Shown here: positions 1-64,000 of the stretch, piece after piece
Numbering within the stretch: the stretch's first letter is position 1
How the letters are laid out: each line of letters starts with the position of its first letter
Source of the DNA: Laetmonice hystrix
Lineage: Eukaryota
NCBI GenBank assembly: GCA_965235115.1
Contig: OZ249441.1
Span: 13,454,001-13,518,000, forward strand
Reading direction: 5' to 3'
DNA length: 64,000 nt
Position numbers and translations under genes: made by a program
The notes under the pieces: generated by a model
Databases searched by the model: none
What the model was told of the DNA's origin: nothing
The model's input: only the letters and a program-made list of their open reading frames with translations

Positions 1-520
1 TGCAGGGTAACTGACCTGACCTGTACGGTAACATGGGGGTTTATCTGCAGGGTAACTGACCTGACCTGTACGGTAACGTGGGGGTGGGGGGTTATCTACA
101 GGGTAACTGACCTGATCTGTACGGTAACATGGGGGGGGGGGGTAATCTACAGGGTAACTGACCTGAGGGGTTGAGTGATCACTCACGGGCCACATTGACT
201 GACAGGGTGCTGGAATACCATGGGGTGGGGGTGAGGGGTTATCTACAGGGTAACTGACCTGACCTGACAGGGTCGTACACTGAGGCGTTGACTGATCACT
301 AACGGGCCACACTTGAGGCGTTGACTGATCACTAACGGGCCACACTGACTGGTGGTGTACTGGGGTTAAGTGATCACTCACGGGCCACATTGACTGACAG
401 GGTGCTGGAATAACATGGGGTGGGGGTGGGGGGTTATCTACAGGGTAACTGACCTGACCGGGTCGTACACTGAGGCGTTGACTGATCACTAACGGGTCAC
501 ACTGACTGGTGGTGTACTGA
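1..520. repeat. Degenerate composite tandem repeat
   Basis: Recurrent blocks cagggtaactgacctgacc, gggccacattgactgac and ttgactgatcactaacggg. Confidence 0.7.
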
Positions 521-930
521 ACTGTTCTGGGTGTGTATTCAATTTGACCTCTCCTACTCTAACTCAGTGGGAGCAGAATGAACCGAACGTTAACAATGGC
601 CTTCCCGTTCACCATGGCAGACAGCGGGTGGGCTTTGTGGACCCTGACCATTGACACCAGGGAGGGCGGGAAGGAGGGAGTTGTGGACACAAGGATGAGT
701 CCACTGCTGTAGACCAGGGTACGGCACACATAGAAAATTCTCCAAGTCTTTATCAACCTCCAGTCCTGAAATTAGTTCGCGTCCCTTAAGATTAATTCCT
801 TAGTGCAGATTATCAAATATCACATATCCTCATCTTTCGTATTAATTTCAATGTTTGAATTCTCAGGACTACATGAGGGAGATGACTTGCAGATTGACAA
901 TAAGCCAGAGAAAAGGTAATATGATGTCCA

Positions 931-1687
931 ACAGGAACAGACTTCATGTACGTGTGTCACACTGTGGCAGGTTCTCCACCCCAAGCCTTGCCAGGAACAG
1001 ACTTCATGTACGTGTGTCACACTGTGGCAGGTTCTCCACCCCAAGCCTTGCCAGGAACAGACTTCATGTACGTGTGTCACACTGTGGCAGGTTCTCCACC
1101 CCAAGCCTTGCCAGGAACAGACTTCATGTACGTGTGTCACACTGTGGCAGGTTCTCCACCCCAAGCCTTGCCAGGAACAGACTTCATGTACGTGTGTCAC
1201 ACTGTGGCAGGTTCTCCACCCCAAGCCTTGCCAGGAACAGACTTCATGTACGTGTGTCACACTGTGGCAGGTTCTCCACCCCAAGCCTTGCCAGGAACAG
1301 ACTTCATGTACGTGTGTCACACTGTGGCAGGTTCTCCACCCCAAGCCTTGCCAGGAACAGACTTCATGTACGTGTGTCACACTGTGGCAGGTTCTCCACC
1401 CCAAGCCTTGCCAGGAACATACGTGTGTCACACTGTGGCAGGTTCTCCACCCCAAGCCTTGCCAGGAACAGACTTCATGTACGTGTGTCACACTGTGGCA
1501 GGTTCTCCACCCCAAGCCTTGCCAGGAACAGACTTCATGTACGTGTGTCACACTGTGGCAGGTTCTCCACCCCAAGCCTTGCCAGGAACATACGTGTGTC
1601 ACACTGTGGCAGGTTCTCCACCCCAAGCCTTGCCAGGAACAGACTTCATGTACGTGTGTCACACTGTGGCAGGTTCTCCACCCCAAG
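931..1687. repeat. Minisatellite, 60-bp unit (two units 51 bp), about 13 copies
   Basis: Unit aggaacagacttcatgtacgtgtgtcacactgtggcaggttctccaccccaagccttgcc; the variant lacks gacttcatg. Explains three overlapping repetitive ORFs. Confidence 0.95.
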
Positions 1688-1996
1688 CTGCCCTGCCAGG
1701 CGCAAACAATCAGTTCTCATGTGTAAATATTGGGCCGAATAAGTCCATGGCATGACTGAAATAGAAAAGAGATGTGTAAGTAGTTTGTCGTAGTTAGCAG
1801 CAGTAGCAGCCCGCCATCGTTCTGTTCGTGTTGGTAGATGGTTGGACGGGGAAGACAGCTTGGCTCAGCCGCTGGTAGGGGGCAGCACGAACACCACAAG
1901 GGGGCAGCACCAACAAACCAATCTACCAGGCAGCCAATCAATGCAAATCTGAAAAGTATGAGGAAAGTAGCATTACCTTGACCGAGCAAAACAAAC

Positions 1997-2194
1997 CTGC
2001 GTATTGCTGGATCCCACTGTAGGCCTGACTGAGAGCATCCACACTCGACTGGCTGCCGGCCATTGAAGCGTTTCCAATACCGTTACTGCCCAGATTGGGA
2101 GCCACAGCACCAACATTGGGCAAACTATTCTGGAGGCCAGTCAAGCCGCCTCCCATCGAGGCTGTCGAGTTTGTTGTGTTGGTAGTTGCCTGAC
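1997..2194 (-). CDS. CELF1/2: CELF coding exon 11 (divergent domain, conserved [14 protein letters not shown] motif)
   Basis: Acceptor tttaccag|GT CAG. Encodes [17 protein letters not shown]...[15 protein letters not shown]. Donor G|gtttgt; 198 nt. Confidence 0.88.
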
Positions 2195-5100
2195 CTGGTA
2201 AACAGTTCAAACAGGGAAACATTATTGAACCTGACAACGAGTTCACACAATCAACTAAACATCTTCGAATATGGATATTATAATTTGCTTTTCCGTAACA
2301 TTATTCTGTTGTACATTAAGTCCTTGGATGCTAAGCCGACTGTCCTACACGTGGCATCCAAGGCAAATTCTTAAAAATCAGACCCCGATGTAAATCACAG
2401 CGTGGGAAAGTGAGATAGCTTCACTAAGATATGAGCATAAAGTAGGACTTACTTGGTTGTGCTAACTGGAATATACTGTTACTCGTGCTGTGTTGGTAGT
2501 CCATATTGCTACCTTGAAATGGTAAGAAAGATCAGTCAATACATACTCAAGAAATACGTAATGGGACAAGATACTTTTGTAAAGAGGGAAAGCGTCCATG
2601 TCCAACAAGGTATAGCGGGTAATATAATCGACGACTATGGAGGAGAGGTCCCGGGTTGGTGCGAGTGTCATCCAGTAATAGTTATTACTCCCGTGAAATG
2701 ATTACAAACGTCTGTTTGTGTAACTATTCGGTAGGTGTCCCCATGGGGGTCGGGTGAGTGGGAGAAACAGTTGTGCTGGCCAGATCTGCGTCCTGAGGTT
2801 ATAATCTCGAGTTCCGTACAGAATGGAGAAACTGCACAGTAACCAACTCCACACCAAGCTGACCACCTTGTGGGTTGCAGCCATGCGCATGCAGTTAACA
2901 GGACCCCGAGCTGCTACAGTGGTTTACTCCTGTACCATCTACATGTATATGTATGTATAAGCGCACACATATATATAAATGGATCAGTTATAATACAGAC
3001 CCACAAAGACAGGACAATAAGGCTAACTATCAAACATTGCTAGATGGACAACATTTACTTCAGAAACAGACTCACAGCCCAAATCATGTACCATGAGAAC
3101 ACGGACATTTCCTAGCATTTCTTTCTTTCCTTATGTCACACTTCAGATTGAGGAAGGTTGAAGAAGTTGATTTGACTGTTGTAGTTTCAATGACAGTGTG
3201 TGTGTGTGCGTATTATCAGATTTCTGCCCGCCATGTCCACTGTTAAACACTGAACACTACGACACTGAAAGTGGGGCGTTATGTTCCACTGATGGTAAAA
3301 CATGCCCGAGCGCCCCCTGGTGGTGCGTTCAACGCCTAGCTGAGCCAAATACTGGTGAACCAAAGACACTGCACTGTACAGTAGCATGCTCTCACCTAGT
3401 CCTAGTTGTCCTGTCTTTCCTAATAAAGCAGCTTCAAAAAGAGAAAACACACGTCAGTGTCTCACTTAACATGTGTCCAAACTCAATCTAAGACATGCTT
3501 GTCAAATTGGAAAAAAAGTATGGAAACCCAAGTCAAAAACCAATACATCAATTCAAAAATAATGATATTGGAAATAAATGTGTAAAAAATCAAAGTGGTA
3601 AAATAAATAGGCTGTACTAAACATTCTACAACCAGAAACCTAGGAAAGCTTAGCCGTAAGGACCTGTCTGATTAGAATTGGATGGGCACCGAGGTGACGT
3701 AGTTCTTACTGTTTACGGTCAGTATCGAGAATCAAATAACACGTACGTCTCTCTTATCTATACAGCAATCATTCCCTAACTCAGGACTGGTTCTCCCTTG
3801 TAACTTTGGGATCTTAATCTTAGATAAACTTCTCCCCTTGCAGTGTACCAACCATGCGACTTATACAAAATATTATCTAAACAGATCCAGTTGGAAGTCA
3901 GGATGTAAGAAGAAATCTGAAGGACGGATAGAACACGCTAAACTTGTCCCACCTATTAGGGAGGTGGATATAAATTGTGAAAACTGTTGGAATGTCTTGA
4001 AATTTAAGCGAGCCTCACGCGGGGATGATTTGCGTAACCAAGGAAGCGGAAGGATTCAGGGCACTACTATAGACAGAGCTGTGACCTGACATATGGAGAA
4101 GTCACCTCGAGTCAGAGTCAAGGTGGACAATCCCAAACACTGTGGACAGACTGGGCGCATGAAAGCGATGGAGAGGGAGGGTGGGAGGGAGGCAAAAGAT
4201 TGAGATTGAGGTGGGAGGGGAAGGGCAGCAGGATTAAGTAAAAACAAAAGGGTTGCCCGCGAATGGAGGGGTGTGTGGGTAAGCTGCTCAAAAAGCCAAC
4301 CAGATGTATTTTTGCGGCTATGAGGCCAAATAAAGGCAGAAGGGCCAACCTGAGTTGGAAGTTCCACTGCCACCTGAAACAAGGACGAGGAGGTCATGAG
4401 ACCAAGGTCACTGACTCAGTGACGTCACTATCCGTAACGTCACCATGATGAAAGGAAACCTAGACCTCCGAACATCACCGGGATGACGTGTGCGCATCAT
4501 CTGGTGACGTGTCACTGTTAGAATGTGACGTTTTACGTCAGGCTACCATAACGGTGACAGGTGACGTCACGCAGTGACGAGTGACAGTCACTGGTTGACG
4601 ATTCACATGTCCCATAACAACCCTTACCCATCTCAATTCATACAATATAAACTATACAACAAAATTGAATAAAACACAAAGTTTTGGAAAGTGATAAGAG
4701 CTGCAAAGAGAGACAAATGAAAACGGCAGATTTACAAATCAAGAGACACAATAAGTGTGGAGTCGGTGGGGGGGGGGGGGGGTTAGACATGAAGGGAGAC
4801 ATGATCTGAGTGCTTACAATGGGACGGGAAGACAGCACTATGAGGACAGGTCGGCGACATACTCAGTATTCATTTGGTATACCTCACACCAACCGTTTCA
4901 TATCGGAGCCTGCACAACCTCATTTACCGTCACCTATTACTTCTGCTTCCAGAACCTACATCAGAATCTATAACCCATTTGGTTAAAAAATCACATATAA
5001 AATTATTTTCTGGACAACCTGGGGTGTTCTTGTTCAATATGGCACTATCCTTTGAGTAATACTCCCTTAAACTGACTTTCGTTTGGACATCAAACCACAC

Positions 5101-8100
5101 AATGATACCCATCAAACTACCCCATCCTAACATGTGCCTACTCATACTGTGGGTTGATACTGTCATGTTGTGCTGCAGTACTGTTCATACAATTCTACGC
5201 CCTCGGATGGCGGTCGACCTAATCCGACTACGACTACTCGAGTTCTTGACGTTCTCTCGGTCTAAATTTGATCACCATCCAAAAGGTTACAGAACGGTCG
5301 GCCCAGATAGCCTGTATCTCCGGCAGCCGTTAGGTCTCAGGTATTTAATTTCCTCCTTCCACACAAAATACATATATAAGTGTGCACGCTAAAGAGTGTG
5401 TGTGTATGTGGTGTAGAAGAGATTTAAACTCGACGTGCCGGTATCTGAGTGTGTGAAGCCGGCAATGACGGGGTTAGTGAGTGAGTGAGTGAGTCGCCCG
5501 ACAGAGGGTGGGTGACGGTACGGTACAGGGTATGATCGGGGTGGGCCGACCAGAAGATGTGTAGAACAACTCTCACCTGTATTGATGGACGTGGGGGAGG
5601 CAGCCGTGGCCATCTGGTTCAGAGTAGCCAGGTTCTGGACACCCAGAGTGTTCAGGCCTAGACACAGCAAACAACAAACGTCAACAACTTCACCACCAGC
5701 CACAACAACAACATCACACAAACATACACAGTCATCCGCACGCAATCCAGCTTCCCAAACTACAGGAAGAAAATCACTGGTTTTTTAAATTTCTGTTTTA
5801 TTTAATCTTTGAGAACTGTTATCAATATCAGCCAGAGCTTTCACTCAGCACTAAGAAGAGGCGACACAATGTTAACGTACTAATAACCCCCCCCCCCCCC
5901 GTTGTGAATCAATGATTGCCGGGACTACTCTACACGTGACAGAAAGACAGACAGACACAGACAGACGGGACAGGGGACAGGTGAACCCGTCAATGTCTAC
6001 ACGGGAGCTCGGAGCTAAAGATGTGTGTTTAATTTAACTGTAGGAATATCTTTAATATTACCCTGTACCAATCTTATCACCTGTGTCAATCTAAGAATAA
6101 CCATAGACGTAGACTCTAGGTCTATGGAATAACCAAGCGGCACCTAGTATAGGTTGTGATGGGAAGTGAGGGGGGACGTAAAACACTTAGAACACCAAGT
6201 TATCACCAATCTCTGCCAGCAAACAGTAACAGGAATGCTCTAAGCTTGGCGGTTCTATACCACTGAAAGTCACTAGACGAGTAAGCCAGTCTGTAACTGT
6301 GCTGTTAACCTAATTAAATGTATACCATATCGGCAAATATAAGGAAGCTGGAACGTTGACAGGCTTAATGGGGCGTTGTCAGCGAATACAATTTATGAAG
6401 ATATGAATAGGGATATATGACAGCTGACAGACACGAAAATATGACAGGCAGCAAGGAGACACGACAAGGGCCAGATGGATAAAGAGCTGGACAGATGGAT
6501 ATGAACGACGGGTTGGTGAACGTTGGCGAAAGTAGTAGGATTGATTTTGGGGGCGAGGAGCGGGGAGACAGGAAGGTTTGGGTGGGTGGGTGTGGGTGTG
6601 GGTGTGGGTGTGGGTGTGGGTGTGGGTGTGGGAGTTATCAGCATGTGAAGGGCTGTGTACCTGAGCCGCCAGCAACACTGGCAAGTGCAGCGAGGTTTTG
6701 GAGGTTCTGCAGGTTGTGTAGACTGGAGGCGTCCCCTGAAAGGCACCAAGACAGCAACATACAGTTATCAGCACACACGTATACTATACGCACGACACTC
6801 TCTACCCACTCTCTCCATATAATAACACTTCGTATAACGATAGCAGGTCAATGGGTGCGTGTTCTGCCGGGGTGTAGGCAACAAGGATGGCGTCCGCCGT
6901 ATAATCGTCCGTTCGTTAGATTCTGAACTTTTCAACGCTTTCAACGGCGATTATAAGGAACGGAAAATTATACGGCAGATGGCCAACGTACGGTAACCAA
7001 ATCCCCTACTTTTATACCCCTACCCCCCCCCCCCATATTCTGTAACCTCTCCACACCCCTGTGTGGTAAGGATACACTGCGGCAAATATAGAGGCAAGTA
7101 TATAGAACTACGTGAGATATTTAGGTGATTAAAATTATGAATGAAAGGGTCAATAATCAACATTCAGCTCGGAAAACAAACTGATCACTTTTGTGTTTTT
7201 CAAGATGTGTTTGGAAGGTGTAACGCACGCTCCACATACTTGCTTCAACAGTAACAAAACACTCGTTTCTTGGGACGTGCCCGCCAAGCGGCGAAGGGTT
7301 GTGACGTCACTAGTGGCGGGCAGGGGGACGCATGGCCTGCCCAGTTGTTGGGTCAGTAAAACACAGAGACTTGGGACAACATGCAAACACGATCAGACGA
7401 GGACAGACTTAGACGTTCTCCTCGCGCCAAGGAGGCTGGCGTCTTACTGCTCAAACACCAGTACAGGAAAATAGCTTTATCCAAATTAACTTTTGGTGGA
7501 GAGTTCATTAATGTTAACACTTATATAGGGCCGTATTACTCGACCAGCCTCAGTGACGGAGGAGAACCCGTTTTCCTCCAGTGGTGCCTCAAAAAACGGG
7601 TACAGACGGAGAACGAGTAATGTACAACACTGTCAATAGGTGGCACCACTCACCATTACCCATCATGCACTGCGCCCGCCCGCTTGCAGCCGCTTGAGTT
7701 AGAATCAAGGGTAACAGGCCAGGTTAGCAGCAGAACACACTGAGAAGTCAGAAAATACTAACAAAATATCCACAAATGGCGAAAACTACATGTAATCACT
7801 AATACAAGTACTATCCTGGAATGGTCAAAATCTGTTTACAGCTACTTTCCCCGGATATCACCTTGCAAATTTAAGATGTAGGCCCCTATATATATTGACA
7901 ACAACAAAAACGATCTAATCGTTAACAGAAGTTAAAAGAAGAACTATTTTGACTAAACTAAGAAACAGGATACGTGTGATATCCACGGTCATGTTAGAGC
8001 TTCACTAAACTTAAATGAAGTGCCATAAAAACTATTCGGAAAAACACTAAAGGTAGAAAAGCACAAATATTTTCCATTGTTTTCGCCCCATCACGCAGAG

Positions 8101-11100
8101 AAAATATCATCTTCCTGAAAATCTTGCCTTATAGTATATCTCCTGCATTTCATGACCGTAGCTCCTTCCCCACCCCATGCCACAAAACAATGCACCACAA
8201 AGAAAGTAAATATTACTCGATCTAGTGTAAAAATAGGACGAGGGTAAACAGCAAACAGTAGGAAGTTATACGAGGCGTCATACGCGTAGTAATCTGGCGC
8301 AGTAATTATAGGATCACGGTAACACAGAGCTATGCGGCCATCAGTGGTGTCAGGAACACAGAACACAGAACAGCGAACATGTTGGAAAGCCAAGCAGACG
8401 AGTGCTGACTGAACTAAACCTACCAACTTATAGGTTCTAAATATATTTCTTAATTGCTCAATAACATCACAGCGCCTGTTAAACATCAAATAATACAACT
8501 ACTACGTTTGTGGCAATGCCACAGGACTGTATTAAATTGTTTTCAAACACTCTGGGGTACATCTAGACCGGTGACGACTGCAACAACTGTTTTTGTACAC
8601 TAAAGTAGCATGTTGCATGGCATGGCCACCTTTCAGAGGTCCATTTTCTAGACTGATACATGTATGTGTAAACTGGCCAGGCTTGTACAGCCGACATTTA
8701 ACGACTATGCGAATACAACTTACGATACTATTGACCTCTAGCCTGAAATGCTTCACCGCTTTTCGAGTGTAGAATACCCCCTCGATCCCCGACCCAGATT
8801 TAGACCTAAACCACGCTTTACAAGTCTGGGTAGACAGTGGAGTCACTAACTGTTTAGTAAACCTGGCCTAGGCCTTACACGGAATTGGAGCCACGTATCA
8901 TCATAATAATAGCATACATGATATATGTGCCCTGAGTATGGCCATATACAGGGACGACTAGCCAGTTCACAATGATATTATTTAAACATTAAAGACCTGT
9001 GTCAATTTCCACAAATAAAAGTATATTACAGTTTCACCTTTACTGCTATCTTCCCATTACATACTATCTGTCTCTACACAGTTTTCATCATAATTAGCAT
9101 GGAAACCAAAGGTTACATCAAAGGTTCTTCTCTTACTGTTCTAATACCGTTCTAGTTTTCCTGGTCTAACAATTGCAGGTAGATAACGAATAGTAAATGC
9201 CTCTTACCATACATGGATGGGGCAGTAGCTGGCAAACAATTAAACAACAATGTCAGCTAACATGTCATATTCTTTACACTCTACACATACGGCGAATAGT
9301 TTTTTTTCAGTTGTAAAGGAGCTGAAATGCCGAGAATCAGGTGCCGGGAGGAGCCGAGATCTTGAGATGTTCAAACAATCACAATTTTCCCCAAGCCGTT
9401 TTCGTCCTATTACGGTATTCGTATAACTGTCTTCAGTTTTGGTTTTCGAACCATCTGCCTTGCCGCCATATGTAGGACAATACACACAGTAATTCGCAAA
9501 CAGGCCTGACACCTGGGAACAACATTACAAACGAATTCCCTCGACCGTTGTTGGTATCGATTGTATGTTGGATGTTGAGGGGCTGACATACAACCGAACA
9601 CACACCAGGGTGGGGGTGGGGGGTGTATGTATACGAACAATGATAACGGACCCACATTCTCTGATACACGTACTGCCTCCCGCCCATCCCTTCCCCCCCC
9701 CCCCCCCCCGTCAATACCAACACACATTCACCCCTCTCCTCTTCCTCTCTACTCATATTGGGAACCAGGTGTACCTAAATTTAGCTGGAAACCCTGCTTT
9801 GTTGATTTCAACGCATATAAAGCCATGTGAAAAAGAGTAAAGGTTTTTTTTTCAATTAATACGTTTAAAAACAACAGAACCCCATGCGATTCTCAGTGTA
9901 TCTTCAGGCAATATTTGTAAATATGCTGCGAATGTTTCAAAATTAAGAATGTTAGTCCTTTCCTAAAATAAATCAAAGCGTCATTCTACAATCTTGGGCC
10001 TACGGTGCTACGGCTCGCTGCGCTTGCCATTATCAGGTAGCATGCCTTAATGTTAGTTTGTTTAGTATAACTAGAACTATCCTTGGATCAGCAGAGAGGT
10101 AATTTGCCCAGGGAGTAACTTCATTTGTACCTTCTCACTGAGCTTCCTTAACTAGGCACGTGGAAACCAAAGGGGAAGACTGTAAAGTTTAAAAGCCATC
10201 TAATTGGGAAAGCTGAGGCTGTTAAAATCAGTGTCAAGGCCATGCCCTTGATCTTACTTGGCTCTGACATTGACCTTGACCCCACCAAGGTCAGTCAGCA
10301 GAGCTCGTTGACTTTGGTTTATATATATCTACCTTGGGCGGTGGAGGTTGTTCCTGTGGTGGACGTGCTGCTATTGCTTAACGCCGAAGTATTTAGACCC
10401 GCTAGAGCGGCTAACCCTGCGCACAAGGGAGTTTCTCAGGCAGAGTTCAACACAACAACAATAACATCAGCCACTACATGAAAATCACACCCATTGGATT
10501 GGATTTGAGAGCAGGAATCAACACTTGGACTCTCTTCACAAAGGTAGAAAAAATACCAACAATGTTACTGTGCACAAACACAAAGTCCAAAATTAAGCAA
10601 CATGAAACCTAGTTGAAAGTTAAAGACTAGCAACGATGTCTAAGTATCCAAGGTGCCTTCGTATGAGAATCAAGCAGAAGGACAAGTGAAAAATTCAATC
10701 ACGCCCAAAATTCTAGGTCAAGTCAAAATCATTTCCTCCCTTTCCAGATAAGAGCATTTGATAAAAAGGTAAAACTGACTCACTGACAAAAAGTTTTCTT
10801 CCTCAGCAAAACAAAATCGAACTCATCTGGGGTTTTGTTAAGAACATTTAAACCGTGAAGACCAGTGTAACAATTGTTTTTTTGGACGAATTGGTTTAGT
10901 TTTTGTGTTACACGATAGTGTACTACTCACCAGGGTTGGTTTGGAGTGCGGCGGCGGCTGCGGAGGCTGCGGCAAGCACCTGCTGCATCTGGAGGAGACT
11001 GAGCCCAGCCACCGGGTTCATCTGTGTGGCGTACAACCCGGACATCTGCGCCTTATTCTCATCTACAACATCAGCACCCGGGTTAGCTTCACAATCATGT

Positions 11101-14100
11101 GGAGCAATGGGTTGACTTGTGATGAACGTAACATAGTTAATGTCAGGCACCGGGCACTCGATCTCAATGTTTTTCTCGACCAGTTAAATATGAATTAAAA
11201 CTACATTTCTGCGTTAATTGCCATCTACCATTTTTACTTTTGGAAAGGAACCCAAGAGTGCAAACTCACCTGTTGATAAATTGCCTAAATTTGCTAAAGC
11301 TCCTAAGTTTCCAGCGGCTGCAGCTTGCTGCAATAACTGAAACATAAAACCGTACGATGCTGAGATAAATTGGCCCCCTAGGACGCTCTACAGTGTACAC
11401 TATGTTTTACTTCCAACTGATTCCCTTTACGTTATTACGACGATTAGGATTTCCTGTTTATCAACTTACCGCTAGATACTGTGGCCCTAGAGCCCCAAGG
11501 CCTGCTAGATTGGCCATACTGAGTAGATTTGTGTTCATTTGTTGTAATTTTTTCATTTCTTTTTCCTTCTGAGTGTCTGCGAACTTGACTACCAGTGGCG
11601 AGCGACAACCCTGCAAAGATCAAAAATATTATATGGCAACTGATGTCATAAATTGCAAAGTGCACTTAAGAAACGACCCGAGGGTATTTTTGGTGCAGGG
11701 GTTGGGGGTAACCTCGGGGTTAAATACGGGTACGTATGAGAAGTGGTACTCCGATATGATGCAGAGATATGATTTGAAATGTGGCTGACCGCTGCCCGGT
11801 GGGCCGCAGTCGTCAGGATAATTACATTCATGGATCATGGCCGGCCAGGCAGACGGCAGACGTGACCCCTAACCCCGGCCTCGACACTGACCCTGGCCAT
11901 GACACTTGGAGTGACACGTACGGAAATTATTCACGAAAACCGCACCGTTGTCCACCCTTGCTAAGTCCAAGACTGGCCAGCCACCCCGCCTCAAACTGAT
12001 CAGTGAGCGGCAGTCAACACCCTAAACAGCTACGTCTTATTGCAACATTCTATCCAGGATATGTTAAACCAATTTCACTGATTTCATAACGGCATCTGGC
12101 ACTATGGTAGGCGGCCCACCACGAGTAGTATACACAGTTGGCAATTAGAATCAGGCTATGAGAACAAAATCCGGCCTCAAAGGGCCGTAAAACTGCACCG
12201 TTAAAGCGGAAACTCGCAATAATTGACTAACTGGGTCATTGGTTGAACTCCATTGTGTCGTGACTTTATTCAGGCCGTCCTGGCACACAACACATCACAT
12301 AAACATTGAACAGAACATTAAATCAAAACTCTGCCATACAAGTGATACTTTCCCACCGGTCCGTGCATATTATCAACCCTTTTATTCGCATTATCTTAGC
12401 ATCAATCAACATGCCCTAACCTTCCTGCACCACGTCGTTTATAAATATTTATTCCTCCCTCATTAGACGGTGCACTGAAAGACAAGCAAGGATGTCATGA
12501 CCACTGACCTATGGTTACCCACTCCAGAGAACTGAGTGTGTTCTGAAGGAAAACAATTTGGTTGCCGCCTGAGAATTGAGTAGGAGGGTTGATTAGCTGG
12601 AAACCTAACCATCAGAGTGATTCAGGCAGGTAATTGGAGTCACTGGGGAAGGCCGAATGTAGTGAAGTGTTGTGGTTGGACAAAAATAGACAGGCACGAG
12701 TTGCGCAGAATACTAAACGGGAAATAAAGCAGGGCACGGATTCAACCTTTGCAATGGACAGCATGACTGATTTATGATATAACTCTACCACATACCGCAC
12801 GGTCGATCAACTTACCTCCATTGTTTGTGAATGGTGCATGGCTTTGATGGAATTTGTGGCACATTGCCGACTTGCATATGTAATAAATGCACAACCTGAA
12901 ACAGCAATAACAGTAACAGCATGAGTTCCAAGTCTGATTAAATAACAAAGTAAAACTAGGGCCCTCTAATACTAACGTTCACTTGGTTTTACTTCACATC
13001 CCAAACGTTTCTACTGATCTTTACTTCTAGGCTGTATAACACACAGTTTTCCCGGGATGTTTCAACAGAATGTAATATAAGAGAGCATCCCTGATGAAGA
13101 TTATCGAAAAGACTAAAAGAGGAAAAGACATTCTGTCAGTCCTACATAAAGTGGCAATGAAATAGCCACTCTAAGAAATAGGAGCTGTACGTTCCAACAA
13201 ACTTCCTTTAAAAAAAACCCCAAGGGACAGACTTAGTATGAAGTTATAAACAGATTGAGACGTAAGCTCTCCTAAGTCCCCTATAGAGTGCGAGTTGTCC
13301 ACTGGGTGGCTGGCCCACTGGGGACCGTGGGCTTGTCGTCTGTATTATTGATGAGCAACATGAGGGCCTCGCTTACAGACACAGGGGACAACGGCTCACA
13401 TGATCACACTTAATGTGACGGTCGGCTTAGTTTTACTGTTCTCACCTCGAAATCTTCCATACAACATACTTATAGTAATACATTTATACTTATTCAACAC
13501 ATCAAACTCCGCCGTACACAACCAGTGAAGGAATCTGTTTTTTCCGTATGCCATGATATATTGTCCGCTTTACCGACCAGTCTCCACCCATGATACTCGG
13601 TGGGTTGGGACGGAGTCGGCAGCACCACTGTGCCTACCTGAGGGATTTATACAAGTAATTCTTACCCTGACTCAAAGGGGCAAACATTGGATCAAGGACC
13701 AGGGCTCTGACCCTGGGCCTGTAAACATTAGGTGTCATTCAATGTCCCCGAGTGTTTGCCACTGATAACTTCCTCGTGTAAACCTGTAGATATCAGAGGA
13801 TGAGACAGGGTACCCAACAACACATCCCTTCCCGCAACCTTCTCCATGCCGCACTCCATTTCCAACCCTCTTCAATCCCAATCCACCCGTCTTCTACTGG
13901 AGCAAGGTGACAGATGACCTCAGACGGTTCCTCCAGTGTGTATGCCGTCAGCTCACCTGGAGTGGTCAATATATCCTAATGTTATCTAGCCAGCCTCCAG
14001 GGCGACCTCCAGGGTGGCCTCCAGGGCGGCCTCCAGCCCCCCACCCCCACCCCCCACCCCATCCGGTGCTCTCTCTCCTCAGTCAGATTCAGCTCTGGGT

Positions 14101-17100
14101 GGCCATGGTGAAGATAGTTCCCCGGTCTCCACCAGGGGTCGGGCCACATCCACTCTCCATTCAAACGTGACAACTTTCACGCTACGAGTGGCGGGATGTT
14201 TACTGTCTGACACTTTCTAAACACAACAATGACATCAAAATTAAGGAATGCGAGGTACCCATCTAAATCCTACCTGGTTGACTCCATCAGTAATGATATG
14301 ACCGAGTAGGAGACGTCCTACCCATCCAGAGAGCACACTCAGGGAGGTGATGATGTAGGAGATACACTTACCTTTACTTTGTCCATTCTGTTCACGGAGT
14401 ACCGTACACTCCTCAATCGTTCCGAACGGTGCAAACATCATCCTCACATCGTTCTCCGAACATTTCTTAGACAACATGCCTACAAACAGTTTCCGCTCTT
14501 CAACTGAAAGAAAACACGGCCCGGCTTGAGTAACTCTCGACAAACTTGAAATTCTAATAACTTAAACTGAACAAGGAATCAGAAGGGAGACCTCCATTAA
14601 CGTATGGTCCCATAATTATCTCAGCCATACACAATCCAATATACCGGGAAGACAACGGGTAACATCTCATTCCCTACTGTGACAGGTCAGGTTCGCCTAT
14701 TTTAGACCCCCTCCCGGACACTTCCTGTAGACTTCAGCACTGATTTGTAACCCTTTTATACCTCGTTCATTTCTCTGTCTCTACCCTCGTACCATGATTA
14801 GCATACCCAGGTTTACACACCCTGGCGCTGATTTCATGTGATGGCCTAACGTCCCTCTCTGATCACCCCCCACCCCACCTCTCACCGAGAACCCCTGCCT
14901 CCATAGCTACCCCTCATCACTATCCCCTGTACCACCCTCCACCGCTCCCACCAAACGTTTACACCCTTCCTCCCAGCACACCCATCCCTAGGAAAACCTC
15001 ACCCCGGCTCCAGCTGAGAATACACCCCGCCAGATGGCACCACCTACAGTCTCATTGGAAAAGAAACCTTTTTTCGGTGTCTCTGTATTGGCATCAACAA
15101 AGGCAGCTGCGCCGCAGGCGTTGAGAGGGTTTATCTTATCCGTAACACTGGTCTGGTGGACGTTTACTGTTTGAGGTAGTCTTTTACATCATTTAGCTTT
15201 TTCAGTGGTCTGATAATACCCCCACAGGCCCGGGGAGCCTTACTTTGAGTAAACCCTGAGAACGCCACAGTACTTGGATGATCGGGTTAAAGGCAAACAT
15301 TAAATGAGCTCCTTAGTGGATGGCCCTCGTCTGGAGGCCGCGCGTGTCTGGGACGGACAGCCAGTCATGTTTATTATTGCTGCAGTACCTGCAGACTACC
15401 ACTGCGGTACCTGGTCCGTCTTACCGCCATGGCTGTGGTAAGGGCCTCCTGTTACTGGAAGCTCCGACCAGCCGCCCTGCCAAACGACACCAGACATCCC
15501 AGTCCCAATACCTACTTTCTGCACTCCATTTACATCTCCAAACAAAGTCAGATATCTGCTGGCTGTGAAATGATAGCTAACATAACACACCTAGCCTGGC
15601 AATGGACAGGATCCACGATTTCTAAAGGATAGACCTAAACATCAGGGTACTGACTCTCTGCCATCAATATCCTCACCGGAACAGTCAGCTACAGCTGATT
15701 CCATGGTGTCACACACGTGTCACAGAATGTGGAGAATAGATTTGGCTTTGAAGCTTTGCAAACACTACAATCTGTTGCTATGAATAACGCATTCATGACT
15801 CCGCGATAACGCCACAGATACCGGCCCGGTGAATCCATGCTGCAGCAGCTAAATTAACTCTGGTAGACAGTACTAATAACAACGGTGAAAACACTTCTCC
15901 ATGTCATAATAACATAGCAGATTAAAACTTAATACTCAAACCAACTAATTAACTTCACTGTCGTACCTTTAAGAACCTTTTTTTTTAAACGCATTGCTCA
16001 TACTTTTATTATTTTCTTTGTGTCTCGTTTTCTGCCGGTACTTCAGATTTCGTTCCTTGTGTGTAAAAACTGCAACTCACCATTTCTCTTTTCGCTGTCG
16101 GCCGGCTTCATCTGTATGGGATGTTGCATCTGCGGATGACAAATTTAGCTCAACATAAATACAAAGGTCTCAGTAAGTGCCACTCTCAATGTTGCTAACA
16201 ACATTCAAAACATGTTAGACTTTTACCGCTATTTAACCAAGGCAATCTGGGAACAGGAAACGGATTCTATTACCTTGCTATGATAGGAGGACAGTACTCA
16301 AGGTCAAACTCTATATATCACAGTGCATAAAACCTTCAGCAGACATAGAATATACTGAGCTCTTCATGTATTTAGTGGATCCCTCTGAAACTGTTTATTT
16401 CCCACATTGTTTCCCTGGAGGCCTCGTGATTCTAACCATAACACAATCAAGCTTCCTTACTCTATTGTCAGACCCTTCCATTCCGCCTCGTCAGACCCTT
16501 CCATTCCGCCTCGTCAGACCCCTCCAGCCTCACCAGACCCTTCCTTCCCGCCTCGTCAGACCCCTAGCCTCGCCAGACCTTTCCCTCACCCTCGTCAGAC
16601 CCTTCCTTCCCGCCTCGTCAGACCCTTCCCTCTCCCTCGTCAGACCCCTAGCCTCACCAGACCTTTCCCTCTCCCTCGTCAGACCTTTACCTCCCGTCTC
16701 GTCAGACCCTTACCTCCCACCTCGTGAAACCCTTACCTCCCGTCTCGTCAGACCCCTAGCCTTACCAGACCTTTCCCTCTCCCTCGTCAGACCTTTACCT
16801 CCCGTCTCGTCAGACCTTTACCTCCCACCTCGTGAAACCCTTACCTCCCGTCTCGTCAGACCCTTACCTCCCGTCTCGTCAGACCCTTACCTCCCGCCTC
16901 GTCAGACCTTTACCTCCCGCCTCGTCAGACCTTTACCTCCCACCTCGTCAGACCTTTACCTCCCACCTCGTCAGACCTTTACCTCCCACCTCGTCAGACC
17001 TTTACCTCCCGCCTCGTCAGACCTTTACCTCCCACCTCGTCAGACCTTTACCTCCCACCTCGTCGGACCCATCCCTCTCCCTCGTCAGACCCTCACCTCC

Positions 17101-20100
17101 TCTTGTCATACCTTTTAGACCACTGCGATATTAAAGTTGTGTGTGTGTGTGGGGGGGGGGTGTAGGTGTGCGTAGGTTTGGGTGCGCTTGCGTTGTTGGT
17201 ACGTTTTTAAACCTCACAACAATGTCTTCCTGCGTCATCCTCTGCTTCCATTAATCGATCTACTATCTGATCACATATATGCCTATACCCTAGACACTAA
17301 TCAAACCATGATCCCATTTCACTAATTACATCATCCTCTCCTGGGAAATCTTATCAATACCGCCTCCAAGCCCGGAAACGCTTAGCACAGCACGAGAATA
17401 ATGGCCGACATGGGACACAGGCACCAGTAAAAAAAAACATGGCTAGCCCTGGTAGCATTTCAAACAAGGAGCGCTGACCGGTAGAGGCGGTACCAACTAG
17501 CCAGTGACAACGTGCTGTCCTGGCCATAGAAAGACCGCTCAGACCTGGCATCTTTGCTGTCGTGATGTCAGGCTGGGGGGGGGGGGCTCTGTGGTAGGGG
17601 ACACAGTAACTGAAGGCGGGGGGGCTCCCTGGTATGGGGCACAGTAACTGAAGGCGGGGGGGGGGGGGCTCGGTGGTAGGGGGCACAGTAACTGGAGGCG
17701 GGGGGGGGGGGCTCCGTGGTAGGGGGCACAGTAACTGGAGGCGGGGGGGGGGGCTCCGTGGTAGGGGGCACAGTAACTGGAGGCGGGGAGGGGGTCCGTG
17801 GTAGGGGGCACCGTAACTGAAGGCGGGGGGGCTCTGTGGTAGGGGACACAGTAACTGAAGGCTGGGGGGGGGCTCTGTGGTAGGGGACACAGTAACTGAA
17901 GGCGGGGGGACTCCCTGGTAGGGGGCACAGTAACTGGAGGCGGGGGGCTCCCTGGTAGGGGGCACAGTAACTGAAGGCGGGGGGCTCCCTGGTAGGGGGC
18001 GCAGTAACTGGAGGCGGGGGGACTCCCTGGTAGGGGGCACAGTAACTGAAGGCGGGGGGACTCCCTGGTAGGGGGCACAGTAACTGGAGGCGGGGAGGGG
18101 GTCCGTGGTAGGGGGCACAGTAACTGAAGGCGTGGGGACTTCCTGGTAGGGGGCACCGTAACTGGAGGCGGGGAGACTCCGTGGTAGGGGGCACAGTAAG
18201 TGGAGGCGGGGAGACTCCATGGTAGGGGGCACAGTAACTGAAGGCGGGGGGATTCCCTGGTAGGGGGCACAGTAACTGAAGGCGGGGGGACTTCCTGGTA
18301 GGGGGCACAGTAACTGAAGGCGGGGAGGGGGTCCGTGGTAGGGGGCACAGTAACTGAAGGCGTGGGGACTTCCTGGTAGGGGCACCGTAACTGGAGGCGG
18401 GGGGATTCCCTGGTAGGGGGCACAGCAACTGAAGGCGGGGGGACTTCCTGGTAGGGGGCACAGTAACTGAAGGCGGGGGGACTTCCTGGTAGGGGGCACA
18501 GTAACTGAAGGCGGGGGGACTCCCTGGTAGGGGGCACAGTAACTGGAGGCGGACGTAGAAAGCGTTCTCATGTAACACCCGAGAACAGCTCCGGAAGCTC
18601 ACCTGTCAGGTGGGAGAGGACTATTTCCACACGGTCACATAATCTAGAGGTGGACACAAGACAATAGGCATACTAATCTCTTTAGTGTCTATAACTGTCA
18701 TTACGGCCTCATGCAACAAGGCGTTATTTGCTTTCCAGTCCATGTACTGCCTATTTATGTCTCCTTGTCTGGGGAGTCGCTATTACATTATGAAATATGC
18801 ACTGGGGAGGCTCCTTTTGACAGAACACATATCTTATATTGACACCAGCCGTTCGTGTTACTATTCAGTGCACCAGAGTGAAAACTGGAACCCAACAGTG
18901 GGGAAACCTATACGTTGACGGTTGACGGGAACAGTTTCAACAGGTTTCAAGGTGCTCAGACTGTGTACAGATGGCTAGAATCGAGTCGGGTTGGTGGGGA
19001 CTACAAGCAGCAGAACTAGGTACTGACAACAGGAGACTGTCGTGACACTAATGAGACAATAAAAGATCCTATTATCATTATCATCCTGGTTGGCATCCTC
19101 ATTGCTAGAAACCCAATCATAGATTTCTCGCTTTGGTCAGAAGTCCGTCGGTGCATTGGACACTCCCATTGTCTAATTTTTAATTAGGGGATGTTCCCAT
19201 CCTCGACATGAAAATCTAGAGGGGTTTTATAATATTTTACAACGGTACCATCAGAAAAGTAGGCCAGCTTCAAAATGAGTAGGTCAAATTCACTGTGGCC
19301 CATCGAGCGCCTACTACCTGTCATACTAATAATCCCATTCCGCCAAGCTCAGACCCCTTCCTCATACCAATCAACACCTTATGCCACTCTGGGGGTCAAA
19401 GATCAAGTCTGACATTCCCCTGTCCCGGCACACATCGATCACCCTACTGTTGCCATAGCAACAGATCAACTCCACTTAGATTTGCATTTTCCCAGTTATC
19501 CTTGAGAGCAGGGAAGGCATGCCGAGTGTATGGAGCAATGCCAGTGGGGTATTTATTACATGGAGTCGCGCGGTCATTGGGACAGGGGCCGGTTTTACTA
19601 AAGAGTCGAAAATAACGACGTCGAAAATTTAACATAGAAGTGAATGGGTTGCTAGGTCGAAAATAACGACCTAGCAACCATTCACTTCTATGTTAAATTT
19701 TCGACGTCGTTATTTTCGACCTTTAGTAAAACCGGCCCAGGACTGTTAAGGTGTTAATAACCTATGCCTGGGTGAGAACGATGCGGGGGTGGCCTACCAT
19801 AACAAAGCATTATCCTCACACCCACTTTACAATACACGTATATGTCAGGTAATACATCCGATATCGTACTGATATTGTCGGTTTGCCAGACAGACGCCCA
19901 CTGCTAACTCGTATCAGTCAGTCCGACTTTCGATCCAACAATATGTAACGTCCGTATGTACTCCGATAACGTGCGCAATACGTCACACATGTCAGACTGT
20001 CAGTTATACCATATGGATTGTATACCACATCAATATAGACAAGTCATATCACCCAGTCACATCGCATAAACATAGCCAGTCATATATTGGATACAATCTC

Positions 20101-23100
20101 AATGAAATCAAACAGAGATGTTGTCAATGTGAGACAGATAGGTCAGTCTGACGTCACTGCTAACAGTCGCACACTGTCCGCTAAATATGCAGGGAGCGTA
20201 GGAAACCATCTTTTACGTGTTTGAAATATGAATAGATGTGAGGAGGGGGCTGGCGAAATAAAAACAGCTAAAATTATCGATCAACTTGGGGTCCACTTAA
20301 TTCAGTATCGCAGGTACCAAATCATGTTGTCTACCCCATACTGTATGAAGAAAGATGATCGTCTATATATATATCTGGGGGAAACCCCCGCTACTTGCGT
20401 CTTGAGTGTATTATTTGTTGTCTTCACTTCATCTACAGCCGGTTTTTCTTGTCTGCGCCACTCTATTTCCTTCACTATCTTTTGAAATATTTCTATCTCC
20501 GTAACATGAGCTCATGAAGACAGCTGTACACGCAGTATTTCTAGACCCTTTATTATTTTTAACATTAAATATAGCACGTACGCAATACAGTGTTCAACTA
20601 AAAACCGTCGATATCCTCAACAATCTGAATCCTCTTCAAAGAACAGTCTCCGGAAATCAATACACTATGGCCTTTTAGACTTTTCTCCCGTTTCTTTCAT
20701 TTAATAAACATTTCGAGAGCCGCACAATCTGAAGAGCGCCACTTTCAGAAATCAAAAGATTAACCCCTTCCTCAAGGATCATCCCTTCGAGTATTAATTG
20801 ATCTCGTAGCAGATTAATCCTCTTGAGATAGCTGGCTATGCCCTGGGAGGGCCGTATAGACATAGCGACCCCCCGCGGCACTGATCCTAGCCCCCAGCCC
20901 CTCACTCCATGTACAAACGGTCGAGTATCTCTTTCACACACCCACACACACACAAAGTGATTACTGCCAGCTATGGCGACCGGATCTGTTCACACAGACA
21001 CAGCGCCCATCGCTCGGCGACAGCTCTGTCAAACACAACTCGGTGACACTGCAGGTCTATCTGTCAAACACAACTCGGTGACACTGCAGGTCTATCTGTC
21101 AAACACAACTCGGTGACACTGCAGGTCTATCTGTCAAACACAACTCGGTAACACTGCAGGTCTATCTGTCAAACACAACTCGGTGACACTGCAGGTCTAT
21201 CTGTCAAACACAACTCGGTGACACTGCAGGTCTATCTGTCAAACACAACTCGGTGACACTGCAGGTCTATCTGTCAAACACAACTCGGTGACACTGCAGG
21301 TCTATCTGTCAAACACAACTCGGTGACACTGCAGGTCTATCTGTCAAACACAACTCGGTGACACTGCAGGTCTATCTGTCAAACACAACTCGGTGACACT
21401 GCAGGTCTATCTGTCAAACACAACTCGGTGACACTATAGGTCTATCCGAGTCCATGTCACAATGTGAGTGGTACAAATAGGCTTTACTCAGATAAACTAC
21501 ATGCTAGCGTATTATACATGTACGTGTTGGTGTAAGAAAAGGCAGTGGAAGGACAACTCTATGCAGGTTCTGCTCCTTTGTTCTGGCTGACTCGCCTTTC
21601 CATAGTAGTAAGTTTATACCATACGTTGAATACGGTATATGTAACAGAAACATACATACATGCACGATTAGGTAGACTCATCAGGAATTAAGTGTCATTT
21701 ACTGTGTTATTGTCGAATTTTGCTTTATCTCATCAGTCCTAGACTGCTTGGCTAAATAGACAGGTGCACTACTTACGGCCAGACTGCAATGCGAGCTTCC
21801 AATCACGTCCAATAAATTCACTGGCTTGTTCAACTTTTGTCTATTCCTAAACCAGCATTGACGAATTTCGCGATGCATTCATTAATTACTTGTCTCATCC
21901 GGCAGGTGCGGCATTAACACTTCTGACAAAGAACGAACAAATTACATCGAACACTGATGTAAAATATTTCTTGCCAATTCAGCTCGTAGCTTTGGAAGTT
22001 GCTGATGAACATTATACCTACCGAACTAACCCAATAATGGAGCGACATCAAGTCTGCCACAGTCCATTAGGGAGCGGCGTGCTCCCACACACTCAGCCAT
22101 CCATTTACATAGCGTCTAATTGCGGGTTTTATGTGTGGTAGGCGGACGAGTCGGTCGCCTGTGTTTCGGGGTGGGTCTGTTATAGGCGGGAACCTCAGTA
22201 AGCAGTAAGTGCTCGTGACAATAGGATTACCTGCTCGTCCTGTCTGACGGCGGCCTGTCACGACAGACCAAATGACATCTCTCTCTCGCCTCCACAGAGT
22301 GGCGAGCGGAAAAACTCGGCCGCTAACAAACCTGCACATTCTCGTTAGATCAGTGAACGACTTGTATGACTGTGGAGGGACACTGGAAGACAATAACTGT
22401 CCACCACCGTCACTTTATCACAGTCATCGATACAAATCAGTCACAACAAATCGGGTATTTTCAGACAAACGCACTTTTTCACTTGTTTTCCAGGCCAATT
22501 GGAAGTCGTACGGTTTATTATGGCCGAGCGCATCCATGTGAAAACGTTCAACCATGGCTGTCCATGGACATTTTACAAATCATGACAGTTTATGTCATTC
22601 CAAGGGACATCGGAACCGTTTCCGTGACAACCACTGAATCTAAACAGGCAGACAAATATCGTATTATATGAGCTTTGTCATCTATGTCATAACGACATCC
22701 ATACCTGACGGTCTGACTAATAACACACATCGCGACATCGGGAATAGGTCAGCCGACTGGTGTCTCAATATGACTAATAAAATCAAGCACATTTCTCTTA
22801 TATCTAAAGTCAATTAGTGGGTGGAAACAAGAGTACTCCATTACCTCTCGTGGCGGTCAATGGTCACTTAACACGGGCAATCTGAGCGCCTGTACGGACA
22901 CTAGGACAACGCTGCCGTACTCATCACCAATCTAACACGGGCAATCTCACTGCCTGCGTACGGACACTAGGACAACGCTGCCCTGCTCATCACCAATCTA
23001 ACATAGGACAACGCTGCCGTACTCATCACCAATCTAACACGGGGAATCTCACTGCCTGTACGGACACTCGGACAACGCTGCCGTACTCATCACCAATCTA

Positions 23101-26100
23101 ACACGGGCGATCTCACGGCCTGTACGGACACTAGGACAACGCTGCCGTACTCATCACCAATCTAACACGGGCAATCTCACTGCCTGTACGGACACTAGGA
23201 CAACGCTGCCGTACTCATCACCAATCTAACACGGGGAATCTCACTGCATGTACGGAGATTTCTCTCTTCTTGAATAAGAAGAGAGAAATCTCTTGGTCTC
23301 CCCTTCTTCAAGAAGCGAGTTTTCACCCAGTGGTGGGTGCAATGGGTGAATGAATTCCTTCTTCAATTGAGACCACTAGTTATATGACTGCAATACTGGA
23401 TTCCTACTGGATGGTGGCTTCCAGAAAAATAGCGGGTCAACGTATTATCTTTTTAACAACCAATTTGAGACTAGCACTTAGATTTAACAAATAATTTCAA
23501 GTACTTTAAGCAACTGCATGGCATACCATGTTACGCGACTTTTTCTTATGTTTCTTCTGATATATTGTAGTCTATTTATTCCTGTCCTCCAAGGTGAAAA
23601 AGGTGGTAGTCTGGTTGGAGTCGCTCTTTCTCCCTATGGTCTTGGGAAGACCATATCTTAATCTTACCGATCAAGAATGTAAAACCTCTCTTCCGAAAAA
23701 CCCCATCAGTCTTAAGTTACGGACAAGCGGTATCTGATACGATCGCTTCTAACATGTCCAACATTAGACAGCTTTTCAAAACATTTTTGAGAGGTCTTTC
23801 CGGCAAGGAGAACATTCCAACCAAGTCGGCCGTTTCTTACATTCATCCCGTTTCCAATTTCTATCAAATATTAACGCCATTCTGAAGCAATATAGGATTA
23901 AGTGAGTGTGTGCAAGCAGTGCCCTGCAGCGTGCCCGTGGGAGCCGTATCGAGTTGTGAGATGACTGTGATCCAGCCCACTAATTACATTCTGTAAGTGG
24001 GTGGGACGCCTGCCCCGTGCCCGGACCGAGACGTTTTCTCCTGACGCCAGTATTGATCTCTCCTCCGGGGGGCCGTACCAAGACCACTGGGAGGGAGGGA
24101 GGAGGGAATCCCGGCTCGGGCTGGGGTCACAACGTCTGTGGTGACTACATCCCCTCCAGTAATGTTCTTGGAAGCGGGTTAGTGGGAAGGAACACCTCGA
24201 CCTTACCATCATGATCTGCCATCAAACCTGATTCAAGTTGGATACATGGGGCAAGTGATATTAACTTCACTGCACCGAATGGGTTCCTGCAACAATCAAT
24301 CCCAGCCCAGTGGCCCCAGACAACACTGCCCTCTGGTGGTCAGGAAATGTAGCGCATAGGTTAGCTTCTCACGAGGAACATGTACAGAGAGCTTGGCCTT
24401 TTCACATTTAAACCAAAATGTACTGTTTATATTTATATTCGCCTTTATACCCCCCTCCCCCCCAAAAAAAAGCTGAATGGAAATTCTCATGAACCCAGAA
24501 CATTAAAGCTGCAGATAAAATTCCTCAAAAACCTTTTATCCTCAGCAGCAACACTATGTTAAATTTCATGTTTGAACGATGAGTGAAAGAATACAGAAAA
24601 TAGAGCTATACTTTCCTTCATTGTTCAAACATGAAGTTTTAACATGGTGTTGCTGAGGGTAAAAGGTAACTATGTGGGGAATAAATGAATTTCCTTTGCA
24701 GTTTAAGAAACCGGTCAGAAATCAACAAATTCTAATACCGTGCATCCAAGGGTGTGTGAAAAAGTTTCATAATTAGTTATGAAGCGATATTATTCACATC
24801 GTTTATTGTAATTACCAAAGAAACGGGGGGGGGGGAAACTTTCTGCAAAATTATGTTATTTTTTTGGTAGGAATTTCAAATTATTTTGATACATAATTTG
24901 TTCCATACAGATTATTAAACTTGATTAAATTGATTTAATATCATTTAATATCAACTCTCCTCGCCATCAATTTCATAGGAAGAAATAATATTACCAGCTA
25001 TAATGACGCTCATCATTGACACAATTCCGACTGTATGAAATGCTCACTGTCAGCAAGATCTGATTAATGAATTTTCTTCATTTTCGGAGCCACAATGACC
25101 GTTTTTCTACGGTTGCATGTTATTTTTATTTAAGAACATTGTATTTATTTTTTCATTTAAGAACACTGAATGGGTGTCGCACAACACAAGTTCAAAAAGG
25201 GTGGGGAAAAACTTTTTATGGAGAGTATATTCGAGGAGCACGACCACAGTTCCATATTCAAGGAGAAGCACCGCGAGCACCCAGTCCGATGTGAGGTAGT
25301 CCTCCTATCCCTGTTCACTCAGTCAGTGGACCTCCCGCCAACTTCAATGCCACATTCGTCCACTCAGTCAGTGACCGCAGGATTAGCCTTCCTAGACAAC
25401 TGCTCCAGTAGCTACCCCCACCCCGGAGTCTGGAGGAGATCTGTGGACCAGTTCTACCGTCCAGTAGCTACCCCCACCCCGGAGTCTGGAGGAGATCTGT
25501 GGACCAGTTCTACCGTCCAGTCCTCCAGGGACACTCCCTGGAGTTCCTCCTGTCACTCGGCCGACACCCAGACACACCAGAGACCTTCTGCTGCCTCCGA
25601 TAACCCACTTTCTATTCTCTTCTCCGTCCTGTTTAGACATTTCCTTGTCGATCACGCCTTCTAAATCAATACGCCTAGTTTTCTATGGGATGGGAAGGGT
25701 ATTAAACATGCATATAAAAAGAAAATGATCAGTATGTTAATTGCAGATTTTATTCAAAGGGCAAGTTAAATCATTCTTTCAATTCCAGCTCTTTCTTTGC
25801 TTCAGCATACAACAGTAAATCACTTTTTTTAAGTTTTGCTCATTGGAAAACTCCCAACTTGTGCTTGTACATGTATCGGGTTTCATTTTCATTATCGAGA
25901 ATTCGAGTTTCAAATTGAGTTGTTGATTCGGCAGTGGGAATACTGCTGGTAGAAGGAGAACACGTCGAGCCTTGCATCCTGAGTTCGTATCGTCGTCTAG
26001 AGTTAACCAATCAGTACCGACAGTCGTCTACAGTTAAAGAGATCACAGTGAAAACCTCTTCTATCACACTGTCTGTTCTCATCAGTCATGTCACCGGTTA

Positions 26101-29100
26101 CCCCCACACCCACACCCACACCCACCCCCACCCCCACCCCCACACCCACACCCCCATACCCACACCCATCCTCCGCCCCCTCTCTCTGTCTCTCTCTCCC
26201 AGCTAAGATTTCATTAACGTTCAAATTCAAACCGGCATGACGAGTACTACAGATATTACAATTATACGAGACTTACCTTGGTAAAGGTTGAAGTAGAATT
26301 AGGATTTTACCGAGGACAACACATAGTGTTGTAGGGAATAGATGAGAAGGTGAGCGCCGGTAGCTCGACACGTCAGACTTTAGCGGGAGCGATAAGGAAG
26401 CCTTATTCCTAACCCTAACAGTTACTCAAGAACTTAATCCTATTGAGACATGTGTATCAATTTACCTTTAAACCTCCGCCAGTGTTTAAATAGGGCGGGA
26501 AGGGTGGGCATCTATTCCCTACAACACTATGTGTTGTCCTCGGTAAAATCCTAATTCTACTTCAACCTTTACCAAGGTAAGTCTCGTATAATTGTAATAT
26601 TTTCCCGAGGACAACACTACGTGTTTCCGGAAATAGATGAGATGTTTAGAGCAGACCGGTAAGGTCAAAGGCTTCCTTCATCGCTCAATAAATAACAAAC
26701 TCCTTCAATTCATTTTATTATTTTATTTAGACCATGCCCAACACTGCTTCCGCTACTGAGCCAGCGTCTTTATCTAAATCCTTATTATAATAAGTTGCGA
26801 AGGATTGTGCATTTTTCCATCCTGCCTGTTTAAGGATCTGGTTAACCGAGACCCCTATCCTATTAGCTGCCGAAGCAGAGGCTCCCCTGGTGGAATGACT
26901 TTTGTATTTAGACGTATCAATCCCAGCCTGGGTCAAAACTTGTAGTGTCCATCTGGCCAACGTATCTCTCGAGATCGGTTTGTGAGGTGGCCGAAAACTT
27001 AACAATAACTGCGTTTCTCCCTTTCTCAGTTTTTTCTGTCCTTTGCACATACTCTTTCAATGTTCTCACGACACATAATCTAAGACATTTGCCATACGGC
27101 CTTAATAATAAGGAATCTAGTGGATCCCCCAGTCTGTTGTGTTTTAGCAAAGTTTTCATTTTAAACACAACCACATCAGCTATATCCATATTTCCCAGAT
27201 CCAAGTTCACTATGGTTTGCCCTCTCTGTGACGTTACCAGTAATAACAACACAGTCAGTTTATGTGTCAACAACTTTAAAGATAATGTCGAACTATGTCC
27301 CCAACTCTTGAAAAGCCTTAAGACTTTACCCACGTCCCAAAAGGCTGAATATTTTGCGGACGGTGGATTCCTCTCATAAACTCCTTTCAATAACCTACAA
27401 ACCAGCGGATGCTTTCCCAGCTGATATCCTTCATACTGTGGTAATATTATAGATAACGCCGATCGTTTCGTATTGATGGCCCCATAGCCGAGGCCCTGCT
27501 CAGACAACAGCACAAAAAACTTACATACCTCCTGTAGTGTTGGTTCTAATAATCTTATTTTTCGTTCTACACAGAACGTCGCCCACTTCTTCAAATAGGT
27601 AGTATACACCTTTTTTGTACTAGGTCTCCAAGAGTCCAAAACTAGTTTAACTGTCTTTAAATCAAACCCTTTCTTCATAAGTTGTTTGGCCAAAAAAGGA
27701 AGGCCACCAACGGGCACTTGCTCATGAAGTCTACTTTGTTTGGGTTTCCTCGAGGTATGAGATTCCCCTTCCGAGTCCTGAAGAGTAGCCTCCTTTTTGC
27801 TACCTTTGACACAGTGGCATACCAGGCCTGTGACGGCCACAACGGGGCCACCAGTATTGCCCTGCTGTTTTCCATCCGGAGTTTGCTGACTACTCTCCCC
27901 ATCAAACTGAAAGGAGGAAAAACATACAAGAAGTTATGACTCCAATCCAGCGAAAAAGCATCAAATTTCCATGCTCCTGGATCTGGTCTTAAAGACACGT
28001 ATTTTGGTATCTTTTTATTTAACCTGGACGCGAAGAGGTCCACGTCAGGCATACCGAAAATCCTACATATCTTTTTGAAAATTGCATCATTCAATTCCCA
28101 TTCAGACTCGTCATTAAACTTCCTTGAATTCAAGTCAGCTCGAACATTACTTACTCCAGGAATGTGTGTGATCGTAATCCAGTTTTCCTGAGCCTCAGCC
28201 CAGTCCCAAATATTCTGAGCTACCTGATTACATTGCTCAGATTTCACTCCTCCCATATTCTTAACATAAGCTAACGCTGTCGTACTGTCAGTCATAACCT
28301 TTATATGTATTCCTGGTTCTCGACATAGACTTTGAAGGCCAAAAAAGATTCCAGTCAATTCCAATACATTGATATGTTTAGTCTGTTCAAATGGAAACCA
28401 TCTGCCTCCAGTTTCTAGGGGGCCTCTGAGAGCCCCCCAGCCAAGCTCAGACGCATCCGTTTCGATCTCTACATGTGGAGCTGGGAATCTTATTTTCCTG
28501 ACTGTCGACAAATGACGCAGCCACCACGTTATATCTTGTTTAGCCATTTCTGACACTACCATAAGTCCATCAAAATCTCCTCTATTCTCTGCCAACGCCT
28601 TATTCTTGTCTATCTCTAACCACTTAATGTGAGCTCCCCCATATTGAACAGCTGGGGCATAAGCTACCATTAAACCAATTAAACCCGAAACCTCTCGGAT
28701 ACTAAGTTTATCTTTGTCCAGAACTTCTGTGGCAGCACGTGCAAATTTTTCTCTTTTTTCTGATGTAAGTGAGACTGTCATATCTACAGAATTCAATTGA
28801 AAACCTAAAAACACTATGTCTTGTCTCGGTTCAAAAACGGACTTCCGAGGGTGAATATGAAACCCTAGATCCTGTAACATCTCACATAATTCCTTAATTG
28901 ATCCACTACATTCATCAAAAGAATCTGCTACAACAAAAGAATCATCTATGTACGGAAAACATTCATGTCCGTTTTCCCGTAAAACCGAGAAAGGTGGCAC
29001 TAACAATTTTGTGAATAGTCTGGGTGCACAAGACAACCCGTTTGGCATACCCACATATTCATACAAGTCCCCTTCAAAACAAAAGCGTAAAAATTTTCTG

Positions 29101-32100
29101 TGCTTTTCTTTTACGAGTACGCTGTAAGCATGAGTCAGATCAACTGACCCCATCCAGACTCCCGGTCTCATTAAGTCCAAAGCAGTCTGAAGCGAAGTCA
29201 TTTTAAAATGTTCGTACTGAACAAACGTATTTAATAAGGTCAAGTCCAGAATTACCCTGTGCCCTACCGGTTTGGGTCTAAGGAACACGTTAGAAATAAA
29301 CTGACCCGGTTCTGGTACTGCTGACTGTCTGACACCCAAGTCTAGTAATGTCTTAAGCTCCTCTCTCATAAAAACCATTTCCTCTGCCCTTAACCTGTAA
29401 GGAGGAGGTACTTTAACTTGCAGAGGTTCTCCATCCTTAAATGGTATAGTCAATCCTTGAACTACATCTATTATCCAGGGATCACTTGTCAAGCGCCCCC
29501 GCAGCTGCTGAAGCCTGTGGTCTTGGCCGAGCTCCATCACTATTCCTGTACCCCTTGAATGGTAGCCCTCTACGTCCGTGCCTATAATTGTCATATGGAG
29601 TGTAACCCAACTGGGGACGATAACCTCCATATCCATACGGATAATGGTATGGCGTCATCCTGTACGGTGGCATTCCTGTTCTGCCTTTCTTCCCTCTCAT
29701 CTGGAATTGCTTGCCAACCTTTTGTCGTTGTCCCTTCATAATCTTTTCTGACAGATTTTGAGTTGTTTCACATTGCTTTGCTGACTCCGACACATTTCCC
29801 CCAAACAGCCAGCTAGGGGAACCACCTTTAATTTTAGGTAGAGACTTTGCATAAATGCTTTGCATCCCTGATTTGATGCTGTCCTTCCTTTTAGCTTTAA
29901 TTCCATTATTCACTAGAGCCATTGCTTTCATTGAATCCAAAGCATTCCCTGCCAGTTTGTCCAGTTCAGAATCGGACTGCCCCCTGGCCAACATCAATGA
30001 CGCTATAGGTGCAAAAGCGGCGATTGACGCCACTACCTCTTTTTGCAGCTGTTTTAAACCTGCATCAACGATCTTTGTCGCCGCATCCATTCCGGCAAAC
30101 ACTTCCTCATCCACCCGTGGCACTACCAAGTGAGGGACATTTCCAGGTGGGGGATATTCCTCCATGATGCGGTCGATTTCCGAGGAAATAGGCGCCGGGT
30201 CTTCGAAAAAACATTCAATCTGTTCCGCCAAACTGGCATGAATATCTTCTCCTTTCCTATCTGCCTCCGTCCATTTATCCTTATTTTGCTTTAAAAGTCT
30301 CACCAACTTCCCCTCCGCCACCGTAACTGGATCATGAGGCTGAACACTAGCAGCCTGAGTTGCCCCCTGAACATCTGTAGACGAATCCTGTCTCACCAAC
30401 ATAGGCGGTTGTCCACCCTCCTCGTCCTCAGATATGTCAGAGTACCCCGTACTCGGGGGTCGGCTACTCGATCTGGAGTCTATTGTACTCCAATCCTCCC
30501 ATTCGGGGAAATACCCCGCCATATGTGGTTGAGGGGCAAATGGATAACCATATGGCATGTATGGCGGAAACATAGGAGGTAACGTGCAGTGTTGTCCCAT
30601 AACGTCGGCGCGTTGGGTAGGTCTAGGTGCCGTCTCAACCTTCCTGGTCATCGGTGCCTGGTCAACACGCTGCACCGAGCACCGTCACGGGTAACTGGTC
30701 ACCCTGCTGTACCGAATGCTCATACCGTTGCGAATCGACACCTTCCATATCCACTGCCTGTGGTGTGGACACGGTCTCTTCCACTGCAGTACACGCAGTC
30801 TTTTTTGTTTTTGGCTTATTTGCGGCTTTTATTTCACTTTTCGATAGGGCTTCTGCAGTTCCCCTCGTTTTTCGTGTCTCTTTATCCGACATAACCAGTC
30901 TGAAAAAGTCAGATAAAATAAATTCAATAATAAGCCTCTGGTAACTACAGCACCAGCGCTCTATATCAGCTCACAGGCTCCCCCGCAGGACCAGCCCGGC
31001 TACTAGTATAACATGGTCTAAATGTAGTACCACTAAAATCTTAGACTGTCCCGCGGTCCAGTCTGGCTGCCCCGTCAATTATGGTGCTCTACATTGGTTG
31101 TCCCGCAGTTCAACCAAAGGCAGCTAAATTATCTTTAATCTACAATAAAAAAAAAGGCTAAACCTCCTACAATGTAGATGGTTTGCCTGTAGAGCACCCG
31201 TTTTTATTTTTTAAAAACCAAAAATGAAGAACTCACCTGTAAAAACACACGTAATCCAAATCACAAACCGCGCGAGCTGGTGTCTAGACGTGTGGTCACT
31301 TCAAGCGCTACACTCAAAACTGACGTGTCGAGCTACCGGCGCTCACCTTCTCATCTATTTCCGGAAACACGTAGTGTTGTCCTCGGGAAAATTAACTAAT
31401 ATAAGCTGACTCCAAAAGGTATCTTCAAACAGACATCTAATCCAATCGCGATATTTGGATTTCTCTCTTGTCCTTCGTATCTGCTAACTAATACAATAGT
31501 TCACTTACTGTCTGCATCTGAATGGACTAGATCTCCGTCGAGCACAAGAATCCATGTGCACTGTTACAATTGTAAGTCCAACCTGACCGGACCGGTGGGC
31601 ACATTCACATTCAAGTATGTGACACTAGGGTCTGGGCTGGAATCCCTGGACGGGATTGGTCACACTGAATGTGTGAAGGAAGACGAGGTCGGCTATTCAG
31701 ACACTTCTTCTTTTTTGCGATCCAATGCAGCAATTATTTTTAATCTAAAGCAATTGCGAGCCCTTCAAATACTTAGGACTTTCTATGGTGTCACATCCAC
31801 CTTGAAGCAAATGGTACATGTGTGTATAACCTTCGCCTTGCCCGACAATCCCTCCCACAAATCACATAGCCATCATGTGGCGCCTCGTTCTGTACGAGGC
31901 CGTTCACGGTATAATACATCATGAACCTGGTGGTTCTCACTAACCAATAATGACTACTTGAGATATTAGTGTGAACTAATGCGCTACTCACCCCAGGCAT
32001 TGTTTTAATGTTGTGCATCATGTTCTGTGCGTCTAAGGCCGCCTTCCTCGTGTAGAACGTCACAAAACAGCACCCTGCAAACAAACAATATTAAAACAAC

Positions 32101-35100
32101 TGTTACTTCAGAGAATACACAACATCGCTCAACCCCTTCTCATCGGAGACTGAGAGCTGAGTAGATGTTATGTCAAAATATAATATGTCCTTGGATGGTG
32201 TTGATTAGACGGTTGGCCTTGTGACACCAGCAGACAGCTGTAATAGAGGCAATCCTTTCACAATGTGATGAGTTGGCTTCCCGGTCAAATCTCTCATTCC
32301 GGGATGTAAACTCCTGACATATCGATTCACCTTTCAGCGCTCCACGACTGGGTAAAAACTCCCACTCATGTCACATACTCATATCTTCCCTTCTCACAAT
32401 ATATCTACTACAGGTCTAGTTCCTTGTTACAGAACATCATCAATCTTTCTTCTCGATGGTCTGAAGGAAGTCCTAATAAAATTGTTCATTTACTGGGAAA
32501 AATAGAAGCTTAAAATCAATGAAGACTTTACCCTGGTTTTACCTCAAGGAATAGGATTTTATAGATATAAAAAAAGCGGATTTCTTTAAAAGTAAAATCC
32601 AGATTAAATTCAATTCCTATTACGCCTACTGCCAGGCACTGCTTCTTCGAAAGAAAAAAATGGTTATTCTGTAGAAACTTGAAAAATGCCACTCAGAAGA
32701 TTGTATTGTCTCTGAAGGGAGACTGGCAACAGTGTTCGTTTGGACTTCGTGTTTCCGACGAAATCGTACACTTTTACTTAGGAAATCATTTTTTTCGTTT
32801 TCACCATGATGTTTATTGTTCGTCGTCAAGTGTTAACATCACTTTACGTTTTAGATGGCAACCTCTCAGACTGTCTCAGATTCTAACCGGAAGGTGAGGA
32901 CTGATGGTTGGGAGGTGACTCAACACTAACTGTATACAAACAGCTTCAAACTCAAACCAAGTCCTGCCTGGTCTATCTATTCTCTACCTGTGTTCTGGTC
33001 GGCTAACAAAGGTCCTACTTTTACCACCGCCTATTATTATCCGTTCAGGTAAAAGTTTTATTTAATGGTTCTAATGTTTGGTTCAAACAAGTCTGACTTT
33101 TATCTGTTTTTAAGTATCACCTTAGAATACATGTTGTACTTGTGGGTCGGTGATATATCGATGTTCATTACGTCCGGCAATTCAATGTCAAGCCACAGAA
33201 TTGACAACATAAATAAAGACTCGATGATAGACACATCTAACCCTTTTTTCCGAGTTCAATTTCTTAAAGCTTAAACACAGGGCATTGGAAATATAGTGTA
33301 TTTTTCATCAATGCTCTAACCCAGGTATTAGACGGTTTAATATGCCCTTTACTTCATTCATTGCCGACCCTCACTCTCCCCACCCTTGTGACACCAGCAG
33401 ATGATGCCGCGACATGTCCACATCGAGCTGGGATCACGAGACAGAGTTCATCCGGAATGGCGTGGAATATTCATAGATTCTTGTCCCTGCCTCACCTTTT
33501 CACTCCCCATGAACTCAGTCAGTCACTGCCTCGCCCTCCCCATGAACTCAGTCAGTCCCTGCCTCACCCTCACCCTCCCCATGAACTCAGTCAGTCCCTG
33601 CCTCACCCTCACCCTCCCCATGAACTCAGTCAGTCCCTGCCTCACCTTTTCCCTCTCCATGAACTCAGTCAGTCTCCACTCCCAACCTCACTGCCTTCAC
33701 GTCAACATTTGAATTTCACAGCACCTTATGTCTAGACCAGGCTGAACCACATTTTGTACGAGACCGACATTCTCACAAAAGAAAATGGGCGGTGTTTATT
33801 TTTTTTCTGTTATAACTACTGCATTCATTGTAACCATCTCATCTCAGACCCAGTGGCAAAACATCAACCAGTCATTAGTCAGCCTTGAAGAGCATCAAAA
33901 ATTTAACTGTGTTTCCAGACTATTTTTCCTAAATTTTCACATTTCCTCAGGTTCATAATCAACTTATCCTTGTCCTTTCCAGGTTCTCTACATTCATACC
34001 AGCAGAGTAGAATGCCACTTCGCCGGTCTCCCCTGATGGGGCGAGCTTCTCATCTCAACATTAAACAGTACACTAAAAACATTTAAATGTCTCTCAGATT
34101 GAAATTCACTCTTTTTTAAAGATTATGATTACAATCGTCAGACTCTGATGTGCTGTGGGACACAAATTCAGCATCTCATGAATTTACAATATTGTTAATG
34201 GGAGTTGTCAGGAGTAGTACGGTGTCAGTCCAAACCCATGCTTGGGACAACACCAAGGACAACACAGTACCAGGTGAGCCCGGTCCCTCCCCCAACCGTG
34301 AACCGGGGGGGGGGGTAATTGGGTGGTGGTGGTGGGGTAAAGGGTATATTTATAGACCCATGGCCGGGGATTCTGGGATTCCTTCATCCCATATCTTAGT
34401 GGTACAGAAATCACGCTAGATTACCCCTGAGCTCCCCCTCAAACCAGACACACTCTTTTTTAACTACAATGACCACGGCCCAAGTAACAAGTAATTGTCA
34501 CATATCAGAGCCAGTAAAACTGAAGTTGGAATGTGGAATCAAACTGCGCGACGAAATGAGAAAAGACTTCCATAATTTGCTCTCCTTTATCATTATGGCA
34601 TGTACTGAGGGCATCAGGATGGTGTTTCTGACGGCATTCTCCAGATAACCTGGCTCCACATGTTGTAATATGTCCTCATCATAGCTCGCAGTCACCATCT
34701 CCTGCTATGGCTGCTATCTGACACTAATTCACGTACAACCCGTGTAACCTGGCCACCACCATAATTATACCCTCTCGGTGGCACTGTTACAGCCAAGAGT
34801 TACAGCCTGGTTACAGCCACAGATGCCACAACCCCTGGAGTAAGGTCCGGTTTACTGCCCTGGCGCCGAATATAAGAATTTACCGCGGACAGGTCGTCGG
34901 AACTAGTGAGACGACTTCCTGTCGTCTAAAGTCGACTTCCCGACCGCCGATTGACCAATCGACTCGGCGCCCGGTAGACTGACCCAGTCGGCCAATGGTC
35001 TGACCAACGAGTATAGATTTTATACTCGTTGGTCTGACATAGTCAGCAGCCTCATCTTTAACAGTTAACAGAGATTTTCACCTGAATTCTGACAGCTCAG

Positions 35101-38100
35101 TACTTCTATGGATGGCAGAAGGGGAGCCGGACACTGCACTACAGCCTCTGCCGCGCTGGGTGACAATATTTCATGAGCTGTTTTTAGAACACCTCAGTGA
35201 AGGTCTGTCATATATAAGTTCACGAGTTTAGAAGTTGAAAGGTTTTACCAGGGTACAACAGCACAGTTTTCGTCTGGTTCGGAGAGTTACCACTAGGACA
35301 ACCACTGGTTACGGAGTCTGACGCTAGGTGCATAAACCTCACTGTCAGTCATTTATCTTGTCTGATTCATGCGATCATCTTCATTTATTGTATCCACTAC
35401 AAAAAAGGGTCATAAACAAAATGAAATGGTCATCTTTTTTCAACCACGATCACAGTAAATCTCTCGTCGAATTTATTACATGATTAATCACAACCGACCA
35501 GAACACAAGGACAAACCATCTTAAAAAACCGACCTTTACCACATACATGTCGTTCAAATAGCTTTCCAACGGTATTTCTGCTGCAACGTAAATTGCAAAT
35601 TCGGGCCCCCAAAAAATTATAAAAATGCCATTGTAAATCATTTTTTTACGGATATTCGCTGTGAAAGAACAATTATGTATACTCTACATCCTTTTATTCG
35701 ACACAATCACAACAGGATGTGGTTTCAGCTAACATTTACTTATTTCAATATACGACTCTCTGAGTTCAACGGTAACGTTTCAGCTAACATTTACTTATTT
35801 CAATATACGACTCTCTGAGTTCAACGGTAACGTTTCAGCTAACATTTACTTATTTCAATATACGACTCTCTGAGTTCAACGGTAACGTTTCAGATAACAT
35901 TTACTTATTTCAATATACGACTCTCTGAGTTCAACGGTAACGTTTCAGATAACATTTACTTATTTCAATATACGACTCTCTGAGTTCAACGGTAACGTTT
36001 CAGCTAACATTTACTTATTTCAATATAAGACTCTCTGAGTTCAACGGTAACCTTTCAGCTAACATTTACTTATTTCAATATAAGACTCTCTGAGTTCAAC
36101 GGTAACGTTTCAGCTAACATTTACTTATTTCAATATACGACTCTCTGAGTTCAACGGTAACGTTTCAGCTAACATTTACTTATTTCAATATAAGACTCTC
36201 TGAGTTCAACGGTAACGTTTCAGCTAACATTTACTTATTTCAATATACGACTCTCTGAGTTCAACGGTAACGTTTCAGCTAACATTTACTTATTTCAATA
36301 TACGACTCTCTGAGTTCAACGGTAACAGAATACAAGCGGGTGGTGTCCATGCAGCAGATGACGGTACCCCAGTTACTGATGAGGTTCATCAACATTTTGA
36401 CATATCTTATATATAACTTTTACATAAAGTAGGGGATGGGTAGTACGTCCTGGGAGCAAACTTATATTTGGAGAGAACTACTGTAGATTACCCGATATTA
36501 CTACGTATATCTGACATATTTCGTCCTAACATAGGCGTTTCTCTGGAAGTACCGTATCAGTACTGTACCATCTGTAAAATCAGCAGCAATATTCAACGAT
36601 AGAACGATAACAGCTGTTTGATATGGAGGCCCGTCTGTCCACAAACTCTTCTGATTATGGATCCTCAGAAACATTACTGGTTCCCGTTACCTATAAATGA
36701 TAGTGGAGTCGTTGCGCATTCATAATGTCACAGCACAGATTAAAGTCGCTCACTCCCACATAATATCTGGGTCAACAGAATCATTCCACATAGCCAAGGG
36801 CTCTGGCAGCTGAAGCTTACTATCGCAGGACGAATCACTCCAACCAATGTGACCGCGGTATACCACAATGCTGACCATCAGCCATAGGCCCTGGCAGCTG
36901 AAGCTTACTATCGCAGGACGAATCACTCCAACCAATGTGACCGCGGTATACCACAATGCTGACCATCAGCCATAGGCCCTGGCAGCTGAAGCTTACTATC
37001 GCGGGACGAATCAACCAATGTGACCGCGATATACCACAATGTTGACCATCAGCCATAGGCCCTGGCAGCTGAAACTTACTATCGCAGGACGAATCAACCA
37101 ATGTGACCGCGATATACCACAATGTTGACCATCAGCCATAGGCCCTGGCAGCTGAAGCTTACTATCGCGGGACGAATCACTCCAACCAATGTGACCGCGG
37201 TATACCACAATGTTGACCATCAGCCATAGGCCCTGGCAGCTGAAGCTTACTATCGCAGGACGAATCAACCAATGTGACCGCGATATACCACAATGTTGAC
37301 CATCAGCCATAGGCCCTGGCAGCTGAAGCTTACTATCGCGGGACGAATCACTCCAACCAATGTGACCGCGATATACCACAATGTTGACCATCAGCCATAG
37401 GCCCTGGCAGCTGAAGCTTACCATCGCAGGTCGAATCAACCAATGTGACCGAGATATACCACAATGTTGACCATCAGCCATAGGCCCTGGCAGCTGAAGC
37501 TTACTATCGCGGGACGAATCACACCAACCAATGTGACCGCGATATACCACAATGTTGACCATCAGCCATAGGCCCTGGCAGCTGAAGCTTACTATCGCAG
37601 GACGAATCAACCAATGTGACCGCGATATACCACAATGTTGACCATCAGCCATAGGCCCTGGCAGCTGAAGCTTACTATCGCGGGACGAATCACTCCAACC
37701 AATTGCCTACTCATGTGAAAGGTCCACTAAGACCATCTAAAACTGAAGATTGCTTGACTTTAAGGTATCAATTTGGTTCATTGTCCTTGGACCAGTAGAA
37801 GCTGCTCCCCTGGCAGGTCCATCTCAATACCGACTTGATGTAGCCAACCTGCAGACTCTCCCCCACCAGACCTATCCACCTGCCATGGTGTGGTGCTGCA
37901 AGAATTCGCACAAAACATCATTTGGTTTCACAAGAAAACAAACAGCCATCAAATGGAGCGTGCTTGCCCCAAGGTCCTTCCAGCGCCACAAGCAGCCCAC
38001 GCCCTCTCCGCCGCCCCTCACCCGACTCCTGGCCGTAGACCAGTTTTGTACCATCAGTTAGTGTTCTGAAGCCGGACAAGTTACCTATGTCGTGAATGGT

Positions 38101-41100
38101 CTGTGGAACGTTGCTGGGAGCGTGGGCGAGTTAGTGGCTGTGAAAGAGTCGAGCGACGCCAGGAAATCAGCCCGACGACGTCCTCTACCCACCACAGGAA
38201 ACAGTGCGTCGTCATGGCGACACCAACAAACGTCACGCGACAAACGGCATCCGGTACGTGTGTCCACTGACATGGACCGCGCCTGACAGGGATCACCATG
38301 GACGAGCAAAATCGGATATATCTCTTCGATTATCTCTGAGGATTGTACAGATTTCTCTTTTGTGTGTGTGTGTGGGGGGGGGGGGTTAAAAAAAATAACA
38401 ATTATGCAATTGAAGCTCTGCCTAAAAAAAGTATTTCATATTACCGTGTACAGGACTAAATACAGGGAACGAAATTCAAACAGAAAAACACACCCTTCAC
38501 GCCCACTGATCAATAGGGCAGGCCTCACCTACCGTTCTCACAAATCAAGATATTCTCGTCCAATTAAGGTTAATTTGTACAGACGGTGAGGGCCTTTCCG
38601 GGTCACTTTATGCCCTGAACCACCTCCCAAGGTCTGTGTCAGGCCTTCAGAATGTTTCTGAAAACTGGGTCAGATTCTGACTCAGTCCTGGTGTACAATT
38701 CGGTCCCAATATGTCTCCAGATCGAGGTCCCAGCCACACTTTTTCACAACATGTACATTACCATTTTTTAAACTGTAATGAAATTGGCCATCACGTATGT
38801 CAGGATCTGTCATGTCGTCGGTTGGGAATGCCCACAGATGACAATACCCCTTGTCCACCTACACTAACTTTTGTCCCGACCTAGATCTTTCACCTCTCTA
38901 CAACGATAAATATTCACTTCCAATAAGATCTGTTTCATTTCACTGGTTTAAGCTAAGTTCTCCTCCCTCCCAGACAGTCACATTTAGCTGCATTCTTTGA
39001 ATGACATTTAGGAGAGTCTAATATTACCGGTGAGTAGTTCTCTTGTTCTTCCTCTAGATTGCTTCAGCGAAAGGTTCGGCTGTATCTAGGGCAATGAATT
39101 AAAAATCTATCCTAACCGTACTAAACAGGAAGAATGGCACTTCTTTTTGCTGTTGTTTTTATCAGGCGCTACTGATAATAGACCAAATAGGGAGCGTATC
39201 TTGTCGTTAGTATCATTGTATACGTGTATAACATTGGACGTTGTCCTAGGTTGCTACATGTAGATTCTGTTCTCTCTCTCCACAACCCGACTCCACCCCA
39301 CAGCGACCAGAGAATCCCCATAGTCTAAACACACTCGGCGTGATGTTGACAGTTAAAAGGTTTCAGATGAAAGATTTGTCCATCTTCCACCTCAACCAAA
39401 ACGTGGCTGTCTTCAATCTGACATCACTGTCTCTGTCCTCTTGTCGTCTCCAACAACTCTCGAAAACAAGTCCCACTGGTTCCTTGACCACAAAGGTTGG
39501 GACCGCCTCGCTGGAGCAGATCCTGGACCTCGAAGGCGGCATGGAGTCTGGGACCTGGCCGACTCCTGAGGGTGGAGTCTGGGACCTGGCCGACTCCTGA
39601 GGGTGGAGTCTGGGACCTGGCCGACTCCTGAAAGTGGCTTCCAAAGTTATAGGTTTCTGCACCACAAGGCTCCGCCTAACGAGTCCTGGGTGGAGGTCCT
39701 CCGAGTGTCTGGACCAAAAACGTTACCGCTGACCTCTGGGGGAGCGGTGTATAAAAACACACATCATCCTCTAACTACTCCCACTCAATGTGTCACAAGA
39801 CCATACACAAAATCCTCTATACCATGCTTTGTGTGTGTTTATCTAGTCTGCGTGAAGCCGCACTTTAAATCTATAAAAAGATGTTTTTACTTTCATTGCT
39901 GACATGGGACATGGCGGTGAGGTTTACACTTAATGGCCTGAACCAATTCTCCTAGAGTGACTCACAACAAAGCAACTTGATACATGACTGGAGAATGCTC
40001 TTGACACAAATATGGTTTACACCACGTAAGGCGACACACTGCCTTTGGAAGAGATTAAAATCAGCTAAATCCTGGCAACCCCTAAATATCAAATCTCTTT
40101 GGGAGCCTCCTGTTACCAAGCGGACTTATTTCAGTAAATGACTCTGGAGAAATGTAATCAACACACTAATGGCATTTAGATCAATACATTACCTTTCACA
40201 CAGGCTGCCAGTATTAAAAGAATGTCTGTGGGATAAACTACTTTATTTCATGATCCACCCAATAACCACAAAAATATCCCCACCAAAATCAGAAGTGATA
40301 AATTTGGCGAACTCTGACATCTCTGATGTTACAGAGCTCGGCCGTACTTGATCGTTGTCGGCTCGGTAACAAATCGGTCTTGGGTCAGGCCTCCCATTAA
40401 GTCGGGACCAGTCTAGTCTGTCCCGGACAAACCTAAAGAGTTTCCGGCTCCGTAATCCCCACCGGATCTTCTTGCCGCCACCCTGGCCTCCCTCCAAACC
40501 CCACAACCCCAGCGCGCCACTCCTAACTGGAGCTCGCCATCCTAGATTGGATCCCTATCATCCATCAACAGCTGCTGTATCTTCATCAGGCCACCTCGTG
40601 GCAGGCGTCGCCATGGTTTCCCGGAATCATAGCACTCTCTTCCTCATCTCCTTTACTTGGCCTCATTCTCTATATCACTCCAAAAATAGTTTCATTAACA
40701 GGGAGCCTTGGTAAACCCTCGTCGAAATGAAACTCAAGTATTAACGTTTTAATGTTGATTGCCGTTATGCTGAACATTAATCAAACACCGTGCTCAACCA
40801 GAACATTAATTAAACACTGTGTTGAATCAGGCATTAAGTAAATACCATGTTAAAGCAGCAGCAATGGGGCCTTAAAACGGTTGCTATTGGTGATCAACAT
40901 CACCTCCATTGGCGTTACATGTACTTACTCTAACCCTCAGACTGAAATACAACATATTTTGATATATCGAAATATGGTCAAAATATCCCCAGTCTCTTTC
41001 AGGGGGTTTCTTTGCTGTATCCCTGAGGATCCGCCTGGAGTTCTTTACGTGAATATGTCATCTATCTGACCAGAAGTTAGGAAACCATTGTAAACAACGC

Positions 41101-44100
41101 GCCAGGTCCCGCCTTGGGTCGTGAATTTAGAACCCCCCCCCCTCTCTACACTCACACACACACACTCAGACCCAATCCTGATGTCCGACTAGATTAGATA
41201 TCAAAATGTAGTTTGCCCATCTACAGCAAGCCTGCCAGACAGAGGGAAATCGAAATGTCCTCTACCAAATCTACATCTGACATTCAGGGTCCCAAAATGT
41301 CTGAAATACCCATTCATGTCATTAGACGTCAACGCAAGCGGTTCTTGGACACGTTGAAAATTCCATTCGCCAGATGACAGCAGAAAGTTTTGCAGATATC
41401 GACCAGGGGCTATCGGAGGATCTATGACATTGCAGACACGCTGACATGAAGCGTGCCGTATCAGTGGCCCAGTAGGTTCTGCTCAGATGAAGAGAGTACC
41501 TAGGGACATCGCCTTTACCAACCATATCGGGCATTGAAATCTGCCTGTCCCTGATAGTAACTATTGCTGTGTCTGTATCCTTGATTACATGCCATATAGA
41601 ACGTTAGCGCCGGTAGGCTGGTTAATCAGGGTGAATCTCCTGGCGGCTGGCGTGGGCAGGGACGGTGCCTTCCTCCACATTCACAACCCCTCCATGTCTA
41701 CAGCTATACCCAACCAATCAGCATTGGTAGAACTGATGGTACCCACTGCTGCGACCTCTGGTGTTAATATGTACCTCTGGTATCACTGTGGTTCTCTCAG
41801 CCTTGTCCTCCCGACTTTCGCTGCTTCAGTCGCCGCCAGCCCTGTCGGACTTAAGTAACATTAATATCATTGCAATCGCTGATGTCACCTCCCGTGTTAT
41901 TACAATTCTTCAGTCGTTGTGTAAGTCACTTGTCTAACTTGGTCCATGAAAGGTCTGTCCAACTGCCCGCAGAAAAACTGCCTGCAGAACGGTTATGCAT
42001 GGACGGCGACTATTTGGGAGTCTCAAATGTGAAACCAGCCCCTGGTGTTAATGCCGAGGCACGCAGGCCTTGTGAGTCCTAAGTAAGCTGAACAATAGAT
42101 GCCGACAACAAATCGACTTGTTTGGGGTGTGTTATAATGTGTACGGGACGCAAGGACCGGTCAGATGGGCTCCAGCCCTCAGTCCTGGCCGCCGATCCAC
42201 CGCCCACCATAGCCCAGATAATATCAGTCGGTCATCCTGATGGCCAGATTACCTGCCCAGGTCTGGTCTACATTCTCATATATCCCTGCCTCGCCTGGGT
42301 CGAGCCTGACCACCTGCTCCCACAGAGTGGCTCCCTCAGAAAACGTGGCTAACAAATTACTTCCATTGAACAATTCCCTCCCTCAGACACGGGCTCATTA
42401 TTACCTTGCTCTTTCAATCGCCCAATATTTGTCGTTCTAATATCCTTCGATTTCGATTTTAATAAAGTCATTAATATCTTACCAGAAAACCCACTCTTAC
42501 TACGAATTCTCCAGGATGGATGATTACGAATAGGACACCATGACTTTGTCCCACTCCATTATAGGACATTGCACAGCAGCAAACACTACTTAGACCGCTC
42601 TATTCCATTTGGTTTTACCATCAAACAGTCAGAGTTCGATCAATAAATAGATAGAGCTAGGATAGAGCAACCAACTGTGTCAGAAGGCCAACGATCGTTA
42701 GATTGTACTCTAAACTACATTCCTTATTTCTCTTCAGGCATTCATTTATTAGTTCTTTTGTCTGCTCCTGCTGAGCTTCCCCCGGTGTTCTTTGAGTTTG
42801 GCACCTTTCACTTCCTGGCCATTTGCGGGCGCCCCCTGCAGTGACTCACCGGAACTATAGTCCTTTGATCTTAAAAGCTCTCGTGGCACCATTAATTGTT
42901 TTCCTTGCCTATTTTCTTTCAAAGTTAAAACTTTCAGTTGGCCGTTAGTACATTTTGATAGCTGCAACTCCCTCTTGCCACCAGGGTAATACAGAGACAT
43001 GGATAATAAATTCTCATATATGAGTTGCGGAGAACTCCTCCTGCCTCGCTTACCATTTCTCATTTACATTCCCTGTTTAATGGCCGATAGCTTGGGATAA
43101 CTAGATCACGCAGACGGACGCTGCATTTCGTGTAAGAAAATACAACAAATTCAGCATTCTCCCTACATATAAATCGATATCAACAAGACGGTCTGAGTAC
43201 CGTAGTAAATGGCGCCTGTGTTTGTACTCGAGCTGCCCCCTGTGAGTGGAGATTGCCAAGTGCCGGTTCCCCCCGTCCATCCCCACCTGCAGGCGGACGG
43301 TTTGACGGCACGTCATGTAATAACAGACGTACACGTCCTTCGACTGCCGACATCTTTACACAATGTTCAAAGGTCGACATACGAGCAGCGTTGGTAGGCG
43401 AGTCGTTTGCCGGCAGGCTTTGTTGTGTGTATGTAATACAGGTGCTAGGTGGGCTAGTGTTCGTACAGACAGGTGTAAGCCCTGTCAACATCACTACACA
43501 GGTGTGGCGGAGTACGGATCTCAAACCCCAGTGTCGAGTCCTGACGGACGTACGAACGTACGGACGGTCTGCCGGTGTGACTGACGGCAGTACCGTCAAA
43601 CTGAACCTACGGACGTAACCTTTAACTCGTCAGTCCTCCAGTTTACGGTCCAGTTTACGGTCCTACAACCAACTATTCATATCAACATGACGATGATATT
43701 CCTTGACAATAGTCTGCCTATATTAAGTGGACCTCACAATGTGAATACGGAGGGGTCTAACATTGATCGTTTCCCATCTACCAAAAGGCCAACACACCTC
43801 TACATTTGGGAAGGCTCTACTAATTCCTCTTCGTTGTGAATGCCTTGTTTGGCCTCCCGTTCCCGATGGGAAGGAGTTTCTTGTTCAATTAAACATTAGT
43901 TATTCCCATTTAGATCTTGTAGTAAGGTAATATTTTAGGACTTAGTAAAGAACGAGAGAACCCGCCGCAGAAACTTCTGCAATCATTAATTCCTCCCGGC
44001 GGCATGGACTTTGATTACTTTCATTACGACCTCACTGACACGCATCGCCCAGGAACGATATCATATTACACTGCAGAACTCTTCAGGTATCACAGCAAAG

Positions 44101-47100
44101 GATTACGTACAGTCATGACTGAAATATCTTCATCTACCACAGCTCGACACCAATTTCTTCTCTACATGAACAGTTTTTTATTGTCGCTTTCCTTTGAAAC
44201 GGAATTCACTGAATCCTGGCTGCCAAAAGTGGCGCTTTTCTTAACAAGCTGGGCTTCTCTGGATCCTTGACCAAAAATATTACCTATTCCTTCACTAAAA
44301 CAAATCTCACTCCTTTCAAACCACTTCTTAAACAATAGTGCTTTATTATTAACCGAATGCGCCCACCCGTAACGTGTCGGTACCCCTGGGTTTCTGACCG
44401 TTCAGAGTAGCCGTATTGTGAACACATCGACAACCAGTTTTCAGTTTGCCACCAACACCATTGTGATGATATCAAGCTAGTTCGACCCGACATACGGTAA
44501 ATATTTCAACACCTAGCAGCAAACACTGTGACAAAGTGGTTCTGGTGAGTTCATTGTGTGATGAGATCTCTGGGGGCCGTGGCTGGTGTTCTATTGCTCT
44601 GTTAGTGATGCTCTCTCTAAGTGTTGTCTTTCACCCATGGTCCCAGGGTATAGGTTCATGGTGATGCCACCAAGTATCACCCTGCATCCTGCTCCGGCCG
44701 TGTTCCAGTTGTGGGTATCCAGCTCATACCCACTCAACCCCAGAGCCTCCAGCGGCCTTTGTCGAGAAGCTCCTTCAAACGTAAGCGTCTTGATTCACCA
44801 TAGCGCCCTTTGTCCTGTCACAGGCGGGCGCGATCCTCTCAACTTGGCCGGGTGTTTCTTTATATGCAGGTTTCTTACAAAAGAGTTTGGACATACCAGC
44901 CTGACGCCGCCAGAGTCTACAATATCACATCAGGTCCACAATTGTACACTGTCATATAGGTTGGAATGCACCCAACCCGCGTCCTTTCCTATCCGTAGGT
45001 TTGCCAAGCGCCCTCAAGTTAGCCAGAGTCCCTGATACCAACTGACCCTAAAAGTTAAGTCTGTGTCCGTGGTACCAGGTCACAATGGTCAATGTGGTCC
45101 CTAGGCCTACACTCACTCTGACCTGACTGATGCCACAGTCCCTGATACCAGCTGACCCTAAGTTAAGTCTGTGTCCGTGGTACCAGGTCACAATAGTCAC
45201 TGTGGTCCCTAGGCCTACACTCACTCTGACCTGACTGATGCCACAGTCCCTGATACCAACTGACCCTAAGTTAAGTCTGTGTCCGTGGTAGTAGGTATAA
45301 TGCTCACAATGGTCACTGTGGTCCCTAGGCCTACACTCACTCTGACCTGACTGATGCCACAGTCCCTGATACCAACTGACCCTATAAGTTAAGTCTGTGT
45401 CCGTGGTACCAGGTCACAATGGTCACTGTGGTCCCTGGGCCTACACTCACTCTGACCTGACTGATGCCACAGTCCCTGATACCAACTGACCCTAAGTTAA
45501 GTCTGTGTCCGTGGTACCAGGTCACAATGGTCACTGTGGTCCCTAGGCCTACACTCACTCTGACCTGACTGATGCCACAGTCCCTGATACCAACTGACCC
45601 TAAAAGTTAAGTCTGTGTCCGTGGTACCAGGTCACAATGGTCACTGTGGTCCCTAGGCCTACACTCACTCTGACCTGACTGATGCCACAGTCCCTGATAC
45701 CAACTGACCCTAAAAGTTAAGTCTGTGTCCGTAGTACCAGGTCACAATGATCACTGTGGTCCCTAGGCCTACACTCACTCTGACCTGACTGATGCCACAG
45801 TCCCTGATACCAACTGACCCTAAGTTAAGTCTGTGTCCGTAGTACCAGGTCACAATGATCACTGTGGTCCCTAGGCCTACACTCACTCTGACCTGACTGA
45901 TGCCACAGTCCCTGATACCAACTGACCCTAAGTTAAGTCTGTGTCCGTGGTACCAGGTCACAATGGTCACTGTGGTCCCTAGGCCTACACTCACTCTGAC
46001 CTGACTGATGCCACAGTCCCTGATACCAACTGACCCTAAGTTAAGTCTGTGTCCGTAGTACCAGGTCACAATGATCACTGTGGTCCCTAGGCCTACACTC
46101 ACTCTGACCTGACTGATGCCACAGTCCCTGATACCAACTGACCCTAAGTTAAGTCTGTGTCCGTGGTACCAGGTCACAATGGTCACTGTGGTCCCTGGGC
46201 CTACACTCACTCTGACCTGACTGATGCCACAGTCCCTGATACCAGCTGACCCTAAGTTAAGTCTGTGTCCGTGGTACCAGGTCACAATGGTCACTGTGGT
46301 CCCTGGGCCTAGCCTTAAACCGCAAACCCTTTCTTTCTTTGCAAGTTTTGATCCTGAAACGCCTTGAATTCCGAGTCCCTTCTCTCTCCCCAACCCCACC
46401 TGCCCCGCCAACACCAGCTCTGTTTTTATTCTGTGTGTCAGTCAGTCAGGTTGAATACCATCCAGATCCCCCTTTCTCACCAATGTAATTTGAAATCCAG
46501 TTTGTCGGCTAACACAGCGCGTTCTTACCCACCACATATACTGTCCATAAAAAAACCACGGCTACCTTTGACGTAAGTATTAGGTCCCCAATACGTGTAT
46601 ATTTACCTTCATTCGGGGACAGTCACAGTATCCCGTGTACGACTATAGCATATGGAAGCAGAGATTATGTTCTGAAAGGGACAAATCCCGGCAGAATGGA
46701 TGGCAATAATGGTCAAACACAGTCCATGGCGCCATACACACATGGCGTGATTTCTGCGCAGGAACCAGGGCAGCGCTGAAAAGCTTATTTTTCTCACCGT
46801 TTCAGTGGAGACACAATGGTCCACAGAGGACTGTTTTCCCTTGGTAAATACAACACGACTGGTAAGAATAGAACATCCGTTCATTTTTTAAACTCCCTTT
46901 CCCGGATGTGCCTGATATTGTTGGTTATGAAAGCGATTTGTTGCGGTCCTTTAAGAGCCGAATGCCGTTTTTAATAATACCAACCTGACGATATACAATG
47001 TACCTGGTACCAGCAGTTTGATGTGACTACATACCACACCGATATTTGAGCCTTGGCGGGATACATTATACTGCGTCTCTGAATTTCCTCGTCCCAAACA

Positions 47101-49649
47101 AAAATTACCAATCCATTTAATAGCATACAGGATCACTGTAAATACATCCCCCCACCCCCACCCCCACCCCCACCCCCACCCAAAGAAAGAAGAAACCCTT
47201 GATATTAAATACCGCCAGTGCACAGTACGACAGCTACATCATTAGACCCCATCACTGTCCTCCGCAGGTATTCTCAAGCCAATTCGCTCACACCAAGTAC
47301 ATTCTGTACGTTGTACCCTAGTCCTCCATTAAATCTGTGACGCCACAATTATCTAACTCCCTGTACGTGAACCCATCAATTGCCCCAGTACACAAAGGCA
47401 ATATGGAGCATGCAGAGGCTTCATAAGGAGCGCGAACAAAGGCAGATCATCAATCTCCACTGGCCTAATTTATCATACGGTGGTTTTCTGTTTACAGGTT
47501 GGCAACACGTCCTGATGGAATTATTCCCCGGATTGCCGAGACGCCTGGCTGCTGCTCGATGCTCGCCTACCTTTGCCTTCAGAACCTTTGATGTAAGATC
47601 AAGAGACATTCCTCGAATGTGATGATTCGGTAATTATTGCTCTCCCATTCTCTTTGGTGGCCGTATCATCAGGTATCGGCCCGCAAGGTTAACCGGGTTT
47701 TCCGGATTCCGTGATGTAATGAACTCCTCTGTCCGGCCCCACCCCGCCCCGCCGACAGCGGCCATTGCCGACAGTATTTTCATCTGACTGTGTACATTTC
47801 ATCAGGACAAAGAACCTGGTGCATGCACCATTCTGTCTCTGTTCAATTCTTCCAGTCCTCCCTAGCCTCTGTAATTCTATTTCTGGGCCCATTCACCATG
47901 AGACAATTATTTCACAAATTGTTTTAGTTCAAAACAATTCACAGAAAGCCCTAAATGGAGCAGAAATGGAAGCGTTTGAAAGCATGGCAACAAAGTAGGT
48001 GGTGTAATTACTTTACTGTCTGACTTGATAACCCTGAGGGACGGAATACCCATACCATTCATCAACGTGTGCAGTCGTCCCTCTCCGTTGTCATTACTCA
48101 CTGAGGTCAGATTTCACTGCTGGGACGGCCTTACAGTTCTGTCCTGGGAACAGTGTGTCCGTCACTGCAAGCTTCAACACTCAGATATAATTGTACATGG
48201 AAGTACCTCTCCTCAAACGTTCAGTTCCCTTCTCTGTCATAAGCAGGCCACCGGACCCAGTATTTCTTTTTGCGGTAACTGCCTATATTTTGTCCAGCAC
48301 ACCCGTCACTCTGGTGGAGTAGACCGCCTAGGAAAGGAATAACGCATCCCTATCTTTAATTTGTCTATTATCACCCTTTTCCTCTCTCTCCCCCTAAGGT
48401 ACTGCAGACCTGTTTTACGGATACCCTTTTCCTCTCTCTCCCCCTAAGGTACTGCAGACCTGGTTTACGGATACCCTTTTCCTCTCTCTCCCCCTAAGGT
48501 ACTGCAGACCTGTTTTACGGATACCCTTTTCCTCTCTCTCCCCCTAAGGTACTGCAGACCTGTTTTACGGATACCCTTTTCCTCTCTCTCCCTAAGGTAC
48601 TGCAGACCTGTTTTACGGATACCCTTTTCCTCTCTCTCCCTAAGGTACTGCAGACCTGTTTTACGGACATCTATTTAACTAAGGACAACTATCTATCTAA
48701 GGACATCTCAAACTGGGATAAATATGTTCCTACCCACACGGCATCCATACCTGCCAAGGTCATCGAAAAACTTGTCCTTCCAACTTTACTGTTCCTGCCC
48801 TCCTTCCTTCCCCAACTCTCAGTACAACACAGAGGACATGGCAGACAATGTCACTCATTGCCACATCTATTCCTGTACCTGCGACATTTTCCCTGATGAA
48901 ACTAATTTAATCGAATTTCTATGAAGATTAATCGAAAGCAGTCTGTGGCATTTCTTCTCTCTCCCCGTGTTTTACAACTTATAACGACCAGCATTCATGA
49001 CCTTAAAGGATAAGGAATACTTTTTGAAAACTACAAAAAGAAAGACAACTATTTTTACAATGTACAATTATTTCTAGTCTCTCAAGGACGCCGGTGCAGC
49101 TAACACTCGAGCACTGAGAAAAATGTTAACCCGATTTATATCCGCCCCCCCCCCAATCTCGGTCTAACGATATTTTCCGATAGTCCCCCACATCTACACA
49201 AAAGACCAAGTATATAAGGTCATTTAAATATGATCTGGCCATAATTTCGATCCCATACATGTGTACCAAGGTGTAGCACGCCCTTTCCCATCTGTTTTGT
49301 CAAACGCTCGTGGTAAGTCAGTTATAATAATCTGTCACAGAATGAGATCCTTCCAGCTGTTGTACGGTAAATCGACGGTTTATTTCTGGTTCATCCTAAC
49401 GAACCAACCTGGCTGGCCTTCATACACCTGAGAAGGTGATAGATATGGAGACTGATGGCGGTCTGTACCCTGTCACTTACCTTTACTCTGTCCTGTCACC
49501 TTGTCTCGTAGGACGTTCAGTTGGTAGACGGGGCCGAACTCTTCAAACATCTTACGGAGATCATTTTCGTCCATGGAGCGGGGAATCTGCCCCACGAACA
49601 TCTTAATTGCGTCGGGGTCGGGCTCGGTCTTGGGTGTTTGTGAGTTCAT
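1997..49649 (-). CDS. CELF1/2: CUGBP Elav-like family RNA-binding protein (CELF1/2, Bruno/ETR-1 type); multi-exon, 3'-partial (11 coding exons in window, RRM3 outside)
   Basis: The spliced translation reads [151 protein letters not shown]...[18 protein letters not shown]...GPQYLA...[14 protein letters not shown]. These are hallmark CELF1/2 RRM1, RRM2 and linker motifs. All junctions are GT-AG with compatible phases. Confidence 0.96.
4410..4602. promoter_or_regulatory. Candidate bZIP (CRE/AP-1) enhancer cluster in a CELF intron
   Basis: TGACTCA at 4412; TGACGTCA at 4420 and 4562; seven TGACG/CGTCA half-sites within about 190 bp. Confidence 0.4.
5577..5657 (-). CDS. CELF1/2: CELF coding exon 10 (divergent domain)
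   Basis: Acceptor gtgtctag|GC CTG. Encodes [27 protein letters not shown]. Donor G|gtgaga; 81 nt, symmetric phase 1. Confidence 0.75.
6589..6632. repeat. (GGGTGT)n microsatellite
   Basis: Direct reading of the sequence. Confidence 0.85.
10333..10416 (-). CDS. CELF1/2: CELF coding exon 9 (divergent domain)
   Basis: Acceptor ccttgtgcgcag|GG TTA. Encodes [28 protein letters not shown]. Donor G|gtagat; 84 nt, symmetric phase 1. Confidence 0.72.
10931..11062 (-). CDS. CELF1/2: CELF coding exon 8 (divergent domain; acceptor position less certain)
   Basis: The branch-like gctaac followed by gttgtag|AT GAG gives the required phase 1. Encodes [44 protein letters not shown]. Donor G|gtgagt. Confidence 0.75.
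11270..11336 (-). CDS. CELF1/2: CELF coding exon 7 (divergent domain)
   Basis: Acceptor atgtttcag|TTA. Encodes [22 protein letters not shown]. Donor G|gtgagt; 67 nt. Confidence 0.88.
11470..11610 (-). CDS. CELF1/2: CELF coding exon 6 (RRM2 end, start of divergent domain)
   Basis: Acceptor tctttgcag|GGT. Encodes [24 protein letters not shown]...LGPQYLA. Donor GCG|gtaagt; 141 nt. Confidence 0.95.
12816..12895 (-). CDS. CELF1/2: CELF coding exon 5 (RRM2 RNP1)
   Basis: Acceptor tgtttcag|GT TGT. Encodes [27 protein letters not shown]. Donor GAG|gtaagt; 80 nt. Confidence 0.95.
14372..14503 (-). CDS. CELF1/2: CELF coding exon 4 (RRM2 N-terminal half)
   Basis: Acceptor tctttcag|TT GAA. Encodes [44 protein letters not shown]. 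Donor G|gtaagt; 132 nt. Confidence 0.95.
16081..16129 (-). CDS. CELF1/2: CELF coding exon 3 (RRM1 end / linker)
   Basis: Acceptor ccgcag|ATG. Encodes [16 protein letters not shown]. Donor G|gtgagt; 49 nt, phase 0 to 1. Confidence 0.95.
16455..17100. repeat. Degenerate C-rich minisatellite, about 22-23-bp core
   Basis: Repeated cctcgtcagacc(c/t)ttacctccc. Confidence 0.9.
17570..18552. repeat. G-rich minisatellite, about 38-40-bp unit
   Basis: Unit approximately ggtagggggcacagtaactg(a/g)aggcggggggactccct. Confidence 0.92.
19586..19738. mobile_element. Fold-back MITE, probably Harbinger/Tourist-like
   Basis: The 74-bp and 72-bp arms are identical except for two 1-nt indels, with a 7-nt loop. 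Ends are GGGCCGGTTTTACTAAAG, flanked by CAG...CAG (possible CWG TSD). Confidence 0.7.
20230..22250 (-). mobile_element. Decayed THAP + DDE (ISL2EU/Harbinger-like) DNA transposon remnant
   Basis: Manual minus-strand translation gives a THAP-like RFPP...AIRR...GW...SLHY at about 21.95-22.2 kb and a DDE_Tnp_4-like [23 protein letters not shown] at about 20.3-20.4 kb. Many stop codons; no search was run. Confidence 0.35.
21026..21445. repeat. Minisatellite, 35-bp unit, about 12 copies
   Basis: Unit ctgtcaaacacaactcggtgacactgcaggtctat. Confidence 0.95.
22869..23256. repeat. Minisatellite, about 64-bp unit, about 6 copies
   Basis: Unit taacacgggcaatctcactgcctgtacggacactaggacaacgctgccgtactcatcaccaatc. 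Confidence 0.9.
24531..24667. mobile_element. Imperfect fold-back element (MITE-like), arms about 58 bp
   Basis: accttttatcctcagcagcaacactatgttaaa... pairs with ...tttaacatggtgttgctgagggtaaaaggt. Confidence 0.55.
26253..26642. repeat. DIRS right ITR plus extension and internal complementary region (ICR)
   Basis: 26253-26344 is the exact reverse complement of 26509-26600 (92 bp). 26599-26642 is the reverse complement of 31349-31392 (44 bp). Confidence 0.93.
26727..27840 (-). CDS. DIRS tyrosine recombinase, interrupted by one frameshift near 27030
   Basis: The N-terminal part ([26 protein letters not shown]) is in ORF 26917-27840. The C-terminal part ([22 protein letters not shown]) is in ORF 26727-27050. 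Confidence 0.9.
27675..29636 (-). CDS. DIRS reverse transcriptase / RNase H / Dam-like methyltransferase polyprotein
   Basis: Motifs present: [34 protein letters not shown]; RNase [25 protein letters not shown]; methyltransferase-like DLFAS and VFPPF. The true start is uncertain. Confidence 0.93.
   Translation of the reverse strand: MDMEVIVPSWVTLHMTIIGTDVEGYHSRGTGIVMELGQDHRLQQLRGRLTSDPWIIDVVQGLTIPFKDGEPLQVKVPPPYRLRAEEMVFMREELKTLLDLGVRQSAVPEPGQFISNVFLRPKPVGHRVILDLTLLNTFVQYEHFKMTSLQTALDLMRPGVWMGSVDLTHAYSVLVKEKHRKFLRFCFEGDLYEYVGMPNGLSCAPRLFTKLLVPPFSVLRENGHECFPYIDDSFVVADSFDECSGSIKELCEMLQDLGFHIHPRKSVFEPRQDIVFLGFQLNSVDMTVSLTSEKREKFARAATEVLDKDKLSIREVSGLIGLMVAYAPAVQYGGAHIKWLEIDKNKALAENRGDFDGLMVVSEMAKQDITWWLRHLSTVRKIRFPAPHVEIETDASELGWGALRGPLETGGRWFPFEQTKHINVLELTGIFFGLQSLCREPGIHIKVMTDSTTALAYVKNMGGVKSEQCNQVAQNIWDWAEAQENWITITHIPGVSNVRADLNSRKFNDESEWELNDAIFKKICRIFGMPDVDLFASRLNKKIPKYVSLRPDPGAWKFDAFSLDWSHNFLYVFPPFSLMGRVVSKLRMENSRAILVAPLWPSQAWYATVSKVAKRRLLFRTRKGNLIPRGNPNKVDFMSKCPLVAFLFWPNNL
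29482..30892 (-). CDS. DIRS ORF1 gag-like protein, split into two frames (30662-30892 and 29482-30675)
   Basis: First ORF of the element. [20 protein letters not shown]...DAGLKQLQ resembles DIRS gag cores. The ATG at 30892 follows a splice acceptor. Confidence 0.75.
31992..32074 (-). CDS. CELF1/2: CELF coding exon 2 (RRM1 RNP1)
   Basis: Acceptor tttgtttgcag|GG TGC. Encodes [28 protein letters not shown]. Donor GGG|gtgagt; 83 nt, phase 1 to 0. Confidence 0.95.
33490..33680. repeat. Minisatellite, about 39-bp unit, about 5 copies
   Basis: Unit ccctccccatgaactcagtcagtccctgcctcaccctca. Confidence 0.85.
33850..34700 (-). mobile_element. Decayed CR1/L2-like LINE ORF2 (endonuclease-linker) fragment
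   Basis: LQHVEPG...RNTILM resembles the QHV..PTR...ILDL segment of APE endonucleases. Highly degenerate. Confidence 0.25.
35724..36326. repeat. Minisatellite, 55-bp unit, about 11 copies
   Basis: Unit cagctaacatttacttatttcaatatacgactctctgagttcaacggtaacgttt. Confidence 0.95.
36790..37703. repeat. Minisatellite with 83/88-bp variant units, about 11 copies
   Basis: Unit gctgaagcttactatcgc(a/g)ggacgaatca(ctcca)accaatgtgaccgcgatataccacaatgttgaccatcagccataggccctggca. Confidence 0.95.
39541..39632. repeat. 31-bp unit, 3 copies
   Basis: Unit ggagtctgggacctggccgactcctgagggt. Confidence 0.85.
40300..47200 (-). mobile_element. Nested, heavily decayed Gypsy-like LTR retrotransposon fragments (integrase, RNase H)
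   Basis: Manual translation: [21 protein letters not shown] (about 41.45 kb, integrase zinc-finger-like); KQLMVPREL (about 42.9 kb); an integrase core-like PEISSHN...CLLLGVE...YHHNG (44.45-44.6 kb); an RNase H-like [10 protein letters not shown] (about 47.0 kb). Many stops; boundaries are approximate. Confidence 0.4.
45024..46310. repeat. Minisatellite, 108-bp unit, about 12 copies
   Basis: Unit ccctaagttaagtctgtgtccgtggtaccaggtcacaatggtcactgtggtccctaggcctacactcactctgacctgactgatgccacagtccctgataccaactga; matches the 36-aa periodicity of ORF 45710-46414. Confidence 0.95.
48372..48667. repeat. Minisatellite, about 50-bp unit, about 6 copies
   Basis: Unit atacccttttcctctctctcccccta aggtactgcagacctgttttacgg (read without the space). 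Confidence 0.92.
49481..49649 (-). CDS. CELF1/2: CELF coding exon 1 (RRM1 N-terminal half; exon starts at 49653)
   Basis: Acceptor ttttttgcag|caacATG. Encodes MNSQ...[14 protein letters not shown]...VTGQSK(G). Donor G|gtaagt, phase 1. Confidence 0.95.
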
Positions 49650-51457
49650 GTTGCTGCAAAAAAAGAAATAAATAACTGTTACATTCTGATGAAAGTGCAG
49701 ACTATTTTAGTAAATTGTCCCCAGTAATAGATTCTCTGCCTCTATCGCTAAATTGGCAGATCTAAACAATACAAGCCGAGAGTCGTCAGAATCTGGTGAT
49801 GAATCACTGCTCATCTGTTTCTATATCCAGCATTAATGTCATAATCCTTGCTAGAATTATGGTCATCTTTCTTTCTCACCCCCCTGTTTATTACCCCTCT
49901 TTCTTTTTCTATAAGTACGACCCAAACAATAAAAATAAACGGTCAGCAAGATTACTAAGAAGGAAGATACTGTGTAACGTAGAGCTTTGCCTGCCAAAAG
50001 TAGAACCACTTCTGTCAAAACTCTGTCACAGCGAAAATACATGCATGTCTGTATACAGTATTATGAACCGAAGGGCTGCTAACACTGCGACATTTTCTTT
50101 GACAATTGTCATAGTGCACACACACTTTCACTAACTGCCTCAAGTAAACCTAAAGTATTTATTCACGAATACTGGTCTACACAGTCTTGTCAATTCATCA
50201 GAAATGGGTCCGAGTTGACATCACTGAAGTACTGCTGGGGTAATCACCATTGCCCACACATAAAACAACGATAACTAAGTAATCACCCCACCCTTCCCAC
50301 CCTGTATGGCCGATCCCATTATCTCTGCCGGGTCGTTGACGGACACAGTGGCGCCATCAACGTGGCCCACCAGTGTGAGAGGAGCTCAGGTGTTCAGTCA
50401 CCAAGAGACCTTCCAGGGCTGGGCTTAAATCACAATCTTTTTACAAAGGTACAGGTAGGAAAGATGTCCTCCGGGTCCTACTCTTTGTAGACAAGATTAC
50501 TTTCAGCCCTGGTGTTTCTACAGGGTTCCCATAATTTCATGACTTTTCCATGACTTTTCCACACTACATTTCATGACCAATTCCGGATAAAATAATCAAA
50601 ATACAATAAAATCCCATTCCTCCTTAGTCCTAGTACGTCGTCGAACTTTAAATTTTAGGCCTAACAGAAACAAAGATGTGTTAAAATGTGGTCTTCCAAC
50701 AGGGACCTAGAGGTGACTGGAGACAAAATACAACCCAATGTTTCAAGGGCTCATCGGTGGGTTCGTGAATTTTCAGCGACTTTTCTATATAAAATCCCCT
50801 TCCCCAACGTACGAGCCCTCTCCAGTGATCCGTCTAACACCAGAATGTCTTTCCATTTTGATGACAGCCTGCCACGTAGGGGCGGTGAGAAATGACTGAT
50901 TGCGTTCGAATCCAGCAACCCATTTGATAGACAGACATGTTGAGAATAATCTTAACGCAAACATATGTTATACAATTACTGATATAGTGGCGTCACGTCA
51001 ATTTCCGTATAAATGGGGCAGAGTGGCCTGGGTGACTATGAAAGACCCGACGGTCTGCAGCAGGAGCAGCTCTAGAATTGCTGCTCATGTCGTATAAACA
51101 GTGCCAGGTCTTCCTGACTAATAGTACCGCTGTATGGTTAACAGTGTCGAGCGGTACATGGCCAACAAAGTTAGCCACGCTGATTAGCAATCTTAGGGTT
51201 TCCAAATATAGAGGCTGTATGAGCGAATGTCAATGAATGAACCCACAACAGGACTACATGAATGGATCCGGTGGCATGGCAACCAACCGCTGCAACCAAT
51301 CAGACGTGTTGTTACAGACTTGCCACACCCTGCCACAGGTGGACGACAGGATAGGGCACCCCTATCTGAGGGTACAATGGCCATGACCTTCGGCTTCCGG
51401 CAGGCTCCACCTGATGAATTAAAGCTCGTTACGAGCACCCGCATGTATAACAGGGTC

Positions 51458-51461
51458 CTGC

Positions 51462-51508
<47 letters not shown>

Positions 51509-51574
51509 ATACTGCTGCTGCTGCTGATACTGCTGCTGCTGCTGCTGATACTGCTGCTGCTGCTTCTGCTGCTG
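51458..51574. repeat. Interrupted (CTG)n/(CAG)n trinucleotide tract, 39 triplets
   Basis: Manual count: 34 CTG, 2 CTT and 3 ATA. Confidence 0.95.
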
Positions 51575-53170
51575 CAAGAACCATCCACCACAGGATGCAC
51601 CACTCAGCTCAACGCGTGGGCGGCGCCTCAAATATCACGAACCATGCCCCGTGGAAATATTTTTGTTTAATGTAAAAACACAACTACGGTTGAGGGCCAT
51701 CTATCCGCGTCTGCGGCTTGGCACACATAGGCCCGACCCACCGGCAGACTTCTCCAGGTGGGAATGGAAGGGAAATTATGCTAGTCGAATGCAACAGTGC
51801 AGTGAGAAGCACGGCCGGTGAATAATGAGGTGGCCGGTGAGGCTGGCAGGCGGGTGGGCGGGTGGTGGGTCGTACTACCTGAGGCACGGCGGCCTGGGCC
51901 AACATGGCCGCCTCCACCGCCGTCACCGCTCGCCTCACATCGGTCGTCATGACACGGACACAGCAATGGCTGCTCACTATGGAAAACGACAGGTTAGTAG
52001 TGTGCAGTAAAGGCCAACCTTGTGACGCCCATCAGGTTGGCGGAGCTGGAGGAGATGGAGGCTGAAACCGGTGTGGTAGTGGCTGACTGCTGTAAGGAGA
52101 GTGGTGGGAGTGGCTGGAGCGGCTGGAGCGGCTGAAGATGATGCTGGTGGCTGTAGGCGGCGGTGGGCACCACAGGGACCAAGCATGCAGCCTGCATTCC
52201 TCCCTCCCTCACTTGCCCTGTCTTCTGGTCCTCTGTGCTTCAGCTGCCGCAGCTTCCTGCTATAGCTCTTTGAAAGCTGTCTCCTCCTCCACCGCCACAG
52301 TGCTGCTGTTGGTGATGCTGGATGTGGTGGTGGATCGTCCCTACACCGTCGTGACAGCCACACCTCACAGTCCTGCTAACACCCACACACGGACAGCAAG
52401 CAGGCCCTCGTCTCGCGGTAAGACACGCAGTCAGGCTGCTGATGGCGGCCCACGTCCCTTACTAGATAGAGTCTAAGGTGTGGCTCTGTCCTCCCCTCCT
52501 CCTCCTACTCGTCGTCGTTGTTGGCGGTGCCCCCGGCCTCCTGGCCCCTTCAGTCCCACTGCCGCCCTTGCCGCCGCTGTCGCCGCCCAACATTGATTTC
52601 CTCTAGCCTCAGTAAGCTTGCCCGTCCCTCCTTCCGCCACGACGCCTATGTCCTCAATCGCTGCAATGTGAGCGGGTGTCGGGCGGGAATGAGATGTCAC
52701 CGGCAGCCACGGGTTTTAGAGTCGGTCCTGCCGGGGTCGTTATTATCATAATACGGGGTCAGCCACCAGCCTAGGTGTGCTTGTCAGCATCACCGACGGA
52801 CGAGTCGAGCAGCCAGCATCATTAGGAACCGGTCGCCAACCAGGTCACCAGCGCCTGCTGCTACTCACCTGTCGGCGACACATACGGCCTGCCTCTGACA
52901 CCTGTAGCCAATCCGTGACACCCGAGCCTACCAATGACACCAGCAGCCTCCCTCAACACCCCTCTACATCACCCGCATCAGTCCCACCTGAACATCATCA
53001 CCCACTTACTTATCGTCATAGCAACACACCTGGCATCTCATTCCATGCTGCTGTCACCAGCTGACCGGATCTCATTAACTCTACATGTATCAGAACATAT
53101 GTAATACAATCACTACTTCGGAATCATTGTATTTGTTCATTATTATTATTATGACCTAGATACGATTGTT

Positions 53171-54452
53171 ATCTTCTATCATACTACCTATACAAGGTAT
53201 CATATCCTCTTCTATCATACTACCTACATGGTACCATATCGTAATACAAGGTATCATATCCTCTTCTATCATACTACCTACATGGTTCCATATCATAATA
53301 CAAGGTATCATATCCTCTTCTATCATACTACCTACATGGTACCATATCATAATACAAGGTATCATATCCTCTTCTATCATACTACCTACATCGTACCATA
53401 TCATAATACAAGGTATCATATCCTCTTCTATCATACTACCTACATCGTACCATATCATAATACAAGGTATCATATCCTCTTCTATCATACTACCTACATG
53501 GTACCATATCATAATACAAGGTATCATATCCTCTTCTATCATACTACATAGATGGTACCATATCATAATACAAGGTATCATATCCTCTTCTATCATACTA
53601 CATAGATGGTACCATATCATAATACAAGGTATCATATCCTCTTCTATCATACTACATAGATGGTACCATATCATAATACAAGGTATCATATCCTCTTCTA
53701 TCATACTACATAGATGGTACCATATCATAATACAAGGTATCATATCCTCTTCTATCATACTACATAGATGGTACCATATCATAATACAAGGTATCATATC
53801 CTCTTCTATCATACTACATAGATGGTACCATATCATAATACAAGGTATCATATCCTCTTCTATCATACTACATAGATGGTACCATATCATAATACAAGGT
53901 ATCATATCCTCTTCTATCATACTACCTACATGGTACCATATCATAATACAAGGTATCATATCCTCTTCTATCATACTACCTACATGGTACCATATCATAA
54001 TACAAGGTATCATATCCTCTTCTATCATACTACCTACATGGTACCATATCATAATACAAGGTATCATATCCTCTTCTATCATACTACCTACATGGTACCA
54101 TATCATAATACAAGGTATCATATCCTCTTCTATCATACTACCTACATGGTACCATATAATAATACAAGGTATCATATCCTCTTCTATCATACTACCTACA
54201 TGGTACCATATCATAATACAAGGTATCATATCCTCTTCTATCATACTACCTACATGGTACCATATCATAATACAAGGTATCATATCCTCTTCTATCATAC
54301 TACCTACATGGTACCATATCATAATACAAGGTATCATATCCTCTTCTATCATACTACCTACATGGTACCATATAATAATACAAGGTATCATATCCTCTTC
54401 TATCATACTACCTACATGGTACCATATCATAATACAAGGTATCATATCCTCT
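53171..54452. repeat. Minisatellite, 54-bp unit, about 24 copies
   Basis: Unit caaggtatcatatcctcttctatcatactacctacatggtaccatatcataata, with a block of catagatggt variants. Confidence 0.96.
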
Positions 54453-55269
54453 AGGTCACGTCGATATATCTCCTCCCACGCATTCACATCGCATTCTATT
54501 GTGGTGCCGTAAAACGAAAATAGTTTGTAAACTTAAATATGCCTGCTCCAACTGATGCCATTTCAAATGAGTGACAATAAACTTAGGTTACAATCATTGA
54601 CCGAGCCGCAGCTGTCACGACCAGTGCATCGTCTGTCAGTGCACACCGTCTACACCGTTATAATTAGTCGTTTTAGTGATGGTAATTTGTCATACGACAT
54701 CATGTACTTCAATTTTTTTGTTTGCTAACGTATATAAATTATGCAAATAAAAGTTTTGAATCCTCCTCATTCTTGAGTTTTATTCAGAAATGGAATTCTT
54801 GTTCAGACTTGGCAATAAAACTAGCAAGTACCCGTCCACAACGTGTCAATTAAATATTTATTCTCATGGAAAGTAAGAAAAAAAAACAAATCTAACAATG
54901 GTCAGGTTACAAGTGGCTCTAGATTCAAAGTTTATCATCATATTTCCCAACTTTCGCAACCCCCTCCTCCTCCCCCCCCCCCCCCTCAGTGCCAGCAATG
55001 TCAGCCGAGCCGACCACAGTTGGTGAATCCCGCCGCCAGGGGAATGACTCAAATCATCCCCGCGTCCTCCTCCCACCAGAGGTTCATCCAGATTACTGAC
55101 GGCTGAGCCAGATCATCCTTTATACAATCGCTTAATCCTCTTTACGATCAGGGATCAGCACATGGCTTCCGACCAAATCTACTCGGTGCGGATTCTCTCA
55201 GAATCGTCTGCAGCTCACGACTTCAGACTAGAATGATCTGTCAGTATTATTCTGTATACTAGAGGTGGT

Positions 55270-55450
55270 CAGTTCAACTCAAAACTGGTCCATATTCCGG
55301 CAAAACTGGTCCATATTCCAGCAAAACTGGTCCATATTCCGGCAAAACTGGTCCATATTCCGGCAAAACTGGTCCATATTCCGGCAAAACTGGTCCACAT
55401 TTCGGCAAAACTGGTCCATATTCCGGCAAAACTGGTCCATATTCCGGCCA
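55270..55450. repeat. Minisatellite, 21-bp unit, about 8 copies
   Basis: Unit cggcaaaactggtccatattc. Confidence 0.93.
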
Positions 55451-56970
55451 CACTGTTTCTCCCCGAGACAATCGAGTTATGGTTCTCGTAGAAACCCGTG
55501 ATACTGGCTCATGATTGGAATGAAAGTGAAAACTTAAAATCTAGTAACAATGAAATACGTTTGTGTCCACAACAATCTCCTTCACAGGAGGAACCAGGTT
55601 TACATCATCAGGCTCCATACCAAATCAACGTGCTCTAACCGACGTTTTACACCATGGTAGTTAGATACGTCATCTAAGTGTTGTATGATCCCAGATTTGT
55701 GGCCGAGAGGAATCAGATTTGATCAAAAACACACCAGAGCTTTTATGTCCAGCTACCGTGGAATGTTCCTTGTCTAAAAGTCTATTGGCGGACGAGCGAT
55801 AAGGTCTTTGAATCAGTCTGTTCATATTAAAACACAAACATATTTACGACAGAAACTATGTGGAGGAGAGAGAACGTTTTGAAGTCGCTCACACAAGGTC
55901 GTGTCGACCTACACACTCTGAGCTTCATCCCACTGGATCCTCCTGCGTCTGGTCTGGAGACAGAATACACAGGAGGAAGGCAACTGCCATCCCTCCTGTT
56001 CCAAATCCTTCACTGTCTCTGCCCCTGGCAGACCGACAGAATGCCTTTAGTTCCTTCCCCAGCCGGCCTGGCCTCAGGATGGCGAGAGTCCATGGCCCTC
56101 ACCCCCCACCCCCCACCCCCTCCCATCAACATTGTCTCCAGCCTCATCCCCACCAGGCCATAATTTATTATCCTTGCTCCAAGATTACATATGAAATCTT
56201 CAGACTCCAAGTCCTACAGGCATCTACTGTAACTGGATGTACCCTCCCTGCAGACCCCAGATATACAATTTCTGTTGGCACGACTGGGAGTCGTTACAAA
56301 GACAAACATACGGCATATGCCAAGACATTGAACAACATGCGCCCAAAGGGTCATACCAGGCAAAAACCTGGTCCCTCCCCCATCTGTTACCGTAGTACAT
56401 GAGGGGGTAGACGTATCAGGGAGTGTTAAGGACCATCTACATCAGGGATCCGGGGGACACCTGGGGGACACATAGGGGACAGTGTTATCAGCGTGTGCCT
56501 TGGCCAGGGGACACGGGTCTGTGGACGGAGGACGGGAACCACACCCAAGGAGCCAGCCGTTCGAACCGGCCGGGTGCCAAGGCCCGCTCTATTAGCTGGG
56601 ATGGGATTAGCATTGATCTGCCTCTAGCCCTCTTGCCGGCGGCCCATCTGACCCAAGGGCCACGGCCCTGGCCCATACCGAAGTACCCGCAGCTCCGGTC
56701 ATTTGCAAAGAAATCAGATCGAACAGAGTGCTGCACTTCAGCACAGTGTACAGCTTGAACTGTGACATCCTTGGTGTGGCTTCCTGCGGTCATACTGACA
56801 CGGGTATCCGCCACACCAGAGTAGAAAGTATAACTCAAATATGATCCCGTAAAAAAATTATTATTTTACAGAAGATTTCATGGTATGGAGTATAAAACCA
56901 GCGGGGTTTCTATTTATGTTTTGATAGTGAAATAATCAATAATGTAGAGAATGTTTATGTTATCTTGATG

Positions 56971-57282
56971 AAATACCCCTAGAATACGTGCTTACGGATA
57001 GCTCCGAGGAGAAACAATCTACAAATACCCCTAGAATACGTGCTTACGGATAGCTCCGAGGAGAAACAATCTACAAATACCCCTAGAATACGTGCTTACG
57101 GATAGCTCCGAGGAGAAACAATCTACAAATACCCCTAGAATACGTGCTTACGGATAGCTCCAAGGAGAAACAATCTACAAATACCCATAGAATACGTGCT
57201 TACGGATAGCTCCGAGGAGAAACAATCTACAAATACCCCTAGAATACGTGCTTACGGATAGCTCCGAGGAGAAACAATCTAC
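56971..57282. repeat. Minisatellite, 52-bp unit, about 6 copies
   Basis: Unit cccctagaatacgtgcttacggatagctccgaggagaaacaatctacaaata. Confidence 0.93.
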
Positions 57283-59590
57283 GGTACATCTCTACCTTCC
57301 TGTACAAGTTCCCAAGGGATCACTAAATCCGAAACTGACATCGAACGCACCTATGTCCAGAAGAACGCCACGCTTCCTAATTTGATTAGGAAAAGGTTAA
57401 TACTGCTAACCAGTTGAACGGTTACAAGTAATACCATTGACCACCCTTACCTGTACGCTCGCCCTACATTACTTGCATTATGTATCCAGGGCCATATAAT
57501 CAGGTAAATGATAAAACATCAACACAAACTCACCTCCAATTTTCTACAGTAACGTCTCCTGACGTAGGGAATAAAATCCTCTCATTTTACACGGGAGAAC
57601 GCAACTTGATGATAAGGACCAAGGGCTTTTAAACCGCGGCCCCCAACTGAGCACTGTCCTGGTGCTAGCCAGGTCGATTTGAAATAAAACGCGTATACCA
57701 TATTTGTAGTGTACCACTATTTGCTGGCATGCCAGCCTGGATACAAAAAGTATTGAGTTCAGCAGCCTCCGTTGCCACCAGGTGGCACGCAGGTCGCTGT
57801 GTGACAGTTTGGGCCCTTCCGACTCGTGTTTGGGCGGGAGAGTGCTCCTTCATTCCCAATTACAGTATACATTATAGAACAATGTTCAGTGAACAAGCTA
57901 TTATTACCGGGGTCTCACAAAGTCTAAACCACGACACGAACGGCCACTGGTCGTTCAGCCCTTACACAACGTCTCTATACCGTCTCCTACACTGTCCTGG
58001 CAATAATATCCCAATGGGTTTTTCTAAGAATAAAGATTCTTCAAATCAACCATCAGCACTGCAACCCTCCCCCAACCACACACACACACACACCAGCTGT
58101 TACCAAGGTAACCAACCGAGGCTTAAATGACGGCTTGATCCTCACCATCGGATTATTTTCACCTTGAGTCAACCAGGCCGCCACCAGTCGGCCTGTAGCC
58201 TCCGGTAGACGGCGTCCACTGATCTCATAATGCGCCCTCAGCCTCCACCACTGTCGGCTAGGCAAGCACAGCTCCTATCTGTATCTGTGTCTCCTGATTC
58301 TCACTGTTTGACTGACTGAGGTAAGCCTGGGGTGTCATGGAGTATTTACAGAAACAAGATTTGAGAGACATGCATGGGCGTCACTTTGTGAGTTATCATC
58401 ATGACTGATTCTTTGGTCTGGCGCTACTACATCAAACAAGTCCAATATCTCAAAGCGTTTTAATGAATAATAATTATTTTGACTAGCATTTGTTTTATTA
58501 AGTGAAGAAAATACATTGCGCGAATCCTAGGACATTAGTAATTATCATGAATTTAACAATGGTTACTTTCTGATTCAATTTCTGGCGGTGATTTCTTTCA
58601 ATCATCAATCCTGGTCTAGTTCATGTTAATCCCCCCAGATGTCACCGGTGTCGTCCGTCTCTCTGTCCGGCGGGCCGCGGCTGAAGGAGGAGTAGGAGGA
58701 GGAAGAGGAACAGGAGGAGGAGGGTGTGGTGGAGGAGGTGGATGGCGTGGTGGTCTGAACCGACCCCCCCACCTCCAGGGCTCAGCCTGCTCCTCCCAGA
58801 CCTCCCCCCTCCAGGACCACCTCCGGTAGCCGACCTCCTGCTCGCCTGCCCCTCCCAGACCTCCCCCCTCCAGGACCACCTCCGGTAGCCGACCTCCTGC
58901 TCACCTCCAGACTTCAAGTTCCTGTCACTTTTTTCCAGGTGATAAATGATCTCTTTCCCTGGGAAAGGCAGCGACTAGGAGCCAAGCCATTACCTGGCGC
59001 GACACCTCTGACTTTTCTGTTTGGAAACACAGCAAGACGTCAAATGAAACATGTGCCTGGCCTTGTTCTCCCTTCTATTTTACGTCATACCTACCTTCCT
59101 GTCGATTCTCTACCAGGACGCGAAACCCATCGATTACCTAACCGAGTCATCTCCGTGTGGCAATGATGTAATCGGTTTAATACCCGATTACCTCAACATA
59201 TGAGGACGGGGTGTGCCGGTATTGACCAGATCAGAGGGAAAGGTTATTGGGACCCCCTCACCCCCACCCCAGGAGTATGTAAATAACAGGGTGGCGACAT
59301 CTGCAAGCCGAGCTGGGCAGGGGGGCGTTGTGACCCGTTCCGCTTGGCGATCAGCCCACAGCCACACACACCTTTCGGGCCCGTTTACACGGTCTTTTAT
59401 CCTGTCCACCGCCTGGGCCAGGTTCTGGACTCCTGTAATTTGTCCCCGTGATCACAAACATACCACCTAATGGGGGCACCCAACTGACAGACTGGTGTCG
59501 TGACACTGGAGGCAAGTAGTCTCCTCGACAGTATGGTTCAAGCCAGTTACCGCTACATCTCTACGTCACGCAACGTACCTGTTTGTACTA

Positions 59591-59865
59591 ACATCCTCTG
59601 TAATATCGCATATTGATACATTCATTATTATCATCCTCTGTAATATCGCATATTGATACATTCATTATAATCATCCTCTGTAATATCGCATATTGATACA
59701 TTCATTATAATCATCCTCTGTAATATCGCATATTGATACATTCATTATAATCATCCTCTGTAATATCGCATATTGATACATTCATTATAATCATCCTCTG
59801 TAATGTCGCATATTGATACATTCATTATAATCATCCTCTGTAATATCGCATGTTGATACATTCAT
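59591..59865. repeat. Minisatellite, 40-bp unit, about 7 copies
   Basis: Unit tcatcctctgtaatatcgcatattgatacattcattataa. Confidence 0.93.
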
Positions 59866-60199
59866 TTAGAATACGAATAATATCTATGAAGTGGAAATGT
59901 CATCGACAACTTTGTCTAGTCTTAACTGAGGCAACCATGAATGATCACCTCGAGCAAACTGTTCCATAATAATACACAGACACGTGTGGCAGTAAATGAC
60001 GAGTGAAGAGATCATTTCAATGAAAACGTTTCACAAAATTCCTGGGATATCAAAAGTGACCCAGTGAACCATCTTCCTTTGGATGTTAATTCCTTGACAA
60101 GAAGACAGCTGCTTGTCATCATGTGACGCCAGGACATTCCTGAAGTGATCAGATCTAAAGTGACGGGCTAAAGTCTCTTCTGTCCCACCTGGAGGGAAT

Positions 60200-60550
60200 C
60201 AACCCCATCATGACGCCCCGGGGCCGGCGGCACACCCCCTGGCTAGCTTGTAAACCGATCGGCTTGTTCCCCACTCGGTCCTCCGAGTGAAGCGGACCCC
60301 AGCTGCTGGCCTGGCGGCTCTCTTACCCCGGCCAGGGCCACCCGACACCCCTCCGGCTCCCGGACAGACACCCCCGACCTCGGCCCTCGGCAAGGCCCTC
60401 ACGGCCTACTTGAGGCCGTGAAAGATTCCTCTTTCGTCGGAAAGAGAAACCACTTTAAGAGCTCAGTTCAGGCACCACGATGCCGAGGGTGATATCTCAG
60501 CATCCTGGTTTTCAAAGGTGGTGGGTGTCGAGGGTGGGGGTGGGAGGGGG
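60200..60550 (-). ncRNA. Candidate orphan structured RNA (multi-hairpin); family not recognised
   Basis: At least five stems of 7-12 bp in about 270 nt. Three hairpins extend by G-U pairs only on the minus strand. Confidence 0.35.
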
Positions 60551-60720
60551 ATCCTCACGAGCTTTGTGTTCGAGCGGTCCTTTGTGTCCAATTCACAGAG
60601 CTGTTGGAAGCAGAGGGTGACTACCTCGGCCCTATAAAATATGTGAAGAATGCGGAACGGTCGTCTTTACTGAATGAGAACCATGCTGGAGAAAACCGAC
60701 ACACTACGACAGCCTGACTA

Positions 60721-61444
60721 TGTCCTGGGCAGGACGTCATCCCTCCAACCCATAAAGTCAACCCATCCCCGGCCATCAACGGCCAGGTCCTGGGCAGGAC
60801 GTCATCCCTCCAACCCATAAAGTCATCCCTTCCCCGGCCATCAACGGCCAGGTCCTGGGCAGGACGTCATCCCTCCAACCCATAAAGTCATCCCATCCCC
60901 GGCCATCAACGGCCAGGTCCTGGGCAGGACGTCATCCCTCCAACCCATAAAGTCATCCCATCCCCGGCCATTAACGGCCAGGTCCTGGGCAGGACGTCAT
61001 CCCTACAACCCATAAAGTCAACCCTTCCCCGGCCATCAACGGCCAGGTCCTGGGCAGGACGTCATCCCTACAACCCATAAAGTCAACCCTTCCCCGGCCA
61101 TCAACGGCCAGGTCCTGGGCAGGACGTCCTCCCTCCAACCCATAAAGTCATCCCTTCCACGGCCATCAACGGCCAGGTCCTGGGCAGGACGTCATCCCTC
61201 CAACCCATAAAGTCATCCCTTCCCCGGCCATCAACGGCCAGGTCCTGGGCAGGACGTCATCCCTCCAACCCATAAAGTCATCCCTTCCCCGGCCATCAAC
61301 GGCCAGGTCCTGGGCAGGACGTCATCCCTCCAACCCATAAAGTCATCCCTTCCACGGCCATCAACGGCCAGGTCCTGGGCAGGACGTCATCCCTCCAACC
61401 CATAAAGTCATCCCTTCCCCGGCCATCAACGGTCAGGTCCTGGG
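60721..61444. repeat. Minisatellite, 65-bp unit, about 11 copies
   Basis: Unit ggtcctgggcaggacgtcatccctccaacccataaagtcatcccttccccggccatcaacggcca. Confidence 0.95.
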
Positions 61445-63612
61445 AACACTGAACAACCTAGAAACCCGGACATCAGACAAAGTGCTCCTTTGGGGGAAAT
61501 CATATTTTGTGATATCAGTTATAAGGTCTCACTGAATGAAAATTGTTAATAAATATTGCACGAGAGTTTTCCCGGGACAATATCTCAAGTAGATTATGAC
61601 AGTATAATTTGGATAAAAAAGAAAATCTAATTCCAGTGTAAGATACCAAATGTGATGCTTAAGAGATTACTCGCATCTGTCATCTACAAGTTGGTCAAGT
61701 GAACTACGGTATGTTGTGTTAGGGCTTCCCTAACGACTTTTGGCCTCGAAGTCAATACATCCAATCAAAGCCGAGCTATTGGTTGCCATACACCTAACCT
61801 TGGCTGGTCTAGTCACTCCTGTGACACTGACATACACAATCGATCGGCTTGTTGATGAATGACGTAATCAGGTTTATACCTGAAGTATCGCCAACAGAAT
61901 GTGCTCGAATGATGTCTCTAGCCTGCCGCCCGTCAAATTCAGACAACAACAAAATTAACAGCTACATGGTTTACAATCTTACTCGTCATTCATACCAGAT
62001 AGACAATCGTAATTGTATTGCCGACAAGGTGTGCATGACCGGGGCTACATAAAAACGTTTGCGACTTCATTCTGCTAGATACGATCATATACCTCCACAA
62101 ATATACCTGCGACAACGAGCAAATTCCACGCAATATATGCTACTGGTATTCGGTATTCATAACTTTTTTTTCAAATATTTGTACGTTTCTGCCATAGATC
62201 AACAAATGCCACCTGGTAAACTAAAGAAATACCACTTTATTTATTTCATGTCTCCATCCATACGTGGTGCCTAGAGTAGAATCTCATTTCGTGACAGGTT
62301 CTATTTACTCAGACTTCACACTGAGCTTAACTTCAACCATATTTTTGCAAAAGAACAAATACGACATAGCATATAGTGTTTTAAACATTTGTTTCCAACT
62401 GACATCCAAGTAGGTCCATGTGTATCCGTGTCTGCTACACAACTGGTCGTCGTTACAAACGATCCATATGCAGGATGTCCGGTTAAAATCAACCAGTTCA
62501 TGTTCGACATTTTTTCCTATTTTTTTTTTATTATAGATTTAAGACATGAAACCATAGTCACGTATCTCGCGTATATCTTATTTCAGAAAACTATTAAAAC
62601 AGTCCTAACAGCCTGATACAAACAACATCTAACACATCCAACACTATGAACACAAACATTCTATGGGATTTATTCCGCCTGAATTATTAAACGACGATGA
62701 ATATGAAAAAAGATTGTATTGCAAAAGCTGAGTTCCTGACATGTAGCTATAAGCCGTACACAGTAACGCCTAGGTTTGAAATAGCAAGCAAATACTCGGT
62801 CTGCTGCCACCCTCCTCAAACAAAGAGAGTCACACTGGCATTTGGTACCGACAGACCTGTCAAAATTTGTGCGTTTGGCAGGTCATATCTCATACAATGT
62901 GGCTAGACATAATAAGGCTTACTTTCAGCATGTCAGGGTCACTGGCCCATGACACTATAGCAGGGAATATGTCGCCTCACTCTAAGACAAACAGACCATT
63001 ATTACAAAGTCAATAAATCAGCCAACAATGGCCGCTTTTATGACATATTATGATAACACAATGACTCAAGACCAGACCAGCCTTTTGTTTTCCTTACAAT
63101 AAAAACTGGTGGAAATCTCACTCCCACTGGTGGACAGCACACAGGAAACATCATGAAGTGTGTTAGATTCAACTTGCTTGCTTTACAACGGCACACGTAA
63201 AAATAGCCAATTCTGATGCACGCCAGGCCTGTGATACTGGAGTAGGTTGGCGGGCTTGTAGACCGAGTTAACAGGCAATGATCGCCTGTTGTCTTTGGAA
63301 TAATGCCAGCAAGTATGACTCCCAGAAGACGCATACCGGGACGTGGCCAACCCTATAATGGGCGCCGGGCGCGATGTTGACTGTGCAATCATCCGAGGTG
63401 TGACAGCCCCCTCTACCCCCCCCCCCCCCCCACCCCTCCAGTCCCAACCCCACCCTCCTTCCAACTGGAGAAAACGGCGGCCGCTGCCCGGGATTCATGT
63501 CACAGGAGATCCCAGCAATCAAGCCCTACCCGAGCGGTCAGCTAGCTGATCAACTGAAACCAACTGAAGCCCTGACGACGCCAGCCCAGCAAACTGATGG
63601 TCATCAGGATAG

Positions 63613-64000
63613 ACGGTCCGGGTGTGGCTATACACGTGACCATATCATGGAAGGTCCGTGGCCATACAACTGACCATATCATGGAAGGTCCGGGTGTGGC
63701 CATACAACTGACCATATCATGGAACTGCAAGGTCCGACTGTGGCCATACAACTGACCATATCATGGAAGGTCCGGGTGTGGCCATACAACTGACCATATC
63801 ATGGAAGGTCCGGGTGTGGCCATACAACTGACCATATCATGGAACTGCAAGGTCCGACTGTGGCCATACAACTGACCATATCATGGAAGGTCCGGGTGTG
63901 GCCATACAACTGACCATATCACGGAAGGTCCGGGTGTGGCCATACAACTGACCATATCATGGAAGGTCCGGGTGTGGCCATACAACTGACCATATCAGGG
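63613..64000. repeat. Minisatellite, 38/44-bp units, runs off the window end
   Basis: Unit ggaaggtccgggtgtggccatacaactgaccatatcat and variant ggaactgcaaggtccgactgtggccatacaactgaccatatcat. Confidence 0.92.

What the first reader, a model, noticed from the sequence alone, without database searches (positions are those of the whole stretch)
26253..26310. DIRS terminus carries a complete recursive-splice-like site (branch point + pyrimidine tract + AG|GTAAGT), present on both strands via the ICR
Seen: on the host-sense (minus) strand the DIRS right extension reads ...cctaat tctacttcaacctttaccaAG|GTAAGT (junction 26277|26276). That is a YTNAY branch point about 23 nt upstream, 14 of 19 pyrimidines, and a perfect 5' splice site abutting the AG. 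Because the ICR is its inverted copy, the same motif sits on the plus strand at 26576|26577. Established: a juxtaposed 3'ss/5'ss is the signature of recursive splicing (ratchet points) in long introns, and U1 binding can suppress nearby polyadenylation. Inference: the element may supply a ratchet point in either insertion orientation, letting hosts splice past it. Alternatively it may use U1 to read through its own AATAAA signals and reach the right ITR.
Basis: partly seen in the sequence, partly recalled or inferred. Interest (0 to 1): 0.72.

Follow-up and report, generated by a model that had tools for sequence, protein, structure and literature searches.

The report
Conserved palindrome in DIRS transposon end
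The splice-site look-alike at the end of this DIRS jumping gene is real and conserved across many DIRS families, but it varies like one half of a small palindromic signal the element needs for its own copying, not like a splice site that helps the host gene.

Summary
A 5,140-bp DIRS1-like retrotransposon lies on the minus strand (31392..26253), sense-oriented in a 15.9-kb intron of a CELF-like gene. Its 51-nt right extension (rE) carries CTAAT, 14/19 pyrimidines and AG|GTAAGT (26277|26276). The ICR repeats this on the plus strand (26576|26577).

As an 8-mer the motif is not enriched in the window (5 found, 2.3 expected). It is, however, strongly conserved. GTRAGT occupies the same rE position in 24 of 26 DIRS families, with RT identity down to 40%, in this genome and five other assemblies.

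The pattern of conservation does not fit a recursive splice site:
- The AG is missing in 5 families.
- The upstream tract is not pyrimidine-rich (median 0.6).
- Two families changed donor position +5 (GTAATT, GTAAAT) together with compensating changes in an upstream arm.

The heptamer is the 3' arm of an inner palindrome (ACTTAC-AG-GTAAGT) set inside a covarying 8-bp outer stem. In any read-through RNA both copies lie in a perfect 92-bp duplex.

The best reading is a cis-acting replication or recombination signal of the rE/ICR. U1 docking stays a minority option. No RNA data were available.

The parts
26253..31392 (-). Full-length DIRS1-like retrotransposon (5,140 bp), one of about 22 copies that are 98-100% identical
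31313..31392 (-). Left ITR; the element starts ATTTTCCCGAGG at 31392
   Evidence: (I2: 80 nt, 86% complementary to 26304-26383)
29482..30675 (-). ORF1, gag-like by position, with no Pfam match
27675..29636 (-). ORF2: reverse transcriptase, RNase H-like region and Dam-like methyltransferase
   Evidence: PF00078 E 4.5e-12; PF05869 E 1.5e-5; PF13456 E 5.5e-4
26917..27840 (-). ORF3: tyrosine-recombinase-like, with only sub-threshold Pfam matches
   Evidence: PF13495 E 0.03; PF00589 E 0.055; the homologous ORFs in L043-L045 and L066 carry weak PF00589 hits
26599..26652 (-). Left ICR, the reverse complement of the left ITR start
   Evidence: I3: 54 nt, 93%
26509..26600 (-). Right ICR, the reverse complement of the right terminus; carries AGGTAAGT on the plus strand at 26575-26582
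   Evidence: (I1: 92 nt, 100%)
26493..26508 (-). Two C-rich boxes (CCCACC-N4-CCCGCCC) directly after the ICR, present in every family examined
26304..26383 (-). Right ITR, including the ACAACAC-TAT-GTGTTGT hairpin
   Evidence: (I2)
26253..26303 (-). Right extension (rE), complementary only to the ICR
   Evidence: copy ends
26260..26300 (-). Palindromic rE module. The outer arms are AATTCTAC (26300-26293) and GTATAATT (26267-26260). The inner pairing is around ACCTT/AAGGT or CTTTAC/GTAAG.
26271..26278 (-). AG|GTAAGT, the reported motif; the invariant heptamer GGTAAGT is 26277-26271
31992..32074 (-). Host exon (CELF-like RRM fragment), ending before GTGAGT at 31991

Best explanation
The AG|GTAAGT is the centre and 3' arm of a roughly 41-nt imperfect palindrome that fills the right extension of a large clade of DIRS1-like retrotransposons. 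Because the ICR is the template that regenerates the extension, the palindrome fills the ICR too. The module has three parts. An 8-bp outer stem (AATTAAAC...GTTTAATT type) covaries between families. A short inner stem (ACTTAC...GTAAGT type) encloses a variable 2-12-nt centre. A conserved YTCGTWTAAT block follows. It is most likely a cis-acting signal of the element's own replication cycle. It could be a hairpin formed in the single-stranded cDNA or RNA end, or a palindromic binding site, read by the element's RT or recombinase when the termini are rebuilt on the ICR and joined. Shown here: the conservation, the covariation, and the duplex with the ICR. Inferred: which molecule folds and which protein reads it. 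The resemblance to a juxtaposed 3'ss/5'ss is a by-product of the palindrome's sequence. Host recursive splicing is not what keeps it.
For: Twenty-six DIRS families were compared: this genome's families, with RT 40-60% identical to ours, plus families from five other assemblies. GTRAGT is at the same rE position in 24 of them, while the adjacent ITR sequences are unalignable between the distant families. Outer stem on 23 families: 84.8% of cells paired, 5 of 8 pairs changed on both sides, 0 of 500 shuffles reach the observed values, and slid controls give 23-50% paired. On the gapless 8-family set, the inner helix is 91.7% paired. The pair opposite donor position +5 occurs as C:G (5), A:T (1), T:A (1) and T:G (1). 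The outer helix has 7 of 8 pairs with double changes, and 0 of 500 shuffles reach this. Indels between families fall in the centre between the arms. The two-tier hairpin is the MFE as ssDNA in L055, L059, L060, L068 and L073 (z -2.5 to -4.7). The ICR is required for DIRS-1 retrotransposition, the cDNA intermediate is single-stranded, and a hairpin at DIRS-1 positions 4792-4805 of 4814 was proposed to prime reverse transcription (PMC7192593).
Against: The hairpins are weak: -1.4 to -12.3 kcal/mol as DNA. RNAalifold predicts no consensus structure. In this window's family and in L044 the outer stem is not in the MFE. The heptamer arm is far more invariant than its partner arm. All sampled families of this genome keep GTRAGT, and the only change is A to G at +3, which a 5' splice site also tolerates. 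Pairing alone therefore does not explain the constraint, and a sequence-specific reader is needed. No experiment links the module to any step of the DIRS cycle.
Confidence: 0.68

Rival explanations
1. The heptamer is a U1 snRNP docking site without a partner 3'ss, used by the element itself. It could suppress cleavage at the element's own AATAAA signals upstream of the ICR. It could also act on antisense transcripts that start at the right ITR and meet the plus-strand copy in the ICR.
For: AAG|GTAAGT gives 8 contiguous pairs with the universal U1 5' end (established knowledge). GTRAGT is kept in 24 of 26 families and in every sampled family of this genome, while its palindromic partner arm and the ITRs vary. 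The only in-genome variant is GTGAGT. AATAAA lies on the sense strand at 26727 and 26719, before the essential ICR. Both DIRS-1 ITRs have promoter activity (PMC4482531 abstract).
Against: L068/L069 have GTAATT and L073 has GTAAAT. The +5 G, a key U1 contact, is lost and is compensated in the opposite arm. The conserved block extends at least 10 nt beyond any 5'ss consensus. In DIRS-1 the sense mRNA lacks almost the whole right repeat (PMC7192593), so the rE copy may not be transcribed by the element. Whenever both arms are in one RNA, the site is buried in a 92-bp duplex.
Confidence: 0.14
2. The site is a recursive splice site (ratchet point) that lets host introns be spliced in steps past the element in either orientation.
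For: In this copy all sequence parts are present on the host-sense strand inside an intron: a CTAAT branch-like motif, 14/19 pyrimidines and AG|GTAAGT. The ICR supplies the same on the other strand.
Against: The AG is absent in 5 of 26 families and the upstream tract is not pyrimidine-rich in most. Selection on a retrotransposon terminus across families with 40% RT identity is hard to ascribe to host benefit. The site is in a perfect 92-bp duplex in the pre-mRNA. The intron is 15.9 kb, shorter than introns known to use recursive splicing (established knowledge: tens of kb in Drosophila, over 100 kb in vertebrates).
Confidence: 0.05
3. There is no function of its own. The sequence persists only because the rE must match the ICR, and the families inherited it.
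For: rE and ICR are 100% identical in young copies by the copying mechanism itself.
Against: Complementarity to the ICR constrains only the match, not the sequence. The neighbouring ITR parts diverged beyond alignment between families, while the heptamer, the following block and the stem pairings were kept, with compensatory changes.
Confidence: 0.1

Closest known systems
DIRS1-like retrotransposons with ITR/ICR/right extension, especially the molluscan AcaDIRS1/2 type (Piednoel et al. 2011, PMC3266345, Table 3)
   Same: Size is about 5.1-5.8 kb. Ends are ATT-type. ITRs are short. The rE is about 48-51 nt. The ICR halves are about 45-54 and 88-92 nt and overlap at the circle junction. ORFs are gag, RT-RH-MT and YR without long overlaps.
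   Different: That survey reports lengths and positions of the repeats but no conserved motif, palindrome or hairpin inside the rE. Here the rE holds a covarying two-tier palindrome with an invariant GGTAAGT.
Hairpin at the 3' end of Dictyostelium DIRS-1 (positions 4792-4805 of 4814), noted by Poulter and Goodwin and proposed to prime reverse transcription (cited in PMC7192593)
   Same: It is a small intrastrand pairing inside the right extension, a few bases from the element's end, in an element whose primer is unknown.
   Different: The sequences are unrelated and homology is not shown. The module here is larger (about 41 nt, two stems) and is supported by covariation across families. Priming has not been tested in either case.
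Recursive splice sites (ratchet points) of long introns
   Same: This copy has a juxtaposed AG|GTAAGT with an upstream branch-like motif and pyrimidines on the host-sense strand of an intron.
   Different: The acceptor half is not conserved, the site is base-paired to the ICR, the intron is short, and no RNA evidence exists.
U1-dependent suppression of polyadenylation by an unpaired 5' splice site (HIV-1 major splice donor and 5' LTR poly(A) site; U1 telescripting). From established knowledge.
   Same: A consensus donor without an obvious acceptor lies within a few hundred bases of AATAAA signals in a retroelement.
   Different: Here the donor-like motif lies at the 3' end and in an inverted internal copy. 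It can change at +5 with a compensating change, and it may not be in the element's own mRNA.
Folded single-stranded substrates of tyrosine recombinases (integron attC, CTX phage attP). Functional analogy only, from established knowledge.
   Same: Imperfect palindromes conserved in pairing more than in sequence, in an element that uses a tyrosine recombinase and a single-stranded DNA intermediate.
   Different: No evidence that the DIRS recombinase binds the module. A recombinase core-type palindrome across the circle junction was tested and not found.

Membership tests
DIRS1-like retrotransposon | Inverted terminal repeats | tested here: met
   26304-26383 against 31313-31392: 80 nt, 86% complementary
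DIRS1-like retrotransposon | Internal complementary region matching both termini, with the two halves overlapping at the circle junction | tested here: met
   26599-26652 matches the left end (93%) and 26509-26600 matches the right end (100%). The halves overlap at 26599-26600.
DIRS1-like retrotransposon | Right extension complementary only to the ICR | tested here: met
   26253-26303 lies outside the ITR pair but inside the ICR pair. About 22 copies end at the same base.
DIRS1-like retrotransposon | RT-RNase H-methyltransferase ORF and tyrosine recombinase ORF | tested here: inconclusive
   RT is clear (PF00078, E 4.5e-12). The Dam-like MT (25.2 bits, cut-off 28.1) and the YR (PF00589, E 0.055) are below Pfam cut-offs, though in the expected order.
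Recursive splice site | Juxtaposed 3'ss and 5'ss on the sense strand of a host intron | tested here: met
Recursive splice site | Both halves conserved among homologous sites | tested here: not met
   GTRAGT is present in 24/26 families, but AG in only 21/26, and the upstream pyrimidine fraction has a median of 0.6
Recursive splice site | Site accessible as single strand in the pre-mRNA | tested here: not met
   It lies in a perfect 92-bp stem with the ICR: -201.2 kcal/mol, z -22.9
Recursive splice site | Junction reads, lariats and saw-tooth coverage | not testable with these tools
   No RNA data are available
Functional 5' splice site / U1 site | Match to MAG|GTRAGT | tested here: met
   AAG|GTAAGT
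Functional 5' splice site / U1 site | Substitutions among homologues limited to those that keep U1 pairing | tested here: inconclusive
   Within this genome the only variant is A to G at +3. In other assemblies +5 is T or A, with a compensating change in the opposite arm.
Functional 5' splice site / U1 site | Use in RNA (spliced junctions or U1 binding) | not testable with these tools
   No RNA data are available. Downstream of the rE is host DNA that differs at every copy.
Structured cis-element (terminal hairpin or palindrome) of DIRS | Pairing kept by compensatory changes across families | tested here: met
   0 of 500 shuffles reach the observed values, and slid controls are far lower
Structured cis-element (terminal hairpin or palindrome) of DIRS | Thermodynamically stable fold | tested here: inconclusive
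   -1.4 to -12.3 kcal/mol as ssDNA, z -0.4 to -4.7. RNAalifold predicts nothing.

The most novel reading that the evidence does not exclude
The invariant GGTAAGT of the DIRS right extension and ICR is a dedicated U1 snRNP docking site kept by a whole clade of tyrosine-recombinase retrotransposons. Displayed on a small hairpin, it would control 3'-end formation or the fate of sense read-through and antisense transcripts. The palindrome would serve both replication and U1 recruitment.
Probability: 0.12. Interest if true: 0.75.

Novelty: new member of a known kind. Interest (0 to 1): 0.45.

Why it matters
How DIRS elements prime reverse transcription, rebuild their ends on the ICR and present a site to their recombinase is still largely a paper model. 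The only experimental system is Dictyostelium DIRS-1.

This report defines a roughly 41-nt module in the right extension that is kept across families whose RT is only 40% identical. It has covarying stems and an invariant heptamer. That gives a precise, mutable target for retrotransposition assays and protein-binding tests. I did not find it described in the accessible surveys.

There is also a caution for genome annotation. Each copy of such elements brings a consensus donor-like site on both strands into host introns. Conservation of such a site among transposon copies is not evidence of a splicing role.

Tried and rejected
- **8-mer enrichment in the window.** 5 found against 2.33 expected, not significant.
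- **RNAalifold on the 23-family alignment.** It predicted no pairs. The stems are AT-rich and weak, so I counted pairs on a named structure instead.
- **Recombinase core-type site across the circle junction.** The idea was that the rE 3' block and the left ITR start form two inverted arms around a 4-10-bp spacer. The best palindromes were no better than shuffles in 14 of 15 families, so I rejected it.
- **Rfam on 26150-26750.** Only sub-threshold miRNA-hairpin look-alikes turned up, caused by the inverted repeat.
- **Genome-wide pattern ATTAAAC-N12-32-GTTTAAT.** 208 matches against 225 for the control pattern, so no enrichment. I used it only to see variants.
- **Search for copies lacking the putative leader intron.** All 22 young copies keep it.
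- **Literature.** The 'splice' hits in PMC7192593 refer to the marker intron only. No paper found describes a donor-like or palindromic motif in the rE.
- **Contigs that stop short.** L067, L070, L071 and L072 end before or inside the ICR.
- **Host gene.** The host exons were recognised one by one by motif.

Full report
**What is there**

The window holds a complete DIRS1-like retrotransposon on the minus strand, from 31392 to 26253 (5,140 bp).
- The ITRs are at 31313-31392 and 26304-26383 (80 nt, 86% complementary).
- The ICR has a left half at 26599-26652 that matches the left end (93%). Its right half at 26509-26600 matches the right terminus 26253-26344 perfectly over 92 nt.
- The last 51 nt (26303-26253) have no partner in the left ITR. 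They are the right extension (rE).
- The ORFs run gag-like, RT/RNase H/Dam-like methyltransferase, then recombinase-like.
- The layout and dimensions match the molluscan AcaDIRS type in the survey of Piednoel et al. (PMC3266345, Table 3).
- The genome (627 Mb) has about 22 copies that are 98-100% identical, all ending at the same base.

The host gene is also on the minus strand. A CELF-like RRM exon (assignment from memory of CELF sequences; Pfam RRM_1 only E 0.19) runs from 32074 to 31992 and is followed by GTGAGT. The next exon starts at 16129. The element therefore lies in sense orientation in a 15.9-kb intron. I recognised the exons one at a time and did not build or search a joined model.

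**The observation**

The minus strand reads CCTAAT, then 19 nt with 14 pyrimidines, then AG|GTAAGT with the junction at 26277|26276. The plus strand has the same 8-mer at 26575-26582. As a bare 8-mer this is unremarkable. There are five matches in the window against 2.33 expected, and 6 of 100 shuffles reach five.

**Conservation**

I compared right termini in three groups:
- diverged subfamilies of the same clade (71-88% nucleotide identity);
- many other DIRS families of this genome, with RT 40-60% identical to ours;
- families from five other assemblies (ENA ERZ25767047, ERZ23491340, ERZ17096855/ERZ27290689, ERZ1764477).

GTRAGT sits at the homologous place of the rE in 24 of 26 families. 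One row of that table, L047, was mis-picked by my script; its true site is AAG|GTAAGT. Between the distant families the adjacent ITR sequence cannot be aligned. The heptamer, a following YTCGTWTAAT block and an upstream CTTCA(A)C remain. A family at 37% RT identity (L064) has a different terminus without the motif.

**What the pattern of conservation says**

The acceptor half is not kept. The dinucleotide before GT is TG, CG, TG, AC or AA in five families. The 20 nt upstream have a median pyrimidine fraction of 0.6, ranging from 0.4 to 0.85.

The heptamer is part of a palindrome. In families with a short centre the rE reads ACTTAC-AG-GTAAGT. Around this lies an 8-bp outer stem of the AATTAAAC...GTTTAATT type.
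- On 23 families the outer stem is paired in 84.8% of cells. Five of 8 pairs changed on both sides (for example A:T/G:C, A:T/T:A, C:G/T:A). None of 500 shuffles reach the observed values, and slid partners give 23-50% paired.
- On a gapless set of eight families the inner helix is paired in 91.7% of cells. The pair opposite donor position +5 occurs as C:G in five, A:T in L068 (AATTAC...GTAATT), T:A in L073 (ATTTAC...GTAAAT) and T:G in L060.
- Length differences between families fall in the centre between the arms.

Changing +5 G, a main U1 contact, while repairing the opposite arm is what a pairing constraint predicts. It is not what a splice donor predicts.

**Limits of the structural reading**

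The folds are weak: -1.4 to -12.3 kcal/mol as ssDNA, with z from -0.4 to -4.7. The two-tier hairpin is the MFE in five of eight families tested. RNAalifold predicts nothing.

The heptamer arm is much more invariant than its partner arm. Within this genome the only variant is GTGAGT. Some sequence-specific reader is therefore implied. An element protein that can co-evolve fits the compensated variants better than the invariant U1 snRNA. U1 is not excluded.

**Accessibility and context**

Any RNA that spans both arms, such as the host pre-mRNA, folds them into a perfect duplex. A 376-nt stretch folds at -201.2 kcal/mol, with shuffles averaging -88 and z at -22.9. This buries both AG|GT sites.

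In Dictyostelium DIRS-1 several relevant facts are known (PMC7192593):
- the sense mRNA lacks almost the whole right repeat;
- the ICR is essential at a step after first-strand synthesis;
- the cDNA intermediate is single-stranded and mostly linear;
- a hairpin a few bases from the 3' end was proposed as primer.

The module found here is the closest analogue of that hairpin. AATAAA signals lie on the sense strand at 26727 and 26719, upstream of the ICR.

**Mechanism proposed**

The rE/ICR module is a cis-acting signal of the DIRS cycle. It is either a protein-stabilised hairpin in single-stranded cDNA or RNA, or a palindromic binding site, used when the termini are regenerated on the ICR and joined. 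Conservation, covariation and the ICR duplex are shown. The molecule that folds and the protein that reads it are inferred.

I tested and rejected one specific version. A recombinase core site made of inverted arms across the circle junction is not better than shuffles.

**Ranking of explanations**

| Explanation | Confidence |
|---|---|
| Structural cis-element | about 0.68 |
| U1 docking site | about 0.14 |
| No function beyond ICR matching | about 0.10 |
| Host recursive splicing | about 0.05 |

**Novelty**

The element is an ordinary young DIRS1-like family. I did not find the covarying rE module with an invariant GGTAAGT described in the accessible literature. Older reviews by Poulter and Goodwin are not in the library. 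My comparison confirms that conservation and extends it.

Noticed in passing
window 31237|31236 (CAG|GTGAGT); AG at 31141/31140 and 30901/30900; ATG at 30892; also L043, L045, L048, L053, L071, L072: The 5' leader of the element has a donor-like site about 155 nt from the left end. Strong pyrimidine-AG sites follow before the first ATG. Donor-like sites occur at similar distances in several other families and assemblies. All 22 young copies keep the stretch, so there are no spliced copies. This is a possible leader intron and was not pursued.
   Followed up: partly
window 26493-26508 (minus strand) and the same place in L043-L062, L073: Two C-rich boxes (CCCACC-N4-CCCNCCC, GC/GT-box-like on the other strand) directly follow the ICR in every family examined. 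A palindromic CTTTAAAG-like box lies about 30 nt before the right ITR in most. These may be promoter elements. Function is unknown.
   Followed up: no
window 32074-31992, 16129-about 16072, about 14489, about 11589 (minus strand): Exons of a CELF/Bruno-like RNA-binding protein gene. The DIRS element and several tandem arrays fill its 15.9-kb intron.
   Followed up: partly
L064 (G000:C29:8406460-8414654), right terminus: A DIRS family with RT 37% identical to ours has a different terminus. It lacks the GGTAAGT module and carries a GC-rich hairpin (GGGCTCC-CCC-GGAGCCC) instead.
   Followed up: no
window 18002-18628, 20920-21549, 22838-23320, 35667-36000: Tandem arrays with units of 38, 35, 64 and 55 nt. 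The first three lie in the same host intron.
   Followed up: no
L063 (G000:C11:22402909-22411019) and L032, L033, L035: Single copies carry a point change in the heptamer in only one of the two arms, for example GTTAGT in the rE against GTAAGT in the ICR of L063. This is decay after insertion and is useful for dating copies.
   Followed up: no
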